From Myxococcota bacterium (GTDB taxonomy: Bacteria; Myxococcota_A; UBA9042; PHBI01; JAWLBL01), in NCBI GenBank assembly GCA_041687695.1, contig JAWLBL010000001.1, positions 291,461 through 355,460 of the forward strand: a stretch of 64,000 nt of DNA, in the 5' to 3' direction. The notes below the pieces were generated by a model. That model was not told where the DNA came from. It saw nothing but the letters and a program-made list of their open reading frames with translations, and ran no database searches. A program made the position numbers and the translations under genes. This document shows, in pieces, positions 1 through 64,000 of this stretch. The stretch's first letter is position 1. Each line of letters starts with the position of its first letter.

Positions 1-266
<266 letters not shown>

Positions 267-272
267 GGCTAG

Positions 273-1982
<1,710 letters not shown>

Positions 1983-2015
1983 TCCGGGCTACCCGCTGAC
2001 CACGCTCATGGCCAC

Positions 2016-2700
2016 CCACGGGTGACCACGAGCGCCCCCACGACGCCCGCGCGGACCCCATCCGCGCGGGCGTCGTCGCGTCCAGCCCGAGCGCCCTCCG
2101 CGCGCCTGCATGGTAACCAGGCGGGCTCCTTCGCACCGGCGCGACTGCGCGCTACCCGGCTGGCCGGTATGTCCGCGCAGACGTGGTCGCGTCGGACCCG
2201 AGCGTCGCCAACGCCTGCCAGGGGACACCACGCGGACGACGTCACGTCCCGTCCGGCCCGGGCGCCCTCTGCACGCCTGCACACGGCACCCCCGCAAGGC
2301 CCTTTCGCTCCGGCGCGACCGCGGCCTCACCACCTGCGCGGTAGGCCCGCGCGACCGTCGTCGCCTCTGGCCCGAGCGTCCTCACCACGCCCGCAAGGTG
2401 ACCAAGGGCGCAGCTCGCCGGCCTGACCGGTGGCCGCCCTCGCAACTCGACGGCCCCGACAGCGGCATACGCGCCAGCCCACAGCTTCCACGCGCCTGCT
2501 GGAAGACGTCCAAAGGAGGACCGCGCCGGCGTCTCGTCACGTCAAGCCCAAGCGCCCGCTGCGCCCCCTCGCGGTACACACGCGGCCCACTGCGCTCTGG
2601 ACCGGGAGCGCGCGCTGCGCGCCTGCACGGTCTCACCGCGCGGGCGTCGTCCCGTCACACCCGAGGGCGGTGCGAGGCACCGCCTCCCACCGCCTCCCGC
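2016..2700. repeat. Degenerate tandem array of ~57-bp units (about 12 copies) in the groEL-mce intergenic region
   Basis: A motif resembling GTCGCGTCYRGCCCGAGCGYCCTC..CRCGCCTGCA recurs at ~2075, 2130, 2186, 2246, 2304, 2360, 2536, 2592 and 2649, with weaker copies near 2016 and 2415-2480. Confidence 0.7.
2040..2076 (+). terminator. Perfect 16-bp GC-rich hairpin after groEL (possible terminator or mRNA-stabilising stem)
   Basis: ACGACGCCCGCGCGGA-cccca-TCCGCGCGGGCGTCGT. There is no U-tract, so an intrinsic terminator role is uncertain. Confidence 0.5.
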
Positions 2701-2838
2701 CAGCCCGTGCACCCGAGGCGTCGGACGTCTTGGACCCTGGCGCGGCCGGCGGACCCCTGGTTGGCCTCGAAAGACGAAGGCCCCGGACAACGGACGAACC
2801 GCCGGCCGAGGCCACCGCTCAAAGACCTTGCGCTCGAC

Positions 2839-3255
2839 TCAACCCTCTTCGAGCAGCTCGAGCAACACGCCCCCGGTCGCCTTGGGGTGAAGGAAGGCGA
2901 CCGGGCACCCTTCGGCTCCTATCTCGGCGGTCCTGGTCACCAGCGCCACGCCCGCCGCGTCGAGCGCGTCGAGCTTGGCCTGGATGTCCGGGACGCCGAG
3001 GCAGAGGTGGTGGATGCCCTGTCCGCGTCGCTCGAGGAAGCGGCTGATCTGCGAGTCGTCACTCATCGGCTCCATGAGCTCGATGAGTGACTCGCCGCAG
3101 GGGATCATCGCGACCCGGAGACCACGCTCGGGGACCTCGATGATCTCTCGAACCTCGAGGCCGAGCCGGTCGCGGTACAGCGGGAGGACGTCCTCGATGC
3201 GCTGTACCGCGATGCCGACGTGGGCGATCTTGTTGGGCGTATTGCCCAGCGCCAT
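2839..3255 (-). CDS. mce: Methylmalonyl-CoA epimerase (VOC/glyoxalase fold)
   Basis: MALGNTPNKIAHVGIAV...IELMEP...FLERRGQGIHHLCL...AFLHPKATGGVLLEL. The ATG at 3255 is 2 bp after the stop of the giant gene. Confidence 0.9.
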   Translation of the reverse strand: MALGNTPNKIAHVGIAVQRIEDVLPLYRDRLGLEVREIIEVPERGLRVAMIPCGESLIELMEPMSDDSQISRFLERRGQGIHHLCLGVPDIQAKLDALDAAGVALVTRTAEIGAEGCPVAFLHPKATGGVLLELLEEG

Positions 3256-3257
3256 CG

Positions 3258-6200
3258 CTAGTAACCCGCCCGGAACCGGATGCTGTAGTTGTTCCCAGCC
3301 GGGCTGGCCGTCCCGTTGCTGCGGTAGACCCGCACGTAGTACTGCGCGTGACCAGCCGGGTAGTGGCAGCACTTCTGGGTCGAAGTGCCGCAGTTGGTGT
3401 TGTACGCGTAGTTCCGGTTGGGAGCCGTGTGGTACGGGGAGTACACGGTCGAGCAATTCCCCAACGTGTGGGTCGTGTAGTCGTCGTACGACGTACGGCC
3501 CGAGCACACCAGAGCAGAGCAGCTGCCGCGATAGATGTCGAACCGGTAGTACGTATCTCCGGTGCTGACGAACGAGGCGTTCATGTGGAACGTCTTGCCG
3601 TAGTCCCACGCGTAGGCGAAGAACGTGTACCAGTCGGAATCGCCCGCCGGGACGATGTTACCGTTCCCGGTGCCTGTGGTCGCCAGGTCACTCCAGAGCG
3701 TGCCGAAGTTCACGGCCGTAGCGCAGGAGTTGCCCTGGCCGTTCCGGTCGTAAGCGTCCGCCTGGACCTCACAGCCGTTCGAGTACACGCCGTCCACGTT
3801 GTACCAGTGGCTGGCGCAGTAGTTGATCTGGCAGCCGGAGCCGCCGGCACAGTAGGCCTGCGCGTTCGGCGGGTTCGGACACAGCGTGGACAGCGCGACC
3901 TCCTGGGTGTCGATGCCGCCGTTGCAGTTGTCGTCGATGCCGTTGCAGATCTCGGGGCGACCCGGGTTGACGTAGTAGTTGCTGTCGTTGCAGTCGCTGG
4001 CGACCGTGGCGCGGTAGTACCCGGTGGCGCCGCAGTGGCACTGCGAGGTGCTGACGCCGTAGCCGTCGCCGTCCACGTCGTAGAAGTACGTCGTGCATCC
4101 CTGAGCGTTCTGCTCGTTGATGGCGCCGTTGCAGTTGTCGTCGTAGGACGTGCTGCACTTCTCGGTGTTGCCCGGGTACATGCCCGCGTTGCTGTCGTTG
4201 CAGTCCGTGGCCCCGCTGTCCGGGGCAGTGTACTTGCCGGTCGGTGCGCACAGGCACTTGCGGTTGGTGCTGACACCGACGCCGTCGCCGTCGTTGTCGT
4301 AGCGGAACCAGGTGCAGTTCAGCGCGTTCTCTTCGTTGGCGACGCCGTTGCAGTTCTCGTCGCCGCCACCGCAGACCTCGGTGGTCGGAAGCACCTGACC
4401 CGAGCAGGTCGAGCTGAGGTTGCCGCCGACGCAGGACCGCGTGCCCGACTTGCACTGGCCCACGCCCGCGGTACCGGCCGGGCCGTCGTAGCAGGTCTCG
4501 GAGTAAGCGCCGTTGTTGGTGTGGCTACATCCGGTCGACGCCGTGCAGGAGTCGATGGTGCAGACGTTGCCGTCGTTGCAGTTCGTCGACGTCCCCGAGC
4601 ACGAGCCACCGGGCTGGCAGGTCTTGGTGCCGTAGTGGACGTTGCTGCTGCAGGACGCCGCCTGACAGGTCTGACCCACGCAGGCCGACGCGTCGCTGAC
4701 CGTCGTCGTCACGCACACGTTGTTCGAGCACGTCGCGTCGACGCGGGAGCCCGAGCAGCCACCGGAGGTCACGCTGTTGCACTTGGGCGCCTCGGCCATG
4801 AAGCCGCAGTGAGAGTTGGTCGCGCAGCAGGCGGCCCCGGCGGACCCGCAGCAGTAGCCGTTGGAGCACTCGCCACCGGAGCACTCGTAGTCAGCCGCGT
4901 TGGCGCTGCACCCCTGGCCGTCCGACTTCTTGGGCAGGCACTCGTTCTTGTTGCCGTCGAGATCGGAGTCGTTCAGGTCGCAGAAGTGACCCGACGCACA
5001 GTCCGAGTGCTGCGTGCAGCTGGTCTTGCACGTCGTGGCGCCACAGGCGTACGGCGCGCAACCCACCGAGCCGCCGTCCACGATGCCGCCGGAGCCGTTA
5101 CACACGTCGGCCGGATAGTGGATGTTGGTCGAAGCGTTGCAGGACGCCGCCACCACCGTGTAGCCAGCCGCGTAGTAGCCGCAGGCGCCGGAGCCGTTGC
5201 ACTGACCGTTCAACCCGCAGGGGCCCTGGTCGGTGCAGAAGTTCTTGGGATCCTGGCCGGATGCGATGGACTTGCAGGCGCCCGACCCGTTGCAGGTCTG
5301 GCAGCCGCCGCAGTGGCTGAGCGGGTCGCTGTTGTTCGGCACGTTCGAGCAGGCGCCGGCGCCGTTGCAGCGCTTGCAGGTGCCGCACGAGGTGGCCGTA
5401 GTCGGGTAGCTGCAGGCGCCGGCGCCGTTGCACACGCCGCCGCAGGTGCCCGTGCCCGTGCACTCGTTGTACGGGTCCTGGCCGGACCCCACCATCTTGC
5501 AGGTGCCCTCGCTGCCGGCTGCCTTGCACGTGGTGCAGGTGCTGTCGCAGGAGGTGTCGCAGCACACGCCGTCACGGGCGTTGCAGAAGCCGCTGGTGCA
5601 CTGGTTGGCCCCGCTGCACGTCGTGCCGTTCGTCTTCTTGGGCTGGCACTGCGTGCCGTCACACCAGAAGCCGGCCTGGCACTGCGAGTCGCTCGAGCAG
5701 GTCGTGGCGCAGGAGGGACCCGTGCCCGTGCAGAAGTACGGCGAGCAGCCCGACTCGGGGTCCGTGCCGGCCGAGTGGTTCACGCAGGTACCGACCGAAC
5801 CGGCCAGGTTGCAGGCGCGGCAGGTGCCGCCGCACGCCTGGTTGCAGCAGACGCCGTCGACGCAGAAGCCGCTCTGGCACTGGTTGGACGCGCTGCAGGC
5901 CACGCCCGGCGCCTTCTTCGGCAAGCAGCTGCCGCCGCTGCAGAAGTAGCCGCTGATGCAGTCCGTGTCACCCGTGCAGCTGGTCTTGCAGTCGGCGCCC
6001 GTGCAGGCGAAGCCACCGCAGAACACGTCGGCCGGGTTCTGGCAGGTGCCAGCGCCGTCGCAGGTGTGGGTCGGATCCACCGTGCCGTTGGTGCAGCTCT
6101 GCGCCACGCACTCGGTGCCGGCCACCCACTTGCGGCAGGCGCCGCCACCGTCGCAGGTGCCGTCGTTGCCGCACGTCGACTGGGCGCTGGTCGCGCACTC

Positions 6201-9200
6201 GTTGAGCGGATCCTGGCCCGCCGCCACGTTCACGCACGACCCGCCGCCGCCGCACACCTGGCACAGGCCGCAGGTGTCGTCGGGGTCGGTGCCCGAGGTC
6301 GCGTAGTTGTTGCAGAAGCCGTCACCGCTGCAGCGCGTGCAGGTCCCGCACGGCGTGGTGCTGGACTTGAAGGTGCACTGGCGGTTGCCGTCGCAGACGC
6401 CGCCGCAGAAGCCCGTGCCGGCGCACTCGTTGTCCGGATCCTGGCCGTTCTGGACCGCGCGGCACTGGCCGACGAAGCCGGCGACGATGCAGCTCTCGCA
6501 CAGACCGCCGCAGCCGCCGTCGCAGCAGACGCCGTCGACGCAGAAGCCGCTGGCGCACTGGCTGTCACGGTCGCAGACGATGCCGTTGCCCTGGTCGGCC
6601 GCGCACTGGCCCGAGGCGTTGCAGAAGGCCGCCTCGATGCAGTCGCTGTCGGCGCCGCAGTCGGTGGCGCACATCGGCTCGGTCTGCACGGCGGCGCCGG
6701 TGCAGTACTCGTCCGGGTACAGCCCGCACTCCTTGGCCTGCGTGGACACGGTGCACGCGGTGTCGTCGGCCACGGTGGTGTTGCCGCAGACGCTGGCGTT
6801 GCAGACGGGATCCTTTCGGTAGCCCTGGCAGGCCGGGATGTCGCTGCAGATGGCAGCTTCGGTGTAGCTGGCCGGGCAGTCCGCCGCGACGGCGCAGCAG
6901 TCGCCACCGGTGCAGCAGAAGCCGTTCTGGCAGTGACCGGTGCCGCAGTCGATGTCCTCGTCGCAGGTCTCGCCGTCGTCGCCCAGCGTCTGGAACGTCA
7001 GGGCGAGCTTGTACTTGCCCCACGAGGTGTCGAGCGCCGCGTCGACCACCGCGAACCAGGTGCCGGCCGCCAGCTGGCGGTCGAGGATCTCGGTACCACC
7101 CGCGCCCGCCGCGTCGACGCAGTGGGTGCTGCCCGGCGCGCAGGACTGGGTGAAGTAGACCGCGGCGTTCCACGGCGCCGTCTGCGGCGGGACGTCCTCG
7201 TCCACGGGCGTCAGGATGGCCGTGACACGCTTCGGCTCGGTGAGCGTGAAGGTGTAGACCGTGTCGTGACCGCCCATGCCCGAGCAGCTGCCCGTCGTCG
7301 AGTTCGCGCGGCACTCGGTGTTGCCGTACAGGGTGTAGGTCGCGTCGTCGGTGAGCACCGGGATGGCGTTGGAGCACTCCTGGCCGGCGCCCGGGTCGTT
7401 GTTCGTCGTCTTGACCCACAGGCTGGCGCCCTGGAGCGTGCCCTGGCCGCCGATCGAGTTGTCGCAGACCTGGACCTTCCACACGCCGTCGGGGTTGATC
7501 CCGCCGAGGGCGCACATGTTGTCGACCGTGTTCGGGTTCGACAGGTCGAAGGTGCTGTGGAAGTCCTGCAGCAGCCCGCCCTGCCCGTCGATGACCGTCA
7601 CGTAGGCATCGTTCGGAGCGTAGACGCGGACGGTGAGGTCCTTGAGGCGGCTGTGCTTGACGTCGAGCTTGACCCAGATGTCGTCGACGTACAGGTCACC
7701 GCTGTTGATGGTCAGGAACTCGGTGACGCACTGGAAGTCCTGGATGGGCGTCGCCAGGTCCAGCGCGTGCTTGACCGCGCAGGTCGGGCAGACCGGCGTG
7801 CAGGTGCCCTCGCCGCCGTTGAGGCCGCCGAGGCAAGCGTCGTTCTGACCGCAGCCACCGTCGCCGGCGTCCATGCTGTGCTTGCCCGAGCACTCGAGGC
7901 CCGCGCAGGACGGCAGCCGGCCGCTGTTGTCACAGGCGCCCTTGAAGTTGTTGCCGGCCGGGTCGCAGACGTCGGTCGAGCAGGTGTTGCCGTCGTTGCA
8001 GGACGGGGCCGCGCCGGCGACGCAGGTGCCCGCGTTGCAGGTCTCGACGCCATCGCAGAACTGGCCGTTGTCGCAGTCCGCGTTCGTCGTGCAGCCGGTG
8101 ACCGGCGGCGGCTCGCTGACCACGAACAGATCCCAGCTCGTCAGCGTGTGGCAGGCTGCGCCGCCCTGGGTCTCCTCGAGGACCAGGAGCCAGTCACCCT
8201 GCAGGTAGGTGCCGTTGAAGTCGTTCATCGAGCCCGCGGCCGGGAGCGAGCCGACGTCGTAGGTGACGGCCATCTCGGTGCGGGTGTCGCCCGGGTCGGC
8301 CTCCTTGAGCACCACGGAGACGCCATTGTGGGCCAGCGTGATCCGCACGCCGCCGAGGTCGGAGCCCTCGCCCGCCACCAGGTGGATCGAGGTCTTCGCG
8401 TCGGCCACCACGTTGAAGCCCGTCGTCGTCTTCGTCAGCGTGACGATGTCGTTGGACGAGTCACAGGCGAACGGCGTCTCGTCCGTCGGCCCGCCGCTGT
8501 CGTCACCCGGCGGGGTGACGCAGGCGCCGGTGGCGTCGCAGACCTGGCCGTTGGTGCAGTCGGTGTCCGACAGGCAGCCGCTGCACGAGGCCTTGGGCGA
8601 GTTCTGGCAGACCGCGCCCGAGCAGAGGTCGTCGGTGCAGGGCCGGCCGTCCCAGCACTGCTCGTGCGCCGCGCACGGCCCGAAGCCCTGCTCGAAGAAC
8701 TTCAGGATGTCGGCCATGATCTGGTCCGGCGTCGAACCGGCCGTGCTCATCCGGCCGAACAGCGCCGTCGTCCCGTAGGTGCGGGACGCGGTGGCGCCGT
8801 CCTCGTGCGCGATGGCGACCGCGTAGTCCTTCACCGCGCCCTTGTTGCGCAGCACCGGTCGCGCCGTGGAGCCGAGGGCGGCGGCGACGGCGTCGACATC
8901 ACCTCGGAAGGCGGCGTCGGTCGTGTAGCTGACCGAGCGCGTGTAGTGGAAGGACACGCCCGTCAGGTTGGCGCTGAGGCCGGCGTTGGGCTCGGTCGGC
9001 ACCAGCCGGAACCGCGAGTGCAGCTGCGTCTGGGCGTCCTCGGCGAAGGTCTTGGAGCCCTCCATGTACACGCGGCCGCCAGCGTCGAGGTACGCCAGGA
9101 CGGGCTGGATCGCGTCGTTGGAGAACACGTGCGTGGTGTTCGCCCCGCCCGCCGTGATGAACAGGCCCTGCACCTTGCTCCAGTCGGCGACCCCGCTGAG

Positions 9201-12200
9201 CAGCGTGACGCGCTGGAAGGTCTTGCTGTTGGCCGCGAGCGACGTGGCGATGGCGTCACCGAGCGTCGGGTCGACCCCGGCCGGCGTCCACACCACGAAG
9301 CCCGAGCCGAGCCCGACCGTGACCTTGAACGGAACGGTCGACGTGAACGCACCGTCCGTGACACGCAGGACCACGTCGTAGGTCCCGATGTGCGACGACT
9401 GGGTCGGCTTCGCGAGGATGCGGGCCTGCCACACGCCGTAGAGATCGAGGCGCGTCGTCGTGTCGATGGTGACGAAGTCCGGGGCGTTGAGCAGTTCGAA
9501 GCTGAGCGTCTGCGTGCTCCACTGGACGTCGTGCGCCCAGAAGAGCTTGTTCTTCGACTCGCCCAGGACCGCCGAGAGCGTGCCGCCGTCGACCAGCTGG
9601 TCGGTCGTGCGGCTGTAGGTCTTGTTGGTCTTGAGGGTCTTGACGAAGAACGGCGCGTTGCCGGCGGCCACGACGAAGTCGTCCACCGAGACGTCGACGT
9701 TCTGCTTCTGGTCGCTGTCCACGCGGAACCCGACGTACACGGCCGACTGCACCAGCATGAAGTTGCTGAGTTCGAACGCGTAGGTCTTGCCGGCGTTGTT
9801 GCCGCTGAGCGAGATGATGCCCAGCGTCTCGGCGCCCGCGTAGTCGTTCGGGTTGGTGGTCGCCAGGACGGTCAGCTTGTGGTTGCCCGGCCCCATCGCC
9901 CAGGCCAGCGAGACCTGGACGCTGACGCTGTCGGCGCCCGACGGGTTGAAGCCCGGGCTGGTCAGGATGGCGTCGGCGCCCACCGAGCCGAGGTTGCCGA
10001 AGCACTCGTAGTGCTCGTCGGGGCCGAGGTAGCCGGCGGTGTCGACGATCCAGCACGGGATGGTCGGCGGGCCGCCCACGCAGTTGGCGTCGGGGGTGCC
10101 CGTGCAGCCGCCACCCGAGCACACGTCGTTCGTCGTGCACGAGATGCCGTCGTCGCAGGCGCCGCCCTCGTTCGCCGCGATGGCGACGCACGCGTCGAGC
10201 GACGTGTCGCACACGCCCAGCTGGCAGGACGTGGTCAGCGCCGAGCAGTCACGGTACTCGCCGATGCAGACGCCGGCCTGGCACGTGGCGTTGTCGGTGC
10301 AGGTCTTGCCGTCGTCGCACGGCGTGCCGTCCGCCTTGCCGTCGCAGACCGTCGCGCAGGCCCCCGGCGTGCCGACGCACTCGCCGGCGTTGCACATGTC
10401 ACCCGTCGTGCAGGTGTCGCCGTCGCTGCAGGACTTGCCCTGGTTGGCGGCCGCGCCCTCGCAGGCGCCGGTCCCCGGGTTGCAGACGCCGGTGGTGCAA
10501 GCGGTGTTGAACGCCGAGCAGGACTTCTGCGGACCGACGCAGGCGCCCGCCTGGCAGACGGTGTTCACCGTGCACGGATCCGAGTCGACGCAGGCCAGGC
10601 CGTCGGTGCCCGGGCCGCACTGCGTGTTGTTGGCGCAGGCCGGATCCTGGCTGCCGTAGCAGGTGCCGCCCCAGCAGGTGTCCTCGGTGGTGCAGGACAC
10701 GCCGTCGTCGCAGGCGCCGCCCTCGTTCGCGGCCGCGGCCTCGCAGGCGCCGGTCGTGCTGTTGCAGACGCCGACGCTGCAGGTGTCGCCGTAGGCGGAG
10801 CAGTCCTTGGTCGCGCCGACGCAAGCGCCAGCCTGGCAGGTCGTGTTGACCGTGCACGGGTTGCCGTCCCAGCAGGGGGTGCCGTTGGTCGCCGTCGCGC
10901 AGTCTGTCGCTACGCAGGTCGGGTCCAGCGCGCCGACGCACTCGCCCTCGTGGCAGAAGGTCTCCTGACCGGCGCAGGGCTCGTCGTGACTGCACGCCGT
11001 GCCATTGTTCGCCGCGGCCGTCGTGCACTGGCCGGTCGCGCCGTCGCAGACGCCGACGGCGCAGGCCGAGTCCAGCTGCGAGCAGCTCTTGGCCGTGCCG
11101 ACGCAGGCGCCGGCCACGCACTGGTCGCCCGTGGTGCACAGGCTGCCGTCCTCGCACGGGGTGCCGTCCGCGGCGCCCTCGCACGGGTTGACGGTGCCCT
11201 GGTTCGCGCAGGTCGGGCTGACCGGGCCGGTGCACTCGCCGTCGAGGCAGGTATCGGGCGAGGTGCAGGTCACCTGGTCGTTGCAGCTGGCGCCGTTGTT
11301 GGCGGGCGCCGACTTGCAGACACCCGTCGCCGGGTCGCAAGAACCGGTGTTGCAGCTGTCGCCGGCCGCAGAGCAGTTCTTGGCCGTGCCGACGCACGCG
11401 CCGTTCGAGCACACGTCGTTGATGGTGCAGGGCTTGGCGTCGTTGCAGGCCATGCCGTTGGTGCCGGCCCCGCATGCCGTGTTGTTCGCGCACTCGGGGT
11501 TGTTGCTGCCGTAGCAGCTGCCGGCGGTGCAGGTGTCGTTCGACGTGCAGGACACGCCGTCGTCACAGGCGCCGCCCTCGTTCGCCGGCTGGACCGTGCA
11601 GGCGCCGGTGGCCGTGTTGCAGACCCCCTCGTTGCAGCCGTCACCGAAGGCGGAGCAGTCCTTGGACGAGCCGGTGCAGACGCCGGCCTGGCAGCTGTCG
11701 TCCAGCGTGCAGGGGTTGCCGTCGTCGCAGGCGGTGCCGGCCGCGGCCGTCGCGCAGTTCACCTGGCCGCAGACCGAGTTGTAGGTGCCGCCGACGCACA
11801 CGCCCGACTGGCACTTGTCGCCCGTCGTGCAGGCGTTGCCGTCGCTGCAGGACCCGCCCTGGTTGGCGGGCTGCTGCACGCACTGGCCGGTCGCCGCGTT
11901 GCACACACCCGTGGCGCAGGTGTCGTCGAGGTGCGAGCAGGTCTTCGCCGAGCCCTGGCAGACGCCCGCCACGCACGCGTCGTCCTGGGTGCAGAGGTCG
12001 CCGTCGTCGCAGGCGGTGCCGTCCGCCTTGCCGGCGCACGGGTTCACCTCTTCCTGGCTGACGCAGCTCGCCAGTGTCGGGCCGTCGCAGATTCCGTCGC
12101 TGCAGGTGTCGGGCCCGGTGCACGCCGACTGGTCGTCGCAGCTGATGCCGTTCGTCTTCGGCTGCGTGACGCAGGCGCCGGTGGCCGCGTCGCACACGCC

Positions 12201-15200
12201 CGTGTTGCACGTGTCGGTGAACGCGGTGCAGTTCTTGGCCGTACCCGTGCAGGTGCCGCCCTGGCAGGTCGTGTTGACCGTGCAGGGGTTGCCGTCCCAG
12301 CAGGGGCTGCCGGCCGGCGCGGTCGCGCAGCTGGTGCTCGCGCAGACCGGGTCGAGCTCGCCCGCGCAGAACCCGTCCTGACAGACGTCTCCCGTCGTAC
12401 AGGCCTCGCCGTCGCTGCAGCTGCCGCCGTCGTTCGACGGGATGGCCTCGCACAGCCCGGTCGCCGCGTCGCAGGCGCCGACGGTGCAGGTCCCGTTCAG
12501 CTTGGAGCAGTCCTTGGCCGTACCGACGCACACGCCGGCCTGACACGCATCGCCCACGGTGCAGGCGCTGCCGTCGTCGCAGGCCGTGCCGTTGGGCACG
12601 CCCTCGCACTCGTTGGGATCGGTCGTGTCATCGCAGATGCCCGAGTCGACACCGGCGCACACACCATCGGTGCAGACGTCGCTCGTCGTGCACGAGACGC
12701 CGTCGTCGCACGACCCGCCGCTCGAGAGCGGCTCGTACGTGCAGTCACCGGTCGCCGCGTCGCACACGCCGTCGCCGCAGGCGTCCGACAGGTACCCGCA
12801 GCTCTTGGGCTCACCCACGCAGGCGCCGGCCGAGCAGTAGGTGTTGACCGTGCACGGATCACCATCGTCGCAGGCGCTGCCCGCCGGGGCGGTGCTGCAG
12901 TCGGTCGCCGAGCAGGTCGCGTCCGGGGTTCCGGCGCACACGCCCTCCGCCGTGCACTTGTCGCCCGTGGTGCAGGGCTCGCCGTCCTGGCAGGTGCCAC
13001 CCACGTTGGTCACCTTGGAGACGCACTGCCCGGAGGTCGGCTCGCAGGTCGCGACCGTGCACTGGGTGTGCAGGTGCGAGCAGTCCTTGGTCGAGCCGAC
13101 GCACTGCCCGGCGACGCAGGCGTCGTTCAGGGTGCAGAGGTTGCCGTCCTCGCACGCCGTGCCGTCGGGCTGGCCGAGGCAGGGGTTCGTGCAGACGTCG
13201 TGGCCCACGCAGCTGCCGAGCTGGCAGGTGTCACCCGCCGTGCAGCTGATGCCGTCGTTGCAGCTGACGCCCTCGTTGACGGGCTTGGCCGTGCAGGCGC
13301 CGGTCGCCGCCTCGCACACGCCGAGGGTGCAAGTCGTCGTCAGCGCGCTGCAGTTCTTCTGGGTGCCCTTGCAGATACCGTTCTGGCAGGTGTCACCGAC
13401 GGTGCAGGCGCTGCCATCCTCGCAGGCCGTGCCGTTCGGCGCCCCCAGGCAGGGGTTCGGCGCCGTCGTGTCGTCGCACGCGGGATCGAGCGTCCCGCCT
13501 ACGCACTGGCCGGCCGAGCAGGTGTCACCCGTCGTGCAGGACTTGCCGTCGTCGCAGGAGGCGCCAGCATTGGCGGGCTTGCGCTCGCAGGCTCCCGTCG
13601 TGGCGTTGCACTGACCGGTCGCGCAGGCGTCCGCGAGGTACGAGCAGTCCTTGGGCTGTCCGACGCAGGCGCCCGAGGAGCAGACGGTGCCGACCGTGCA
13701 GGGGTCGCCGTCGTCGCAGGCCGTCCCGTCCGGCGAGGTCGCGCAGTCGGTCGCGCTGCACACCGGATCCGCGGTCCCGACGCACTGGCCGGAGACGCAC
13801 TTGTCGCCCGTCGTGCAGGGCTCGCCGTCGCTGCACGCGGCGCCGCTGTTGACTGGCGTGTTCTCGCACAGGCCGTTGACAGGGTTGCAAGCGGCGCTCG
13901 AGCAGGCCGTGGTCAGGGCCGAGCAGTCCTTGAAGTTGCCGCCACAGACCCCCGACTTGCAGGTGTCGTTGGTCGTGCAGAGGTTGCCGTCCTCGCAGGG
14001 CGTGCCGTCGGCCTTGCCCAGGCAGGGATCGCTGCAGACGTCCACGCCCGAGCAGACGCCCGCCTTGCAGGTGTCACCGCTGGTGCAGCTGATGCCGTCG
14101 TTGCACGTCGCGCCCTCGTTGGCGGCCTTGGCCTGGCAAGCGCCGTTGGCGGGGTTGCACGTGCCGACGGTGCAGGCGCCGTTGAGCGCGCTGCAGTCCT
14201 TGGGAGCGCCCGAGCAAGCCCCGGCGATGCAGGTGGTGTTGACCGTGCACGGGTCGCCGTCGTCGCAGGGGGTGCCGTTCGCCTTGCCCTCGCAAGCGCT
14301 GGCGCAGGCCGGATTCGGCGCGCCGCCGCAGACGCCGGCGGTGCAGACGTCGCCCGTCGTGCAGGAGTCGCCGTCCGAGCAGGCGCCGCCCTCGTTCTTG
14401 GGCTGCGCCGTGCAGGCGCCGCTGCTGCAGACACCCGTCGTGCACGCCGAGTCGAGCGCCGAGCAGTCCTTGGTCGCGCCCACGCACACGCCGCCCGTGC
14501 AGACGTCGTTCACGGTGCAGCCGTTGCCGTCCGAGCAGGGCGTGCCGTTGGCCTTGCCCGTGCAGTCGCTGCCGCCGGTGTCGCCGCCGCCGTCCCAGTC
14601 GCAGTCCGGATCACCGGGCTGGCACTCGCCGTCGTCGATGCCGCCCACGCAGCCGGGGACGTTCACCTCGGTGCAGTGGCCGGCGTCGCAGAAGGGCACC
14701 GTGCAGCTGTTGCCGTCCTGGTCCGCGCACTCGGCGCTGTCGGAGCAGCAGCCTTCGCCGTCGGTCGCCACGTGGCGGCAGGTCTTGTCGGTGTGACAGA
14801 AGTCGGTCGTGCAGGCGTCGCCGTCGTTGCAGTCGGCGTGGGTCTCGCAGCAGACCGAGTTCTCGATGAGGTTGCACTGTCCGGCGGTGGTGCACTCCCA
14901 GACGAAGCAGGTCGCCGGGCCGTCCGGGTCCGGACCGCAGACGCTGGACAGCGTGCTGGGCGGCGCGCCGGGTTCACAGCAGTCGGTCGTGTTCTCGTAC
15001 TGGCACGTGCCGTTCACGCAGGAGTCGGTCGTGCACGAGACGTTGTCGTTGCAGTCGGCGCTGGTGATGCAGCAGTCGAGGATCGGAGTGTTGTGGCAGA
15101 CGTTCGACGCGCTGCAGGTGTCCTGCGTACAGGCCTTGCCGTCGTCGCAGTCGGTGTTGCTCAGGCAGCAGTCGAGCTTGGGCGGGTAGGTGCACGTGCC

Positions 15201-17642
15201 GGTGCCGATGTCACAGACCTGGAGCGTGCAGGGGTCGCCGTCGTCGGCGCAGTCGGCGTTCTGGGTGCAGCAGCCGGGCTGCATGAGGTGCTGACACTTC
15301 TGCAGGCCGATGTCGCAGCTGTCCGTCGTGCAGACGTTGCCGTCGTCGCAGGGGTCGGTGACGCTGGTGCAGTAGTCTGGATCCTGCGGGTAGGTGCACA
15401 GGTTCGAGCCCGTGTCGCACATGTCGATGGTCGACGGGTCACCGTCGTCGCACTCGTCGTCGCCGTTGCAGCACTGGTCGCCGCCCGTCACGACCGGGAC
15501 CGGCGGCTGGCAGGTGTGGTTGACCGGGTCGCAGTCGTCCACCGTGCAGACGTCGCCGTCGTCGCAGTCGGCGTCGCCGACGCAGCAGCCGGCGATGATG
15601 TTCGAGCTGTAGCGGCAGATGTTGCCGATGCAGCGATCGATGTTGCACGGGTTGAGGTCGTTGCAGTCCGCGTTCGTCGTGCAGCACTGCTCCTTGAGCT
15701 CGGGCGGCTTGCAGGTCTTCGTCGCGGTGTCGCAGGCGTCGATGGTGCAAGCGTTGTAGTCGTTGCAGTCGGTGTCGACGGTGCAGCAGGTCTCGGCCTT
15801 GGGGAAGAAGCAGCGGCTGTCCCAACCGCAGCGCCCCTCGGCGCACTCGCCGGCGGTCGACGGCGGCACGCAGCTGTTGTCGAGGATGCCCTGGTAGGCC
15901 GACTTGTTGAGGTTCTTGGGCGAACCATAGAGGTTGTAGGCGGTGTTGCCGTACTTCTGGTTGTTCGCCGGGTTCTTGTTGTCGCCGGCCGGCCGCCAGT
16001 TGGTGCCGTCCGAGTTGTCCATGAACATGTGGCGGAGCTCCATGCTCCGCTTGTCCTTCATGGTCATCTGGGCGCTGTCGATGGTCACCTGGTCGACCAC
16101 GGCGCCGGTGTTGTCCTTGAGCGTCAGCGTGTAGTTGACGGCGCCGCCGGTCTCGTAGGGATCGGGCAGCGAGATCGCGTTGCCGTACTGGTAGCTCGGG
16201 GTGAAGCCGCCGTTCTGGTTCTTGTCGGCGACGCGGGCGAGGACGATGTAGGTGCCCGGGTAGAACTTGAGGGCGTTACCGCCACCGACCGCGTTCACCG
16301 TCGCGATGATGTGGCTGCCGCCCAGGCTGGTCTCGAGGCGGTAGCCGGTCAGGTCGATCATCGCGGTGCCGGTGTTGTACAGCTCGATCCACTCGCCCTT
16401 GGCGTCGGCGATGTCGCCCGGCGAGAGCATGATCTCGTTGATGACCAGGTTGCTGGTCGTCGGCAGCGCGCAGTACAGCGGGTCGGGGTTGTTCTCGCAG
16501 GAGTTGGCGACGCAGTCGTCGATGGTGCTGGGGTCGTTGTCGTTGCAGTCCGCGTCGACCACGCAGCAGCTGGGCTGGCCGGGATCATCCTCGTAGATGC
16601 ACTGCCCCTTCTCGGCGGTCACGTCCGGGAAGTTGCACAGGTTCAGCGTGCACGGGTTGTAGTCGTTGCAGTCCGAGGCGTCCGTGCAGCAGCCGAGCTC
16701 GGGCGGGCCGAAGCGGCAGCGCGAGGTCTTCTTGGTCGAGTCGAAGTAGCACATGTACGGGACGCAAGGGTCGTCGGGCTTGCAGTCCTCGTCGGTGTTG
16801 CAGCAGAGCGGATCGTCGATGGGCGCGTTGGTGCAGGTGTTGGTGGCGACGTCGCAGCTGTCGCTCGTGCACCAGTCCGAGTCGTTGCAGTCTTCGTTCG
16901 TCAGGCAGCAGCCCGCGATCGTGTCGTGGATGCACTTGCCGGTGACGTCGCACCAGTCGTTGGTGCAGATGTTGCCGTCGTCGCAGTCGTTGTTCGACAC
17001 GCACTCGAGGCACTTGTTGTCGATGCAGTAGTCGCCGTACGGACACTCGAGCGGCGTGTCGCAGCACGACTCGCCCGTGCCCGCCGACAGCAGGCCGTAG
17101 CGGCACTCGTTGCTGACGCAGGTCTCCGCCGAGCAGACGAGCCCGTCGGCGCAGTCCTCCTTCGTCGCGCAGGGCTTGATCACGCGCACGTAGATGGCGG
17201 CCAGGCTCTCCGGGTTCGGCAGCGCCGAACCGTCAGCCGCCACCAGCCGCGCGGCGAGGTGTCGCTGGCCGTAGGGGACGTTGTTGAAGGTGAACGGCGT
17301 GGTCGTGTCGACCTCGGTCACCTGAACGCCGTCGAGGTACCACTTGACGTGGTACCCGGTCGCGCTCACGGCCGCGTTCGTCACCGAGATCGAGACGGTG
17401 ACCGATGTCGGCGTCGTGTAGTTGACGACGGTGAAGTTGGCTGGCGACGTGATCTTGATGGTGGGGTCGGTCGCCGCCCCCAACATGACCGTCGAAAGCC
17501 ACGTGTCCTCACCCGCGTCGGCTCCGACGTCGGTGCTCATCGGCTCGGGCGCGTCCTGACCGCTGCAAGCGGCGAACGTCGCGAGCGCTACACCAACGAG
17601 CAGCCACCTACAGCTCCCCCTGCGTAGATGCCAGCCTGTCAT
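3258..17642 (-). CDS. Giant (4794 aa) Cys-rich modular surface lipoprotein / adhesin-like protein
   Basis: Lipobox FAA-C. Then an Ig-like N-domain, CxDGNxCTxDxC repeats, a lamin-tail domain (LVINEIM...GEWIELYN), 16 x 14-Cys modules, a cadherin/Ig-like segment, two proprotein-convertase P-like domains, a PPC-like domain, CxSGFCVDGVCC repeats and MopE-like DCNDxxxxxxPGxxExCxxxDDNCNG motifs. Confidence 0.9.
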   Translation of the reverse strand: MTGWHLRRGSCRWLLVGVALATFAACSGQDAPEPMSTDVGADAGEDTWLSTVMLGAATDPTIKITSPANFTVVNYTTPTSVTVSISVTNAAVSATGYHVKWYLDGVQVTEVDTTTPFTFNNVPYGQRHLAARLVAADGSALPNPESLAAIYVRVIKPCATKEDCADGLVCSAETCVSNECRYGLLSAGTGESCCDTPLECPYGDYCIDNKCLECVSNNDCDDGNICTNDWCDVTGKCIHDTIAGCCLTNEDCNDSDWCTSDSCDVATNTCTNAPIDDPLCCNTDEDCKPDDPCVPYMCYFDSTKKTSRCRFGPPELGCCTDASDCNDYNPCTLNLCNFPDVTAEKGQCIYEDDPGQPSCCVVDADCNDNDPSTIDDCVANSCENNPDPLYCALPTTSNLVINEIMLSPGDIADAKGEWIELYNTGTAMIDLTGYRLETSLGGSHIIATVNAVGGGNALKFYPGTYIVLARVADKNQNGGFTPSYQYGNAISLPDPYETGGAVNYTLTLKDNTGAVVDQVTIDSAQMTMKDKRSMELRHMFMDNSDGTNWRPAGDNKNPANNQKYGNTAYNLYGSPKNLNKSAYQGILDNSCVPPSTAGECAEGRCGWDSRCFFPKAETCCTVDTDCNDYNACTIDACDTATKTCKPPELKEQCCTTNADCNDLNPCNIDRCIGNICRYSSNIIAGCCVGDADCDDGDVCTVDDCDPVNHTCQPPVPVVTGGDQCCNGDDECDDGDPSTIDMCDTGSNLCTYPQDPDYCTSVTDPCDDGNVCTTDSCDIGLQKCQHLMQPGCCTQNADCADDGDPCTLQVCDIGTGTCTYPPKLDCCLSNTDCDDGKACTQDTCSASNVCHNTPILDCCITSADCNDNVSCTTDSCVNGTCQYENTTDCCEPGAPPSTLSSVCGPDPDGPATCFVWECTTAGQCNLIENSVCCETHADCNDGDACTTDFCHTDKTCRHVATDGEGCCSDSAECADQDGNSCTVPFCDAGHCTEVNVPGCVGGIDDGECQPGDPDCDWDGGGDTGGSDCTGKANGTPCSDGNGCTVNDVCTGGVCVGATKDCSALDSACTTGVCSSGACTAQPKNEGGACSDGDSCTTGDVCTAGVCGGAPNPACASACEGKANGTPCDDGDPCTVNTTCIAGACSGAPKDCSALNGACTVGTCNPANGACQAKAANEGATCNDGISCTSGDTCKAGVCSGVDVCSDPCLGKADGTPCEDGNLCTTNDTCKSGVCGGNFKDCSALTTACSSAACNPVNGLCENTPVNSGAACSDGEPCTTGDKCVSGQCVGTADPVCSATDCATSPDGTACDDGDPCTVGTVCSSGACVGQPKDCSYLADACATGQCNATTGACERKPANAGASCDDGKSCTTGDTCSAGQCVGGTLDPACDDTTAPNPCLGAPNGTACEDGSACTVGDTCQNGICKGTQKNCSALTTTCTLGVCEAATGACTAKPVNEGVSCNDGISCTAGDTCQLGSCVGHDVCTNPCLGQPDGTACEDGNLCTLNDACVAGQCVGSTKDCSHLHTQCTVATCEPTSGQCVSKVTNVGGTCQDGEPCTTGDKCTAEGVCAGTPDATCSATDCSTAPAGSACDDGDPCTVNTYCSAGACVGEPKSCGYLSDACGDGVCDAATGDCTYEPLSSGGSCDDGVSCTTSDVCTDGVCAGVDSGICDDTTDPNECEGVPNGTACDDGSACTVGDACQAGVCVGTAKDCSKLNGTCTVGACDAATGLCEAIPSNDGGSCSDGEACTTGDVCQDGFCAGELDPVCASTSCATAPAGSPCWDGNPCTVNTTCQGGTCTGTAKNCTAFTDTCNTGVCDAATGACVTQPKTNGISCDDQSACTGPDTCSDGICDGPTLASCVSQEEVNPCAGKADGTACDDGDLCTQDDACVAGVCQGSAKTCSHLDDTCATGVCNAATGQCVQQPANQGGSCSDGNACTTGDKCQSGVCVGGTYNSVCGQVNCATAAAGTACDDGNPCTLDDSCQAGVCTGSSKDCSAFGDGCNEGVCNTATGACTVQPANEGGACDDGVSCTSNDTCTAGSCYGSNNPECANNTACGAGTNGMACNDAKPCTINDVCSNGACVGTAKNCSAAGDSCNTGSCDPATGVCKSAPANNGASCNDQVTCTSPDTCLDGECTGPVSPTCANQGTVNPCEGAADGTPCEDGSLCTTGDQCVAGACVGTAKSCSQLDSACAVGVCDGATGQCTTAAANNGTACSHDEPCAGQETFCHEGECVGALDPTCVATDCATATNGTPCWDGNPCTVNTTCQAGACVGATKDCSAYGDTCSVGVCNSTTGACEAAAANEGGACDDGVSCTTEDTCWGGTCYGSQDPACANNTQCGPGTDGLACVDSDPCTVNTVCQAGACVGPQKSCSAFNTACTTGVCNPGTGACEGAAANQGKSCSDGDTCTTGDMCNAGECVGTPGACATVCDGKADGTPCDDGKTCTDNATCQAGVCIGEYRDCSALTTSCQLGVCDTSLDACVAIAANEGGACDDGISCTTNDVCSGGGCTGTPDANCVGGPPTIPCWIVDTAGYLGPDEHYECFGNLGSVGADAILTSPGFNPSGADSVSVQVSLAWAMGPGNHKLTVLATTNPNDYAGAETLGIISLSGNNAGKTYAFELSNFMLVQSAVYVGFRVDSDQKQNVDVSVDDFVVAAGNAPFFVKTLKTNKTYSRTTDQLVDGGTLSAVLGESKNKLFWAHDVQWSTQTLSFELLNAPDFVTIDTTTRLDLYGVWQARILAKPTQSSHIGTYDVVLRVTDGAFTSTVPFKVTVGLGSGFVVWTPAGVDPTLGDAIATSLAANSKTFQRVTLLSGVADWSKVQGLFITAGGANTTHVFSNDAIQPVLAYLDAGGRVYMEGSKTFAEDAQTQLHSRFRLVPTEPNAGLSANLTGVSFHYTRSVSYTTDAAFRGDVDAVAAALGSTARPVLRNKGAVKDYAVAIAHEDGATASRTYGTTALFGRMSTAGSTPDQIMADILKFFEQGFGPCAAHEQCWDGRPCTDDLCSGAVCQNSPKASCSGCLSDTDCTNGQVCDATGACVTPPGDDSGGPTDETPFACDSSNDIVTLTKTTTGFNVVADAKTSIHLVAGEGSDLGGVRITLAHNGVSVVLKEADPGDTRTEMAVTYDVGSLPAAGSMNDFNGTYLQGDWLLVLEETQGGAACHTLTSWDLFVVSEPPPVTGCTTNADCDNGQFCDGVETCNAGTCVAGAAPSCNDGNTCSTDVCDPAGNNFKGACDNSGRLPSCAGLECSGKHSMDAGDGGCGQNDACLGGLNGGEGTCTPVCPTCAVKHALDLATPIQDFQCVTEFLTINSGDLYVDDIWVKLDVKHSRLKDLTVRVYAPNDAYVTVIDGQGGLLQDFHSTFDLSNPNTVDNMCALGGINPDGVWKVQVCDNSIGGQGTLQGASLWVKTTNNDPGAGQECSNAIPVLTDDATYTLYGNTECRANSTTGSCSGMGGHDTVYTFTLTEPKRVTAILTPVDEDVPPQTAPWNAAVYFTQSCAPGSTHCVDAAGAGGTEILDRQLAAGTWFAVVDAALDTSWGKYKLALTFQTLGDDGETCDEDIDCGTGHCQNGFCCTGGDCCAVAADCPASYTEAAICSDIPACQGYRKDPVCNASVCGNTTVADDTACTVSTQAKECGLYPDEYCTGAAVQTEPMCATDCGADSDCIEAAFCNASGQCAADQGNGIVCDRDSQCASGFCVDGVCCDGGCGGLCESCIVAGFVGQCRAVQNGQDPDNECAGTGFCGGVCDGNRQCTFKSSTTPCGTCTRCSGDGFCNNYATSGTDPDDTCGLCQVCGGGGSCVNVAAGQDPLNECATSAQSTCGNDGTCDGGGACRKWVAGTECVAQSCTNGTVDPTHTCDGAGTCQNPADVFCGGFACTGADCKTSCTGDTDCISGYFCSGGSCLPKKAPGVACSASNQCQSGFCVDGVCCNQACGGTCRACNLAGSVGTCVNHSAGTDPESGCSPYFCTGTGPSCATTCSSDSQCQAGFWCDGTQCQPKKTNGTTCSGANQCTSGFCNARDGVCCDTSCDSTCTTCKAAGSEGTCKMVGSGQDPYNECTGTGTCGGVCNGAGACSYPTTATSCGTCKRCNGAGACSNVPNNSDPLSHCGGCQTCNGSGACKSIASGQDPKNFCTDQGPCGLNGQCNGSGACGYYAAGYTVVAASCNASTNIHYPADVCNGSGGIVDGGSVGCAPYACGATTCKTSCTQHSDCASGHFCDLNDSDLDGNKNECLPKKSDGQGCSANAADYECSGGECSNGYCCGSAGAACCATNSHCGFMAEAPKCNSVTSGGCSGSRVDATCSNNVCVTTTVSDASACVGQTCQAASCSSNVHYGTKTCQPGGSCSGTSTNCNDGNVCTIDSCTASTGCSHTNNGAYSETCYDGPAGTAGVGQCKSGTRSCVGGNLSSTCSGQVLPTTEVCGGGDENCNGVANEENALNCTWFRYDNDGDGVGVSTNRKCLCAPTGKYTAPDSGATDCNDSNAGMYPGNTEKCSTSYDDNCNGAINEQNAQGCTTYFYDVDGDGYGVSTSQCHCGATGYYRATVASDCNDSNYYVNPGRPEICNGIDDNCNGGIDTQEVALSTLCPNPPNAQAYCAGGSGCQINYCASHWYNVDGVYSNGCEVQADAYDRNGQGNSCATAVNFGTLWSDLATTGTGNGNIVPAGDSDWYTFFAYAWDYGKTFHMNASFVSTGDTYYRFDIYRGSCSALVCSGRTSYDDYTTHTLGNCSTVYSPYHTAPNRNYAYNTNCGTSTQKCCHYPAGHAQYYVRVYRSNGTASPAGNNYSIRFRAGY

Positions 17643-17717
17643 GCTTCTTCCCCTGTTCGTGCCTGTCGACCTGCCCAGAACCCGGCCCCGGACGGGAATG
17701 GACTTTGGCCTCGGCGC

Positions 17718-17745
17718 ATTCTACGCCCTCCGAGGTCCCTCGCAA
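17718..17745 (-). promoter_or_regulatory. Candidate sigma70-type promoter for the giant gene
   Basis: Minus strand TTGCGA-16 nt-TAGAAT, about 75 bp upstream of the ATG at 17642. Confidence 0.35.
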
Positions 17746-18058
17746 GCCGCTTTGAGGCGACTTCGCATACCGCCGTGGAAACCGGCAGCCCTTTCCCCCA
17801 CAATCTCATGCAGTTGCCTTTCTTCGGCCCGGTAACCGAGCCGGGTTCGCAGCGTGCATCGCGCGCGCCGCCGTCAGCCGTCCTCCGCGGGTGGGGCCCT
17901 GCCCCCTGCCCGCGACGACCGCACCGATGGGCGCCCCATGCGGATGGAGTATAGAAGGTCTCTCGCGTCGGTGCCACTGGCCCCGGGCCCTCCGCGGTTG
18001 CATCGTGACGGCGGCCCGGCGGCTGAGTGACCGGCCCTCGGGCCAAGTCGGTGATCGC

Positions 18059-18087
18059 TTGACACCCCCTGGGCCGGCTGTTACCGA
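18059..18087 (+). promoter_or_regulatory. Candidate sigma70-type promoter for the TIGR04551-argH-lysA unit
   Basis: Perfect TTGACA at 18059-18064, a 17-nt spacer, then a weak extended -10 (TGtTACCGA). Confidence 0.35.
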
Positions 18088-18143
18088 CTGCAAGCCTTCG
18101 TTCCATCCGTCCGCCACCGCCGTCCCGTTCGGGAGGTCCTCTG

Positions 18144-19961
18144 ATGAGGTTGCGTCGCTCGCCGCTCGCGCCCGCACTGCTCGCCGCCGCCCTGGTGACG
18201 GCCCCCGGCGCCCACGCTCAGACCGCACCCGAGGGGACGCCCACGTTGCCGGCGCCCGCCGAGGGCGGCGACGAGGTCGACGAGCTGGAGCAGCTCCTCG
18301 AGCAGGCCGGCGAGTCCGGGACGCTCGGGGGGTGGGAGGACCGGCCGGTCGAGCGCCCGCGCGCCTACCCGTGGATCGAGCACCACGGGTACTTCCGGTT
18401 CCGCGCGGACCTCTTCTACAACGGGCACCTCGGGACCGTGATCCCCGGCGTCCCCGGCACCGGCACCAGCGCGATCCCCGCGCCCATCACCGAGAACGTC
18501 GTCAACAACGACGGCAGCAGCGCCTTCGGCGACCAGGTCGGCAGCGAGGACGCGAGCACCATCGCCTACGCCAACCTGCGGCTCCGCTACGCCCCGACCA
18601 TCCACGTGGCGCGCTCGATGCGCATCCACGCGACCGTCGACTTCCTCGACAACGTCATCCTGGGGTCGACGCCCGACTACGCCGGCTACCTCGTCCGCCC
18701 CGACGTCCCGCTCGTGGCGTTCAGCGGCGCCGCGGTCCCGCCGACGTCGGGTGTCAACGCCTTCCAGGACGGCGTCCGGGTGAAGGAGGCCTACGCCGAG
18801 TGGCAGCCGGCCTTCCTTCTGCGGGTCGGTCGGCAGGCCTCGCACTGGGGCCTGGGCATCCTGGCGAACGCCGGGCGGGACATCGACGACGACTTCGGCG
18901 ACTACACCGACCGGGCCCTGCTGCTCCTCAAGCTCTACGGCGTCTACGTCGCGGGCGCATGGGACTATATATATAGTGGTGCGACGACGGCCGATCCCGC
19001 CGAGTTCTTCGGGCAACCCAAGGACCTGGGTCAGGCGGACGACGTCACGCAATGGGTGCTGTCGGTGTTCCAGCGTCCGCTCAGCGAGGAGGAGCTGGCG
19101 CAGCGGCGTGTCTCCTTCACCGAGAACCTGCGTCCTGCGTTCGACTGGGGTCTGTACGCCGTCTACCGTGAGCAGGACTTCGACCTGTCCACCCTGGCCT
19201 TCTCGGACGTCCTGAACACGGGCGGCCGCCGCAACTTCGACCAGCTCAGCCTCGTCCCGCGCCACGCCTGGGCCTTCATCCCGGATCTGTGGCTGCGCTA
19301 CGCCAAGCGGTTCGACTACTTCAGCGGCATCCGCGTCGAGCTCGAGGCCGCCGCCATCTTCGGCGAGATCGACAACGTGTCCGAGGACGCCACGGTCGGC
19401 ACGCCCAGCCGCTCCATCCAGCAGTTCGGCGCCGCGCTGGAGATCGAGTACGACCGTAACGACCTCAGCATCGGCCTCGACGCCGGCTTCGCCTCGGGCG
19501 ACTCGGCCGAGGGCTTCGGCGTCGAGGACCGCCCGGTGCTCTCGGACGTGGACGGGGCGCCCAACCGCGACGTCACCGCCTTCAAGTTCGATCGCAACTA
19601 TCGGATCGACCTGATGCTCTTCCGCGAGATCATCGGGACGATCACGAACGCCGTCTACATCAAGCCCTACGTCAAGTACGACCTCTTCGAGTCGGTCGAG
19701 ACCGCCCTCGGCGCGCGGCTCGATCTGCTGTACGCCCGGGCCCTCGAGTCCGAGGCTACCCCCGGCAACGACCCGTTCCTGGGGCTCGAGGCCGACCTCC
19801 GCCTCTTCTACGAGGAGAAGGATCGCTTCAACCTCGACCTCGAGGCCGGCTTCCTGCTCCCGGGCGGCGCCTTCGACTATCGGCCGGTGGGCGCGACCGA
19901 CCTCATCCGAGAGTCGGAGTTCGCGTTCACCATCCAGTCCCGGCTCACGCTGCTGTTCTGA
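18144..19961 (+). CDS. Myxobacterial outer-membrane beta-barrel protein, TIGR04551-like
   Basis: Signal peptide (AHA-Q), HGYFRFRADLF, LRVGRQASHWGLGILAN, AFKFDRNYRIDLMLFREIIGTITNAVYIKP, amphipathic strands and a C-terminal Phe. Confidence 0.75.
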   Translation: MRLRRSPLAPALLAAALVTAPGAHAQTAPEGTPTLPAPAEGGDEVDELEQLLEQAGESGTLGGWEDRPVERPRAYPWIEHHGYFRFRADLFYNGHLGTVIPGVPGTGTSAIPAPITENVVNNDGSSAFGDQVGSEDASTIAYANLRLRYAPTIHVARSMRIHATVDFLDNVILGSTPDYAGYLVRPDVPLVAFSGAAVPPTSGVNAFQDGVRVKEAYAEWQPAFLLRVGRQASHWGLGILANAGRDIDDDFGDYTDRALLLLKLYGVYVAGAWDYIYSGATTADPAEFFGQPKDLGQADDVTQWVLSVFQRPLSEEELAQRRVSFTENLRPAFDWGLYAVYREQDFDLSTLAFSDVLNTGGRRNFDQLSLVPRHAWAFIPDLWLRYAKRFDYFSGIRVELEAAAIFGEIDNVSEDATVGTPSRSIQQFGAALEIEYDRNDLSIGLDAGFASGDSAEGFGVEDRPVLSDVDGAPNRDVTAFKFDRNYRIDLMLFREIIGTITNAVYIKPYVKYDLFESVETALGARLDLLYARALESEATPGNDPFLGLEADLRLFYEEKDRFNLDLEAGFLLPGGAFDYRPVGATDLIRESEFAFTIQSRLTLLF

Positions 19962-19981
19962 TCGCGTCTGCAGAGGCGAGC

Positions 19982-21475
19982 ATGTCGCAACCGAAAGGCC
20001 CGAGCCCCGAGACCAAGCTCTGGGGCGGGCGGTTCCAGGCCTCCACGGCCGGCGTCGTCGAGGCGATGAACGCCTCGGTGGCCTTCGATCAGGCGCTCGC
20101 GCTCGAAGACATCGCGGGCTCGATCGCGCACGCGCGCATGCTGGCGGCCCAGGGGCTGCTGGCGGCGGACGAGCAGCAGGCCATCGAGGCCGGGCTGGTC
20201 GCCATCGCCGCCGAGGTGCGCCAGGGCGCGTTCGGGTTCACGGTCGCGCGCGAGGACGTCCACATGAACGTCGAGGGCGCCCTGACCGACCGCATCGGCG
20301 CGGCCGCCGGGCGGCTGCACACCGGACGCAGCCGCAACGACCAGGTGGCGCTCGACCTGCGGCTGTGGTTGCGGCGCGAGCTGACGCGCCTCGGCCACGA
20401 GCTGGTCGCCGCCGCGCGTGCCTTCGTGGACCTCGGCGAGAAGTACGCCGAGACGCCGATGCCCGGTTACACCCACCTGCAGCGCGGGCAGCCGGTCACC
20501 TTCGGTCACCACATGATGGCGTACGCGGCCATGATGCTGCGTGACGTCGACCGGGTGCTCGATGCGCGCCGCAGGGCCGCGGTGCTGCCGCTCGGCTCCG
20601 GGGCGCTGGCAGGGTCGCCGCTGCCGCTGGACCGCTTCCGCGTCGCGGCCGAGCTCGAGCTGCCCGAGATCACGTGGAACAGCCTGGACGGGGTCAGCGA
20701 TCGCGACGCCGCCCTCGAGTCGCTGGGGGCCCTGGCCATCGTGATGGTGCATCTGAGCCGCCTCGCCGAGGAGCTCATCCTGTGGACCAGCCAGGAGTTC
20801 GCCTTCGTCGAGCTCTCGGACGCCTTCTGCACGGGCTCGAGCCTGATGCCGCAGAAGAAGAACCCGGACATCCCCGAGCTGCTGCGAGGCAAGGCGGGCC
20901 GGGTGTTCGGCGACCTGCAGGCGCTGCTGACCGTCATGAAGGGCCTTCCGCTGGCCTACAACAAGGACATGCAGGAGGACAAGGAGCCCGTCTTCGACGC
21001 GTTCACGACCGTCCGCACCTGCGTAGGCATCCTGCCCGACCTCCTGGGCGCCATGACCGTCCGGGCCGATCGGCTGGCCGGCGCGCTCAAGGACGGCTTC
21101 GTGCTGGCGACCGACCTCGCCGACCACCTGGTCGACCAGGGGGTGCCCTTCCGAGAGGCGCACCACGTCATCGGACGGGCGGTCGCCGTGTGCATCGAGC
21201 GCGGGGTCCGGCTCGAGGACCTGTCGCTCGACGATCTCCGCGCCCTGCACCCGGCGTTCGGCGACGACGCCCTGGCGGTCCTGGACCCGGGGCGCAGCCT
21301 CGCGCGGCGCGACCTGCCGGGCGGTCCGGCGCCGGCTCGGGTGCGCGAGTCGGCCGCTCGCGCGCGCGTGACGCTGGAGCAGCTCGCCGATCGGCTGGCC
21401 CAGGGCGGGCCCTCGGCCCTCGAGCAGGCGCTGGCCGAGGGTCGGCCGCTTCCGCCGCCGGTCGGCGCGTCGTGA
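19982..21475 (+). CDS. argH: Argininosuccinate lyase
   Basis: KLWGGRF, LHTGRSRNDQVA, MPGYTHLQ, GSSLMPQKKNPD, LPLAYNKDMQEDKE. Confidence 0.98.
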   Translation: MSQPKGPSPETKLWGGRFQASTAGVVEAMNASVAFDQALALEDIAGSIAHARMLAAQGLLAADEQQAIEAGLVAIAAEVRQGAFGFTVAREDVHMNVEGALTDRIGAAAGRLHTGRSRNDQVALDLRLWLRRELTRLGHELVAAARAFVDLGEKYAETPMPGYTHLQRGQPVTFGHHMMAYAAMMLRDVDRVLDARRRAAVLPLGSGALAGSPLPLDRFRVAAELELPEITWNSLDGVSDRDAALESLGALAIVMVHLSRLAEELILWTSQEFAFVELSDAFCTGSSLMPQKKNPDIPELLRGKAGRVFGDLQALLTVMKGLPLAYNKDMQEDKEPVFDAFTTVRTCVGILPDLLGAMTVRADRLAGALKDGFVLATDLADHLVDQGVPFREAHHVIGRAVAVCIERGVRLEDLSLDDLRALHPAFGDDALAVLDPGRSLARRDLPGGPAPARVRESAARARVTLEQLADRLAQGGPSALEQALAEGRPLPPPVGAS

Positions 21476-22722
21476 ACCACTTCCACCGCGTCGACGGCGA
21501 GCTGTGGTGTGAGGACGTCCCCCTGCGGCGCATCGCCGAGGACGTCGGAACGCCGACCTACGTCTACAGCGCCGCCACCCTCACCCGGCATTATCAGGTG
21601 TTCGACGAGGCGTGGGCCGAGGCCGACCACCTGGTCTGCTTCGCCGTCAAGGCGTGCAGCAACATCGCCATCCTGAACCTGCTGGCGGGGCTGGGGTCCG
21701 GGTTCGACATCGTCTCGGGCGGCGAGCTGCGGCGCGTGCTCGCGGCTGGAGGCGACCCGGGCAAGGTGGTGTTCTCCGGGGTCGGCAAGACCGAGGCCGA
21801 GCTGGAGCAGGCCCTCGAGGCCGGGATCCTGTGCTTCAACGTCGAGAGCGAGGCCGAGCTCGATCAGCTCGACGCCGTGGCGCGCCGCCTGGGCCGCCGG
21901 GCGCCCATCAGCCTGCGTGTCAACCCCGACGTCGACGCCCAGACGCACCCCTACATCTCGACGGGCCTGCGCAACAACAAGTTCGGCGTCTCGCACTCCC
22001 AGGCGCTGCGGATCTACGAGCACGCGGCCTCGCTCGAGGGCCTGCAGATCCTCGGCCTCGACTGCCACATCGGCAGCCAGCTCTCGGACGTCGAGCCCAT
22101 GGCGGCCGCGCTGCGGCGGCTGTTGGATCTGCTGGACCAGCTGGAGCGGGCCGGCATCCAGGTGCACCACCTGGATCTGGGCGGCGGGCTGGGCATCACC
22201 TACGACCGCGAGACGCCCCCCTCCCCTGCGGCTTACGCCCGCCGGCTGCTGAGCGAGCTCGGCGACCGCAAGGTCAAGATCGTCCTCGAGCCGGGCCGCG
22301 TCATCGCCGGCAACGCTGGCGTGCTGCTGATGAAGGTCCTTCTGACCAAGGACAACGACGGCAAGCACTTCGTCGTCGTGGACGCCGGCATGAACGACGC
22401 CATCCGCCCGGCCCTGTACGGCGCCTGGCACGGGCTCGAGACGGTCGGGCCGCCTGCCAGCACCGCCGCGCGCGTCGACGTCGTCGGCCCCGTGTGCGAG
22501 TCGGGCGACTTCTTCGCCCGCGACCGAGAGGTCCCGCTCGTGGCAGCCGGGGACCTCGTGGCGCTCATGAGCGCGGGCGCGTACGGCTTCACGATGTCCA
22601 GCAACTACAACAGCCGTCCTCGCGCGGCCGAGGTGCTGGTCGAGGGCGACCGCTTTCACGTCATCCGCGACCGCGAGCGGATCGAGGACCTGCTCCGCGG
22701 CGAGCGCCTCCCGCCGCGCTGA
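21472..22722 (+). CDS. lysA: Diaminopimelate decarboxylase
   Basis: GTG start overlaps the argH stop (GTGA). Motifs FAVKA, FDIVSGGEL, HIGSQ, EPGR, GPVCESGD, GAYGFTMSSNYNSRPR. Confidence 0.97.
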   Translation: MNHFHRVDGELWCEDVPLRRIAEDVGTPTYVYSAATLTRHYQVFDEAWAEADHLVCFAVKACSNIAILNLLAGLGSGFDIVSGGELRRVLAAGGDPGKVVFSGVGKTEAELEQALEAGILCFNVESEAELDQLDAVARRLGRRAPISLRVNPDVDAQTHPYISTGLRNNKFGVSHSQALRIYEHAASLEGLQILGLDCHIGSQLSDVEPMAAALRRLLDLLDQLERAGIQVHHLDLGGGLGITYDRETPPSPAAYARRLLSELGDRKVKIVLEPGRVIAGNAGVLLMKVLLTKDNDGKHFVVVDAGMNDAIRPALYGAWHGLETVGPPASTAARVDVVGPVCESGDFFARDREVPLVAAGDLVALMSAGAYGFTMSSNYNSRPRAAEVLVEGDRFHVIRDRERIEDLLRGERLPPR

Positions 22723-23214
22723 GCCGACGCGAATCGGGACGGGACGCCCGGGACGACGGGACCCGCGCGCGCCCAGGGCGGTCGCAGAGTCGCCAATGGG
22801 CTCGCCACGCCTCGCGTTCAGCGCGGCGAGCCTCGCTACGCCGGAGCACGAGCGACCTCGTTCAGTCCGGTCGTCGGACTCCGAGGTGGACTCGTGGCGG
22901 CGAGTCTTGACGGCCTGCTCCAGCTCGCTGGGGCTCGTGGGTCGCGCAGCTCGCTGCGGGCAACGCTCGACGGACTCTGCGATGCCCCTGCGCGCGCGCC
23001 GAGCAGGGCTGGGCGAAGCGCGGCGACTCGGGGTACGCTGCGCGCCGTGCGCCGTGGTCCGAGCCGGGTGACGCCGGGGGGAGCGAGCGCTCGACACGAA
23101 AAAGGATCGAGCCGCTATGAAAAGGTTGCAGAGCCTCCCGCCGGTCGCGGCGCGCCGACGGCCCCATCGCTGGGCCGCGCGAAGGGTGCACGCTTCTTGC
23201 ACAGGTGCCCTGGC

Positions 23215-23853
23215 ATGACGACGCGTGCTCGACATCGGTCCGCCGGCTTCACCCTCATCGAGGTGGTCATCGTGATGGCCATCCTGATCATCCTCGCGGC
23301 GGCGGCCATCCCGAACGTCATGGGCGGCTTCCGGGACCAGCCGATCATGATGGCCACGAACGCCACCATCGACGTGTTCACCTTCGCGCGGGTCCGGGCG
23401 GTCAACGACTTTCGCGCCTACGGCGTGCGAGTGGCCCCCGACGAGGGCGAGGGCGGCCTGATCTCGGTCCACGCCGGCACCGGCCCGGCCTGCTCGACGG
23501 TCGGCTGGGGCGTGCCCGTCCGGACGCTCGACTTCGGCGCCAGCCGCGAGTTCGGTGCGCTGGCGGGGGACGGGCCGGACGTTCGAATCGTCCAGCTCAC
23601 CCCGGCGCGGGACGTCTTCCAGGTCTGCTTCACGCCCGACGGGCGCACCCTGGACATGCAGACCATGAAGCCGGTCGCGCCCGAGCAGTTCACGGACTAC
23701 GCGGCCGGCGATCTCATCGTGTCCATCTCGGCCCACCACGACGAGGCGCCCGTGGGCATGCTGCACCACGTCATCGTGCCGTACTCGGGCAGCCCGCGCT
23801 GGACCTTCGGCGAAGACCACGCCCACCCCGAGGGCGGCGAGGGGGGCTCGTGA
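23215..23853 (+). CDS. Type IV minor pilin, FimU/FimT-like
   Basis: Class III signal AG|FTLIEVVIVMAILIILAAAAIP; first gene of a pilin-pilY1 cluster. Confidence 0.8.
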   Translation: MTTRARHRSAGFTLIEVVIVMAILIILAAAAIPNVMGGFRDQPIMMATNATIDVFTFARVRAVNDFRAYGVRVAPDEGEGGLISVHAGTGPACSTVGWGVPVRTLDFGASREFGALAGDGPDVRIVQLTPARDVFQVCFTPDGRTLDMQTMKPVAPEQFTDYAAGDLIVSISAHHDEAPVGMLHHVIVPYSGSPRWTFGEDHAHPEGGEGGS

Positions 23854-24500
23854 TGCTGACCCGGATGCGTCAGGGCTTCACGCTCATCGAGCTGCTCATC
23901 GTGGTCGCGGTGACCACGCTCGGCTTCGTGGCCCTGTTCGATCTGCAGGCCTCGACCCTGCGCGGCATGGCCAGCATGCGGCGGATGCTCGAGGCGACCA
24001 TGCTCGCGGAGAACTTCATCGAGACGCTGCGCCTCGAGCTCAGCGCCTGGACGCCTGGCTCCAACCTCGGCAACCCCGCGCTGTTTCCTCACCTGTCGGA
24101 CCTGCCGACCGACGCCTCGGCCCAAGCGGGCAGCCAGACGACCGGCGACGCGACCGGCGACCTCGCGCCCGGCTGGATCATCGCCGACCAGGAGGCCTCC
24201 GCGGACCGGCGGGTCTCCATGGCGGGTGACCTGCACCCGCTCGACTTCAACGCCGGCATCCGCGCCGCGATGCTCGAGCCGGGGATGGAGGACGTCCAGC
24301 AGCCCTTCTGCCTGCTCTACCGGCTGACCTGGCTCATCCCGGGCGCGGCCATCCGGGCCGAGGTCGAGGTGTCCTGGCCGCTCGACACGGCCGACATGGA
24401 GTCCTTCCTGCTCTGCGACTTCAACGCCTCGACGCGGCTGGACCAGGTGCGCTCGGTCACGCTGACCTCGACCCTGTCGACCAACCTCTTCCACCGGTGA
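23853..24500 (+). CDS. Type IV minor pilin, PilV-like
   Basis: MLTRMRQG|FTLIELLIVVAV; TGATG coupling to the upstream gene; late 'AEVEVSWP' strand. Confidence 0.8.
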   Translation: MLTRMRQGFTLIELLIVVAVTTLGFVALFDLQASTLRGMASMRRMLEATMLAENFIETLRLELSAWTPGSNLGNPALFPHLSDLPTDASAQAGSQTTGDATGDLAPGWIIADQEASADRRVSMAGDLHPLDFNAGIRAAMLEPGMEDVQQPFCLLYRLTWLIPGAAIRAEVEVSWPLDTADMESFLLCDFNASTRLDQVRSVTLTSTLSTNLFHR

Positions 24501-25636
24501 TGCCGACGATGCGCCCGCCCTCTGCCCAGACCCAAACGCGCCGCGGCTTCACGCTCGTCGAGCTGATGGTCGCCGTGCTCGTCGGCAGCATCGTCCTCGT
24601 CGGCGTCTACACGATCTACTCGGTCAGCGTGCGCGGCTACCGCGTCCAGGACCAGGCCGTGCAGGCCATCGGCCAGCTCCGCACGGCGATGCACCAGCTC
24701 AAGAGCGATCTCCGCAGCGCCGCCTTCAACGCGCCGGCCCAGTCCGAGGTCGAGACCTGGGTCCGCGTGGTCGGCGCGCCGCCGCTGGCCGCCGTGGCCA
24801 TCGACGTGGACCCCCAGACCCCGGTCGCGCACGCCGGCGTCAACACGGCCATCGCGCCGCAGCGCCTGCGGCTGCTGGGCGACTACGACAGCCACCGGGT
24901 GTGGACCACCGTCCGCATCGAGGGGACCATCGTCACGCTGCAGTGGAACCCCGAGCACGGCGGGCAGGCCGAGTTCGAGCGCATCTTCAACAGCGAGCGC
25001 TTCCTGCGCATCGAGATGTACGGCGAGGCGCGCCAGGAGCAGTACATCCCGATCGCCTCGACCAAGTGGGACGTGAACGCGCCCCAGGTCACGGTCGCCT
25101 CGCAGGTGCTCGACGTGAAGGGCTACGGGGCCGGACACGAGGTCACGGTGGCCAGCTACATCCGCTATCGGCTCGTCCGCGACACGCGCCGCAACGACGC
25201 GAGCGTCAAGTACGACCTCATCCGCGAGCGGCTCGACACGCAGGGGCAGCCCATCGCCGGCAGCTGGCTGGTGGTCGCCGAGAACATCGTCGACATGCAG
25301 TTCTACGACCTGTGCTTCAACATCACCGCGCCCGAGCTGGGGACGATGCGCCAGACGCCGGTGGACCTGCGCTGCTACCCGAACCTGGCCGCCGTGCCCG
25401 AGGCCTATTCGCTGGCGCCGGACGACGACAACCAGTCGCATCTGCTGCGTTCGGTGACCGTGAAGATCGCCGCCCGCACGCCCTACGAAGACCCCGAGGT
25501 GCCCTTCGCGCCTCGCCCGACCATCGACCAGCCGCTGAACGCCTTCGAGGTGGACCCGGAGACCGAGGGCGCCGCGCGCGTCTTCGAGGGGGCCGCGACC
25601 GTGTTCCTGACCAGCGTTCAAGCGAGGAGGCAGTGA
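24500..25636 (+). CDS. Type IV minor pilin, PilW-like
   Basis: RRG|FTLVELMVAVLVG, LKSDLRSA, VAENIVDMQFY; TGATG coupling (alternative GTG start at 24497). Confidence 0.8.
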   Translation: MPTMRPPSAQTQTRRGFTLVELMVAVLVGSIVLVGVYTIYSVSVRGYRVQDQAVQAIGQLRTAMHQLKSDLRSAAFNAPAQSEVETWVRVVGAPPLAAVAIDVDPQTPVAHAGVNTAIAPQRLRLLGDYDSHRVWTTVRIEGTIVTLQWNPEHGGQAEFERIFNSERFLRIEMYGEARQEQYIPIASTKWDVNAPQVTVASQVLDVKGYGAGHEVTVASYIRYRLVRDTRRNDASVKYDLIRERLDTQGQPIAGSWLVVAENIVDMQFYDLCFNITAPELGTMRQTPVDLRCYPNLAAVPEAYSLAPDDDNQSHLLRSVTVKIAARTPYEDPEVPFAPRPTIDQPLNAFEVDPETEGAARVFEGAATVFLTSVQARRQ

Positions 25637-26283
25637 TGCAGGCTCCCAGGTGCGGTGACGGCGCGCGCCTCGTCGGCGAGCGCGGCTCGATGCTCGTCGT
25701 GGCGCTGCTCGTGCTGCTCGGCCTCAGCGGCGTCGGGCTGGTCATGGTCCAGAAGGTCAACGACGAGATCCACTACATCGGCAACATCCGACGCGGCGTG
25801 ATGGCCTACCACATCACCGAGAGCGGGGCCTATACCGCCCTCGCCTACGCCGACCGCCTCGGCCCGACCGGCTTCATCTCGGCCGTCGAGCTGTCGCGCC
25901 CCGATCCGAGCCAGCCCGCCGAGTGGTCGCCGGACGACCTCATCGGCGGCGGCCAGTACTTCGACATGAGCGCCGCCGGCAGCTTCGGCTTCGAGGGGTA
26001 CGTCGAGTCGACGGACACCGCCGCGCCGGTGAGCGCGCCGCCGATGGACTTCCGAGTGCGCGTGACGTCTTCGGGCATGTTGCAGCCGATCGTCGGCTAC
26101 GCGGTGTCGGGGCCGGGGTCGCGGTGCCGTTTCAAGTACCAGTTCGACACCGACGGTAACGTCGGGGACACGTCGAGCACGGACGACACCGTGTTCTCTG
26201 CGTGGAAGCGGATTAGGGCGCTGATGTACATCGGGCCGCTCCCGTGCGATCGCACGGCGGGGGCCCTGGGCACGGCGTCGTGA
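25636..26283 (+). CDS. Type IV minor pilin, PilX-like
   Basis: ERG|SMLVVALLVLLGLSGVGL lacks Glu5, as is typical of PilX/GspK. Followed by AYHITESG; TGATG coupling. Confidence 0.75.
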   Translation: MQAPRCGDGARLVGERGSMLVVALLVLLGLSGVGLVMVQKVNDEIHYIGNIRRGVMAYHITESGAYTALAYADRLGPTGFISAVELSRPDPSQPAEWSPDDLIGGGQYFDMSAAGSFGFEGYVESTDTAAPVSAPPMDFRVRVTSSGMLQPIVGYAVSGPGSRCRFKYQFDTDGNVGDTSSTDDTVFSAWKRIRALMYIGPLPCDRTAGALGTAS

Positions 26284-26299
26284 TTGGGAGGGGAGCGCG

Positions 26300-29200
26300 A
26301 TGAAGTCTCGACACCTCAGCCGTCTTTGGGTGCAGACCGCGGCGTTCGGGCTCGCCGCCGTCGCCGCGCTGTCGCCCGGGCAGGCCCAGGCGCAGGACGC
26401 GTCCGACGCCGTCAAGCCCCTCGTCCTCATCCTGCTCGATACGTCGGGTTCGATGGAGTACGAGTCCGGCACGACGCTGTCGCCCAGCCAGGAGTTCACC
26501 GTCCCGCACTGCGAGGAGCCGACCGCGACCGCGCCGGACTTCGGCATCGGCGTCGGCAACTATCCGAAGTCGCGCCTCGTCGCGGCCAAGGAGGTGCTGA
26601 CCGGGACCTACGAGAACTACTGGTGCAAGTACGACTACCGCACCAACCCCGACTACGAGGACTTCGAGTACCCCATCCCGCACGTGCGGCCGTGCTCGTA
26701 CGACGTGGTGACTGGCCTCAGCAACTGCGACGAGCCGGCCCAGAAGTTCGACGGCCTGCTCGACGTCAAGCGCGACGACTTCAAGTTCGCGCTGATGACC
26801 TTCGACTCGCGCGAGAGCCTCGAGGCCAACGCCGAGGGCATGTACAGCTACGGCCCGGACACGGCGTTCGACATCAACCTGGGCATCCGAAACGAGGTCT
26901 GGGGCGAGCCCAACGACCCCAACGTATGGGGCACCGACGGCTGGTCGTTTTCGGACCAGCACCGCAGCGTGAACAACCGCGGGCAGCTCATCCCGCCGCC
27001 GCTCGCGGACACGTTCAACGACATCCGCGCCCAGAATCGGCTGATGCAGTACGAGGTCGGGACGACGGTGGGCTACTGGGGTACGCCCCTGTCGCCGATG
27101 CTCTCCGATGCCCGCTGGTTCCTGCAGAACCACGAGACCGTCAAGCCGTTCGACGTGAACACCGGCCTCGGTGACCCCTACATCAACTGCCGCGAGCGCG
27201 TCGTCATCCTCATCACGGACGGCCGCGCCAGCCAGGGCGAGGGCGTCGGAGGCTACGGCACCACGATGTCGGCCATCACGGCGCTCAAGAACACGCCGCC
27301 GACGCCGGTGCGCGTCTACGTCGTCGGGTTCAACCTGGCGACGCCCGACGTCAGCATGCTGGCCGACCTGTCGCCCGAAAACGGCGGCCCGGCCAACGGG
27401 GTGTACATCGTCGACTCGCCGCAGGATCTCGCCACGGCCCTGTCGGACATCTTCAACATCGTCATCTCGGACACGCGCAGCCGGTCGAACGTGACCTTCA
27501 CCAACGCGACCCAGTCGATGGTGGACCAGCAGTACCAGCTCAGCGCGGCCTTCCAGCCCGATCCGCTGGTGTCCAACAACCAGATCGGCTACCTGAACCA
27601 GACCGTCTACCGGTGCTCGGCCGAGTGCGGCAACGTCGGCGGCCCCAGCTGCGCCCGCGATCTGGTCCGCATCCACGACCGCCTGAACACCCAGACGGAC
27701 CGGACCCTCCTGACGGTCGTCGCGGGCCTCGTCGCGGCGCTGGACAACTCGCTCCTGGCGCTGGCGACGGACGATACGCTCATGGCCGAGCTCTTCGACG
27801 TCCCCCAGACGGGGCAGCTGCCGAAGCTGGATCCCGTGTCGATCGTCAAGACGGGCTCCTCGCTGCTCGATCTCATCATCAACACGGCCGACGACACGCT
27901 GGGAGACGCGTCCGACTATGCCGTGCAGTACGAGTACATGAAGCAGCTCATCAAGCTGATCCGCGCCGAGGACGGCTCGGTGCGGCAGGGGCGCAAGCTG
28001 GGCGGCATCGGGTACTCGACGCCGATCGTCCAGGAGCCGCCCGAGGTCGGCAAGTACCCGATCCGCAGCTGGAACCAGTACGCCACGACGGTCGACCAGG
28101 ACGTGAAGTACGCGCCGCAGTGCCGGCCCACGATGGCCTACGTGGGCACGCACGACGGGCAGATCCACGCCTTCCGCATCGACCGTCGCGGCCCGAGCGA
28201 GCTGTGCAAGGACCAGGCCGTCCCGGTCCAGGACGAGGACGACATGGGGCGCGAGCTCTGGTCGATCGTGCCGCAGCACCTGCTCAAGCGCTCGCACGCG
28301 CTGGCCTCGCAGGCCATCCACCTGATGAACGGGCAGCCGGTCGTCGCCGACGTGCTGCTGTCACGCAACGATCCCCTGACGGCCAACACGGTCAACGAGG
28401 CGGCCCAGTGGCGCAGCGTGCTGACCACGGGCTACGGCAACGGCGGGACCGGCTACATCGCCATCGACGTGACCCATCCGCTCGAGGGCGAGGACGTCTC
28501 GGTCCTGTGGGAGCTGGACCACGAGTCGCGCTGCTACCAGGGCAACTGCTACGCCCCGAACACGGGGAAGACGAACGACTTCAGCCGTCTGGGGCTGACC
28601 ACGGCCCGGCCGGCCTACGGGACGGCCTTCGTGAACGGCAAGGAGATCGCCATCGTCGTGCTGCCGGGCGGTGACACGCCCGAGAGCAGCTCGAACCCCG
28701 AGGCGGGCAAGGTCGTCTACGTCGCGGCCCTCAGCGACGGACGCAAGCTGGCCGAGTTCTCCAACGCCAGCGGCAACGTGGTCCGGATGGACGGCACGCC
28801 CGTGACCCTGCTGTCCCCGTTCACCGGCAGCCCGACGCTGTACTCGAACGTGCCGGGCGTGGTGACGACGCGCGGCTTCATCGGCGACGCCGGCGGGCGC
28901 CTGTGGCGCATCGACATGAAGAGCAGCGACCCCGACAACTGGCGGCTGCAGCTCTTCCACGACGCCTACGCGGCCGGCGGCGCGGTCGACGGGGCCACCC
29001 TGAGCGACCGCCAGCCGGTGTTCGGCGCGCCCGCCGTGGCCCTCGACGGCCCGTACGGCCACGTCGCGGTCGCCTATGGCACCGGCGCCATCGACTACCT
29101 CGCCAAGACGCCGAACTCGCGGTCGGTCGTCTACTCGGTCTCCGAGGTGACGCAGGTCGATGGCACCATCGACGTCCAGGAGAACTGGTCGAAGGTCTTC

Positions 29201-29704
29201 GAGCCGGGCGAGAAGCTCACCGGCGAGCCCACCATCTTCGCCCAGAAGGCGTACTTCACGACCTTCGTGGAGAACACGCTGGACCTGTGCGCGGCCGGCG
29301 GTGGCCGCCTGTATGGCGTCCACTTCACGCAACACGACTCGACGGCCACCAAGAAGGACAACACGGTCGCGGCCTTCGACGACGACGGCGACCCGACCAC
29401 GCTGTCCGTGGTCAAGTTCGTCAGCACGGGCCAGTCGGTCCCCTACGGCGTGCAGGTCGTCGAGCGCCCATCGTGCCTGCCCGACGGCACCGCGGGCGGC
29501 GGTGGCGGCTTGGCGAGCAGCACCGCTCCGCAGCGCGGCGCCCTCGAGCTGGTGGTCAACGTCGCGCAGGGCGACACGGGCTCGGCCAACACCATCCCGC
29601 CGGGCGTGGACGCCTCGACCATGGGCACCAAGACCCTCACCCACGCGCTCGCCGACTCTGGCGAGACCCTCCACTCGTCGGCCTGGGGCAATGTCCTTTA
29701 CTGA
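26300..29704 (+). CDS. pilY1: PilY1/PilC-type pilus tip adhesin with an N-terminal vWA domain
   Basis: Signal peptide (AQA), MIDAS DTSGSM, GTPL, ILITDG. C-terminal beta-propeller motifs: YVGTHDGQIHAF, ELWSIVP, GDAGGRLWRID, GEKLTGEP, YFTTF. Confidence 0.85.
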   Translation: MKSRHLSRLWVQTAAFGLAAVAALSPGQAQAQDASDAVKPLVLILLDTSGSMEYESGTTLSPSQEFTVPHCEEPTATAPDFGIGVGNYPKSRLVAAKEVLTGTYENYWCKYDYRTNPDYEDFEYPIPHVRPCSYDVVTGLSNCDEPAQKFDGLLDVKRDDFKFALMTFDSRESLEANAEGMYSYGPDTAFDINLGIRNEVWGEPNDPNVWGTDGWSFSDQHRSVNNRGQLIPPPLADTFNDIRAQNRLMQYEVGTTVGYWGTPLSPMLSDARWFLQNHETVKPFDVNTGLGDPYINCRERVVILITDGRASQGEGVGGYGTTMSAITALKNTPPTPVRVYVVGFNLATPDVSMLADLSPENGGPANGVYIVDSPQDLATALSDIFNIVISDTRSRSNVTFTNATQSMVDQQYQLSAAFQPDPLVSNNQIGYLNQTVYRCSAECGNVGGPSCARDLVRIHDRLNTQTDRTLLTVVAGLVAALDNSLLALATDDTLMAELFDVPQTGQLPKLDPVSIVKTGSSLLDLIINTADDTLGDASDYAVQYEYMKQLIKLIRAEDGSVRQGRKLGGIGYSTPIVQEPPEVGKYPIRSWNQYATTVDQDVKYAPQCRPTMAYVGTHDGQIHAFRIDRRGPSELCKDQAVPVQDEDDMGRELWSIVPQHLLKRSHALASQAIHLMNGQPVVADVLLSRNDPLTANTVNEAAQWRSVLTTGYGNGGTGYIAIDVTHPLEGEDVSVLWELDHESRCYQGNCYAPNTGKTNDFSRLGLTTARPAYGTAFVNGKEIAIVVLPGGDTPESSSNPEAGKVVYVAALSDGRKLAEFSNASGNVVRMDGTPVTLLSPFTGSPTLYSNVPGVVTTRGFIGDAGGRLWRIDMKSSDPDNWRLQLFHDAYAAGGAVDGATLSDRQPVFGAPAVALDGPYGHVAVAYGTGAIDYLAKTPNSRSVVYSVSEVTQVDGTIDVQENWSKVFEPGEKLTGEPTIFAQKAYFTTFVENTLDLCAAGGGRLYGVHFTQHDSTATKKDNTVAAFDDDGDPTTLSVVKFVSTGQSVPYGVQVVERPSCLPDGTAGGGGGLASSTAPQRGALELVVNVAQGDTGSANTIPPGVDASTMGTKTLTHALADSGETLHSSAWGNVLY

Positions 29705-30452
29705 CACGCTACGCGCCTTGGTCCTCTCGGCGGCCGCAGCCGGCCTCGTCGCCGGCTGCGGCTCCGAGCCCCCGCCCTCCCCTCCCCCGGTGGCCGAGCG
29801 GACGCCGCCGACGCCGGGACCCGCAGGACCGGCGAACCTGGACGCGTTCGGCAACCTCAAGGCCGCGGCCGAGCGGGTCATGGGCTTCCACCTGCCCATG
29901 GGCACCGAGCGGCGCGGCGCGGCGCGCGTCGTGGCGGGGATGTACATCGACACGACGGAGGCGCGGCTCACGCGCTTTTATCGCAGCCGCGGCTACACGT
30001 TGACGCGCACCTTGACGGCGCTCGAGGTCTCGCACGCCGAGCGCACCTTGGCCACCTTGCCCGAGTCGGACGCCAAGCGCTTCGCGAACGCCGTGATCCG
30101 CGTCGAGCAGGGCCCCGGGCCGGGTTACACGCTGCGCTTCGACTCTGGCGAGGTCGCGCTGGTCCAGCCGCCGCTCCTGCAGCTGGTCGAGGCCGAGCGG
30201 CAGGCCGCAGGCATCGCGCCGCCGACCGCGACCGTCGGGGGAGACGACGCCGAGGCCAAGGACGACGCGCCCGCTCCGTCGAAGACCACGGCCTACGTGC
30301 CGACGACGCCCAAGCGCCTCGAGCAGCACGAGCTGTCGCGGCTACGCAAGTCGGCCTTCGAGCGCCAGGTGGACCCCAAGCGCGCGCGGGACGTCTCGGA
30401 CCGGGTCTACGAGTGGCAGAAGGCCAACCCGGGGCGCGCCTTCATCGACTGA
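29691..30452 (+). CDS. Hypothetical lipoprotein overlapping the pilY1 stop
   Basis: MSFTDTLRALVLSAAAAGLVAG-C lipobox, Pro-rich linker, then a globular region; 14-bp overlap with pilY1. Confidence 0.75.
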   Translation: MSFTDTLRALVLSAAAAGLVAGCGSEPPPSPPPVAERTPPTPGPAGPANLDAFGNLKAAAERVMGFHLPMGTERRGAARVVAGMYIDTTEARLTRFYRSRGYTLTRTLTALEVSHAERTLATLPESDAKRFANAVIRVEQGPGPGYTLRFDSGEVALVQPPLLQLVEAERQAAGIAPPTATVGGDDAEAKDDAPAPSKTTAYVPTTPKRLEQHELSRLRKSAFERQVDPKRARDVSDRVYEWQKANPGRAFID

Positions 30453-30573
30453 CCCGACGCACGCGGCGTGGCGCGAGGGCGGCGATCCCGGGCTTGGCCG
30501 GAGCCGCCGCGATCCGGTAGGAATGGGCGCCGAGGGCACCACGCTGTGACGGGGGCCCGCTCGGAGGTTCCCC

Positions 30574-31635
30574 ATGCGCACCGCTCGCCCGCTGAAGTCG
30601 CTCTTGCTCCAGGTGGCCCTCGCCCTCGTGTTCACCTTCGCCGTGGCTCCCGTAGCCCTGGCCTCGGACGACGCGCGCCTCGGCCTCGGCCTCAAGTCGG
30701 TCGTCTCGGGCAAGGAGCTGCCGGCCATCACCCTGGCCCCCGGCGAGGCGGTCAAGGCGCTGACGGTCAAGCTCGAGCGCGGGGACGGCAAGCGCCTCAC
30801 GCTCAAGGCGGCGGGCCTTCCGGCGGGGCGACCGAAGGTGCTGCCGATCGACCAGCCGAACGGGGTGTTCGCCTACCGGGCCGAGTTCCACGTCGTGTGG
30901 GGCGACAAGTCCACGTCGACGTTCACCACCGAGTTCAAGGCGACGCGGGTCGGCAAGCTCGAGCTTCGGATCGGCGCGGGCGACGTCGACCTCGAGGGGC
31001 GTCGCCTCACGTTCCAGATCACGAACCCGGCGGCCAGCGCCGAGCTGGTCATCCTGGGTGAGCGCGGCAGGGAGCTGGGGATCGTCCGCGAGTCCTGGGA
31101 GGACGCGCCCCCGGGCACGCCGCTGGAGCTGACGTGGGACGCGGTCGAGGGCGACATCGTCCGCATGGATCTCAAGGTGACGGACGTGGCGGGGTTCTGG
31201 GCGGGCATGCAGATCACGCCCTTCTCCATCGAGATCCCCCACGACGAGGTGGTCTTCGAGTCGGGGCAGGCGGCGGTGCGCGACAGCGAGGCGCCCAAGC
31301 TGCAGCGCACCATGGCGCACATCCAGGAGGCGCTGGCGAGGCACGGCACGTTGCTGCAGCTCAAGCTGTTCGTGGCCGGGTACACGGACACGGTGGGCGG
31401 CCGGGCCTCGAACCAGGAGCTGTCGACCCGCCGGGCGGCGGCCATCGCCGGATGGTTCCGCAAGAACGGCTTGAAGATCCCGATCTACTATCAGGGCTTC
31501 GGCGAAGACGCGCTGGCCAAGCCGACCCCGGACGAGACCGAGGAGCCGGCCAACCGGCGCGCGCTGTACATCCTGTCGAGCCAGCAGCCGGGGACCAGCG
31601 CGTCGGTGCCGCGCGGCGACTGGCGGAAGCTGTAG
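30574..31635 (+). CDS. Exported OmpA-family peptidoglycan-binding protein
   Basis: Signal peptide (ALA-S), beta-rich N-domain, C-terminal GYTDTVG..N..LS.RRA...GFGE...NRRA; GGAGG RBS. Confidence 0.88.
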   Translation: MRTARPLKSLLLQVALALVFTFAVAPVALASDDARLGLGLKSVVSGKELPAITLAPGEAVKALTVKLERGDGKRLTLKAAGLPAGRPKVLPIDQPNGVFAYRAEFHVVWGDKSTSTFTTEFKATRVGKLELRIGAGDVDLEGRRLTFQITNPAASAELVILGERGRELGIVRESWEDAPPGTPLELTWDAVEGDIVRMDLKVTDVAGFWAGMQITPFSIEIPHDEVVFESGQAAVRDSEAPKLQRTMAHIQEALARHGTLLQLKLFVAGYTDTVGGRASNQELSTRRAAAIAGWFRKNGLKIPIYYQGFGEDALAKPTPDETEEPANRRALYILSSQQPGTSASVPRGDWRKL

Positions 31636-31678
31636 TCGGTCCTTCGCGCGCGGCGAGGCGCCGCGCACGTCGCGTTCG

Positions 31679-33019
31679 TCACAGGGCGATGGGCGCGGTC
31701 GGGATGATGTACAGGGCGGTCGCCTGATCGGGGACCCCCTGCGCGTCGGTCACCCGGGCCGCGAAGAAGAACCCGGACAGCTTGATCTGCGTGAACGGGA
31801 TGGTGATCTCGACGGCCAGGCTGGTGTCCGTCACGGCGCCGCTGAGGGTGCCGTTGGCGGCCAGGGTCAGGCCGGTCGGCAGGCCCGACTTGGGGATGAA
31901 GGTCTTCACCAGGCCGGGGATGGGCTCCTCGGCCCAGGCGTAGGGCTTCTTGCCGCCCTTGGCCTGCAGCTTGGCGTTGTACGGCACCGGGATGCCGTCG
32001 ACGACCAGGATGAGCGGCAGCACGATGACCTTCGTGACGAAGAGGTCGATCTGCTGGTCGCCCAGGATCTCGAGGGGGGCGATGCTGACGGGGAGCTTGA
32101 GGGCCTTGCTGGCGGTCAGCGTGGGGTCGCCGTTGTCGAAGACCTTGGCCGTGAACTCGAAGGTGCCGTCGCCGGTCGGCGTGCCCGAGATGGTGCCGTC
32201 CGAGGCGAGCGACAGGCCGGGCGGGAGGGCGCCCGACGACAGGCCCCAAAACCAGGGCGCGGTGCCGCCGACGGCCTTCAGGGTCGTCTGGTAGGGCTCG
32301 CCCTCGAGGGCGAGCGGCAGGGGCGAGCCCGTGGTGATGTGCAGGCCGTGCTCGAGCACGACGAGGCTGAGGATCTCGGTGTCCTTGGTGCCGGCCGCGT
32401 CCAGGACGTCGGCGCGGAACGAGAAGGAGCCGACCGAGACGCTCGCCCCGGAGAGCACGCCGTCCGCCGCCAGGGTGATGCCCGGCGGCAGGTTGCCCTG
32501 TCCGACCGACCAGGTGTACGGCGGCGCTCCGCCGGTGGCCTCGAGCGTGAACGCGTAGGCGGCGCCCTCGAGGACCGGCGGCAGCTCGACGGTCTCGATG
32601 GTGAGCGGGCGCGGGACGCACTCGCCGTCGGCGCAGTCCTCGGCCTCGGCGCAGTCCGCGGCCGAGATGCAGCCCACGCAGACGCCCTCGAAGCAGGCGA
32701 GGCCCTCGGCGCAGTCCTCGAGTTCGAACGCGCTGCCGACGTCGTTGCACACCAGACGTTGGCCGCTCACGCAGCCAGCAACGCCCGGCGGGCACACCTT
32801 GGCGGGGGCGACCTCTTCGGCGGCGTCGGGGTCCGACGCGTCGGCCGCGTCATCTCCGGCGGTGACGTCGCCCCCCTTGGCGTCGACGTCGCCTTCGGCC
32901 CCGAGGTCGCCCGCCTCCGTGTCCGACTTGCCCGTGGCCGCGTCGTCGCTGCATGCTCCGAGCAGCACGAGCATCAGCCCCAGCCCCAACGTCCCTACCC
33001 TGCCGCAGACCCTCTTCAT
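31679..33019 (-). CDS. Lipoprotein with a Cys-rich segment and putative Ig (He_PIG-like) repeats
   Basis: Lipobox LGA-C; three repeats of GGxxPYxW...GxLPPGxxLxxDGxxSGxP. Confidence 0.8.
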   Translation of the reverse strand: MKRVCGRVGTLGLGLMLVLLGACSDDAATGKSDTEAGDLGAEGDVDAKGGDVTAGDDAADASDPDAAEEVAPAKVCPPGVAGCVSGQRLVCNDVGSAFELEDCAEGLACFEGVCVGCISAADCAEAEDCADGECVPRPLTIETVELPPVLEGAAYAFTLEATGGAPPYTWSVGQGNLPPGITLAADGVLSGASVSVGSFSFRADVLDAAGTKDTEILSLVVLEHGLHITTGSPLPLALEGEPYQTTLKAVGGTAPWFWGLSSGALPPGLSLASDGTISGTPTGDGTFEFTAKVFDNGDPTLTASKALKLPVSIAPLEILGDQQIDLFVTKVIVLPLILVVDGIPVPYNAKLQAKGGKKPYAWAEEPIPGLVKTFIPKSGLPTGLTLAANGTLSGAVTDTSLAVEITIPFTQIKLSGFFFAARVTDAQGVPDQATALYIIPTAPIAL

Positions 33020-33107
33020 CCGAGCCCTCCCTGGTGCGCGGCGGAGTATACTGAATTCGTCCGAAGAGGCCGCGTCTCATGCGACGCCTCTCGACGGGAG
33101 CCCCCCA

Positions 33108-33938
33108 ATGAAGCCCTCGCCCAAGCGCCTCGCCCGCAGCCTCGCCGCCCTCCCCCTGGGCCTCGCGCTCGCCCTGACCGCCTGCCCGCTGCTCGAGGAG
33201 CTCGAGCGCCGCGGCCTCGAGCCCGTCGCCGTCATCGACGACCTGACGCCCGAGGTCGAGGCCTCGGCCCTGCAGCTACGCCACGGCCCGACGCTGAACG
33301 AGCTGGCCGCCTACTACTGCCCGCGCCTGTCGGGCGACCCCCTGACCCGCGCCGCCTGCTCGCTGACCCTGGGCCCGGCGCCGCACCGCTCGCACATGGC
33401 CTTCGAGTTCGGCATCACCATCCGCGTCGCCAACCCGAACGAGGTCCCCATCCCCGCGCTCGACATCCTGCTGGCCCTCACGCTCTTCGACGCCCACGAG
33501 GCCGAGGCCCTCGGCGCCATCTGCCTCAGCCTGTGCGGCGCCGACGACCCCGAGTGCGACGGCACCCCCAAGCCGGGCGCCTGCGTCAGCACCCAGGACG
33601 ACATCCGCACCATCGACGACTTCATCGCGCGCCTGCCCGGGCTCATCGAAGACATCGCCAGCGGCAAGGCCGAGGAGGAGCTGCGTAAGTCGACCATCGC
33701 CGCCGGCGGCGACATCGTGCTCGACCTGGCCTTCGTCATGGGCATCGACCAGGCCCTGGGCGTCTTCGAGAAGACCGCCTGGGCCTACGTCGAGGATCTC
33801 CTCGCCGGACGCGACGCCTCGCTGGTCGTGCCGGTGTCCGCCGAGGGCAGCGTCTTCGTCCAGGTGCCCGCCCTGGGCCGCGTCGGCGTCAACTACGGCC
33901 CGCTGAAGACCACCTGGAACATCGAGGAGAGCCTCTGA
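33108..33938 (+). CDS. Hypothetical lipoprotein with a possible LEA_2/WHy-like domain
   Basis: MKPSPKRLARS...LTA-C lipobox; FGITIRVANPNEVPIP resembles the WHy 'NPN' motif; GGGAG RBS. Confidence 0.7.
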   Translation: MKPSPKRLARSLAALPLGLALALTACPLLEELERRGLEPVAVIDDLTPEVEASALQLRHGPTLNELAAYYCPRLSGDPLTRAACSLTLGPAPHRSHMAFEFGITIRVANPNEVPIPALDILLALTLFDAHEAEALGAICLSLCGADDPECDGTPKPGACVSTQDDIRTIDDFIARLPGLIEDIASGKAEEELRKSTIAAGGDIVLDLAFVMGIDQALGVFEKTAWAYVEDLLAGRDASLVVPVSAEGSVFVQVPALGRVGVNYGPLKTTWNIEESL

Positions 33939-33991
33939 GGCCGGGTCTCAGGGGGCTGACCCGCTGAAACGAGGCCCCAGGGGCCTGCACC

Positions 33992-36900
33992 TCAGTCGCA
34001 CACGGGGTTCGCCTGGCCCGGGGTGCCGGCCGGCGCCCCGTCCGCGGCGGGCCCGCCCGCGCACCAGGACGCGGGCAGGTCGTTGTCGGCGGCGTCGGTG
34101 GCGTCAGCCGACAGCGACAACGTCGTGAACGCCGGCACGCCCCAGCCGCTCTGGGTGTCCCAGGCCACGGCGTCGACCACGGCCTCGCCGCAGGTCAGGG
34201 CCAGCGAGTCGGCCGTGTTGGACAGCGCCAGGCCGCTCCAGACCGCGTCTGGGACGACGCCGGCCAGCGCCGCCGCGTCCGCGGTGCGAGCGAGCACCAC
34301 GGCCTCGCCCGGCCACACGAGGAAGGTGCCGGCCTCGACCGCCGGCAGGGTCCAACCCTCGCTGGGGGCGCTCGACAGCACGCAGCCGGCCAGGTCCAGC
34401 GGCGCGTCCGTCACGTTCGTCAGCTCGACCCACTCGCCGGTGGGATCGAGCGGGACGATCATCAGCTCGGTCAAGACGACCTCGCCCGCGGCGGGCGGGA
34501 GCGGGAAGTCGACGCACTCGCCCAGGGCGCAGCTGGCCCCGAGGGCGGCGCAGTCCTGGCCCGGCGCGGCCGGCCAGGTGCACGCGGCGGCGTCGCCATC
34601 GACGACACACGACGCCGGCCCGGTCACGTCGCCTACGAGGACGTCGTCCAGGCAGACCGTGCCCGGGTCGGCGCCGCACGGGTCTGGCCAGCAGGGGCTG
34701 TCGGTGGCCTCGACCAGCGGCGCCTCGACCGGGTCGTAGGCGGTCTCGGGATCCAGATCGCAGACCGTCCACGAGTGGCCGCCGTCGACGCTGACCCGGC
34801 CGGCCAGGGCCAGCGTTCCCTGTCCGCGCAAGCGGACCGAGCCCGCCCAGGCGTCCACGTCCTTCGCTTCGTCGGCCTCGGTCGCGTCCCAGTCGGCGAC
34901 CGGCGCGGCGTCCGCCCACTGCCACTGGCTGGAGGTCGCGGCGGTGCCGGCCGCGGCGACGCCGACCTGCACCAGGATGCTCTCGGCGGCGCTGTTGTCG
35001 GGGCCGGCGTCGGTCAAGCCGGCCTCGGTGAAGCGGACCTGGACCGCCACATCGGTCCCCGCGGGCGCCGTGAGGGTCGCCTCGCCCGCCACCCAGCAGG
35101 CGTCGACCGGCTCTACGTCGCCCGGGCACGGCGGGTTCGGGTCGCCGGGCGTGCCCGTGTGCAGGCCGACGGTGCCGACGCCGCCGCACCAGGCGCCGAG
35201 GTCGTCGTTGCGCTGGGCCGACAGGTGGAACGGGCTGAGCGCGTTCGACACGCCCGTCGCGAAGCTGAACTTGGACGTCCACGCGACCTGGTCGACGATC
35301 GCCCCGCCGCAGGTCAAGGTCACGCCGGGGCCCGTCTTGGCGATGGTGAGGCCCGAGCCCCACGAGTAGCTGGCCGGCAGGCCGCCGTTGGTCGTCGGGT
35401 CGGCGCTGGCCGCCAGGACGATGCGGGCGTCGACGCCGAGGACCAGCGCCTTGTTCAGCGTGTGCACCGACGTGCCCGAGGTCAGCAGGCACCCCTGCAG
35501 GTCGACCGGGTGCGTCGCGAGGTTGGTCACCTCGACCCACGGGGTCGCGCCCGCCTCGGGGGTGACGAGCAGCTCGGTGAAGGCGACCTCGCCAGCCAGC
35601 GGCGCGACGGCGGCCCCCGCGCAAGCCGCGTCGGCGCAGACCTGTCCCTGGGCCGCGCAGTCCACGGCGCTGGGCAGCCACTCGCACTCGAAGGCGTCGG
35701 CGGCGGTCGGCACGCAGGCGGCCTCGCCCGGAAAGGTCCACAAGGTGACGCCGTCCGGCTGGCAGGCGGGCGCCGGCGCGTCGGTGCAGGGGTCCGCCTC
35801 GCAGGGGTCGGCGACCACGGTGACTGCGGTGGCGTCGGCGGGGTCGAAGCCGTCGGCGGAGCCGGGATCGCGGTCGCACAGGGTCCAGGTGAGGCCACCA
35901 TCGCGGCTGGCGCGGGCTGCGGCGACGCGCTGGCCGACGGCCTCGAACGGGAGCGACAGGCCGGCCCAGGCGTCGACGCCGTCGAGATCCACCCAGCCGG
36001 TGGCCGGCTCGGCCGCGGTCCACTGCCAGCTGCCCGGGTCGGCGGCGTCGGCGGCCGGCGCGTGGCCGACCTCGACCTTCAGGGCGGCGGGGGTGTCGAC
36101 CCCGGGGGTGGCGTCGGTCAGGCCGGCCTCGAAGACGGTGACATCGACCCGCAGGGGGTGTCCGACGAAGCCGGTCGCCTGGGCAGGGCCGACCAGGACG
36201 CACAGGTCGACGGTGGTGTCCGGGACCGGGCAGGGGTTGTTGGGGGCGCCGGGCGTGCCCAGGTCGCCCGCGCCGTAGGGCGTCGAGGCGGGGCACCACG
36301 AGAACGGCGAGTCGTTGAGCGCCCCGTCGGTCTTGGTCGGATCGAGCGCCATCGCGACGCCGCTGGCGACGGGCCAGTCGACCGCGCCATAGCTGACCGA
36401 GTCGATGACCACGTCGTCGCAGGCGAGCGTGACCGAGTCGACGAAGTTGTCGAGCAGCATGGTCGCGTAGACGTAGTCGACCTCTACGCCGCCGTTGTTG
36501 GCGGCCTCGCCCGAAAAGCCCAGGACGAAGCGGGCGCCCGGCTCTAGCCCGATGGGGCCGTCCTCGGAGGCGATCAGCACGAGGTCGGTCGCGTCGTCGA
36601 CCAGGACGCAGTCGGTCAGGTTCAGCAGGGCGTCGGTGGTGTTGACCAGCTCGATCCACTCGCCGTGCGGGTCGTTGACGGCCTGCGGGTTCACCATCAG
36701 CTCGGCGATGACGATGTCGCCGGGCAGCGGCAGGGTCAGGCCGGCGCCGGGCTCGCAGCTGGGCGTGCAGCCGTCGTAGGGGTTGTCGTTGCCGTCGTCG
36801 CAGGTCTCGCCGCCGTCGACGACGCCGTCGCCGCAATGGGCCGCCACGCAGTCGGTGCGGCAGGCGTCGGGCTCGGTGTCGCTGTTGGCCGCGCCGTCGT

Positions 36901-37270
36901 CGCAGTCCTCGCCGTCGTCGAGGTGGCCGTCGCCGCACTCGGGTGTGGGCGGCAGCTCGGGGCCGGCGTCGTCGGCGTCGGTGGCGGCGTCCGGCGCGTC
37001 GGCGGCCGCGTCGGCGTCACCGGTGGCGTCGGAAGTCGTCTGGTCGGCCGGGACGTCCGGGTCGGCATCGAAGCCCGCGTCGTCCACGTCGGGGGCGGCG
37101 TCGGCGCCCGCGTCGGGGTCGGCGTCGGGCGGGGGGGTGGCGTCGGCGTCGCTCGAGGCGTCGCCGCTGACGTCGGCGTCGGGGGCGGTGGAGGCGTCGT
37201 CGCCGCATCCGGGAGCGATCGCGAGCGCGAGGGCCGTGACGAAGACGAAGCGTAGAGCCGACCAGGACAT
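33992..37270 (-). CDS. Lipoprotein with three lamin-tail domains, myxobacterial disulfide repeats and a duplicated beta domain
   Basis: Lipobox-like APG-C, Asp/Ala linker, CGDGxxDxGExCDDG x2, LTD motifs (IVIAELMVNP/GEWIELVN x3, each ending GTPGxxNxxC), and two copies of EAGLTD...WQW...DGGxxWTxCD. Alternative starts extend to 37327. Confidence 0.85.
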   Translation of the reverse strand: MSWSALRFVFVTALALAIAPGCGDDASTAPDADVSGDASSDADATPPPDADPDAGADAAPDVDDAGFDADPDVPADQTTSDATGDADAAADAPDAATDADDAGPELPPTPECGDGHLDDGEDCDDGAANSDTEPDACRTDCVAAHCGDGVVDGGETCDDGNDNPYDGCTPSCEPGAGLTLPLPGDIVIAELMVNPQAVNDPHGEWIELVNTTDALLNLTDCVLVDDATDLVLIASEDGPIGLEPGARFVLGFSGEAANNGGVEVDYVYATMLLDNFVDSVTLACDDVVIDSVSYGAVDWPVASGVAMALDPTKTDGALNDSPFSWCPASTPYGAGDLGTPGAPNNPCPVPDTTVDLCVLVGPAQATGFVGHPLRVDVTVFEAGLTDATPGVDTPAALKVEVGHAPAADAADPGSWQWTAAEPATGWVDLDGVDAWAGLSLPFEAVGQRVAAARASRDGGLTWTLCDRDPGSADGFDPADATAVTVVADPCEADPCTDAPAPACQPDGVTLWTFPGEAACVPTAADAFECEWLPSAVDCAAQGQVCADAACAGAAVAPLAGEVAFTELLVTPEAGATPWVEVTNLATHPVDLQGCLLTSGTSVHTLNKALVLGVDARIVLAASADPTTNGGLPASYSWGSGLTIAKTGPGVTLTCGGAIVDQVAWTSKFSFATGVSNALSPFHLSAQRNDDLGAWCGGVGTVGLHTGTPGDPNPPCPGDVEPVDACWVAGEATLTAPAGTDVAVQVRFTEAGLTDAGPDNSAAESILVQVGVAAAGTAATSSQWQWADAAPVADWDATEADEAKDVDAWAGSVRLRGQGTLALAGRVSVDGGHSWTVCDLDPETAYDPVEAPLVEATDSPCWPDPCGADPGTVCLDDVLVGDVTGPASCVVDGDAAACTWPAAPGQDCAALGASCALGECVDFPLPPAAGEVVLTELMIVPLDPTGEWVELTNVTDAPLDLAGCVLSSAPSEGWTLPAVEAGTFLVWPGEAVVLARTADAAALAGVVPDAVWSGLALSNTADSLALTCGEAVVDAVAWDTQSGWGVPAFTTLSLSADATDAADNDLPASWCAGGPAADGAPAGTPGQANPVCD

Positions 37271-37354
37271 GGGCTGAGGACCTCCGGACGAGGTCGGGAC
37301 CATAGTCAGCGGGTCCGGCGGACGCAAGGTGCGGCGGCGGGGCCTCGGCGGGCG

Positions 37355-40279
37355 TCAGGGGCCGTCGAGCAGCGCCTCGAGATAGGCCGAGGGGCCGAGG
37401 TAGACGTCCTGGGTCTGGCAGCTCAGGCCGGCGCCCTCGAAGGCGCCCTGCCCGTCGCCGACCTTCCAGGCGCCGGAGGCGTCGAGCTCGAGCGTGGACC
37501 AGCGCAGCTGCTTGGCGATGGGCGGGGGCAGGCGGAAGCGAAGCGACCAGGCGCCGTCGGGGTCGACCGCGGGGTCGAGGTCGAGCAGCAGCGAGTGGTA
37601 GAGCGCCGGCCCGGGGCCGAGCAGGACGTCCAGGCCGGGCACGGGCGAGCCGAAGGTGACACGGACGCGGCTGGGGAAGGGGATGGTGGACCAGGGCACC
37701 AGCGGAGCGGCGGCGCGGTCGGTCAGCACCTGCTGGACCTCGACGGTGACCTGGGGGCCCGCGTTGGTGGCGCACCAGCGGCGCTGGATGAGGGAGGTGG
37801 CCGCGAAGACGTCCTTGGGGATGGCGGCCGTGTCGACCATTTCGCGCTCGGCGGCGGTCAGGGCCGGCGGGGCGCGGTCCAGCACGCGCACCTGCTTGAG
37901 GACCAGGCGGTCGGGCCCGGTCTGGGCCGGCGAGGTCATGGGCCAGGCGCCCGCCATGCGCTTCCACTCGAGGTCGAGGACCAGAGACGAGGCGCGCTGG
38001 GCCTTGGGGAGCGCGGCGTTGGCCTCGGCGAGCCAGAGGTCGGCGAGGGCGCCGATGTGCTGGAAGAGGAAGGCGAGCTCGGCGTCGCTGGCGACCTCGG
38101 CGGGGTCGGGGCTGGCGCTCTGCAGGCGGTCGATGCCCGCTGGCGTCACGCGCGAGACCTCGGGCAGCGCGTCGACGCCGGGCGGCGGGTTGGTCACGCT
38201 GAGGGCGCCGTGCTGGGCGTTGACCACCATCTCGCGGACGGGCGCGCCGACGAGCGGCTGGGCGACGGAGAAGGTGATGACGCCGTTGGCCTGCTCGTGG
38301 AGGTCCGTGTAGGTCGGGTGGACCAGCACCGCCATGTGGCCGCTGAGGTGATCGATGCCGGCGAGGCGCCGCTCCTCGAAGGCCTCGAAGGTCCAGTACG
38401 ACGCCCAGGTGCGCTTGACGGCCCAGGCGACGCTGCGCTCGCGCAGCTTGGCGCTCGCGAGCTGCTCGGGGAACAGGTAGCCGGTGTTCGAGTCGTACAG
38501 GCCCGCGCCGTTGAAGCCCTCGACGTCCTCGGCGGTGGACGACGAGCGGAAGCGGATGCCCTGCTCGGGCTGGAAGTCGCCGTAGCGCGCCAGCAGGGCC
38601 TCGCGGAGCGCGGCCTCGAACACCGGGTCGATGGCTTGCCGCTCGATGAGCCCCTTCAGGCCGCCTTGACGGCCGAGGTAGCCGATCCAGGTGCTGGCCG
38701 GGAACTGCTTGGGGAAGGTCTCGTCGAGCCACTTCAGGTCGGCCGGGCTGCCGGCGTGCTGCTCGCGGAAGGTCTCGCCGCCCTCGAGGGTGACGAAGCG
38801 GACGCGGCGGCCCTCGTCGTCCTTCCTGGAGAACTCGGGGTGAGCCAGCAGCTCCACGATCGTGGCACGCACCGGCTCGAGGTGCTCGGCGTAGGGGCGG
38901 ATCGTCAGGCACAGCGGCGCGCGCGGGAGCTCGAGCGCGGGCACGTCCTGGAAGGCCATCATCCCGGCGCACTTGCCGCCGATGAGGGGGATGAGCCCGC
39001 GGGACTCGGCGAGCGAACCTTCGGTCAGGTCGACCAGGGAGGGCGCCGTCGCGGGGTCGACCGGGGCGATGGTCCGGGCGCCCTGCCCTCTCTTGGCGAG
39101 CCAGGTCTTGTACTGGTCGCTGGTCAGCTCCTTCCAGCGCGCCGCGGCGTCGCGCAGCGCGAGGACGACGGGTTTGCCGTTGAGGGACCAGTCCTTCAGG
39201 CGCGGATCGTAGGCCGAGCCGCCGATGTAGGCGTTGGGCGTGCCGCGGCTCTTGGCCAGCAGGTTCAGGTGCGCGAGCGGCGTCTGCTGGGTCGAGGTGA
39301 CGATGCCCGCGACGGGGGGCAGGTAGTCGGGGACGCCCCCGAGGACCGCGATGTCGCTGGGGCCGAAGGACGAGCCGCCGGTCTCGAGGACCTCTCGCAG
39401 CTTCACGAAGCCCGCCGTGATGCCCTCGTTGTAGATGATGACCTCGCCCGGAATGACGAGATCCTCGGGCAGCAGCACTCGGTCCTTAAGCGGGCCGTCG
39501 CCGGCGCGGAGCTTGGCCGCGAGGCCGCGCTGGTAGGGCGACGAGCGCGCGAGCCAGTGCAGCTGGTCGCGGAGCTCGGGTGGCAGGCCCGCCTGGACGC
39601 GCTCGTCGTACACGAGCAGCTCGGCCTCGGTGGCCCTGTCCGGGTATTCGATCTCGAAGGCCCACAGCGCCTCGGGGCGCGGGCGCTCGGGGGCCGGCGC
39701 GAAGTACAGGAGCGACCCGGCGCCGAAGAAGCGCGGCTCAGCCTGCCACTTCCACTGTCCGGGAGCGGTCTGGACCTGCCGCCCACCGAGGACGGAGGCG
39801 TAGAAGTCCGGCGAGTACAGCCGCGACTCGTGCCAACGCAGGTCGAGCGGGGGCGCGCCGAGGGCACGGACGGCGTCGTAGAGGTGGGCGATGGAGTCGG
39901 CCCCGAGGTCGAGCGGCGCCTCGTCCCAGCCAGCGATGGCGACGCCGCTGAGCAGGCGGAAGAAGTACCACTCGTCGTGCAGCGCGTAGAAGGCGGGGTC
40001 GAGGAAGTGCAGCTCGCCCGTGGGCTCGCCGAAGCCGGTGAAGACGAACTTGGCCTGGGCCGGGCCGGCCGCCGGGGGGCCCGCGAAGGCGTGGAAGTCC
40101 GAGGGGCTCGCGAACCCGGCGACCGTGTGTCCGACGAAGTCCGGCGGGTCGACGTCAGACGGCGTGTCGGTGACCTCGGCGTCGAGGTTCACGTCGGCGC
40201 CCTGGTCGGCGTCGCCGCAGGCGGCGAGGCTCGCGACGACGGCGCAACAGAGCGAGGCTACGGCGCGGCGCCAGGTCAT
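37355..40279 (-). CDS. Lipoprotein with a phospho-His swivel domain and a PEP/pyruvate-binding (PPDK_N) ATP-grasp domain; putative dikinase
   Basis: Lipobox LAA-C; AGIVTSTQQTPLAHLNLLAKSRGTPN; IGGKCAG; RSSSTAEDVEGFNGAGLYDS; AVKRTWAS; MAVLVH; ANGV; LDLEWK; LKQVR. Confidence 0.85.
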   Translation of the reverse strand: MTWRRAVASLCCAVVASLAACGDADQGADVNLDAEVTDTPSDVDPPDFVGHTVAGFASPSDFHAFAGPPAAGPAQAKFVFTGFGEPTGELHFLDPAFYALHDEWYFFRLLSGVAIAGWDEAPLDLGADSIAHLYDAVRALGAPPLDLRWHESRLYSPDFYASVLGGRQVQTAPGQWKWQAEPRFFGAGSLLYFAPAPERPRPEALWAFEIEYPDRATEAELLVYDERVQAGLPPELRDQLHWLARSSPYQRGLAAKLRAGDGPLKDRVLLPEDLVIPGEVIIYNEGITAGFVKLREVLETGGSSFGPSDIAVLGGVPDYLPPVAGIVTSTQQTPLAHLNLLAKSRGTPNAYIGGSAYDPRLKDWSLNGKPVVLALRDAAARWKELTSDQYKTWLAKRGQGARTIAPVDPATAPSLVDLTEGSLAESRGLIPLIGGKCAGMMAFQDVPALELPRAPLCLTIRPYAEHLEPVRATIVELLAHPEFSRKDDEGRRVRFVTLEGGETFREQHAGSPADLKWLDETFPKQFPASTWIGYLGRQGGLKGLIERQAIDPVFEAALREALLARYGDFQPEQGIRFRSSSTAEDVEGFNGAGLYDSNTGYLFPEQLASAKLRERSVAWAVKRTWASYWTFEAFEERRLAGIDHLSGHMAVLVHPTYTDLHEQANGVITFSVAQPLVGAPVREMVVNAQHGALSVTNPPPGVDALPEVSRVTPAGIDRLQSASPDPAEVASDAELAFLFQHIGALADLWLAEANAALPKAQRASSLVLDLEWKRMAGAWPMTSPAQTGPDRLVLKQVRVLDRAPPALTAAEREMVDTAAIPKDVFAATSLIQRRWCATNAGPQVTVEVQQVLTDRAAAPLVPWSTIPFPSRVRVTFGSPVPGLDVLLGPGPALYHSLLLDLDPAVDPDGAWSLRFRLPPPIAKQLRWSTLELDASGAWKVGDGQGAFEGAGLSCQTQDVYLGPSAYLEALLDGP

Positions 40280-40367
40280 GCGTCGGGGGCTCCTGCGGTC
40301 GAGCGCAAGGAGTAGCAGACGCCGACGGTCGGGGAAAATGGCGGTCGCGCGGCGGAGCCCGGGGACC

Positions 40368-41219
40368 TCAGCTGGCCAGCTTCTGCTCGTCGGGCATGGT
40401 GGTCGTCACGACGCGCATGCGCCAGTCGATGGCGACGATCTCGCCCTGCTTCATGGGCAGCCAGACGTTCTCGCCCTGCAGCGGCTCGCTGGAGACGATG
40501 AGGTGGTTGACGAAGCCGGACTTGCTGGCGTGCTCGCACTCGAAGGCCAGCGCGGGGCAGCTGTCGCGGTCCGAGCAGCGGGTCTTGTAGCTGGACCAGT
40601 AGAGGTCCTTGCCGCCGTGGATGGCCGCGAGGGTGGTGCCGTTGGTCACCAGCAGGTTCAGCAGGGCGGACGACGGGGCATCGTCGGTGTCGGCGACGGC
40701 GCGGACGCGGGCCACCGTCTCGGTCAGGGCCTGCACGACGGTGTCGGCCCCGAAGCGGCGGTCGAGCGGCCCGTGGCGGCTCAGCTCGCTGAGCAGCAGG
40801 AAGAAGATGACCTCGCTGTCGGTGTCGCCGAGGACGAAGCGGCGCAGGCGCGGCGCCACGAGATCCATCAGGGCGTCGCGGCAGCGGTCGAACTTCGGGA
40901 TGTCGCCGTTGTGGGCGAAGACCCAGCGGCCGTGCTGGAACGGGTGGGTGTTGAGGACCGAGTTGACGCCGACGGTCGCCTTGCGGATGTGGGCGACGAC
41001 CGTCTCGCTGGCGACGATGCCGCTGACGCGCCGGAAGAGCGTGTCGTTCAGGGCCGTCGAGGCGCTCTTGGTGAGGTGCGGGCAGCCGTCGACGTAGTAG
41101 GCCACGCCCCACCCGTCGGGGTGGTTGCAGCTCTGCACCGCCAGGGCGTTGTCCGCGTCGAGGAGCGACCGGTGGACCTGGCTGGGGATGACGCTACGGA
41201 AACCGAAGAGGCGACACAT
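40368..41219 (-). CDS. Class II glutamine amidotransferase (YafJ/EgtC-like Ntn hydrolase)
   Basis: MCRLFG (catalytic Cys2), HPDGWG, AHIRKAT, NTHPF, FAHNG, GDTDSE, SSEPL. Confidence 0.92.
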   Translation of the reverse strand: MCRLFGFRSVIPSQVHRSLLDADNALAVQSCNHPDGWGVAYYVDGCPHLTKSASTALNDTLFRRVSGIVASETVVAHIRKATVGVNSVLNTHPFQHGRWVFAHNGDIPKFDRCRDALMDLVAPRLRRFVLGDTDSEVIFFLLLSELSRHGPLDRRFGADTVVQALTETVARVRAVADTDDAPSSALLNLLVTNGTTLAAIHGGKDLYWSSYKTRCSDRDSCPALAFECEHASKSGFVNHLIVSSEPLQGENVWLPMKQGEIVAIDWRMRVVTTTMPDEQKLAS

Positions 41220-41300
41220 GGCTCACAATGTGAAGAAGGCGCGACGTGGTGACAACCCACGTCGCGCCTTCGTTAGTTCACCCGAGCCTGGTCGTGACGC

Positions 41301-43157
<1,857 letters not shown>

Positions 43158-43314
43158 GGCGACCCTCCTCCAGAGCTGGTTGGGGGCTGCGCGGTGGCCT
43201 CGGTCCAGGGGGCGGACGGGCGGCGCGACCCTCTCACGGACACGGAGCATAGGCGCCGCGCCGGGCCGGGGCAACGAAAATGAATGATGGTTCAATCAGT
43301 CGCCGGGGCGCGGC

Positions 43315-44550
43315 TCAGATCCGGTGAATCAGAAAGCCGCTGGCGAGCTTGGGCTCGAACCACGTGCTCTTGGGAGGCATCACCTGGCCGGCGTCCGCGA
43401 CGGCGAACAGCTCGTCGAGGGAGGTCGGGTACATGGCGAAGGCCGCGCCCTGCCCTGCGGCGTCGACCCGCCGCTCGAGCTCGCCCGTGCCGCGGATGCC
43501 GCCGACGAAGTCGACGCGCGGGTCGGTCCTGGGGTCGGTGATCCCCAGCAGCGGCCCCAGGACGTGATCCTGCAGGATCGCGACGTCCAGGCGCGCGATC
43601 GGATCGTGCTCGTCGACATGCTCGGGCCGGGTCACGAGCTGCCGCCAGGTCCCCTGCAGGTACAGCCCGAAGCCGTGGCGGGCCGGCGGCTCGGCGGCGG
43701 CGCCCGGAGGCCCCACCTCGAACACCTTGGAGAGGGCCTCGAGGAAGCCGTCGGGGGTCAGGCCACCCAGGTCGGCCAGGACCCGGTTGTAGGGCAGAAT
43801 CCGTAGCTGATCGTGGGGGAAGACCACGGCCAGGAAGCGCTCGAAGGGCGCGTCGGTCGGCGCGTCGGGGTGGCGCTGGCGCCGAAGGTCGCGCGTGCGG
43901 GCGGCGCTGGCCGCGCGGTGGTGGCCATCGGCGATGTAGAAGGCGTCCAGCGCGTCCAGGGCCTCGGCGACGGCGGCCTGGTCGGCACCCTGGCGCACCG
44001 GCCACAGCTGATGGCGCACGCCGTTCGGCGTCACCACGTCCATCGCCGGCGCGCCCGCCGTCAGCCGCCGCTCGAGCGTCGCGAGCGCCTCGGTCGCCCG
44101 ACAGGCGAGAAACACCGGCCCCGCGTTGGCCGAGATGGCGTCCGTGTGGCGCGTCCGGTCGTCCTCCTTGTCGCGTCGGGTGTGTTCGTGGCGCTTGATG
44201 CGGCCCTCTTGGTAGTCGGCGACCTCGGCGCAGCCGACGAGGCCCGTCTGCACGTGCTCGCCCATCGTCAAGCGATAGAGCCACAGGGCCTCGCCCTCGT
44301 CCTCGACCAGGACGCCGTCGGCCACCATGCGCTCGAAGGCTAGGCGGGCCTGCGCGTAGGCGACGTCCGAGTGCGGGTCCGCGTCGGGCGGGAGGTCGAT
44401 CTCGGCCCGCGTGACGTGGAAGAAGCTGTCGGGGTTGCCGGCGGCGTAGCGCCGCGCCTCGTCGGTCGACACGACGTCGTAGGGCGGGCAGACCACGCGC
44501 GCGACGCGGTCGGGGGCGGGCTCGAGCGCTCGAAACGGGTGAAGGCGCAT
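43315..44550 (-). CDS. DUF1015 family protein
   Basis: MRLHPFRAL, PPYDVVS, IKRHEHTR, YIADGHHRAASA, ILPYNRV, MPPKSTWFEPKL; AGGAG RBS. Confidence 0.92.
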   Translation of the reverse strand: MRLHPFRALEPAPDRVARVVCPPYDVVSTDEARRYAAGNPDSFFHVTRAEIDLPPDADPHSDVAYAQARLAFERMVADGVLVEDEGEALWLYRLTMGEHVQTGLVGCAEVADYQEGRIKRHEHTRRDKEDDRTRHTDAISANAGPVFLACRATEALATLERRLTAGAPAMDVVTPNGVRHQLWPVRQGADQAAVAEALDALDAFYIADGHHRAASAARTRDLRRQRHPDAPTDAPFERFLAVVFPHDQLRILPYNRVLADLGGLTPDGFLEALSKVFEVGPPGAAAEPPARHGFGLYLQGTWRQLVTRPEHVDEHDPIARLDVAILQDHVLGPLLGITDPRTDPRVDFVGGIRGTGELERRVDAAGQGAAFAMYPTSLDELFAVADAGQVMPPKSTWFEPKLASGFLIHRI

Positions 44551-44883
44551 GGCGGCTCCTGATGCGGGGAGGTTCGCGCGGACCGTAGAACAGGTCCGCG
44601 AGGTCGGCAATCGCCGGGATCCCGAGATATCCACAGGGCGTTCCCCACGAGGGGGCGAAAAATCCCGCACCCGCGCCGAGCCCGGCTTCCGAGGGGCCAG
44701 GACCGCGCCGCGGGATCCCCCGCGAGGTCGAGTTCGCGACGATTCCCCCACCCGGCGCGCGCCCCGACCGGGGAAATGTCCGCAGACTGAGACCCCGCGG
44801 GCCGCAGGCGCGCGGCGGTCGGGCGGGCCTTTGGGGGCCGTGTCACGGGGGGCCGGGCCATCTGACGGCGTCCTTCGGCGGCG

Positions 44884-44899
44884 TGGCACGCGCCTTGCA
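44884..44899 (+). promoter_or_regulatory. Sigma54 (-24/-12) promoter
   Basis: TGGCACG-CGCC-TTGCA is an exact consensus match, 57 bp upstream of the ATG at 44957. Confidence 0.8.
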
Positions 44900-44956
44900 G
44901 CGTACTGGCCGCGACCACGCACCGTGGACGAGCGACCCCACCGAGAGGCCCCCATC

Positions 44957-45262
44957 ATGATGCGCTGTGAATACGACGACGATCGCGACCGGAGCTGGGA
45001 GAAGACGCGCGAGTGCACCCTCTCGCAGTTCGCCGCCCGCAGCGGGGCCCGCGCCGACGCCGTGCCGGCCGAGGTGATGGCCGCGCTGTCCCGCGTGAGC
45101 CAGCCCGAGGACCTGCGGGAGCTGGTCGACACGCAGCGGCCACACATGACGCGCCTGCAGTTCCTGCGCCTCGTCGAGGCCATCGAGCGCCTGTACGGGA
45201 CCGCCTTCACCCGCTGCAGCGGCCTCCCGGTCGATCGCCCCCGCCTCTCTGTCGCCTCCTGA
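44957..45262 (+). CDS. Small hypothetical protein (101 aa)
   Basis: GAGAGG RBS, upstream sigma54 promoter, G/C-ending codons, and a helical-looking sequence MMRCEYDDDRDRSWEKTRECTLSQF... Confidence 0.65.
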   Translation: MMRCEYDDDRDRSWEKTRECTLSQFAARSGARADAVPAEVMAALSRVSQPEDLRELVDTQRPHMTRLQFLRLVEAIERLYGTAFTRCSGLPVDRPRLSVAS

Positions 45263-45307
45263 GAAACGTCGCGTTCTGAGACGACCGCCGCCCACGTCGG
45301 GCGAAGG

Positions 45308-46234
45308 TCACCCCTGGACGCCCGGGCCGCGCCGACCCGCCTCGCGCGCGCGCCGCACCAGGGAGACGACCTCCTCGACGACCGTGTCGACCGAGCGGCC
45401 GGTGGTCTCGACGCGCGCGTGGGCCTGCCCGTACAGCGGCTCGCGCGCGGCGAGCATGGCCTCGAGCTGCGAGTAGGCTTGGGGGTTGCGCCGCATGGGC
45501 CGATCGTCGCCCTGCGCGATGACCCGCTCCCAATGATCGCGGGCGTCGGCGCGCAGCCAGACGGTCAGCGCACCCGCCCGGAGCAGGCGCCACGCGTCGC
45601 GGTGGGTGACCAGCGAGCCGCCCGTCGCGAGGACGGCGGGGCGCCCCTCGTCCAGGAAGGCCTCGAGGACGTCCCGCTCGAGCTGCCGGTAGTGGGGCTC
45701 GCCGTGGATGGCGAAGATCTCGGCCAACGAGAGGCCGGCGACCTCTTCGATCCGCTGGTCCAGCTCGACGAAGGGGAACCCCAGCACGCGGGCGACGCGC
45801 CGGCCCACGGTCGACTTGCCGGCGCCGCGGACGCCGAGCAGGGCCACGACGCCGGGGACCGGATCGCCGAGGGTCGCGTCGAGGGCGGCCTCGACCCGCG
45901 CGAGGGTGACCACGTCGAGGTCCGACAGGCGCGCGACGAGGCGCTGAAGGCGCGCCCGGTGCGGGTCGAGCGCGGCCGGCGCCGGGTAGGTCGCCTGGGG
46001 TTCGGCGGCGACGAGGGAGCGCTCGGGCTCGCCGAGCAGCGCCTCGAGCGGCAGCTCGAGGGCGGCGCACAGCTCCGACAGGCGCGCGATCGAGATGTTG
46101 CCCTGCCCGCTCTCGAGCTGGCCGATGAACCGGACCGACAGGCCGGAGGTGGCGGCCAGGTCGCGGAGGGTCTGCCCGCGCGCGAGGCGGGCCGAGCGCA
46201 CGCGGTGTCCCAGGCGGGTGAGCAGCGTAGACAT
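45308..46234 (-). CDS. boxR: BoxR/BzdR-type regulator (XRE HTH plus shikimate-kinase-like benzoyl-CoA sensor)
   Basis: LGHRVRSARLARGQTLRDLA...LESGQGNIS HTH; GVRGAGKSTVG P-loop; ERVIAQGDDRP; divergent from boxC. Confidence 0.88.
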   Translation of the reverse strand: MSTLLTRLGHRVRSARLARGQTLRDLAATSGLSVRFIGQLESGQGNISIARLSELCAALELPLEALLGEPERSLVAAEPQATYPAPAALDPHRARLQRLVARLSDLDVVTLARVEAALDATLGDPVPGVVALLGVRGAGKSTVGRRVARVLGFPFVELDQRIEEVAGLSLAEIFAIHGEPHYRQLERDVLEAFLDEGRPAVLATGGSLVTHRDAWRLLRAGALTVWLRADARDHWERVIAQGDDRPMRRNPQAYSQLEAMLAAREPLYGQAHARVETTGRSVDTVVEEVVSLVRRAREAGRRGPGVQG

Positions 46235-46238
46235 GGGG

Positions 46239-46283
46239 TGCAGTATAGTGCGCTTCGGTTTCGACGCAAGGCAGTATGCTGCT
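46239..46283. promoter_or_regulatory. Two BzdR/BoxR-type operator-like boxes
   Basis: TGCA-GTATAG-TGCG (46239-46252) and GGCA-GTATGC-TGCT (46270-46283): direct repeat GCAGTATnnTGC, 31 bp apart. Confidence 0.55.
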
Positions 46284-46299
46284 TGCATCGACGCCGCGG

Positions 46300-46313
46300 T
46301 TGATCTAGATCAA
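46300..46313. promoter_or_regulatory. FNR/CRP-family binding site
   Basis: TTGAT-CTAG-ATCAA is a perfect FNR consensus palindrome, 35 bp upstream of the boxC ATG. Confidence 0.75.
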
Positions 46314-46348
46314 GGCCCACCCTGTTCCCCCTGCCCAGCGAGTGGCCC

Positions 46349-48013
46349 ATGGCAAGCGAGCACAGCCCCCGCCCCGATCTGACCTTCGAGCGCCACCCCG
46401 ACACCTATCGGCACTGGCGCCTGACCGTGGACGGCGACGTCGCCACCCTGGTGATGGACGTGGACGAGGGGGGCGCGGTCGACGGCCGGACCGAGCTGGT
46501 CCTCAACAGCTACGACATCGGCGTCGACATCGAGCTGGCCGACGCCATCCGGCGCCTGCGCTTCGAGCACCCCCAGGTCCGGGCGTGCGTCGTGCGCAGC
46601 GGCAAGGAGCGCATCTTCTGCGCCGGCGCGAACATCCGGGTGCTGGCCGCCTCGACGCACGCGCACAAGGTCAACTTCTGCAAGTTCACCAACGAGACGC
46701 GCCTCGAGCTCGAGGACGCCTCCGCGGTCAGCGGCCTGAAGTTCCTGGCGGCGGTGGGCGGCACGGCCTCGGGCGGCGGGTACGAGCTGGCCATCGCCTG
46801 CGACGAGATCCTGCTGGTCGACGACCGCAGCTCGGCCGTCAGCCTTCCCGAGGTGCCGCTGCTGGGCGTGCTGCCCGGGACCGGGGGCCTGACGCGCGTG
46901 GTCGACAAGCGCAAGGTGCGACGCGACCGCGCGGACTGGTTCTCGACCATCGCCGAGGGCATCAAGGGCAAGCGCGCCGTCGAGTGGAACCTGGTCGACG
47001 CCATCGCGCCCCTGTCGCGCTTCGACGCCGCGGTGGCCGAGCGGGCGCGCCGGCTGGCCGACTCGGTGGCCGGCGACAAGCCCAGCGAGGGCATCCGGCT
47101 GCAGCCGCTGCAGCCCGAGATCGCCGAGGCGCGGTGGACCTACCGCTACGTCGACGTGGCGATCGAAGCCGAGCAGCGCACGGCGACGATCACGGTGGCG
47201 GCGCCCGAGAGCGTCGGGCCCGAAGCGCCCGAGGGCATCCGGGCCGCCGGTGGGGACTGGTGGCCCCTGCGCGCCTTCCGAGAGCTGGACGACGCGCTGT
47301 GCCGCCTGCGCTTCAACGCCGAGGAGGTCGGCACCGTCGTGTTGAAGACGCGGGGCGACCTGGACACCGTCCTCGCCGTCGACGACGTGATGGCGCAGCA
47401 CCAGGGCGACTGGCTGGTCGCCGAGACGCGCCACTTCATCAAGCGCACGCTCAAGCGGCTGGATCTCACCGCGCGCAGCCTGTTCGCGGTGGTCGAGCAG
47501 GGCTCGTGCTTCGCGGGGACGCTGCTGGAGCTGGCGTTGGCGGCCGACCGGACCTACATGCTGGCCGACCCTGACGAAGGCGTCGCCGTGGCGGTGAGCG
47601 CCGCCAACTTCGACGGGACCTACCCGATGTCCAACGGGCTGACGCGGCTCGAGACGCGCTTTCTGGGCGCGCCCGAGGCCGTGGGACGCCTGCGCGAGCG
47701 CCTGGGCGAGCGGCTGGTGACCGAGGACGCCGACGAGCTGGGCCTGGTGACCGACGCGCCGGACGATCTCGACTGGGAGGACACGGTCCGGGTGGCGCTC
47801 GAGGAGCGCGCCAGCCTGTCGCCGGACGCGCTGACGGGCATGGAGGCGAACCTGCGCTTCGCCGGCCCGGAGACCCTCGAGACCAAGATCTTCGGGCGCC
47901 TGAGCGCCTGGCAGAACTGGATCTTCATCCGCCCCAACGCAACCGGCGAGCAGGGCGCCCTGACCCTCTACGGACACCCGCAGCGGCCGGTCTTCGACTG
48001 GCGGAGGACCTGA
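46349..48013 (+). CDS. boxC: 2,3-epoxybenzoyl-CoA dihydrolase
   Basis: LNSYDIGVDIELADA, FCAGANI, KVNFCKFTNETR, GGGYELA, LTGMEANLRFAGPETLETKIFGRLSAWQNWIF. Confidence 0.96.
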   Translation: MASEHSPRPDLTFERHPDTYRHWRLTVDGDVATLVMDVDEGGAVDGRTELVLNSYDIGVDIELADAIRRLRFEHPQVRACVVRSGKERIFCAGANIRVLAASTHAHKVNFCKFTNETRLELEDASAVSGLKFLAAVGGTASGGGYELAIACDEILLVDDRSSAVSLPEVPLLGVLPGTGGLTRVVDKRKVRRDRADWFSTIAEGIKGKRAVEWNLVDAIAPLSRFDAAVAERARRLADSVAGDKPSEGIRLQPLQPEIAEARWTYRYVDVAIEAEQRTATITVAAPESVGPEAPEGIRAAGGDWWPLRAFRELDDALCRLRFNAEEVGTVVLKTRGDLDTVLAVDDVMAQHQGDWLVAETRHFIKRTLKRLDLTARSLFAVVEQGSCFAGTLLELALAADRTYMLADPDEGVAVAVSAANFDGTYPMSNGLTRLETRFLGAPEAVGRLRERLGERLVTEDADELGLVTDAPDDLDWEDTVRVALEERASLSPDALTGMEANLRFAGPETLETKIFGRLSAWQNWIFIRPNATGEQGALTLYGHPQRPVFDWRRT

Positions 48014-48015
48014 GC

Positions 48016-49428
<1,413 letters not shown>

Positions 49429-49493
49429 GTGGACCTCGGGGCTCGGTTCTTCTTCGTCCTCGAGGGCCACGCTCCGTCCGATGAGGCCTGTCG

Positions 49494-50297
49494 ATGCTGA
49501 ACCCCCTGACGTCCCTTCTGCTCGGCGCCGCGCTGGCGGCGCCCGAGCCGGCCGCCGACCGCGAAAAGGCGCTCGACCAGGAGGCGGTGACCGCCGTGCG
49601 CGCTGCGCTCGAGCCCATCGCCGAGCGGCTCGAGCTGGCCGCGCGCGGTGACGCCGAGGCGAAGCAGGCGCTCGGACGCGAGGCGACCGACCCGCTGGCC
49701 GGCTCGCAGCTGGACGCCTGGGTCGCGGGCGCGCGGCAGGTCGAAGGGGCGGCGGACGTGAAGCTGGTCGGCTTCGAGGTGCAGGCGACGCTGTGGTTCG
49801 GCATCGTGCCGCTGCAGCAGGTCGAGCTGTACTACTGGCTGACCGACGACGGCGCCCGTGTGCTGCGGATGACGATGGGCGAGCGGCAGCTGCCCGTGTT
49901 CGGGGTCCCGGACGCGCGCTGGTCGGGCACGGCCGGCGAGGGCCTCGAGCGGCTGGTGTCGCAGGTGCTGGGCGCCGCCCGCGAGCGTCAGTGCGACACG
50001 CTGCCCGTGGTCACGACCGAGGACTATCAGGCGGCCCTGCCCGCGGGCGAGCGCGCCGCGAAGGCGACCATCAGCTATCTGGACCGCTTCAGGCGCGAAG
50101 TGCGCGGCACCTGCCAGGGGCTGGCCGGCGTGCCGTACAACCACGTGACCTGGCGCGTCACCGACATCGGCGGCGTCGTCAAGGCCGAGCAGGCCCAGGG
50201 CGCCTCGCGCAGCTTCCGGATGTTGGTGGAGCAGCGGCCCGACGGGGCCCTGGGGCTCGAGCGCATCAGCACGCCGGTGGCGCCCAAGGAGCGCTGA
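49494..50297 (+). CDS. Hypothetical exported protein
   Basis: Short hydrophobic N-terminus (LLLGAALA-A), typical codon usage and a Cys pair; no recognised family. Confidence 0.7.
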   Translation: MLNPLTSLLLGAALAAPEPAADREKALDQEAVTAVRAALEPIAERLELAARGDAEAKQALGREATDPLAGSQLDAWVAGARQVEGAADVKLVGFEVQATLWFGIVPLQQVELYYWLTDDGARVLRMTMGERQLPVFGVPDARWSGTAGEGLERLVSQVLGAARERQCDTLPVVTTEDYQAALPAGERAAKATISYLDRFRREVRGTCQGLAGVPYNHVTWRVTDIGGVVKAEQAQGASRSFRMLVEQRPDGALGLERISTPVAPKER

Positions 50298-50325
50298 ACC
50301 CGCCGCGGAGGCCGCGGCCTTTGTG

Positions 50326-50514
50326 GTCACCGGACGCCCTCGCCGTCGCGGTGACCGGACGCCGTCTGCCGTCGCGGTGACCGGACGCCGTCTGCCGTCG
50401 CGGTGACCGGACGCCGTCTGCCGTCGCGGTGACCGGACGCCGTCTGCCGTCGCGGTGACCGGATGCCGTCTGCCGTCGCGGTGACCGGACGCCCTCGCCG
50501 TCGCGGTGACCGGA
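50326..50514. repeat. Tandem repeat (VNTR): 7 full units of 25/26 bp plus a partial unit
   Basis: GTGACCGGACGCCGTCTGCCGTCGCG at 50351, 50377, 50403, 50429 and 50455; 25-bp variant (CCCTC) at 50326 and 50481; partial at 50506; no spacers. Confidence 0.95.
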
Positions 50515-50687
50515 GGCGTCAGGTCTGCGGGCGCGTCACCAAGGCGTTGATGGAGTGGGCCGAGGACCAGCGCCGGTCCCCGCCTCAGCGCACGGCGCGC
50601 GAGGAAGGGGACACGGAGCGCCGGGTGAGCGAGAGCCCCGACCCGGCGCGAGGGGCGCGCCGAGCCGAGCCGAGCAAGCGCCGCGCG

Positions 50688-53498
50688 CTACTCGAGGTCG
50701 CCGCCGACGACCAGGTAGCCCTCTTGCTTGGAGATGTCGAGCGCGCCGAGCTTGAGCACGGCGCCCTGCGGCAGCCCTGGGACCAGGGCGCCGAGGTCGA
50801 TCTCGGGTAGCTCGATGGGCCCGAAGGTCTGGCCGACGATGAAGCCGCCGAGGAGATCGCCCAGGCTGTTCTCGAGCAGGTCGCGCAGATCGATGAAGTC
50901 GATCTCGGTGAGGCTGAGGACCTCGACGTCCAGGTAGACGAGCTCGTCCACGGACACCGAGAGCCCGCCCGCGTCCGAGAGGAACGAGATGGACAGGGCG
51001 GCGTCGAGGAAGACCGTCGCCTGGATGGGGAAGCCGAGGATGTTGCCGTCGATCTCGGCGTAGAGGTCACCGATCTGGGCCTCGATGGCGTTGGCGTCGC
51101 TGCAGTCGTTGACGACCGGCGGAAGGAGCCACGACAGCTCGAGCTGCAGCCCGTCGATGGGCAGGCCGCCGCCGCCACCGCCCGTGAGGGCGCCGAGGTC
51201 GAGCGGGCCGTCGAGGAAGCTGGACCACCAGACTGCGAACACGGCGGCGTTGATGGCGTCGGTCTTGCCGGCGATGCCGACGGAGCGCGACCAGTCGTAC
51301 TCGAAGGTGTCGGACAGGCCCAGCAGGCAGCCGTCACGCTGGATGGCGCCGTGGGGGTCGCGTTCCACGCCCTTTTCGGCGTAGGCGCCCAGGCTCATCC
51401 CCAGCGTGCCGCCGTCGTCGGTGAACACCACGCTGGTGAGATCGGTGTAGATGTCCAGCAGGATGGGCTCGGGCTTGGGCCCGAGCAGCTGGGGCAGCTC
51501 GAACTGCGTGTCGAAGGCCAGCATGAGCAGCAGGCTCTCGAGGAGATCGTCGGCGAAGGTCTCGATGATGGGCTGGAGCAGATCGGTGAGCAGCGGCAGC
51601 AGCTGCTGGGTCAGGGGATCGAGCAGGCCCTTGGCGAGGTCCGAGAGGCTGACCAGGGCCGACAGATCGACCGGGAAGGTGTACTTGCCGAGCCCCAGCC
51701 AGCTGAAGGCGCTGAGGTCGGCCGTGACCAGCAGCTCGATGTCCTTGATCGGGTGGATCTCGAAGCCGACGAGATCGAGGTCGAAGGTCTTGAGGTCGAC
51801 GGCCAGCGTGCCGCCCGGGGGCATGTGGATGTCGATCTTGGTGAGGATCGAGATCTCTTCGGCGTCGGCGCCCGTCTCGAGGGTGGCGGTGGCGCTGGCG
51901 TCGACCTTGTTGGAGCCGAAGATGCTGCTCCAGCCGAGCTCGCCGACCAGGGCCGCCTGCACCTGCAGGGTCAGGTCGAGGCCGTTGGCGGTCCCGTCGC
52001 CGAAGGCGATGCTGGAGTCGATGCCGCCGGTCCGCGAGTCGATGGCGACGGTCGTGGGGCCGATGCCCGTCGGCTGCACGAGGGCCGCCGAGAGCTTGAT
52101 GTGACCCTTGAGCGTGGCCTGCACGACGAAGAGGTCGATGGTCTGGTTGATGATGGGGATGGTCTGGTCGAGGGCGATGCCCTGGGTGAGCTGGGTGATG
52201 TCGAGGTCACCGAGCAGGACCTCGAGCAGGGTCGCCAGATCGTTGATGTGGCTGTGGTCGTGGACGCCGTCGTCGAGGAACTTCTGGCCGAGCAGCAGCT
52301 GCACGCCGTCGTCCTGCTTGACGCCCTGGGCGCTCTGGTCGACGAAGCTGATGTAGGACTTGGAGTAGTGGTAGGTCGGCGTCAGCTTGGTGCGGTTGCC
52401 GCGGCTGTCCTCGGCGACGGCCACGATGACGTTGAGGCCCCAGACCGGCAGCATCGGGACCTTGAAGGTGCCGTCGGCGCCCAGGGTGATGACCTCGCCG
52501 TTGAGCTCGAACTTGGCGACGTCCGAGAAGGCGTCGGTCACCGTGCCGACCAGCTCGACCGGGCTGCCGTCGCCCTGGATGGTGACGCCGCGCTCGGGCC
52601 ATTTCAGGTTGATGACGGGGCCGCTCTCGTCGACCACGAGGGTCAGCGAGTCGTGGAGCAGCTCGTAGGGCGGGTCGAGCTGCACCTGGGTGACGAAGAC
52701 GCCTTCGTCGGTGAACTGGTACTTGTTGGTGGCCGCGTCGACGACGGTCATGCCGGCGGAGGGGACGGTCAGCGTGCCGGGCAGGCCAGTGATCTCGTTG
52801 CCGTAGACGTCGCGGACGACCCAGTACAGGGTCACCTGGTCCAACACCGAGTAGCCGAGCTTGGCGGGCTTGGCGAGCAGCTCGACCTCGGCGGGATCGC
52901 CGGCGGTGACCTCGAGGGTCGCCGGGACCACCTCGACCTCCGCGCCGGTCACGGAGCAGGCGACCTCGTAGCTCCCGATCACCTCGGACTTGACCGTGTG
53001 GCCGGACACGAGCAGCGCGTCCGGGCCCGAGACGGTCGTCGCGGCCTCGACCGGGTTGCCCCACGCGTCCTCGACCGCGCAGGTGACCCCGGTGGCCTCG
53101 AAGACCTGCACCGTGGGCTTGTCGAGCACGGTCGTGACCTTCACGGGCGCGCCCGCCGTGACCGTCAGGGTGGCGCCGGTCGCGTCCTCGAGGGCGAAGT
53201 ACGGCGACGCGCAGTGCACCTGGTAGGTGCCGGCCACCGTGGGCGACAGCGCCTCGTCCTTGGCCGTCCAGCCGGCGTCGGGTTCCACGCGCCAGGTCGT
53301 CTCACCCTCGACGGTCTCGCCACGTTCATTCAGGATGGTGCACGACACCGACGCCGTCTCGCCCGCCGCGACCGTCGCCGGCGTCACCGCCGTGACCACG
53401 CGATCGGCCACGCGCCCCTCGACCCGCGACCCGCTACAGGCCCCCAGCATCCCGCTCGCGACGGCGAGCGCCGCCCCCATCCCCACGAACGCCTTCAT
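50688..53498 (-). CDS. Large lipoprotein: Ig-like repeats plus a hydrophobic C-terminal region (possibly BPI/LBP/TULIP-like)
   Basis: MKAFVGMGAALAVASGMLGA-C lipobox; repeated C.V.D.WGNP / GxYxVxC Ig units; C-terminal AINAAVFAVWWS...LPPVV...AQIGDL pattern. Confidence 0.8.
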   Translation of the reverse strand: MKAFVGMGAALAVASGMLGACSGSRVEGRVADRVVTAVTPATVAAGETASVSCTILNERGETVEGETTWRVEPDAGWTAKDEALSPTVAGTYQVHCASPYFALEDATGATLTVTAGAPVKVTTVLDKPTVQVFEATGVTCAVEDAWGNPVEAATTVSGPDALLVSGHTVKSEVIGSYEVACSVTGAEVEVVPATLEVTAGDPAEVELLAKPAKLGYSVLDQVTLYWVVRDVYGNEITGLPGTLTVPSAGMTVVDAATNKYQFTDEGVFVTQVQLDPPYELLHDSLTLVVDESGPVINLKWPERGVTIQGDGSPVELVGTVTDAFSDVAKFELNGEVITLGADGTFKVPMLPVWGLNVIVAVAEDSRGNRTKLTPTYHYSKSYISFVDQSAQGVKQDDGVQLLLGQKFLDDGVHDHSHINDLATLLEVLLGDLDITQLTQGIALDQTIPIINQTIDLFVVQATLKGHIKLSAALVQPTGIGPTTVAIDSRTGGIDSSIAFGDGTANGLDLTLQVQAALVGELGWSSIFGSNKVDASATATLETGADAEEISILTKIDIHMPPGGTLAVDLKTFDLDLVGFEIHPIKDIELLVTADLSAFSWLGLGKYTFPVDLSALVSLSDLAKGLLDPLTQQLLPLLTDLLQPIIETFADDLLESLLLMLAFDTQFELPQLLGPKPEPILLDIYTDLTSVVFTDDGGTLGMSLGAYAEKGVERDPHGAIQRDGCLLGLSDTFEYDWSRSVGIAGKTDAINAAVFAVWWSSFLDGPLDLGALTGGGGGGLPIDGLQLELSWLLPPVVNDCSDANAIEAQIGDLYAEIDGNILGFPIQATVFLDAALSISFLSDAGGLSVSVDELVYLDVEVLSLTEIDFIDLRDLLENSLGDLLGGFIVGQTFGPIELPEIDLGALVPGLPQGAVLKLGALDISKQEGYLVVGGDLE

Positions 53499-53685
53499 TG
53501 CACGCCCCCTACGGCCCTTGGGCCGGCTCTCTCGGTGGCGCGCAGCGTAGCACAAATGAGCCGTGGGAATGCACGGCGTCCGCCATGCGTCGTGCTTGGT
53601 TTCCGCTCCGCGCCTCGCTCGCCGCGCCCTCCGCCCGCCCTGCCCCCTTGTCACCCCGGCCCTCCGTCCCCATAGTGCGGCGCCC

Positions 53686-55734
53686 ATGTCACGGAACGCC
53701 TCGAACAAGCCGGCCGCCGTCGCCGAGGAGGAGCGCCTCCTCGAGACGGTCCTGACCAACCTCCGACGCCTGCGCAGCGGCCCCATGGTGGCCGACCACG
53801 CGGCCGAGCTGATGCGCCTGCGCGACAGCCTCAGCGAGGAGAAGCTCCCCGAGGACATCGCCAGCATCATGGAGGCGATGGACCGCACGGCCGCGTTGAT
53901 GAGCCAGCAGGCCCAGGAGACGGGCGGCCACGTCGACCTCGACAGCCCCTACTTCGGCCACCTGGTCGTCGACGACACGCTGGGCAAGCGCTCGATCCTC
54001 ATCGGCAAGAGCACCTTCATCAGCGACCGCGTCCGCATCGTCGACTGGCGCAACGCGCCCATCAGCCGCATCTTCTACCAGTACGCCGAGGGCGACGAGT
54101 ACGACGAGGAGATCGCCGACCGCGACGTCTCGGGTTCGGTCCTGTTGCGGCGCACGCTGTCCATCTCTGAGGGGCGGCTCGAGCGCGTCACCGACGACGA
54201 GCACACCTGGGTCCGCCACGAGGACGACGCCTGGGAGGACCTGCGCGGACACGAGGCGCGCCTGTCGGGCGGCGCCGGAGCCGCCATCCGCCCGTCCAGC
54301 CTGGGCTCGCACGGGACGTTCAGGCGCGACAAGCACCTGCCCGAGATCACGAGCCTGCTCGACCCGCGGCAGTTCAAGCTCATCACCGGGCGCGACAGCG
54401 GAGTCGTCGTGATCCAGGGCAGCGCCGGCAGCGGCAAGACCACGGTCGGGCTGCATCGCATCGCCTACCTGGCCTTCGCGGCGCCGGGCGACTACCGCCC
54501 CGACCACATGGTGGTCATCGTCTTCTCTCGCGGGCTGGCGGCCTACATCGGCAAGGTCCTGCCGGCGCTGGGCGTCGAGGGCGTCGAGGTCCTCGAGTAC
54601 GAGCCCTGGGCGCGCGCGCTGCGCCTGAACCACTTCAAGGGGACGCCCGAGGCCTACAACGACGACACGCCGGCCCTCGTGACGCGCTTCAAGACCCACA
54701 CGGCCATGCTGCGGATGGTCGACGAGATCGGACGGCGCAACCGCGGCGGCAACCCGCTGGCCCTGTTCGAGGACATGCTGACCGATCGCCCGTGGATCGT
54801 CGAAGGCCTCGAGCGCTGGGCGCCGGGCGAGTTCAGCGACGCCGAGATCACCAAGATCCACCGCTGGTGCACCAACCAGCACTTCGTCCGGGCCGAGGGC
54901 GGCGGCGCGCTCGAGCACGAAAAGCCCGCCTTCGACCGCGAGGACGACACCATCCTCTTGCGGCTGCACCAGATCATGCGAGGCCCCCTGCGGGCCGGCA
55001 AGCGGCAGCTGCACTACGACCACATCATGGTCGACGAGGCGCAGGATCTGTCGCCCATCGAGCTGGCGGTCGTCATGCACACCGCCGGCAGGCGCCAGTC
55101 GGTCACCCTGGCCGGCGACGTCGCCCAGAAGATCGCCGAGTACCGCGACTTCCAGAACTGGACCCAGGTCCTCGGCGCGCTCGGGCTCGAGCACGTCGAC
55201 ATCTCGCCGCTGCAGGTCAGCTACCGCTCGACCCGGCAGATCATGGAGGTCGCGCGCGACATCCTCGGCCCGCTGGCACCCAGCGAGCGCGTGGCCACCA
55301 CCCGCGAGGGCGCGCCCGTCGGCCACCTGCGGTTCGGCAGCGACGGCGAGGCCGTGGCCTGGCTGGCGCCCGCGTTGGCCGATCTGCTGCGCCGCGAGCC
55401 GACCGCGAACGTCGCCCTGCTGACGGCCACCATGCCCGAGGCGATCGCCTGGTGGCAGGCGCTCGACCGCGCCGAGGTCCCTCGCCTGCGCCTGGTCGAC
55501 GACCAGGACTTCGCCTTCGCCCCTGGCATCGAGGTCACCGACATCCGCTCGTCCAAGGGCCTCGAGTTCGACTACGTCGTCGTCCTCGGCGCCGACGCCG
55601 AGGCCTTCCCCACGACCGACGCCGCCCGCCACCTGCTGCACGTGGGCGCCACGCGCGCCGCCCATCAGCTGTGGCTCGTCTCCACCAGCCGCCCCTCCCC
55701 CCTCATCCCGACGGGGCTGCCCGGCCTTCTCTGA
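53686..55734 (+). CDS. HelD-like SF1 ATPase/helicase
   Basis: SPYFGHL, IVDWRNAPISRIFY, QGSAGSGKTTVGLHRIAYL, DEAQD, GDVAQ, SYRST, KGLEFD, ATRA. Confidence 0.85.
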   Translation: MSRNASNKPAAVAEEERLLETVLTNLRRLRSGPMVADHAAELMRLRDSLSEEKLPEDIASIMEAMDRTAALMSQQAQETGGHVDLDSPYFGHLVVDDTLGKRSILIGKSTFISDRVRIVDWRNAPISRIFYQYAEGDEYDEEIADRDVSGSVLLRRTLSISEGRLERVTDDEHTWVRHEDDAWEDLRGHEARLSGGAGAAIRPSSLGSHGTFRRDKHLPEITSLLDPRQFKLITGRDSGVVVIQGSAGSGKTTVGLHRIAYLAFAAPGDYRPDHMVVIVFSRGLAAYIGKVLPALGVEGVEVLEYEPWARALRLNHFKGTPEAYNDDTPALVTRFKTHTAMLRMVDEIGRRNRGGNPLALFEDMLTDRPWIVEGLERWAPGEFSDAEITKIHRWCTNQHFVRAEGGGALEHEKPAFDREDDTILLRLHQIMRGPLRAGKRQLHYDHIMVDEAQDLSPIELAVVMHTAGRRQSVTLAGDVAQKIAEYRDFQNWTQVLGALGLEHVDISPLQVSYRSTRQIMEVARDILGPLAPSERVATTREGAPVGHLRFGSDGEAVAWLAPALADLLRREPTANVALLTATMPEAIAWWQALDRAEVPRLRLVDDQDFAFAPGIEVTDIRSSKGLEFDYVVVLGADAEAFPTTDAARHLLHVGATRAAHQLWLVSTSRPSPLIPTGLPGLL

Positions 55735-55741
55735 GGCCCCG

Positions 55742-58315
55742 ATGACCGACCAGTCCAACACGCCGCCCGAGCCCCCGTCCGACCGGGCGACCGACGCGCG
55801 ACACCTGCCCGTCTATCGCCACGAGGCCGAGATCATCGCGGCCGTCCGCGACCACCGCGTCGTGGTCGTCGAGGGCCCGACCGGCTCGGGGAAGACGACG
55901 CAGATCCCCCGGATCCTGCTTCACGCCGGCCTCACCGACCGGATCATCGGCGTGACGCAGCCGCGCCGCATCGCCGCCGTGTCGGTCGCCTGGCGCATCG
56001 CCGCCGAGCTGGGCTTCGAGCTCGGCGACGAGGTCGGCTACGCCATCCGCTTCGACGACCGGACCAGCCGCGACACGGTCATCAAGGTCATGACCGACGG
56101 CATCCTGCTCCAGGAGGCCCGCTCGGACGCCGACTTCAGCGCCTACGGCGTGCTGATGATCGACGAGGCCCACGAGCGCACGCTGAACATCGACTTCACC
56201 CTGGGGCTGCTGCACCGGGTCCTCACGCGCCGTCCGGAGCTGCGGGTCATCGTCAGCTCGGCGACCCTGCAGCCCGAGCACTTCCAGCGCTTCTTCGGAT
56301 CCATCCCCGGGGTCCACGACGTGCCACTGGTCCGCATCGACGCGCGGCCCTGGCCCGTCGAGACGTTCTATCGCCCGCCCGGCTCGGACGACCCGGCCGA
56401 CATCGCCGAGGCCGCCGCCCGCGAGGTCGTGGCCATCCATCGCCGCGGCGACCCCGGGCACATCCTGGTCTTCCTCAGCGGCGAGGACATGATCGGCCGC
56501 ACCCACGACGCCATCGTGCGGCTGCAGCCCGGCCGCAACCTGGCCGTCCTGCCGCTGTACGGGCGCCTGACGCGCGAGGAGCAAGAGCGCGTCTTCGACC
56601 CGTTCCCCGGGCAGCGCAAGGTCGTCCTGGCGACGAACATCGCCGAGACCTCGATCACCATCCCCGACACCCGCTTCGTCGTCGACAGCGGCCTGGCCAA
56701 GGTCCCGCGCGTCAGCACCAACACCGGCATCACGACCCTGCGCGAGGAGGGCATCAGCCAGGCCTCGGCCGACCAGCGCGCCGGACGCGCCGGCCGCACC
56801 GCCCCGGGCACGGCCATCCGCCTGTACGATCGCAAGAGCTACGAGCAGCGTCCGCGCTTCACCGACGAGGAGATCCTGCGCCTGGATCTGACCGAGGTCG
56901 CCCTGCGCCTCATCGATCTGGGCATCCACGACGTCGAGGACTTCCCGTTCCCGACCGCCCCGCCCCGCTCGAAGATCCGCGCGGCCATCGCCTCGCTCCA
57001 CGCGATGCGCGCCATCGACGACGACCGGCAGCTGACCGCCATCGGCCGGCGCATGGTGCCGTTCCCCCTGTCACCCTCGCTGGCCCGCGTCATCGTCGAG
57101 GCCGCCGAGCGCTTCCCCGACGTGGTCGACGAGGTCCTGGTCGTCTGCGCGTTCCTCAGCGCGCGCCCGCCCTACCTGTACCCGCAGGGCGAGGAGGGCG
57201 AGGCCCGCGAGGCGCAGCGCGAGCTGGCCCACCCGCTGGGCGACGCCGCGACGGCCGTGCAGACCTACCGGAACTGGCGGCGGGCCAAGGACCGGGACCG
57301 GTTCTGCCAGAGGTACTATCTGGACGGGCAGACCATGGCCTTCATCGAGAAGGCCCACGGTCAGCTCACGGACATCGCGCAGGCCCACGGCATCACCATC
57401 CGCAGCGGCGGCGATCCGTGGGAGATCAACCGCTGCGTGGCCGCCGGGTTCGCCGACAACTTCCTGCTCGGGCAGGGGCGCATCTACGAGGGGCCGGGCG
57501 AGACCAGCATCGCCATCCACCCCTCGAGCGTGCTCTTCGGCGAGCGACATCGCTTCGTGGTCGCCGCCGAGATCGTGGTGTCGCAGCGCGCCTATGCCCG
57601 GCAGGTCTCGGTGGTCAAGCCGGGCTGGATCGCCGAGCTCAACCCCGAGCTGGCGCGTCGCTGGCAGATCCGCACCCGGCGCGACGAGGACAAGCGCGGC
57701 GCGCCGCCGCCCGAGGTGGTGCCCGACAAGCTGCAGCTCGACGGCGTGGCCGTCCCGGTCGCCGTCAAGCGCGGCAAGCCGCTGGTCGAGCTGGCCCTCG
57801 AGCAGATCGAGCGCCTGCGAAAGGTGGGCCCGGCCGCGGTCCCGCCGAACGCGGCCGGCTGGCGCGCCCGCCTGGCATCGGCCAAGCACGGCGAGCTGAT
57901 GAGCGGCCCGCTCGCCGCCGTCCTGGCGCTGCTGCCGCACGTCCCGCTGCCCGCGCCCGACCAGGAGCTGCTCCGCGACGTGCCCGAAGGCGCGCTGCTC
58001 GAGGCCGACCGGAACCTGCACACGATCCTGCGCTACCTGGACCGCCTGCTCGAGCCGATGCTGCCGGCGCGCGGCAAGCGCCCCGGCTGGCTGATGCTGG
58101 TGGCCAACGGCGGCGGCGGCTACTGGTTCGAGGTCTACCCCGACTACAAGGACGCCCTCGAGACGACCCTGGTCAGCCTGGGCGACCTGATGCAGACCCT
58201 GCCTCCGGCCGACCCCGTGCAGGAGCGCCTCGAGGCGCTGTCCATCGCGCTGGACGAAAAGGTCGACGCCGTGCGCGAGGCGCTGGCCAACGCCAAGCGG
58301 CGCCCGAACGCCTGA
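55742..58315 (+). CDS. hrpA: DEAH-box ATP-dependent RNA helicase, HrpA-like
   Basis: GPTGSGKTTQ, TQPRRIAA, MTDGILL, DEAHER, SAT, ATNIAETSITI, QRAGRAGR, HPSS; 7 bp after the HelD-like gene. Confidence 0.88.
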   Translation: MTDQSNTPPEPPSDRATDARHLPVYRHEAEIIAAVRDHRVVVVEGPTGSGKTTQIPRILLHAGLTDRIIGVTQPRRIAAVSVAWRIAAELGFELGDEVGYAIRFDDRTSRDTVIKVMTDGILLQEARSDADFSAYGVLMIDEAHERTLNIDFTLGLLHRVLTRRPELRVIVSSATLQPEHFQRFFGSIPGVHDVPLVRIDARPWPVETFYRPPGSDDPADIAEAAAREVVAIHRRGDPGHILVFLSGEDMIGRTHDAIVRLQPGRNLAVLPLYGRLTREEQERVFDPFPGQRKVVLATNIAETSITIPDTRFVVDSGLAKVPRVSTNTGITTLREEGISQASADQRAGRAGRTAPGTAIRLYDRKSYEQRPRFTDEEILRLDLTEVALRLIDLGIHDVEDFPFPTAPPRSKIRAAIASLHAMRAIDDDRQLTAIGRRMVPFPLSPSLARVIVEAAERFPDVVDEVLVVCAFLSARPPYLYPQGEEGEAREAQRELAHPLGDAATAVQTYRNWRRAKDRDRFCQRYYLDGQTMAFIEKAHGQLTDIAQAHGITIRSGGDPWEINRCVAAGFADNFLLGQGRIYEGPGETSIAIHPSSVLFGERHRFVVAAEIVVSQRAYARQVSVVKPGWIAELNPELARRWQIRTRRDEDKRGAPPPEVVPDKLQLDGVAVPVAVKRGKPLVELALEQIERLRKVGPAAVPPNAAGWRARLASAKHGELMSGPLAAVLALLPHVPLPAPDQELLRDVPEGALLEADRNLHTILRYLDRLLEPMLPARGKRPGWLMLVANGGGGYWFEVYPDYKDALETTLVSLGDLMQTLPPADPVQERLEALSIALDEKVDAVREALANAKRRPNA

Positions 58316-58335
58316 CGCCGGGGTTCGAAACGAAC

Positions 58336-58369
58336 GAGGCCGGGAGAGCGTGGCGCTCGTCCCGGCCTC
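58336..58369. terminator. Hairpin between convergent genes (probable bidirectional terminator)
   Basis: GAGGCCGGGA-GAGCG-tgg-CGCTC-g-TCCCGGCCTC with short T-containing tails on both strands. Confidence 0.65.
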
Positions 58370-58390
58370 ATTGTCGCTCTAACGAGCGGC

Positions 58391-59092
58391 CTACTCTTCG
58401 TGCTCGTGCGGCTCGTCGTCGTCCGAGTACATCGACGCATCGAAGTACAGGATGAGCGGCAGCTTCTGCGCCGAGGCGCGCTTGACGGCGGCCCGCAGGA
58501 CGGCCCAGGCGTACTTGGGCGCCGCCAGCGGATCCTCGTCGGAGTCGAAGACCACGTCGTCGGGCAGCTCGTCGATGTCGCCCTGCAGCTTCAGGTGCTC
58601 GTTGAGGGCGTCGAGCTCGGCGCCGAGGCGGGTGACGGAGCCGACGGCCAGCTCCTCCATCTCCTCCTCCTCCTCGTCGGCCTCGTCCTCGTCCTCGGGG
58701 CCCATGAAGTACACACCCGGGAGATCGACCGGCGCGAAGACGGCGACGTCGGCGTCCGAGTGGACCAGCTGCGGGAACTTCTTGGAGCCCTCCTCCTCGT
58801 CGAGCGCGCCGAACACGTCGTGCTCCCACGGGGTCTCGCCCAGCTCGAAGCCCTGCAGATCCCCGTGCACGTCGACCCACGCGGCCAGCGCGCGCAGGGC
58901 GTGGACGCAGAAGGGATCGAGGGTGTCGGACTCGTAGGTCTCCTGAGTCCCCTGCTCGGACCACTTCACGGGCGAGCCGACCTGCTCGGAGAGCGCGCCC
59001 TGGAGGGCCTCGAGCGCTTCCTGCAGCTCCTGGGGGTCCTCGGCGCCGAGATCCCAGAATTCCGTGAGGGGCATCACGACGAGTTCGTACAT
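58391..59092 (-). CDS. Highly acidic hypothetical protein (233 aa)
   Basis: MYELVVMPLTEFWDL...FPQLVHSDADVAVFAPVD...LAVGSVTRL; AGGA RBS; E/D-rich. Confidence 0.8.
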   Translation of the reverse strand: MYELVVMPLTEFWDLGAEDPQELQEALEALQGALSEQVGSPVKWSEQGTQETYESDTLDPFCVHALRALAAWVDVHGDLQGFELGETPWEHDVFGALDEEEGSKKFPQLVHSDADVAVFAPVDLPGVYFMGPEDEDEADEEEEEMEELAVGSVTRLGAELDALNEHLKLQGDIDELPDDVVFDSDEDPLAAPKYAWAVLRAAVKRASAQKLPLILYFDASMYSDDDEPHEHEE

Positions 59093-59154
59093 GGTCGTAT
59101 CCTGACGAGGGTGTGGCTGAGGCGCCGGGGTGGGTTTGGCTCGACGCGGCGCGA

Positions 59155-60852
59155 TCAGACCGGGGCGATGACCGGCGGAAGATAATCGTCGGGGGCCTGG
59201 AGCCCAAGCAAATTGAGGCACGTCGCGGCGAGATTCGCGAGGCCCGGCCGGCGCACGTCCCCGTCCCAGTGGAAGCGCGTCCCGGCCCCCCCGCCGACGA
59301 TGACGCAGGGCACCGGGTTGAGCGTGTGGCTGGTGCGCGCCTTGTAGGACGAGCCGTCATTGAGCGGGATGAGCGAGCCGGTCTTCTTGTCGCGCTCGAA
59401 CATCTCCTCGCAGTTGCCGTGGTCCGCCGTGATGACGCAGATGGCCCCGCGCTCGAGCAGGCCGTCGACGAGCCGCTCGAGGCAGAGGTCCAGCGCCTCC
59501 ATCGCCACCAGGGCGGGGCGCAGGCGGCCGGTGTGCCCGACCATGTCGCCGTTGGCGAAGTTGACCCGCACGAAGTGCGGCCGGAACGCGTCGACGTGCG
59601 CCAGGACCGCGTCGGTGATCTCGGCGGCCTTCATCCAGGGCCGCTCGGAGAAGTCGACCTGATCGCTGGGGATCTCGACCCAGCGCTCGAGCTCCTGGTC
59701 GAACTTGCCGGAGTTGTTGCCGTTGAAGAAGTAGGTCACGTGCCCGAACTTCTGCGTCTCGCTGACGGCGAGCTGCCGCAGGCCATTGCGCGCCAGGTAC
59801 TCGGGCAGGGTCCGATCGATGGACGGCGGCGACACCAGGAACTGCCGCGGCAGGCCGAGATCGCCGTCGTAGCGCATCATCCCCGCGAACCGGACCTCGG
59901 GGACCGCCCCGCGGTCGAACGGGAACGGCTGATCGGCCGGCGTCTCGAAGGCGCGGGTGATCTCGATGGCCCGGTCGCCGCGGAAGTTGAAGAACACGAC
60001 CGCGTCGCCATCGACGATGCGCCCGACCGGCTCGCCGTCCGCGGCCACCACGAAGGGCGGCAGGTTCTGGTCGATGACGCCGCGCTTTTCGCGCCGGTAG
60101 GTCTCGATCGCCTCGGTCGCCGACGCGAACTGGCGGCCCTCGCCGTGCACGTGGGCGCGCCAGCCCCGCTCGACGATGGCCCAGTCCGCCTCGTAGCGGT
60201 CCATCGTGGTGACCATCCGGCCGCCGCCGCTGGCGACGCGCGCGTCGACGCCGCGATCGCGCAAGCCCTGCAGGCGCACCTCGAGCGGATCGACGTACTC
60301 GAGGGCGCTCGTCTCGCCGACGTCGCGGCCGTCGAGCAGCAGATGCAGGCGCACGCGCTTGCACCCCTCGGCGACCGCTCGCTCCATCAGCGCGTAGGCG
60401 TGGTCGACGTGGCTGTGCACGTTTCCATCGCTCCACAACCCCATCAGGTGCAGGGTGCCGCCCGCGCGCCAGGTCTCGGCGAGCCAGCGCCAGGCGTCGC
60501 CCTCGAACAGAGACCCGCTCTCGATGGCGGCCCCGACCCGCTTGGCGCCCTGATCGAAGACGCGCCCGGCGCCCAGCGCGTTGTGGCCGACCTCGCTGTT
60601 GCCCATGTCGTCGTCCGACGGCATCCCGACGGCGGTGCCGTGGGCCTGCAGCCGCCCCGACACCGGCCCGGCGACCAGCTCGTCCAGGTACGGCGTCCGC
60701 GCCTGATACCAGGCGTTGCCCTGGTCGGTCGGCCCCAGCCCGACGCCGTCGAGGACGATGAGGCACACCGGCCCCTCGGGCGGTCGCAGGAAGGGGTGCT
60801 CCTGCAGCTTCCAGTCACGGGACGGATGCGCGCTAGCAGACGTCATGTCCAC
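59155..60852 (-). CDS. gpmI: 2,3-bisphosphoglycerate-independent phosphoglycerate mutase
   Basis: LIVLDGVG, MGNSEVGHNALGAG, SDGNVHSH, DGRD, NFRGDRA, SETQKFGHVTYFFNG, NGDMVGHTG, TADHGN. Confidence 0.97.
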   Translation of the reverse strand: MDMTSASAHPSRDWKLQEHPFLRPPEGPVCLIVLDGVGLGPTDQGNAWYQARTPYLDELVAGPVSGRLQAHGTAVGMPSDDDMGNSEVGHNALGAGRVFDQGAKRVGAAIESGSLFEGDAWRWLAETWRAGGTLHLMGLWSDGNVHSHVDHAYALMERAVAEGCKRVRLHLLLDGRDVGETSALEYVDPLEVRLQGLRDRGVDARVASGGGRMVTTMDRYEADWAIVERGWRAHVHGEGRQFASATEAIETYRREKRGVIDQNLPPFVVAADGEPVGRIVDGDAVVFFNFRGDRAIEITRAFETPADQPFPFDRGAVPEVRFAGMMRYDGDLGLPRQFLVSPPSIDRTLPEYLARNGLRQLAVSETQKFGHVTYFFNGNNSGKFDQELERWVEIPSDQVDFSERPWMKAAEITDAVLAHVDAFRPHFVRVNFANGDMVGHTGRLRPALVAMEALDLCLERLVDGLLERGAICVITADHGNCEEMFERDKKTGSLIPLNDGSSYKARTSHTLNPVPCVIVGGGAGTRFHWDGDVRRPGLANLAATCLNLLGLQAPDDYLPPVIAPV

Positions 60853-60940
60853 ACCTGTTGGGCCAACCTGTGGGGGGAGACGCGGACCATAGAGGGCCGC
60901 GCCCGACGAGGCAAGCCTCTGGCCGAGGCGCGCCGGGAGC

Positions 60941-60980
60941 CGACCGGGTCCGCCCGAGTCCGCCCGAGTCCGCCCGAGTC
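60941..60980. repeat. 10-bp tandem repeat: (CGCCCGAGTC)x3 plus one degenerate copy
   Basis: cgaccgggtc cgcccgagtc cgcccgagtc cgcccgagtc, just past the stop of the Cys-rich gene. Confidence 0.85.
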
Positions 60981-60990
60981 CAACGACGCG

Positions 60991-62961
60991 CTACTTCAGC
61001 TGACAGGACCCGGGCGTCGGCGGGTCGTCACATCCGACCGCGCCACAGGGACACATCTTGGCGCCGACGCACTTGCGGTTGTCGGCGCAGTCCTCGCTTG
61101 CGTAGCAGTCCTGGTTGAAGGCGGTGTAGGGCACGCAGATGGAGGACGTGTCCAGGCTGCAGCCGGTCTTGGTGCTGGCGGCGACGCAGCGCAGCCCCGG
61201 CGCGCACCCATGGTAGGTGTCGCAGCAGTCGCCGGCCTCGCCCAGCGGCGCGCACTTGCCCGGCTTGTCGATGTCGTCGCAGGTCGCGTCGGGCGGGCAC
61301 ACGCGCAGGCCCTTGCAGTGCTCGCCGCTCGGGCAGTCCGTGTGCGACCAGCAGGCGCCCTCGACCTGGGGGTGGCACGTCCCGGTCAGCGGGCAGTTGA
61401 CGGTCGCGCCGCACGGGTTGAGCGAGCAGTCCAGATCCCGCGCGCAGGTGCTGCCGTCGCCGCAGTCCAGGTTGGACCCGCAGTACTGGTCCGAGGCCGG
61501 CTCGCAGGTCCCCTCGCGGCTGCGCCAGCACTGCGCCCCGCACGCGCAGATGCGCGCCCGGTTGCAGACCTGGCCCTGCGGGCAGTCGAAGTAGTTCCAG
61601 CAGCTCTCGCCGAGCTGCGGCGCGGGCAGGCAGACGGCCGACGGCTGCGGCGGGCACGTCAGGAAGGTCGTCACGTTGCGGCACTCGTAGCCGCCGGGGC
61701 ACTCGCGGTGGCTGTTGCAGCAGTCGCCCTCGAGGACCGGGGCCTTGCACTCGCCCGGCACGTTGGGCGCGTCGCAGCCCGCCGGGTCGGTGCAGATCAC
61801 CTCGGCGCCGCAGCGATCCTGCGGGCCGCAGTCGTCCCGCGACCAGCAGCCGGACGCGATCTCGGCGACGCACACCCCCTGGGTCGGCGCCTGCTCGTCC
61901 ATCGGGCACCAGGCCACGTCGGGGATGACGCACCGAAGCCCGGGTCCGCAGTCGCCGGTCGTCTCGCACGGGGTCGCCAACGTCCGACAGACGCCGGCGG
62001 TGTCGGGCGCGTCGCAGTCCTCGTCGCAGCCGCAGAGGCTGGCCCCGACACACGCGCGCCCCGGCCCGCAGTGCTCGTCCACCCAGCAGCCGTTGGCCGG
62101 GGGCGCCGCCGCGCAGGCCCGCCCCTCGACGCAGATCTCGCCCGCGGCGCAGTCCGCGTTGGTCGTGCAGCAGGCCTGCCCGTCGCAGCGCCCCGCCGTC
62201 GTCGGCACCACGCACCCGCCCGCGCCGCACTGACAGTGCTGCGCGCCCGCGCACGCCACGCCGTCCGCGCAGTCGCCGTCCGCGAAGCAGCGCTCCCCGT
62301 CCGGCGCCGCCACGCAGCCGCCGTCGATGCACGCCCCGCTGGCCCCGCACTCCAGGTCGCCGAGGCAGCACGGCCCGGGGACGGCGCAGAACCCGGCCTT
62401 CGCCTCGCACCCGGCGTCACCGCACGCGCACGCGACCACGTCCTGGCAGACCTGGCCGGGGCCGCACTCGGCGGCCGACCAGCAGCCGGGATCCGCGTCC
62501 GCCCGGCACACGCCCTCGACGCAGCGCGCTCCCGCGTCGCACTCGGCGTCGGCGTTGCAGCACCCGGCGGGCCATCGGCAGCTGCCGGTCTCGGGCACGC
62601 AGGAGGCGTCGCCGCACGGGCACACCGACGCGTCCCCGCAGGTCTGGAACGGCTTGCAGTCGGCCGCCGTGTAGCACGCGGCCGCGCCCACGGCCGGGTG
62701 GCACGCCCCCTCGACGCAGCGCTGTCCGGGCGGGCAAGCGGCCTCTACGCAGCAGAGGAGGCCGACCGGACCGGTGTCCTTGGTCTCCTCGCTCGGCGCG
62801 TCCACCTCGGCCGTCGCGTCGGCGTCGGCCGTGGCCTGCGTGGGATCGGAGCAGGCAGCGAGCGCGAGGCCCGCAGCCGACAGGACGACGAGGCGGGCGA
62901 AGGGGCCCACGATGCGACCGACGATCGGCCGGGCGGTGTCCGACGAGGCTGGCGCGCGCAA
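60991..62961 (-). CDS. Cys-rich repeat lipoprotein
   Basis: Lipobox LAA-C; about 10 repeats of CWxxxDCxxGxxCxGAxxCxCGxxCxxxxxxGxC. Start uncertain: TTG at 62961 has a GGAGG RBS; GTG 62910 is an alternative. Confidence 0.82.
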   Translation of the reverse strand: MRAPASSDTARPIVGRIVGPFARLVVLSAAGLALAACSDPTQATADADATAEVDAPSEETKDTGPVGLLCCVEAACPPGQRCVEGACHPAVGAAACYTAADCKPFQTCGDASVCPCGDASCVPETGSCRWPAGCCNADAECDAGARCVEGVCRADADPGCWSAAECGPGQVCQDVVACACGDAGCEAKAGFCAVPGPCCLGDLECGASGACIDGGCVAAPDGERCFADGDCADGVACAGAQHCQCGAGGCVVPTTAGRCDGQACCTTNADCAAGEICVEGRACAAAPPANGCWVDEHCGPGRACVGASLCGCDEDCDAPDTAGVCRTLATPCETTGDCGPGLRCVIPDVAWCPMDEQAPTQGVCVAEIASGCWSRDDCGPQDRCGAEVICTDPAGCDAPNVPGECKAPVLEGDCCNSHRECPGGYECRNVTTFLTCPPQPSAVCLPAPQLGESCWNYFDCPQGQVCNRARICACGAQCWRSREGTCEPASDQYCGSNLDCGDGSTCARDLDCSLNPCGATVNCPLTGTCHPQVEGACWSHTDCPSGEHCKGLRVCPPDATCDDIDKPGKCAPLGEAGDCCDTYHGCAPGLRCVAASTKTGCSLDTSSICVPYTAFNQDCYASEDCADNRKCVGAKMCPCGAVGCDDPPTPGSCQLK

Positions 62962-63086
62962 TTCGACCTCCGCGGTCCGGGTGCGCGGCGGTCGCGCTCC
63001 TTCCGAAACGGGAGCGCATGGTAACGGCTTGGTCCCACCGGCGCGAGCGGCGTTTGATTCTACGAACGCTCCGGCCTTCGAAAGCA

Positions 63087-63117
63087 CGAGAGCCCCGTCG
63101 ACCGGACGGGGCTCTCG
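63087..63117 (-). terminator. Intrinsic terminator-like hairpin after the small lipoprotein gene
   Basis: 13-bp perfect stem CGAGAGCCCCGTC / GACGGGGCTCTCG with a 5-nt loop, followed by TGCTTT on the minus strand. Confidence 0.7.
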
Positions 63118-63141
63118 CTCGAAAGGCTCGGAAGGACCGAA

Positions 63142-63471
63142 TTACTCGGCCTTCTTCTCCTCGGCCTTCGGCTCCTCGGCCTTCGGCTCGCCCTCGGCGG
63201 CCTTGTCCAGGCCCTTCTTCAGGGCGGCCATCGCCTTGATGCCCTCGAGCATCTCGTTGAGCTTCTTCTCGTCGGCGAGAATGGCCTCGCACTCCTTCTT
63301 CTCGGCGTCGCCGATCTTCTTGTCGCCCATCTCCTTCTTCATCTCGGCGCAGATTTCCTCACCGGCCGCCGCGCACATCTTGTCCATGACCTTGGCGCAG
63401 GGGTCGCCGGCGCAGGCCATCACGTTCACGCTGAGCAGGCCAGCGGCGATAACAATCATGAGACGCTTCAT
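63142..63471 (-). CDS. Small helical Lys/Glu-rich lipoprotein
   Basis: MKRLMIVIAAGLLSVNVMA-C lipobox, four further Cys, AGGA RBS. Confidence 0.8.
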   Translation of the reverse strand: MKRLMIVIAAGLLSVNVMACAGDPCAKVMDKMCAAAGEEICAEMKKEMGDKKIGDAEKKECEAILADEKKLNEMLEGIKAMAALKKGLDKAAEGEPKAEEPKAEEKKAE

Positions 63472-63555
63472 CTGAGTTCCTCCGGGATCCCCGGTGTGTG
63501 GGCTGTTTTCCCCGCTGACGGTGCCCTCGTGACCGGGGCGCCGTTCGGTGCGGCC

Positions 63556-64000
63556 CTATTTAGCACCCGCGGATCGGTCTTGCAACTCGGGTGCGGGCGC
63601 CGGTCGCGTCGAGGGGTCGACGGCGGCGTCCGACGGGGCGAGCAGGGGCTCGCGGAGCGGCTCGGGGGCGAGGACGGGGGCGGTCGCCTGCGACGTGGCG
63701 TCGACCAGCTCGACGCGCTTGATGCCGCGCTGGTCGACGATGAGGCGGACGCGCTCGGTCTCGACCTGACGGTCGCGGCCGCGCCCCGAGGTCAGCCGGA
63801 GGACGAAGTTGACGTGGTAGACGCGGGCGCACGGGACGCTGACCAGCTCCCAGGTCTCGGGGTGGACCAGCCGGTAGGTCTCATAGGGGGCGTCCATGCG
63901 CTCGCGCAGGCGGCTCACGTTGAAGCGGATGATGTCGTTCAAGCCCTCGAGGCCGTCGAGGTGCTCGCCGAGCGCCTCGGACTCGAGGGTGATCTCCTTG
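63556..64000 (-). CDS. Hypothetical protein, C-terminal part (runs off the window)
   Basis: Open frame to the window edge: ...KEITLESEALGEHLDGLEGLNDIIRFNVSRLRERMDAP...RVYHVNFVL...RLIVDQRGIKRVE. Confidence 0.75.
   Translation of the reverse strand, partial: KEITLESEALGEHLDGLEGLNDIIRFNVSRLRERMDAPYETYRLVHPETWELVSVPCARVYHVNFVLRLTSGRGRDRQVETERVRLIVDQRGIKRVELVDATSQATAPVLAPEPLREPLLAPSDAAVDPSTRPAPAPELQDRSAGAK

Follow-up and report, generated by a model that had tools for sequence, protein, structure and literature searches.

A predicted lipid-anchored histidine-relay dikinase family that tracks a VTC polyphosphate polymerase and DUF4956 gene module

Overview

The dikinase P0001 is encoded in a stretch of 64,000 nucleotides from a Myxococcota bacterium (contig JAWLBL010000001.1), which was analysed as a whole and is called the window here. 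Its family tracks a module of VTC polyphosphate polymerase, DUF4956, HlyD and TolC genes, together with lamin-tail-domain (LTD) and CotH genes. P0001 is predicted to be a lipid-anchored, extracytoplasmic protein, and its sequence predicts a His-relay enzyme that looks catalytically intact and carries an export signal. We favour, at a probability of roughly 45%, an envelope His-relay kinase that would turn ATP into AMP and Pi while phosphorylating an acceptor. The features of the locus are as follows.

37355..40279, minus strand: dikinase gene P0001 (clade A), a 974-aa lipoprotein ORF
40290..40294, minus strand: Shine-Dalgarno-like AGGAG, 10 nt 5' of the ATG, read from the sequence
40217..40279, minus strand: signal peptide of predicted type II (aa 1-20), followed by Cys21 as the putative lipid anchor, from a conserved Cys column and a rule-based lipobox
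40139..40216, minus strand: acidic flexible tether (aa 22-47), from low pLDDT and length variation among homologues
39449..40138, minus strand: N-terminal alpha/beta domain (aa 48-277), with K77, H101, R183, G188 and D214 conserved; putative second active site
39122..39448, minus strand: swivel phosphohistidine domain (aa 278-386), with the His337 codon at 39269-39271
37877..39049, minus strand: ATP-grasp (PPDK_N) of the PEPS/RPH type (aa 411-801), with K436, R578, S597, E771, Q796 and R798
37358..37867, minus strand: beta-rich domain at the clade-A C-terminus (aa 805-974), in which Cys836 and Cys954 are conserved
33992..37327, minus strand: lipoprotein with three LTD domains, co-oriented and 3' of the dikinase; likely start 37271, PF00932 E 2e-28

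Export signal and domain architecture

The N-terminus of P0001 consists of a basic MTWRR, a hydrophobic core and then LAA-C21, and it was scored by our own lipobox rule, not by SignalP. In an alignment of 120 clade-A rows (P0001 and the best 119 of 405 homologues), the Cys21 column holds Cys in 111 rows and the rule fires on 109, most of the misses being N-truncated gene calls. As controls, the rule fired on 287 of 1,501 ORFs (19%) from 12 contigs of the same genome and on none of 240 internal stretches. The initial annotation, made from the letters alone, had noticed this lipoprotein signal, and it was borne out. In the P0001 model pLDDT falls below 50 at aa 19-37, and the length of the tether varies among homologues.

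P0001 has an unmatched N-terminal domain, then the swivel His domain and then a PEPS/RPH-type ATP-grasp. His337 is kept in 120 of the 120 aligned proteins, and a wide fold search with the predicted model confirmed the swivel fold. The ATP-grasp is nearest to RPH and PEPS, not to PPDK, and the Lys, Arg, Thr/Ser, Glu, Gln and Arg set is all present. K22, R117 and T136 of RPH, which according to the accessible text of PMC4844700 are needed for its first half-reaction, map onto K436, R578 and S597. Thus the proposal of a His-swivel motif followed by a full PPDK_N ATP-grasp held. The Pfam expectation attached to it held in part: PPDK_N (PF01326) was found at 432-672 (E 1.3e-8) with the His before it, but this was the only Pfam match in P0001 and PF00391 was not among its matches. 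NCBIfam models for PEPS and RPH gave about 20 bits on P0001 against cut-offs of 600-1,700 (TIGR01418, 22 bits against 740; NF041857, 20.8 bits against 999). The pyruvate/PEP-binding barrel, whose absence had also been pointed out, had no Pfam match in P0001, and the predicted model has a 170-aa beta-rich domain at its C-terminus.

Both terminal domains had been described as unlike known ones, and our searches agree. In the N-terminal domain, H101 is invariant in 29 of 29 cross-clade fragments, and K77, R183, G188 and D214 are kept in at least 90%. This region (aa 48-277, with K77, H101, R183 and D214) may be the acceptor site. No fold match to it appeared among the top 50 rows of a wide VIA search or of Foldseek, where the swivel domain filled the rows; the two domains were folded jointly, and the lack of a match does not prove that the fold is new. 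The RPH structure 5hv1 aligned over the swivel and ATP-grasp parts only. For the C-terminal domain (aa 805-974), Pfam and PDB sequence searches gave no match, and MHC-like Foldseek rows were dismissed (rmsd about 20). C836 is present in 116 and C954 in 115 of the 120 aligned clade-A proteins, and a disulfide between them is possible.

Family size, paralogues and fusions

A profile of the N-terminal and swivel domains matched 3,050 clusters at 50% identity (E <=1e-3), and 1,133 at 1e-30. Among its best 150 matches were 127 new proteins, 98 with a lipobox, 14 with another hydrophobic start and 15 with neither. Named carriers are mostly Myxococcota, and also Acidimicrobiia and Flavobacteriales. 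Databases label members as 'PEP/pyruvate-binding domain-containing protein' or 'pyruvate, water dikinase', and the anatomy predicted from their sequences contradicts these labels. We found no published description of an exported dikinase family in a search that covered sources other than subscription journals. The family stands as undescribed so far as that search reached. P0001, far from being an isolated oddity, falls within one clade of this large family.

The same genome holds two further paralogues, both with a lipobox, on C29 (718 aa) and C7 (about 750 aa). The C29 type (clade B) had 2,699 homologues among 8,000 candidates, with a lipobox in 96 of 120. The C7 protein (L002:8914-11166, G000:C7) is a third, divergent lipoprotein, with no conserved neighbours seen. 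This genome also encodes separate enzymes of the PEPS, PPDK and RPH types, and PF00391 is found in a fourth gene.

Fusion partners in relatives are extracellular modules: LTD, FN3, cadherin-like, Calx-beta, FG-GAP and dockerin. LTD-dikinase fusions occur in L058, L081 and five representatives. A search for fusions longer than 1,257 aa gave three matches. Giant proteins of 2,000-3,200 aa (P0321, P0351, P0242 and P0243) carry FN3, Calx-beta or cadherin-like domains, and P0321 and P0351 have two dikinase units apiece. Clade-A members also occur in Acidimicrobiia and other Actinomycetota (L025, L027, L042-L044, L050, L062, L065, L073, L074 and L187). Most of them begin with a lipobox-like stretch and have a shortened C-terminal domain. 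They are nested among myxobacterial rows of the tree and are a possible case of transfer.

Gene neighbourhood

A survey of the neighbourhood of homologues had been suggested, and it covered 75 clade-A and 85 clade-B loci. Across 75 clade-A loci the LTD lipoprotein recurs, but no other specific neighbour does: there was no conserved operon, and only that lipoprotein and generic Ser/Thr kinases were recurrent. The LTD lipoprotein is also a neighbour at L004 and L005, and an LTD gene lies directly 5' of the dikinase in L075 and L219. Directly upstream of the dikinase in the window is a class II glutamine amidotransferase (40368-41219, minus strand; EgtC-like below the cut-off), which was rejected as a conserved partner because it does not recur beside homologues.

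Elsewhere in the window, genes for an OmpA-domain protein, a He_PIG-repeat lipoprotein and an unannotated lipoprotein-like protein (30574-33938) converge on the LTD gene, and the last of these is syntenic in L004. A 1,134-aa exported protein without a Pfam match (26300-29704, plus strand) presumably resembles PilY1. Regulator, enoyl-CoA hydratase-like and PaaA-like genes (45308-49428, plus strand) belong to what we take to be a benzoyl-CoA (box) pathway. At clade-B loci, an unannotated lipoprotein without a Pfam family adjoins the dikinase in 56 of 85 (for example L001:2649-6054, G000:C29) and may be its partner or substrate. SMP-30-like lipoproteins are often found there as well.

Association with VTC, DUF4956 and CotH

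We sampled 201 genomes of the phylum and found the dikinase family in 73, VTC in 94 and CotH in 102. VTC was present in 63 of the 73 dikinase genomes vs 31 of the 128 others, so that 10 dikinase genomes showed no VTC and 31 VTC genomes had no dikinase. For clade A the figures were 27 of 28 genomes vs 67 of 173 others, with CotH in 26 of the 28. Within the class, VTC was found in 22 of 23 clade-A genomes vs 8 of 15 others, and among CotH-positive genomes in 60 of 67 with the dikinase vs 22 of 35 without it.

Since related genomes are not independent, p-values for co-occurrence come out too strong, and we gave physical linkage more weight. Among the 150 matches listed out of 219, 11 dikinase-VTC pairs in 9 genomes lay less than 10 kb apart vs a rough expectation of about 0.7. 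VTC and DUF4956 adjoin 7 of 85 clade-B loci (about 0.13 expected) vs 1 of 75 clade-A loci. These seven clade-B loci range from 44 to 66% GC and have several layouts. In G121 a run of VTC, DUF4956, HlyD-phytase-like, outer-membrane efflux and LTD genes, all in one orientation, ends with the clade-A orthologue. The source genome has its VTC-DUF4956-HlyD-efflux run 95 kb from the P0001 gene, so there the link between dikinase and VTC is indirect.

That run (G000:C1:233070-237980; L166:9070-13982) encodes the only VTC of the genome, a DUF4956 protein, an HlyD protein fused to a phytase-like propeller and an outer-membrane efflux protein. About 4 kb from it (G000:C1:224060-228810; L166:62-4809) are genes for a TLC-like carrier (E 9.7e-7), an Omp85 protein and an unannotated lipoprotein. 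Eight CotH-family genes were found in the source genome, all of them outside the window. In Gram-positives, CotH-VTC-DUF4956 genes adjoin Pel clusters, and the accessible text of the two papers reporting this gives them no function (10.1101/768473; 10.1101/2024.04.20.589940).

A cytosolic sister clade in Streptomyces

A cytosolic clade lacking a signal occurs in Streptomyces and was present in 46 of 401 genomes searched. It is homologous to the exported family over its full length (hhalign 99.9%). A tree of 29 rows, with PEPS and RPH as its root, places it as the sister group of the exported clades; three clade-A rows of this tree are shortened, and re-rooting may have moved its support labels. 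The K/H/R/D set of the N-terminal domain is common to both. In most of the loci examined the dikinase lies with a PAS regulator, an ATP-grasp ligase and an MFS gene, and no VTC was seen there (L083:8919-15227, L084, L085, L185, L186 and L220-L231).

This cassette resembles the tal cluster for phosphoramidon/talopeptin, in which TalE, a PEPS-like kinase, is described in the accessible text as phosphorylating the amine of a Leu-Trp dipeptide (PMC6482885). In both, an ATP-grasp ligase and an MFS transporter accompany a PEPS-like kinase, and tagged TalE (79 kDa) is close in size to the Streptomyces dikinase of about 670 aa. The likeness was drawn from the description of TalE, not from its sequence or domain order. 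No glycosyltransferase was seen in the Streptomyces loci (12 by eye on crude gene calls, two plasmid loci by annotation), and the TalE cloning primers had no match in loci from L171 on. P0001 itself differs from TalE in being predicted to be exported and in having no ligase neighbour. The orphan cassette, which the cytosolic branch marks in about one in nine of the genomes searched, is a candidate source of an N-phosphorylated dipeptide. Since the sister clade has these N-domain residues as part of a tal-like cassette, the domain would most simply hold an acceptor.

Proposed reaction and alternatives

The established chemistry of RPH and PEPS turns ATP, water and an acceptor into AMP, Pi and phospho-acceptor. 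In P0001, pyrophosphate from ATP would be placed on His337 and the gamma phosphate then shed; the swivel domain would swing to the N-terminal domain, where an envelope acceptor, probably a protein or peptide rather than a glucan, would receive the beta phosphate. The dikinase would be the likely phosphoryl-transfer arm of the VTC-polyphosphate/CotH module, with the VTC-DUF4956-HlyD-TolC genes supplying phosphate or energy outside the cytoplasm. Our preference for forward transfer comes from the cytosolic sister clade, which retains these residues within a small-molecule cassette. An exported dikinase with a substrate other than pyruvate had been suggested from the start, and the conserved lipobox, the catalytic set, the swivel fold, the extracellular fusion partners and the separate PEPS and PPDK genes all support it. 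The suggested supply of ATP by lysed prey need not be assumed: Acidimicrobiia and Flavobacteriales also have relatives of the dikinase, and the context points to the polyphosphate/CotH module.

Several points weigh against forward transfer. Direct VTC linkage lies mostly in other clades, the N-terminal domain lacks a structural match among the top fold-search rows, and every phosphate transferred outside the cell would use up two anhydride bonds, a high cost. It also requires outside ATP, yet TLC-type carriers do not track the family: as an ATP source they were rejected for lack of co-occurrence (17 of 73 dikinase genomes vs 22 of 128 others, 2 of 28 for clade A), in a search insensitive enough to miss the TLC-like gene of the source genome.

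The outside-ATP problem disappears if the enzyme runs in reverse, which we consider possible but unlikely. VTC-DUF4956, with HlyD and TolC, would export polyphosphate, the N-terminal domain would load His337, and the ATP-grasp would pass phosphate or pyrophosphate to AMP. The operon links and co-occurrence of the dikinase with VTC and CotH, the basic conserved residues of the N-terminal domain and the 3-4 predicted membrane helices of DUF4956 are consistent with this. Moving phosphate from polyphosphate to AMP involves little net energy change when a single anhydride replaces another. Simply running a water dikinase backwards, with Pi and a monophosphate donor, would be uphill. The Streptomyces sister clade has the same N-domain residues, and no VTC was seen with its small-molecule cassette; 22 of the 82 genomes with VTC and CotH have no dikinase found. 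Polyphosphate export by bacterial VTC is also unproven: the accessible part of one paper suggests that the polymer stays cytoplasmic (10.1101/2024.04.20.589940). A 2026 preprint, in its accessible part, describes PPK-independent extracellular polyphosphate in Bacillus cereus, which is said to lack VTC4 (PMC13484657). It is conceivable, and we hold it tentatively, that exported polyphosphate charges phospho-His and then adenine nucleotides (ADP/ATP) for CotH-type ecto-kinases at the cell surface. Gene context and the energy problem are better accounted for by reversal than by forward transfer, but reversal requires two unproven steps and seems doubtful as a whole.

Water might instead be the final acceptor, so that ATP from prey or detritus yields AMP and two Pi for phosphorus scavenging. 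Uncoupled ATP pyrophosphatase activity is described for RPH (PMC4844700, accessible text), and alkaline phosphatase (L108), metallophosphoesterase (L094) and phytase-like propellers occur as neighbours. Hydrolysis, however, needs neither a swivel domain nor a conserved second site, and the dikinase is linked with a polymerase rather than with uptake systems, which makes such an ecto-nucleotidase improbable.

More doubtful still is a bacterial glucan, water dikinase acting on surface or environmental polysaccharide. The order of His and then ATP-grasp is shared with GWD (PMC13666283, accessible text), and this part of the likeness noted initially is real. GWD1_pHisD matches 7 of 29 family fragments (weakly, best E 5.4e-4) vs 3 of 29 for PF00391; an Atlas score of 0.77 links aa 45-280 to a GWD1_pHisD cluster, which below 0.9 is a lead only; and the Pel clusters that adjoin VTC, CotH and DUF4956 genes in Gram-positives (10.1101/768473, accessible text) are polysaccharide clusters. 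The glucan substrate, however, is unsupported: Pfam found no carbohydrate-binding module in P0001 or in the scanned homologues and fusions, PF22973 (the GWD-type phosphohistidine domain) had no match in P0001 or its genome, and no glycan genes recur beside the 75 clade-A loci.

Finally, it is very improbable that the start was mis-called and the enzyme is cytoplasmic, or that the protein is an inactive remnant: the lipobox rule does fire on 19% of control ORFs, but it fires on 109/120, 96/120 and 98/127 proteins of the family sets, and the ribosome site is present, the Cys pairs are conserved and the catalytic residues are invariant. Our probabilities for these five readings leave a remainder unallocated.

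Comparison with known systems

ATP is thought to be scarce in the bacterial envelope, and to our knowledge every His-relay dikinase works in the cytoplasm or in plastids. A family that numbers thousands of predicted exported proteins, and whose putative substrate domain had no fold match, would imply phosphoanhydride chemistry in the envelope. The VTC/CotH link bears on the role of bacterial VTC polymerases and on the power source of exported kinases, and the family may help to explain how phosphorylation outside the bacterial cytoplasm is powered. It is also a candidate bacterial relative of the starch dikinases.

P0001 shares with PEP synthase (PDB 2ols) and PPDK the ATP-grasp residue set and the swivel with its catalytic His, but it has no pyruvate barrel, its His domain precedes the ATP-grasp, and it is predicted to be exported. 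GWD and PWD of plants and algae probably share with P0001 the GAGLY-type motif, in place of the AGQQ of PEPS and RPH. They likewise have the His domain N-terminal to the nucleotide domain, and relatives of P0001 match GWD1_pHisD weakly, whereas P0001 is a bacterial lipoprotein without a starch-binding module (CBM45 or CBM20) and, as far as tested, has another N-terminal domain. The accessible text of two GWD papers and one review mentions no bacterial relatives. RPH (PDB 5hv1; Stogios 2016, PMC4844700, accessible text) is ordered ATP-grasp, substrate domain, His, and P0001 reverses this to putative substrate domain, His, ATP-grasp; P0001 also has a lipoprotein signal and scores far below the RPH NCBIfam cut-offs.

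The dikinase family lies in the same neighbourhoods as the CotH-VTC-DUF4956 set (Whitfield, 10.1101/768473; 10.1101/2024.04.20.589940), with LTD partners in common. Both CotH and the dikinase are candidate exported phosphotransferases with no known ATP source, but CotH is protein-kinase-like, and its papers, in their accessible text, mention no dikinase and propose no polyphosphate export. P0001 is predicted to work like RPH or GWD, yet it lacks defining features of PEPS, PPDK, RPH and GWD/PWD, and its family possibly sits within a new kind of system.
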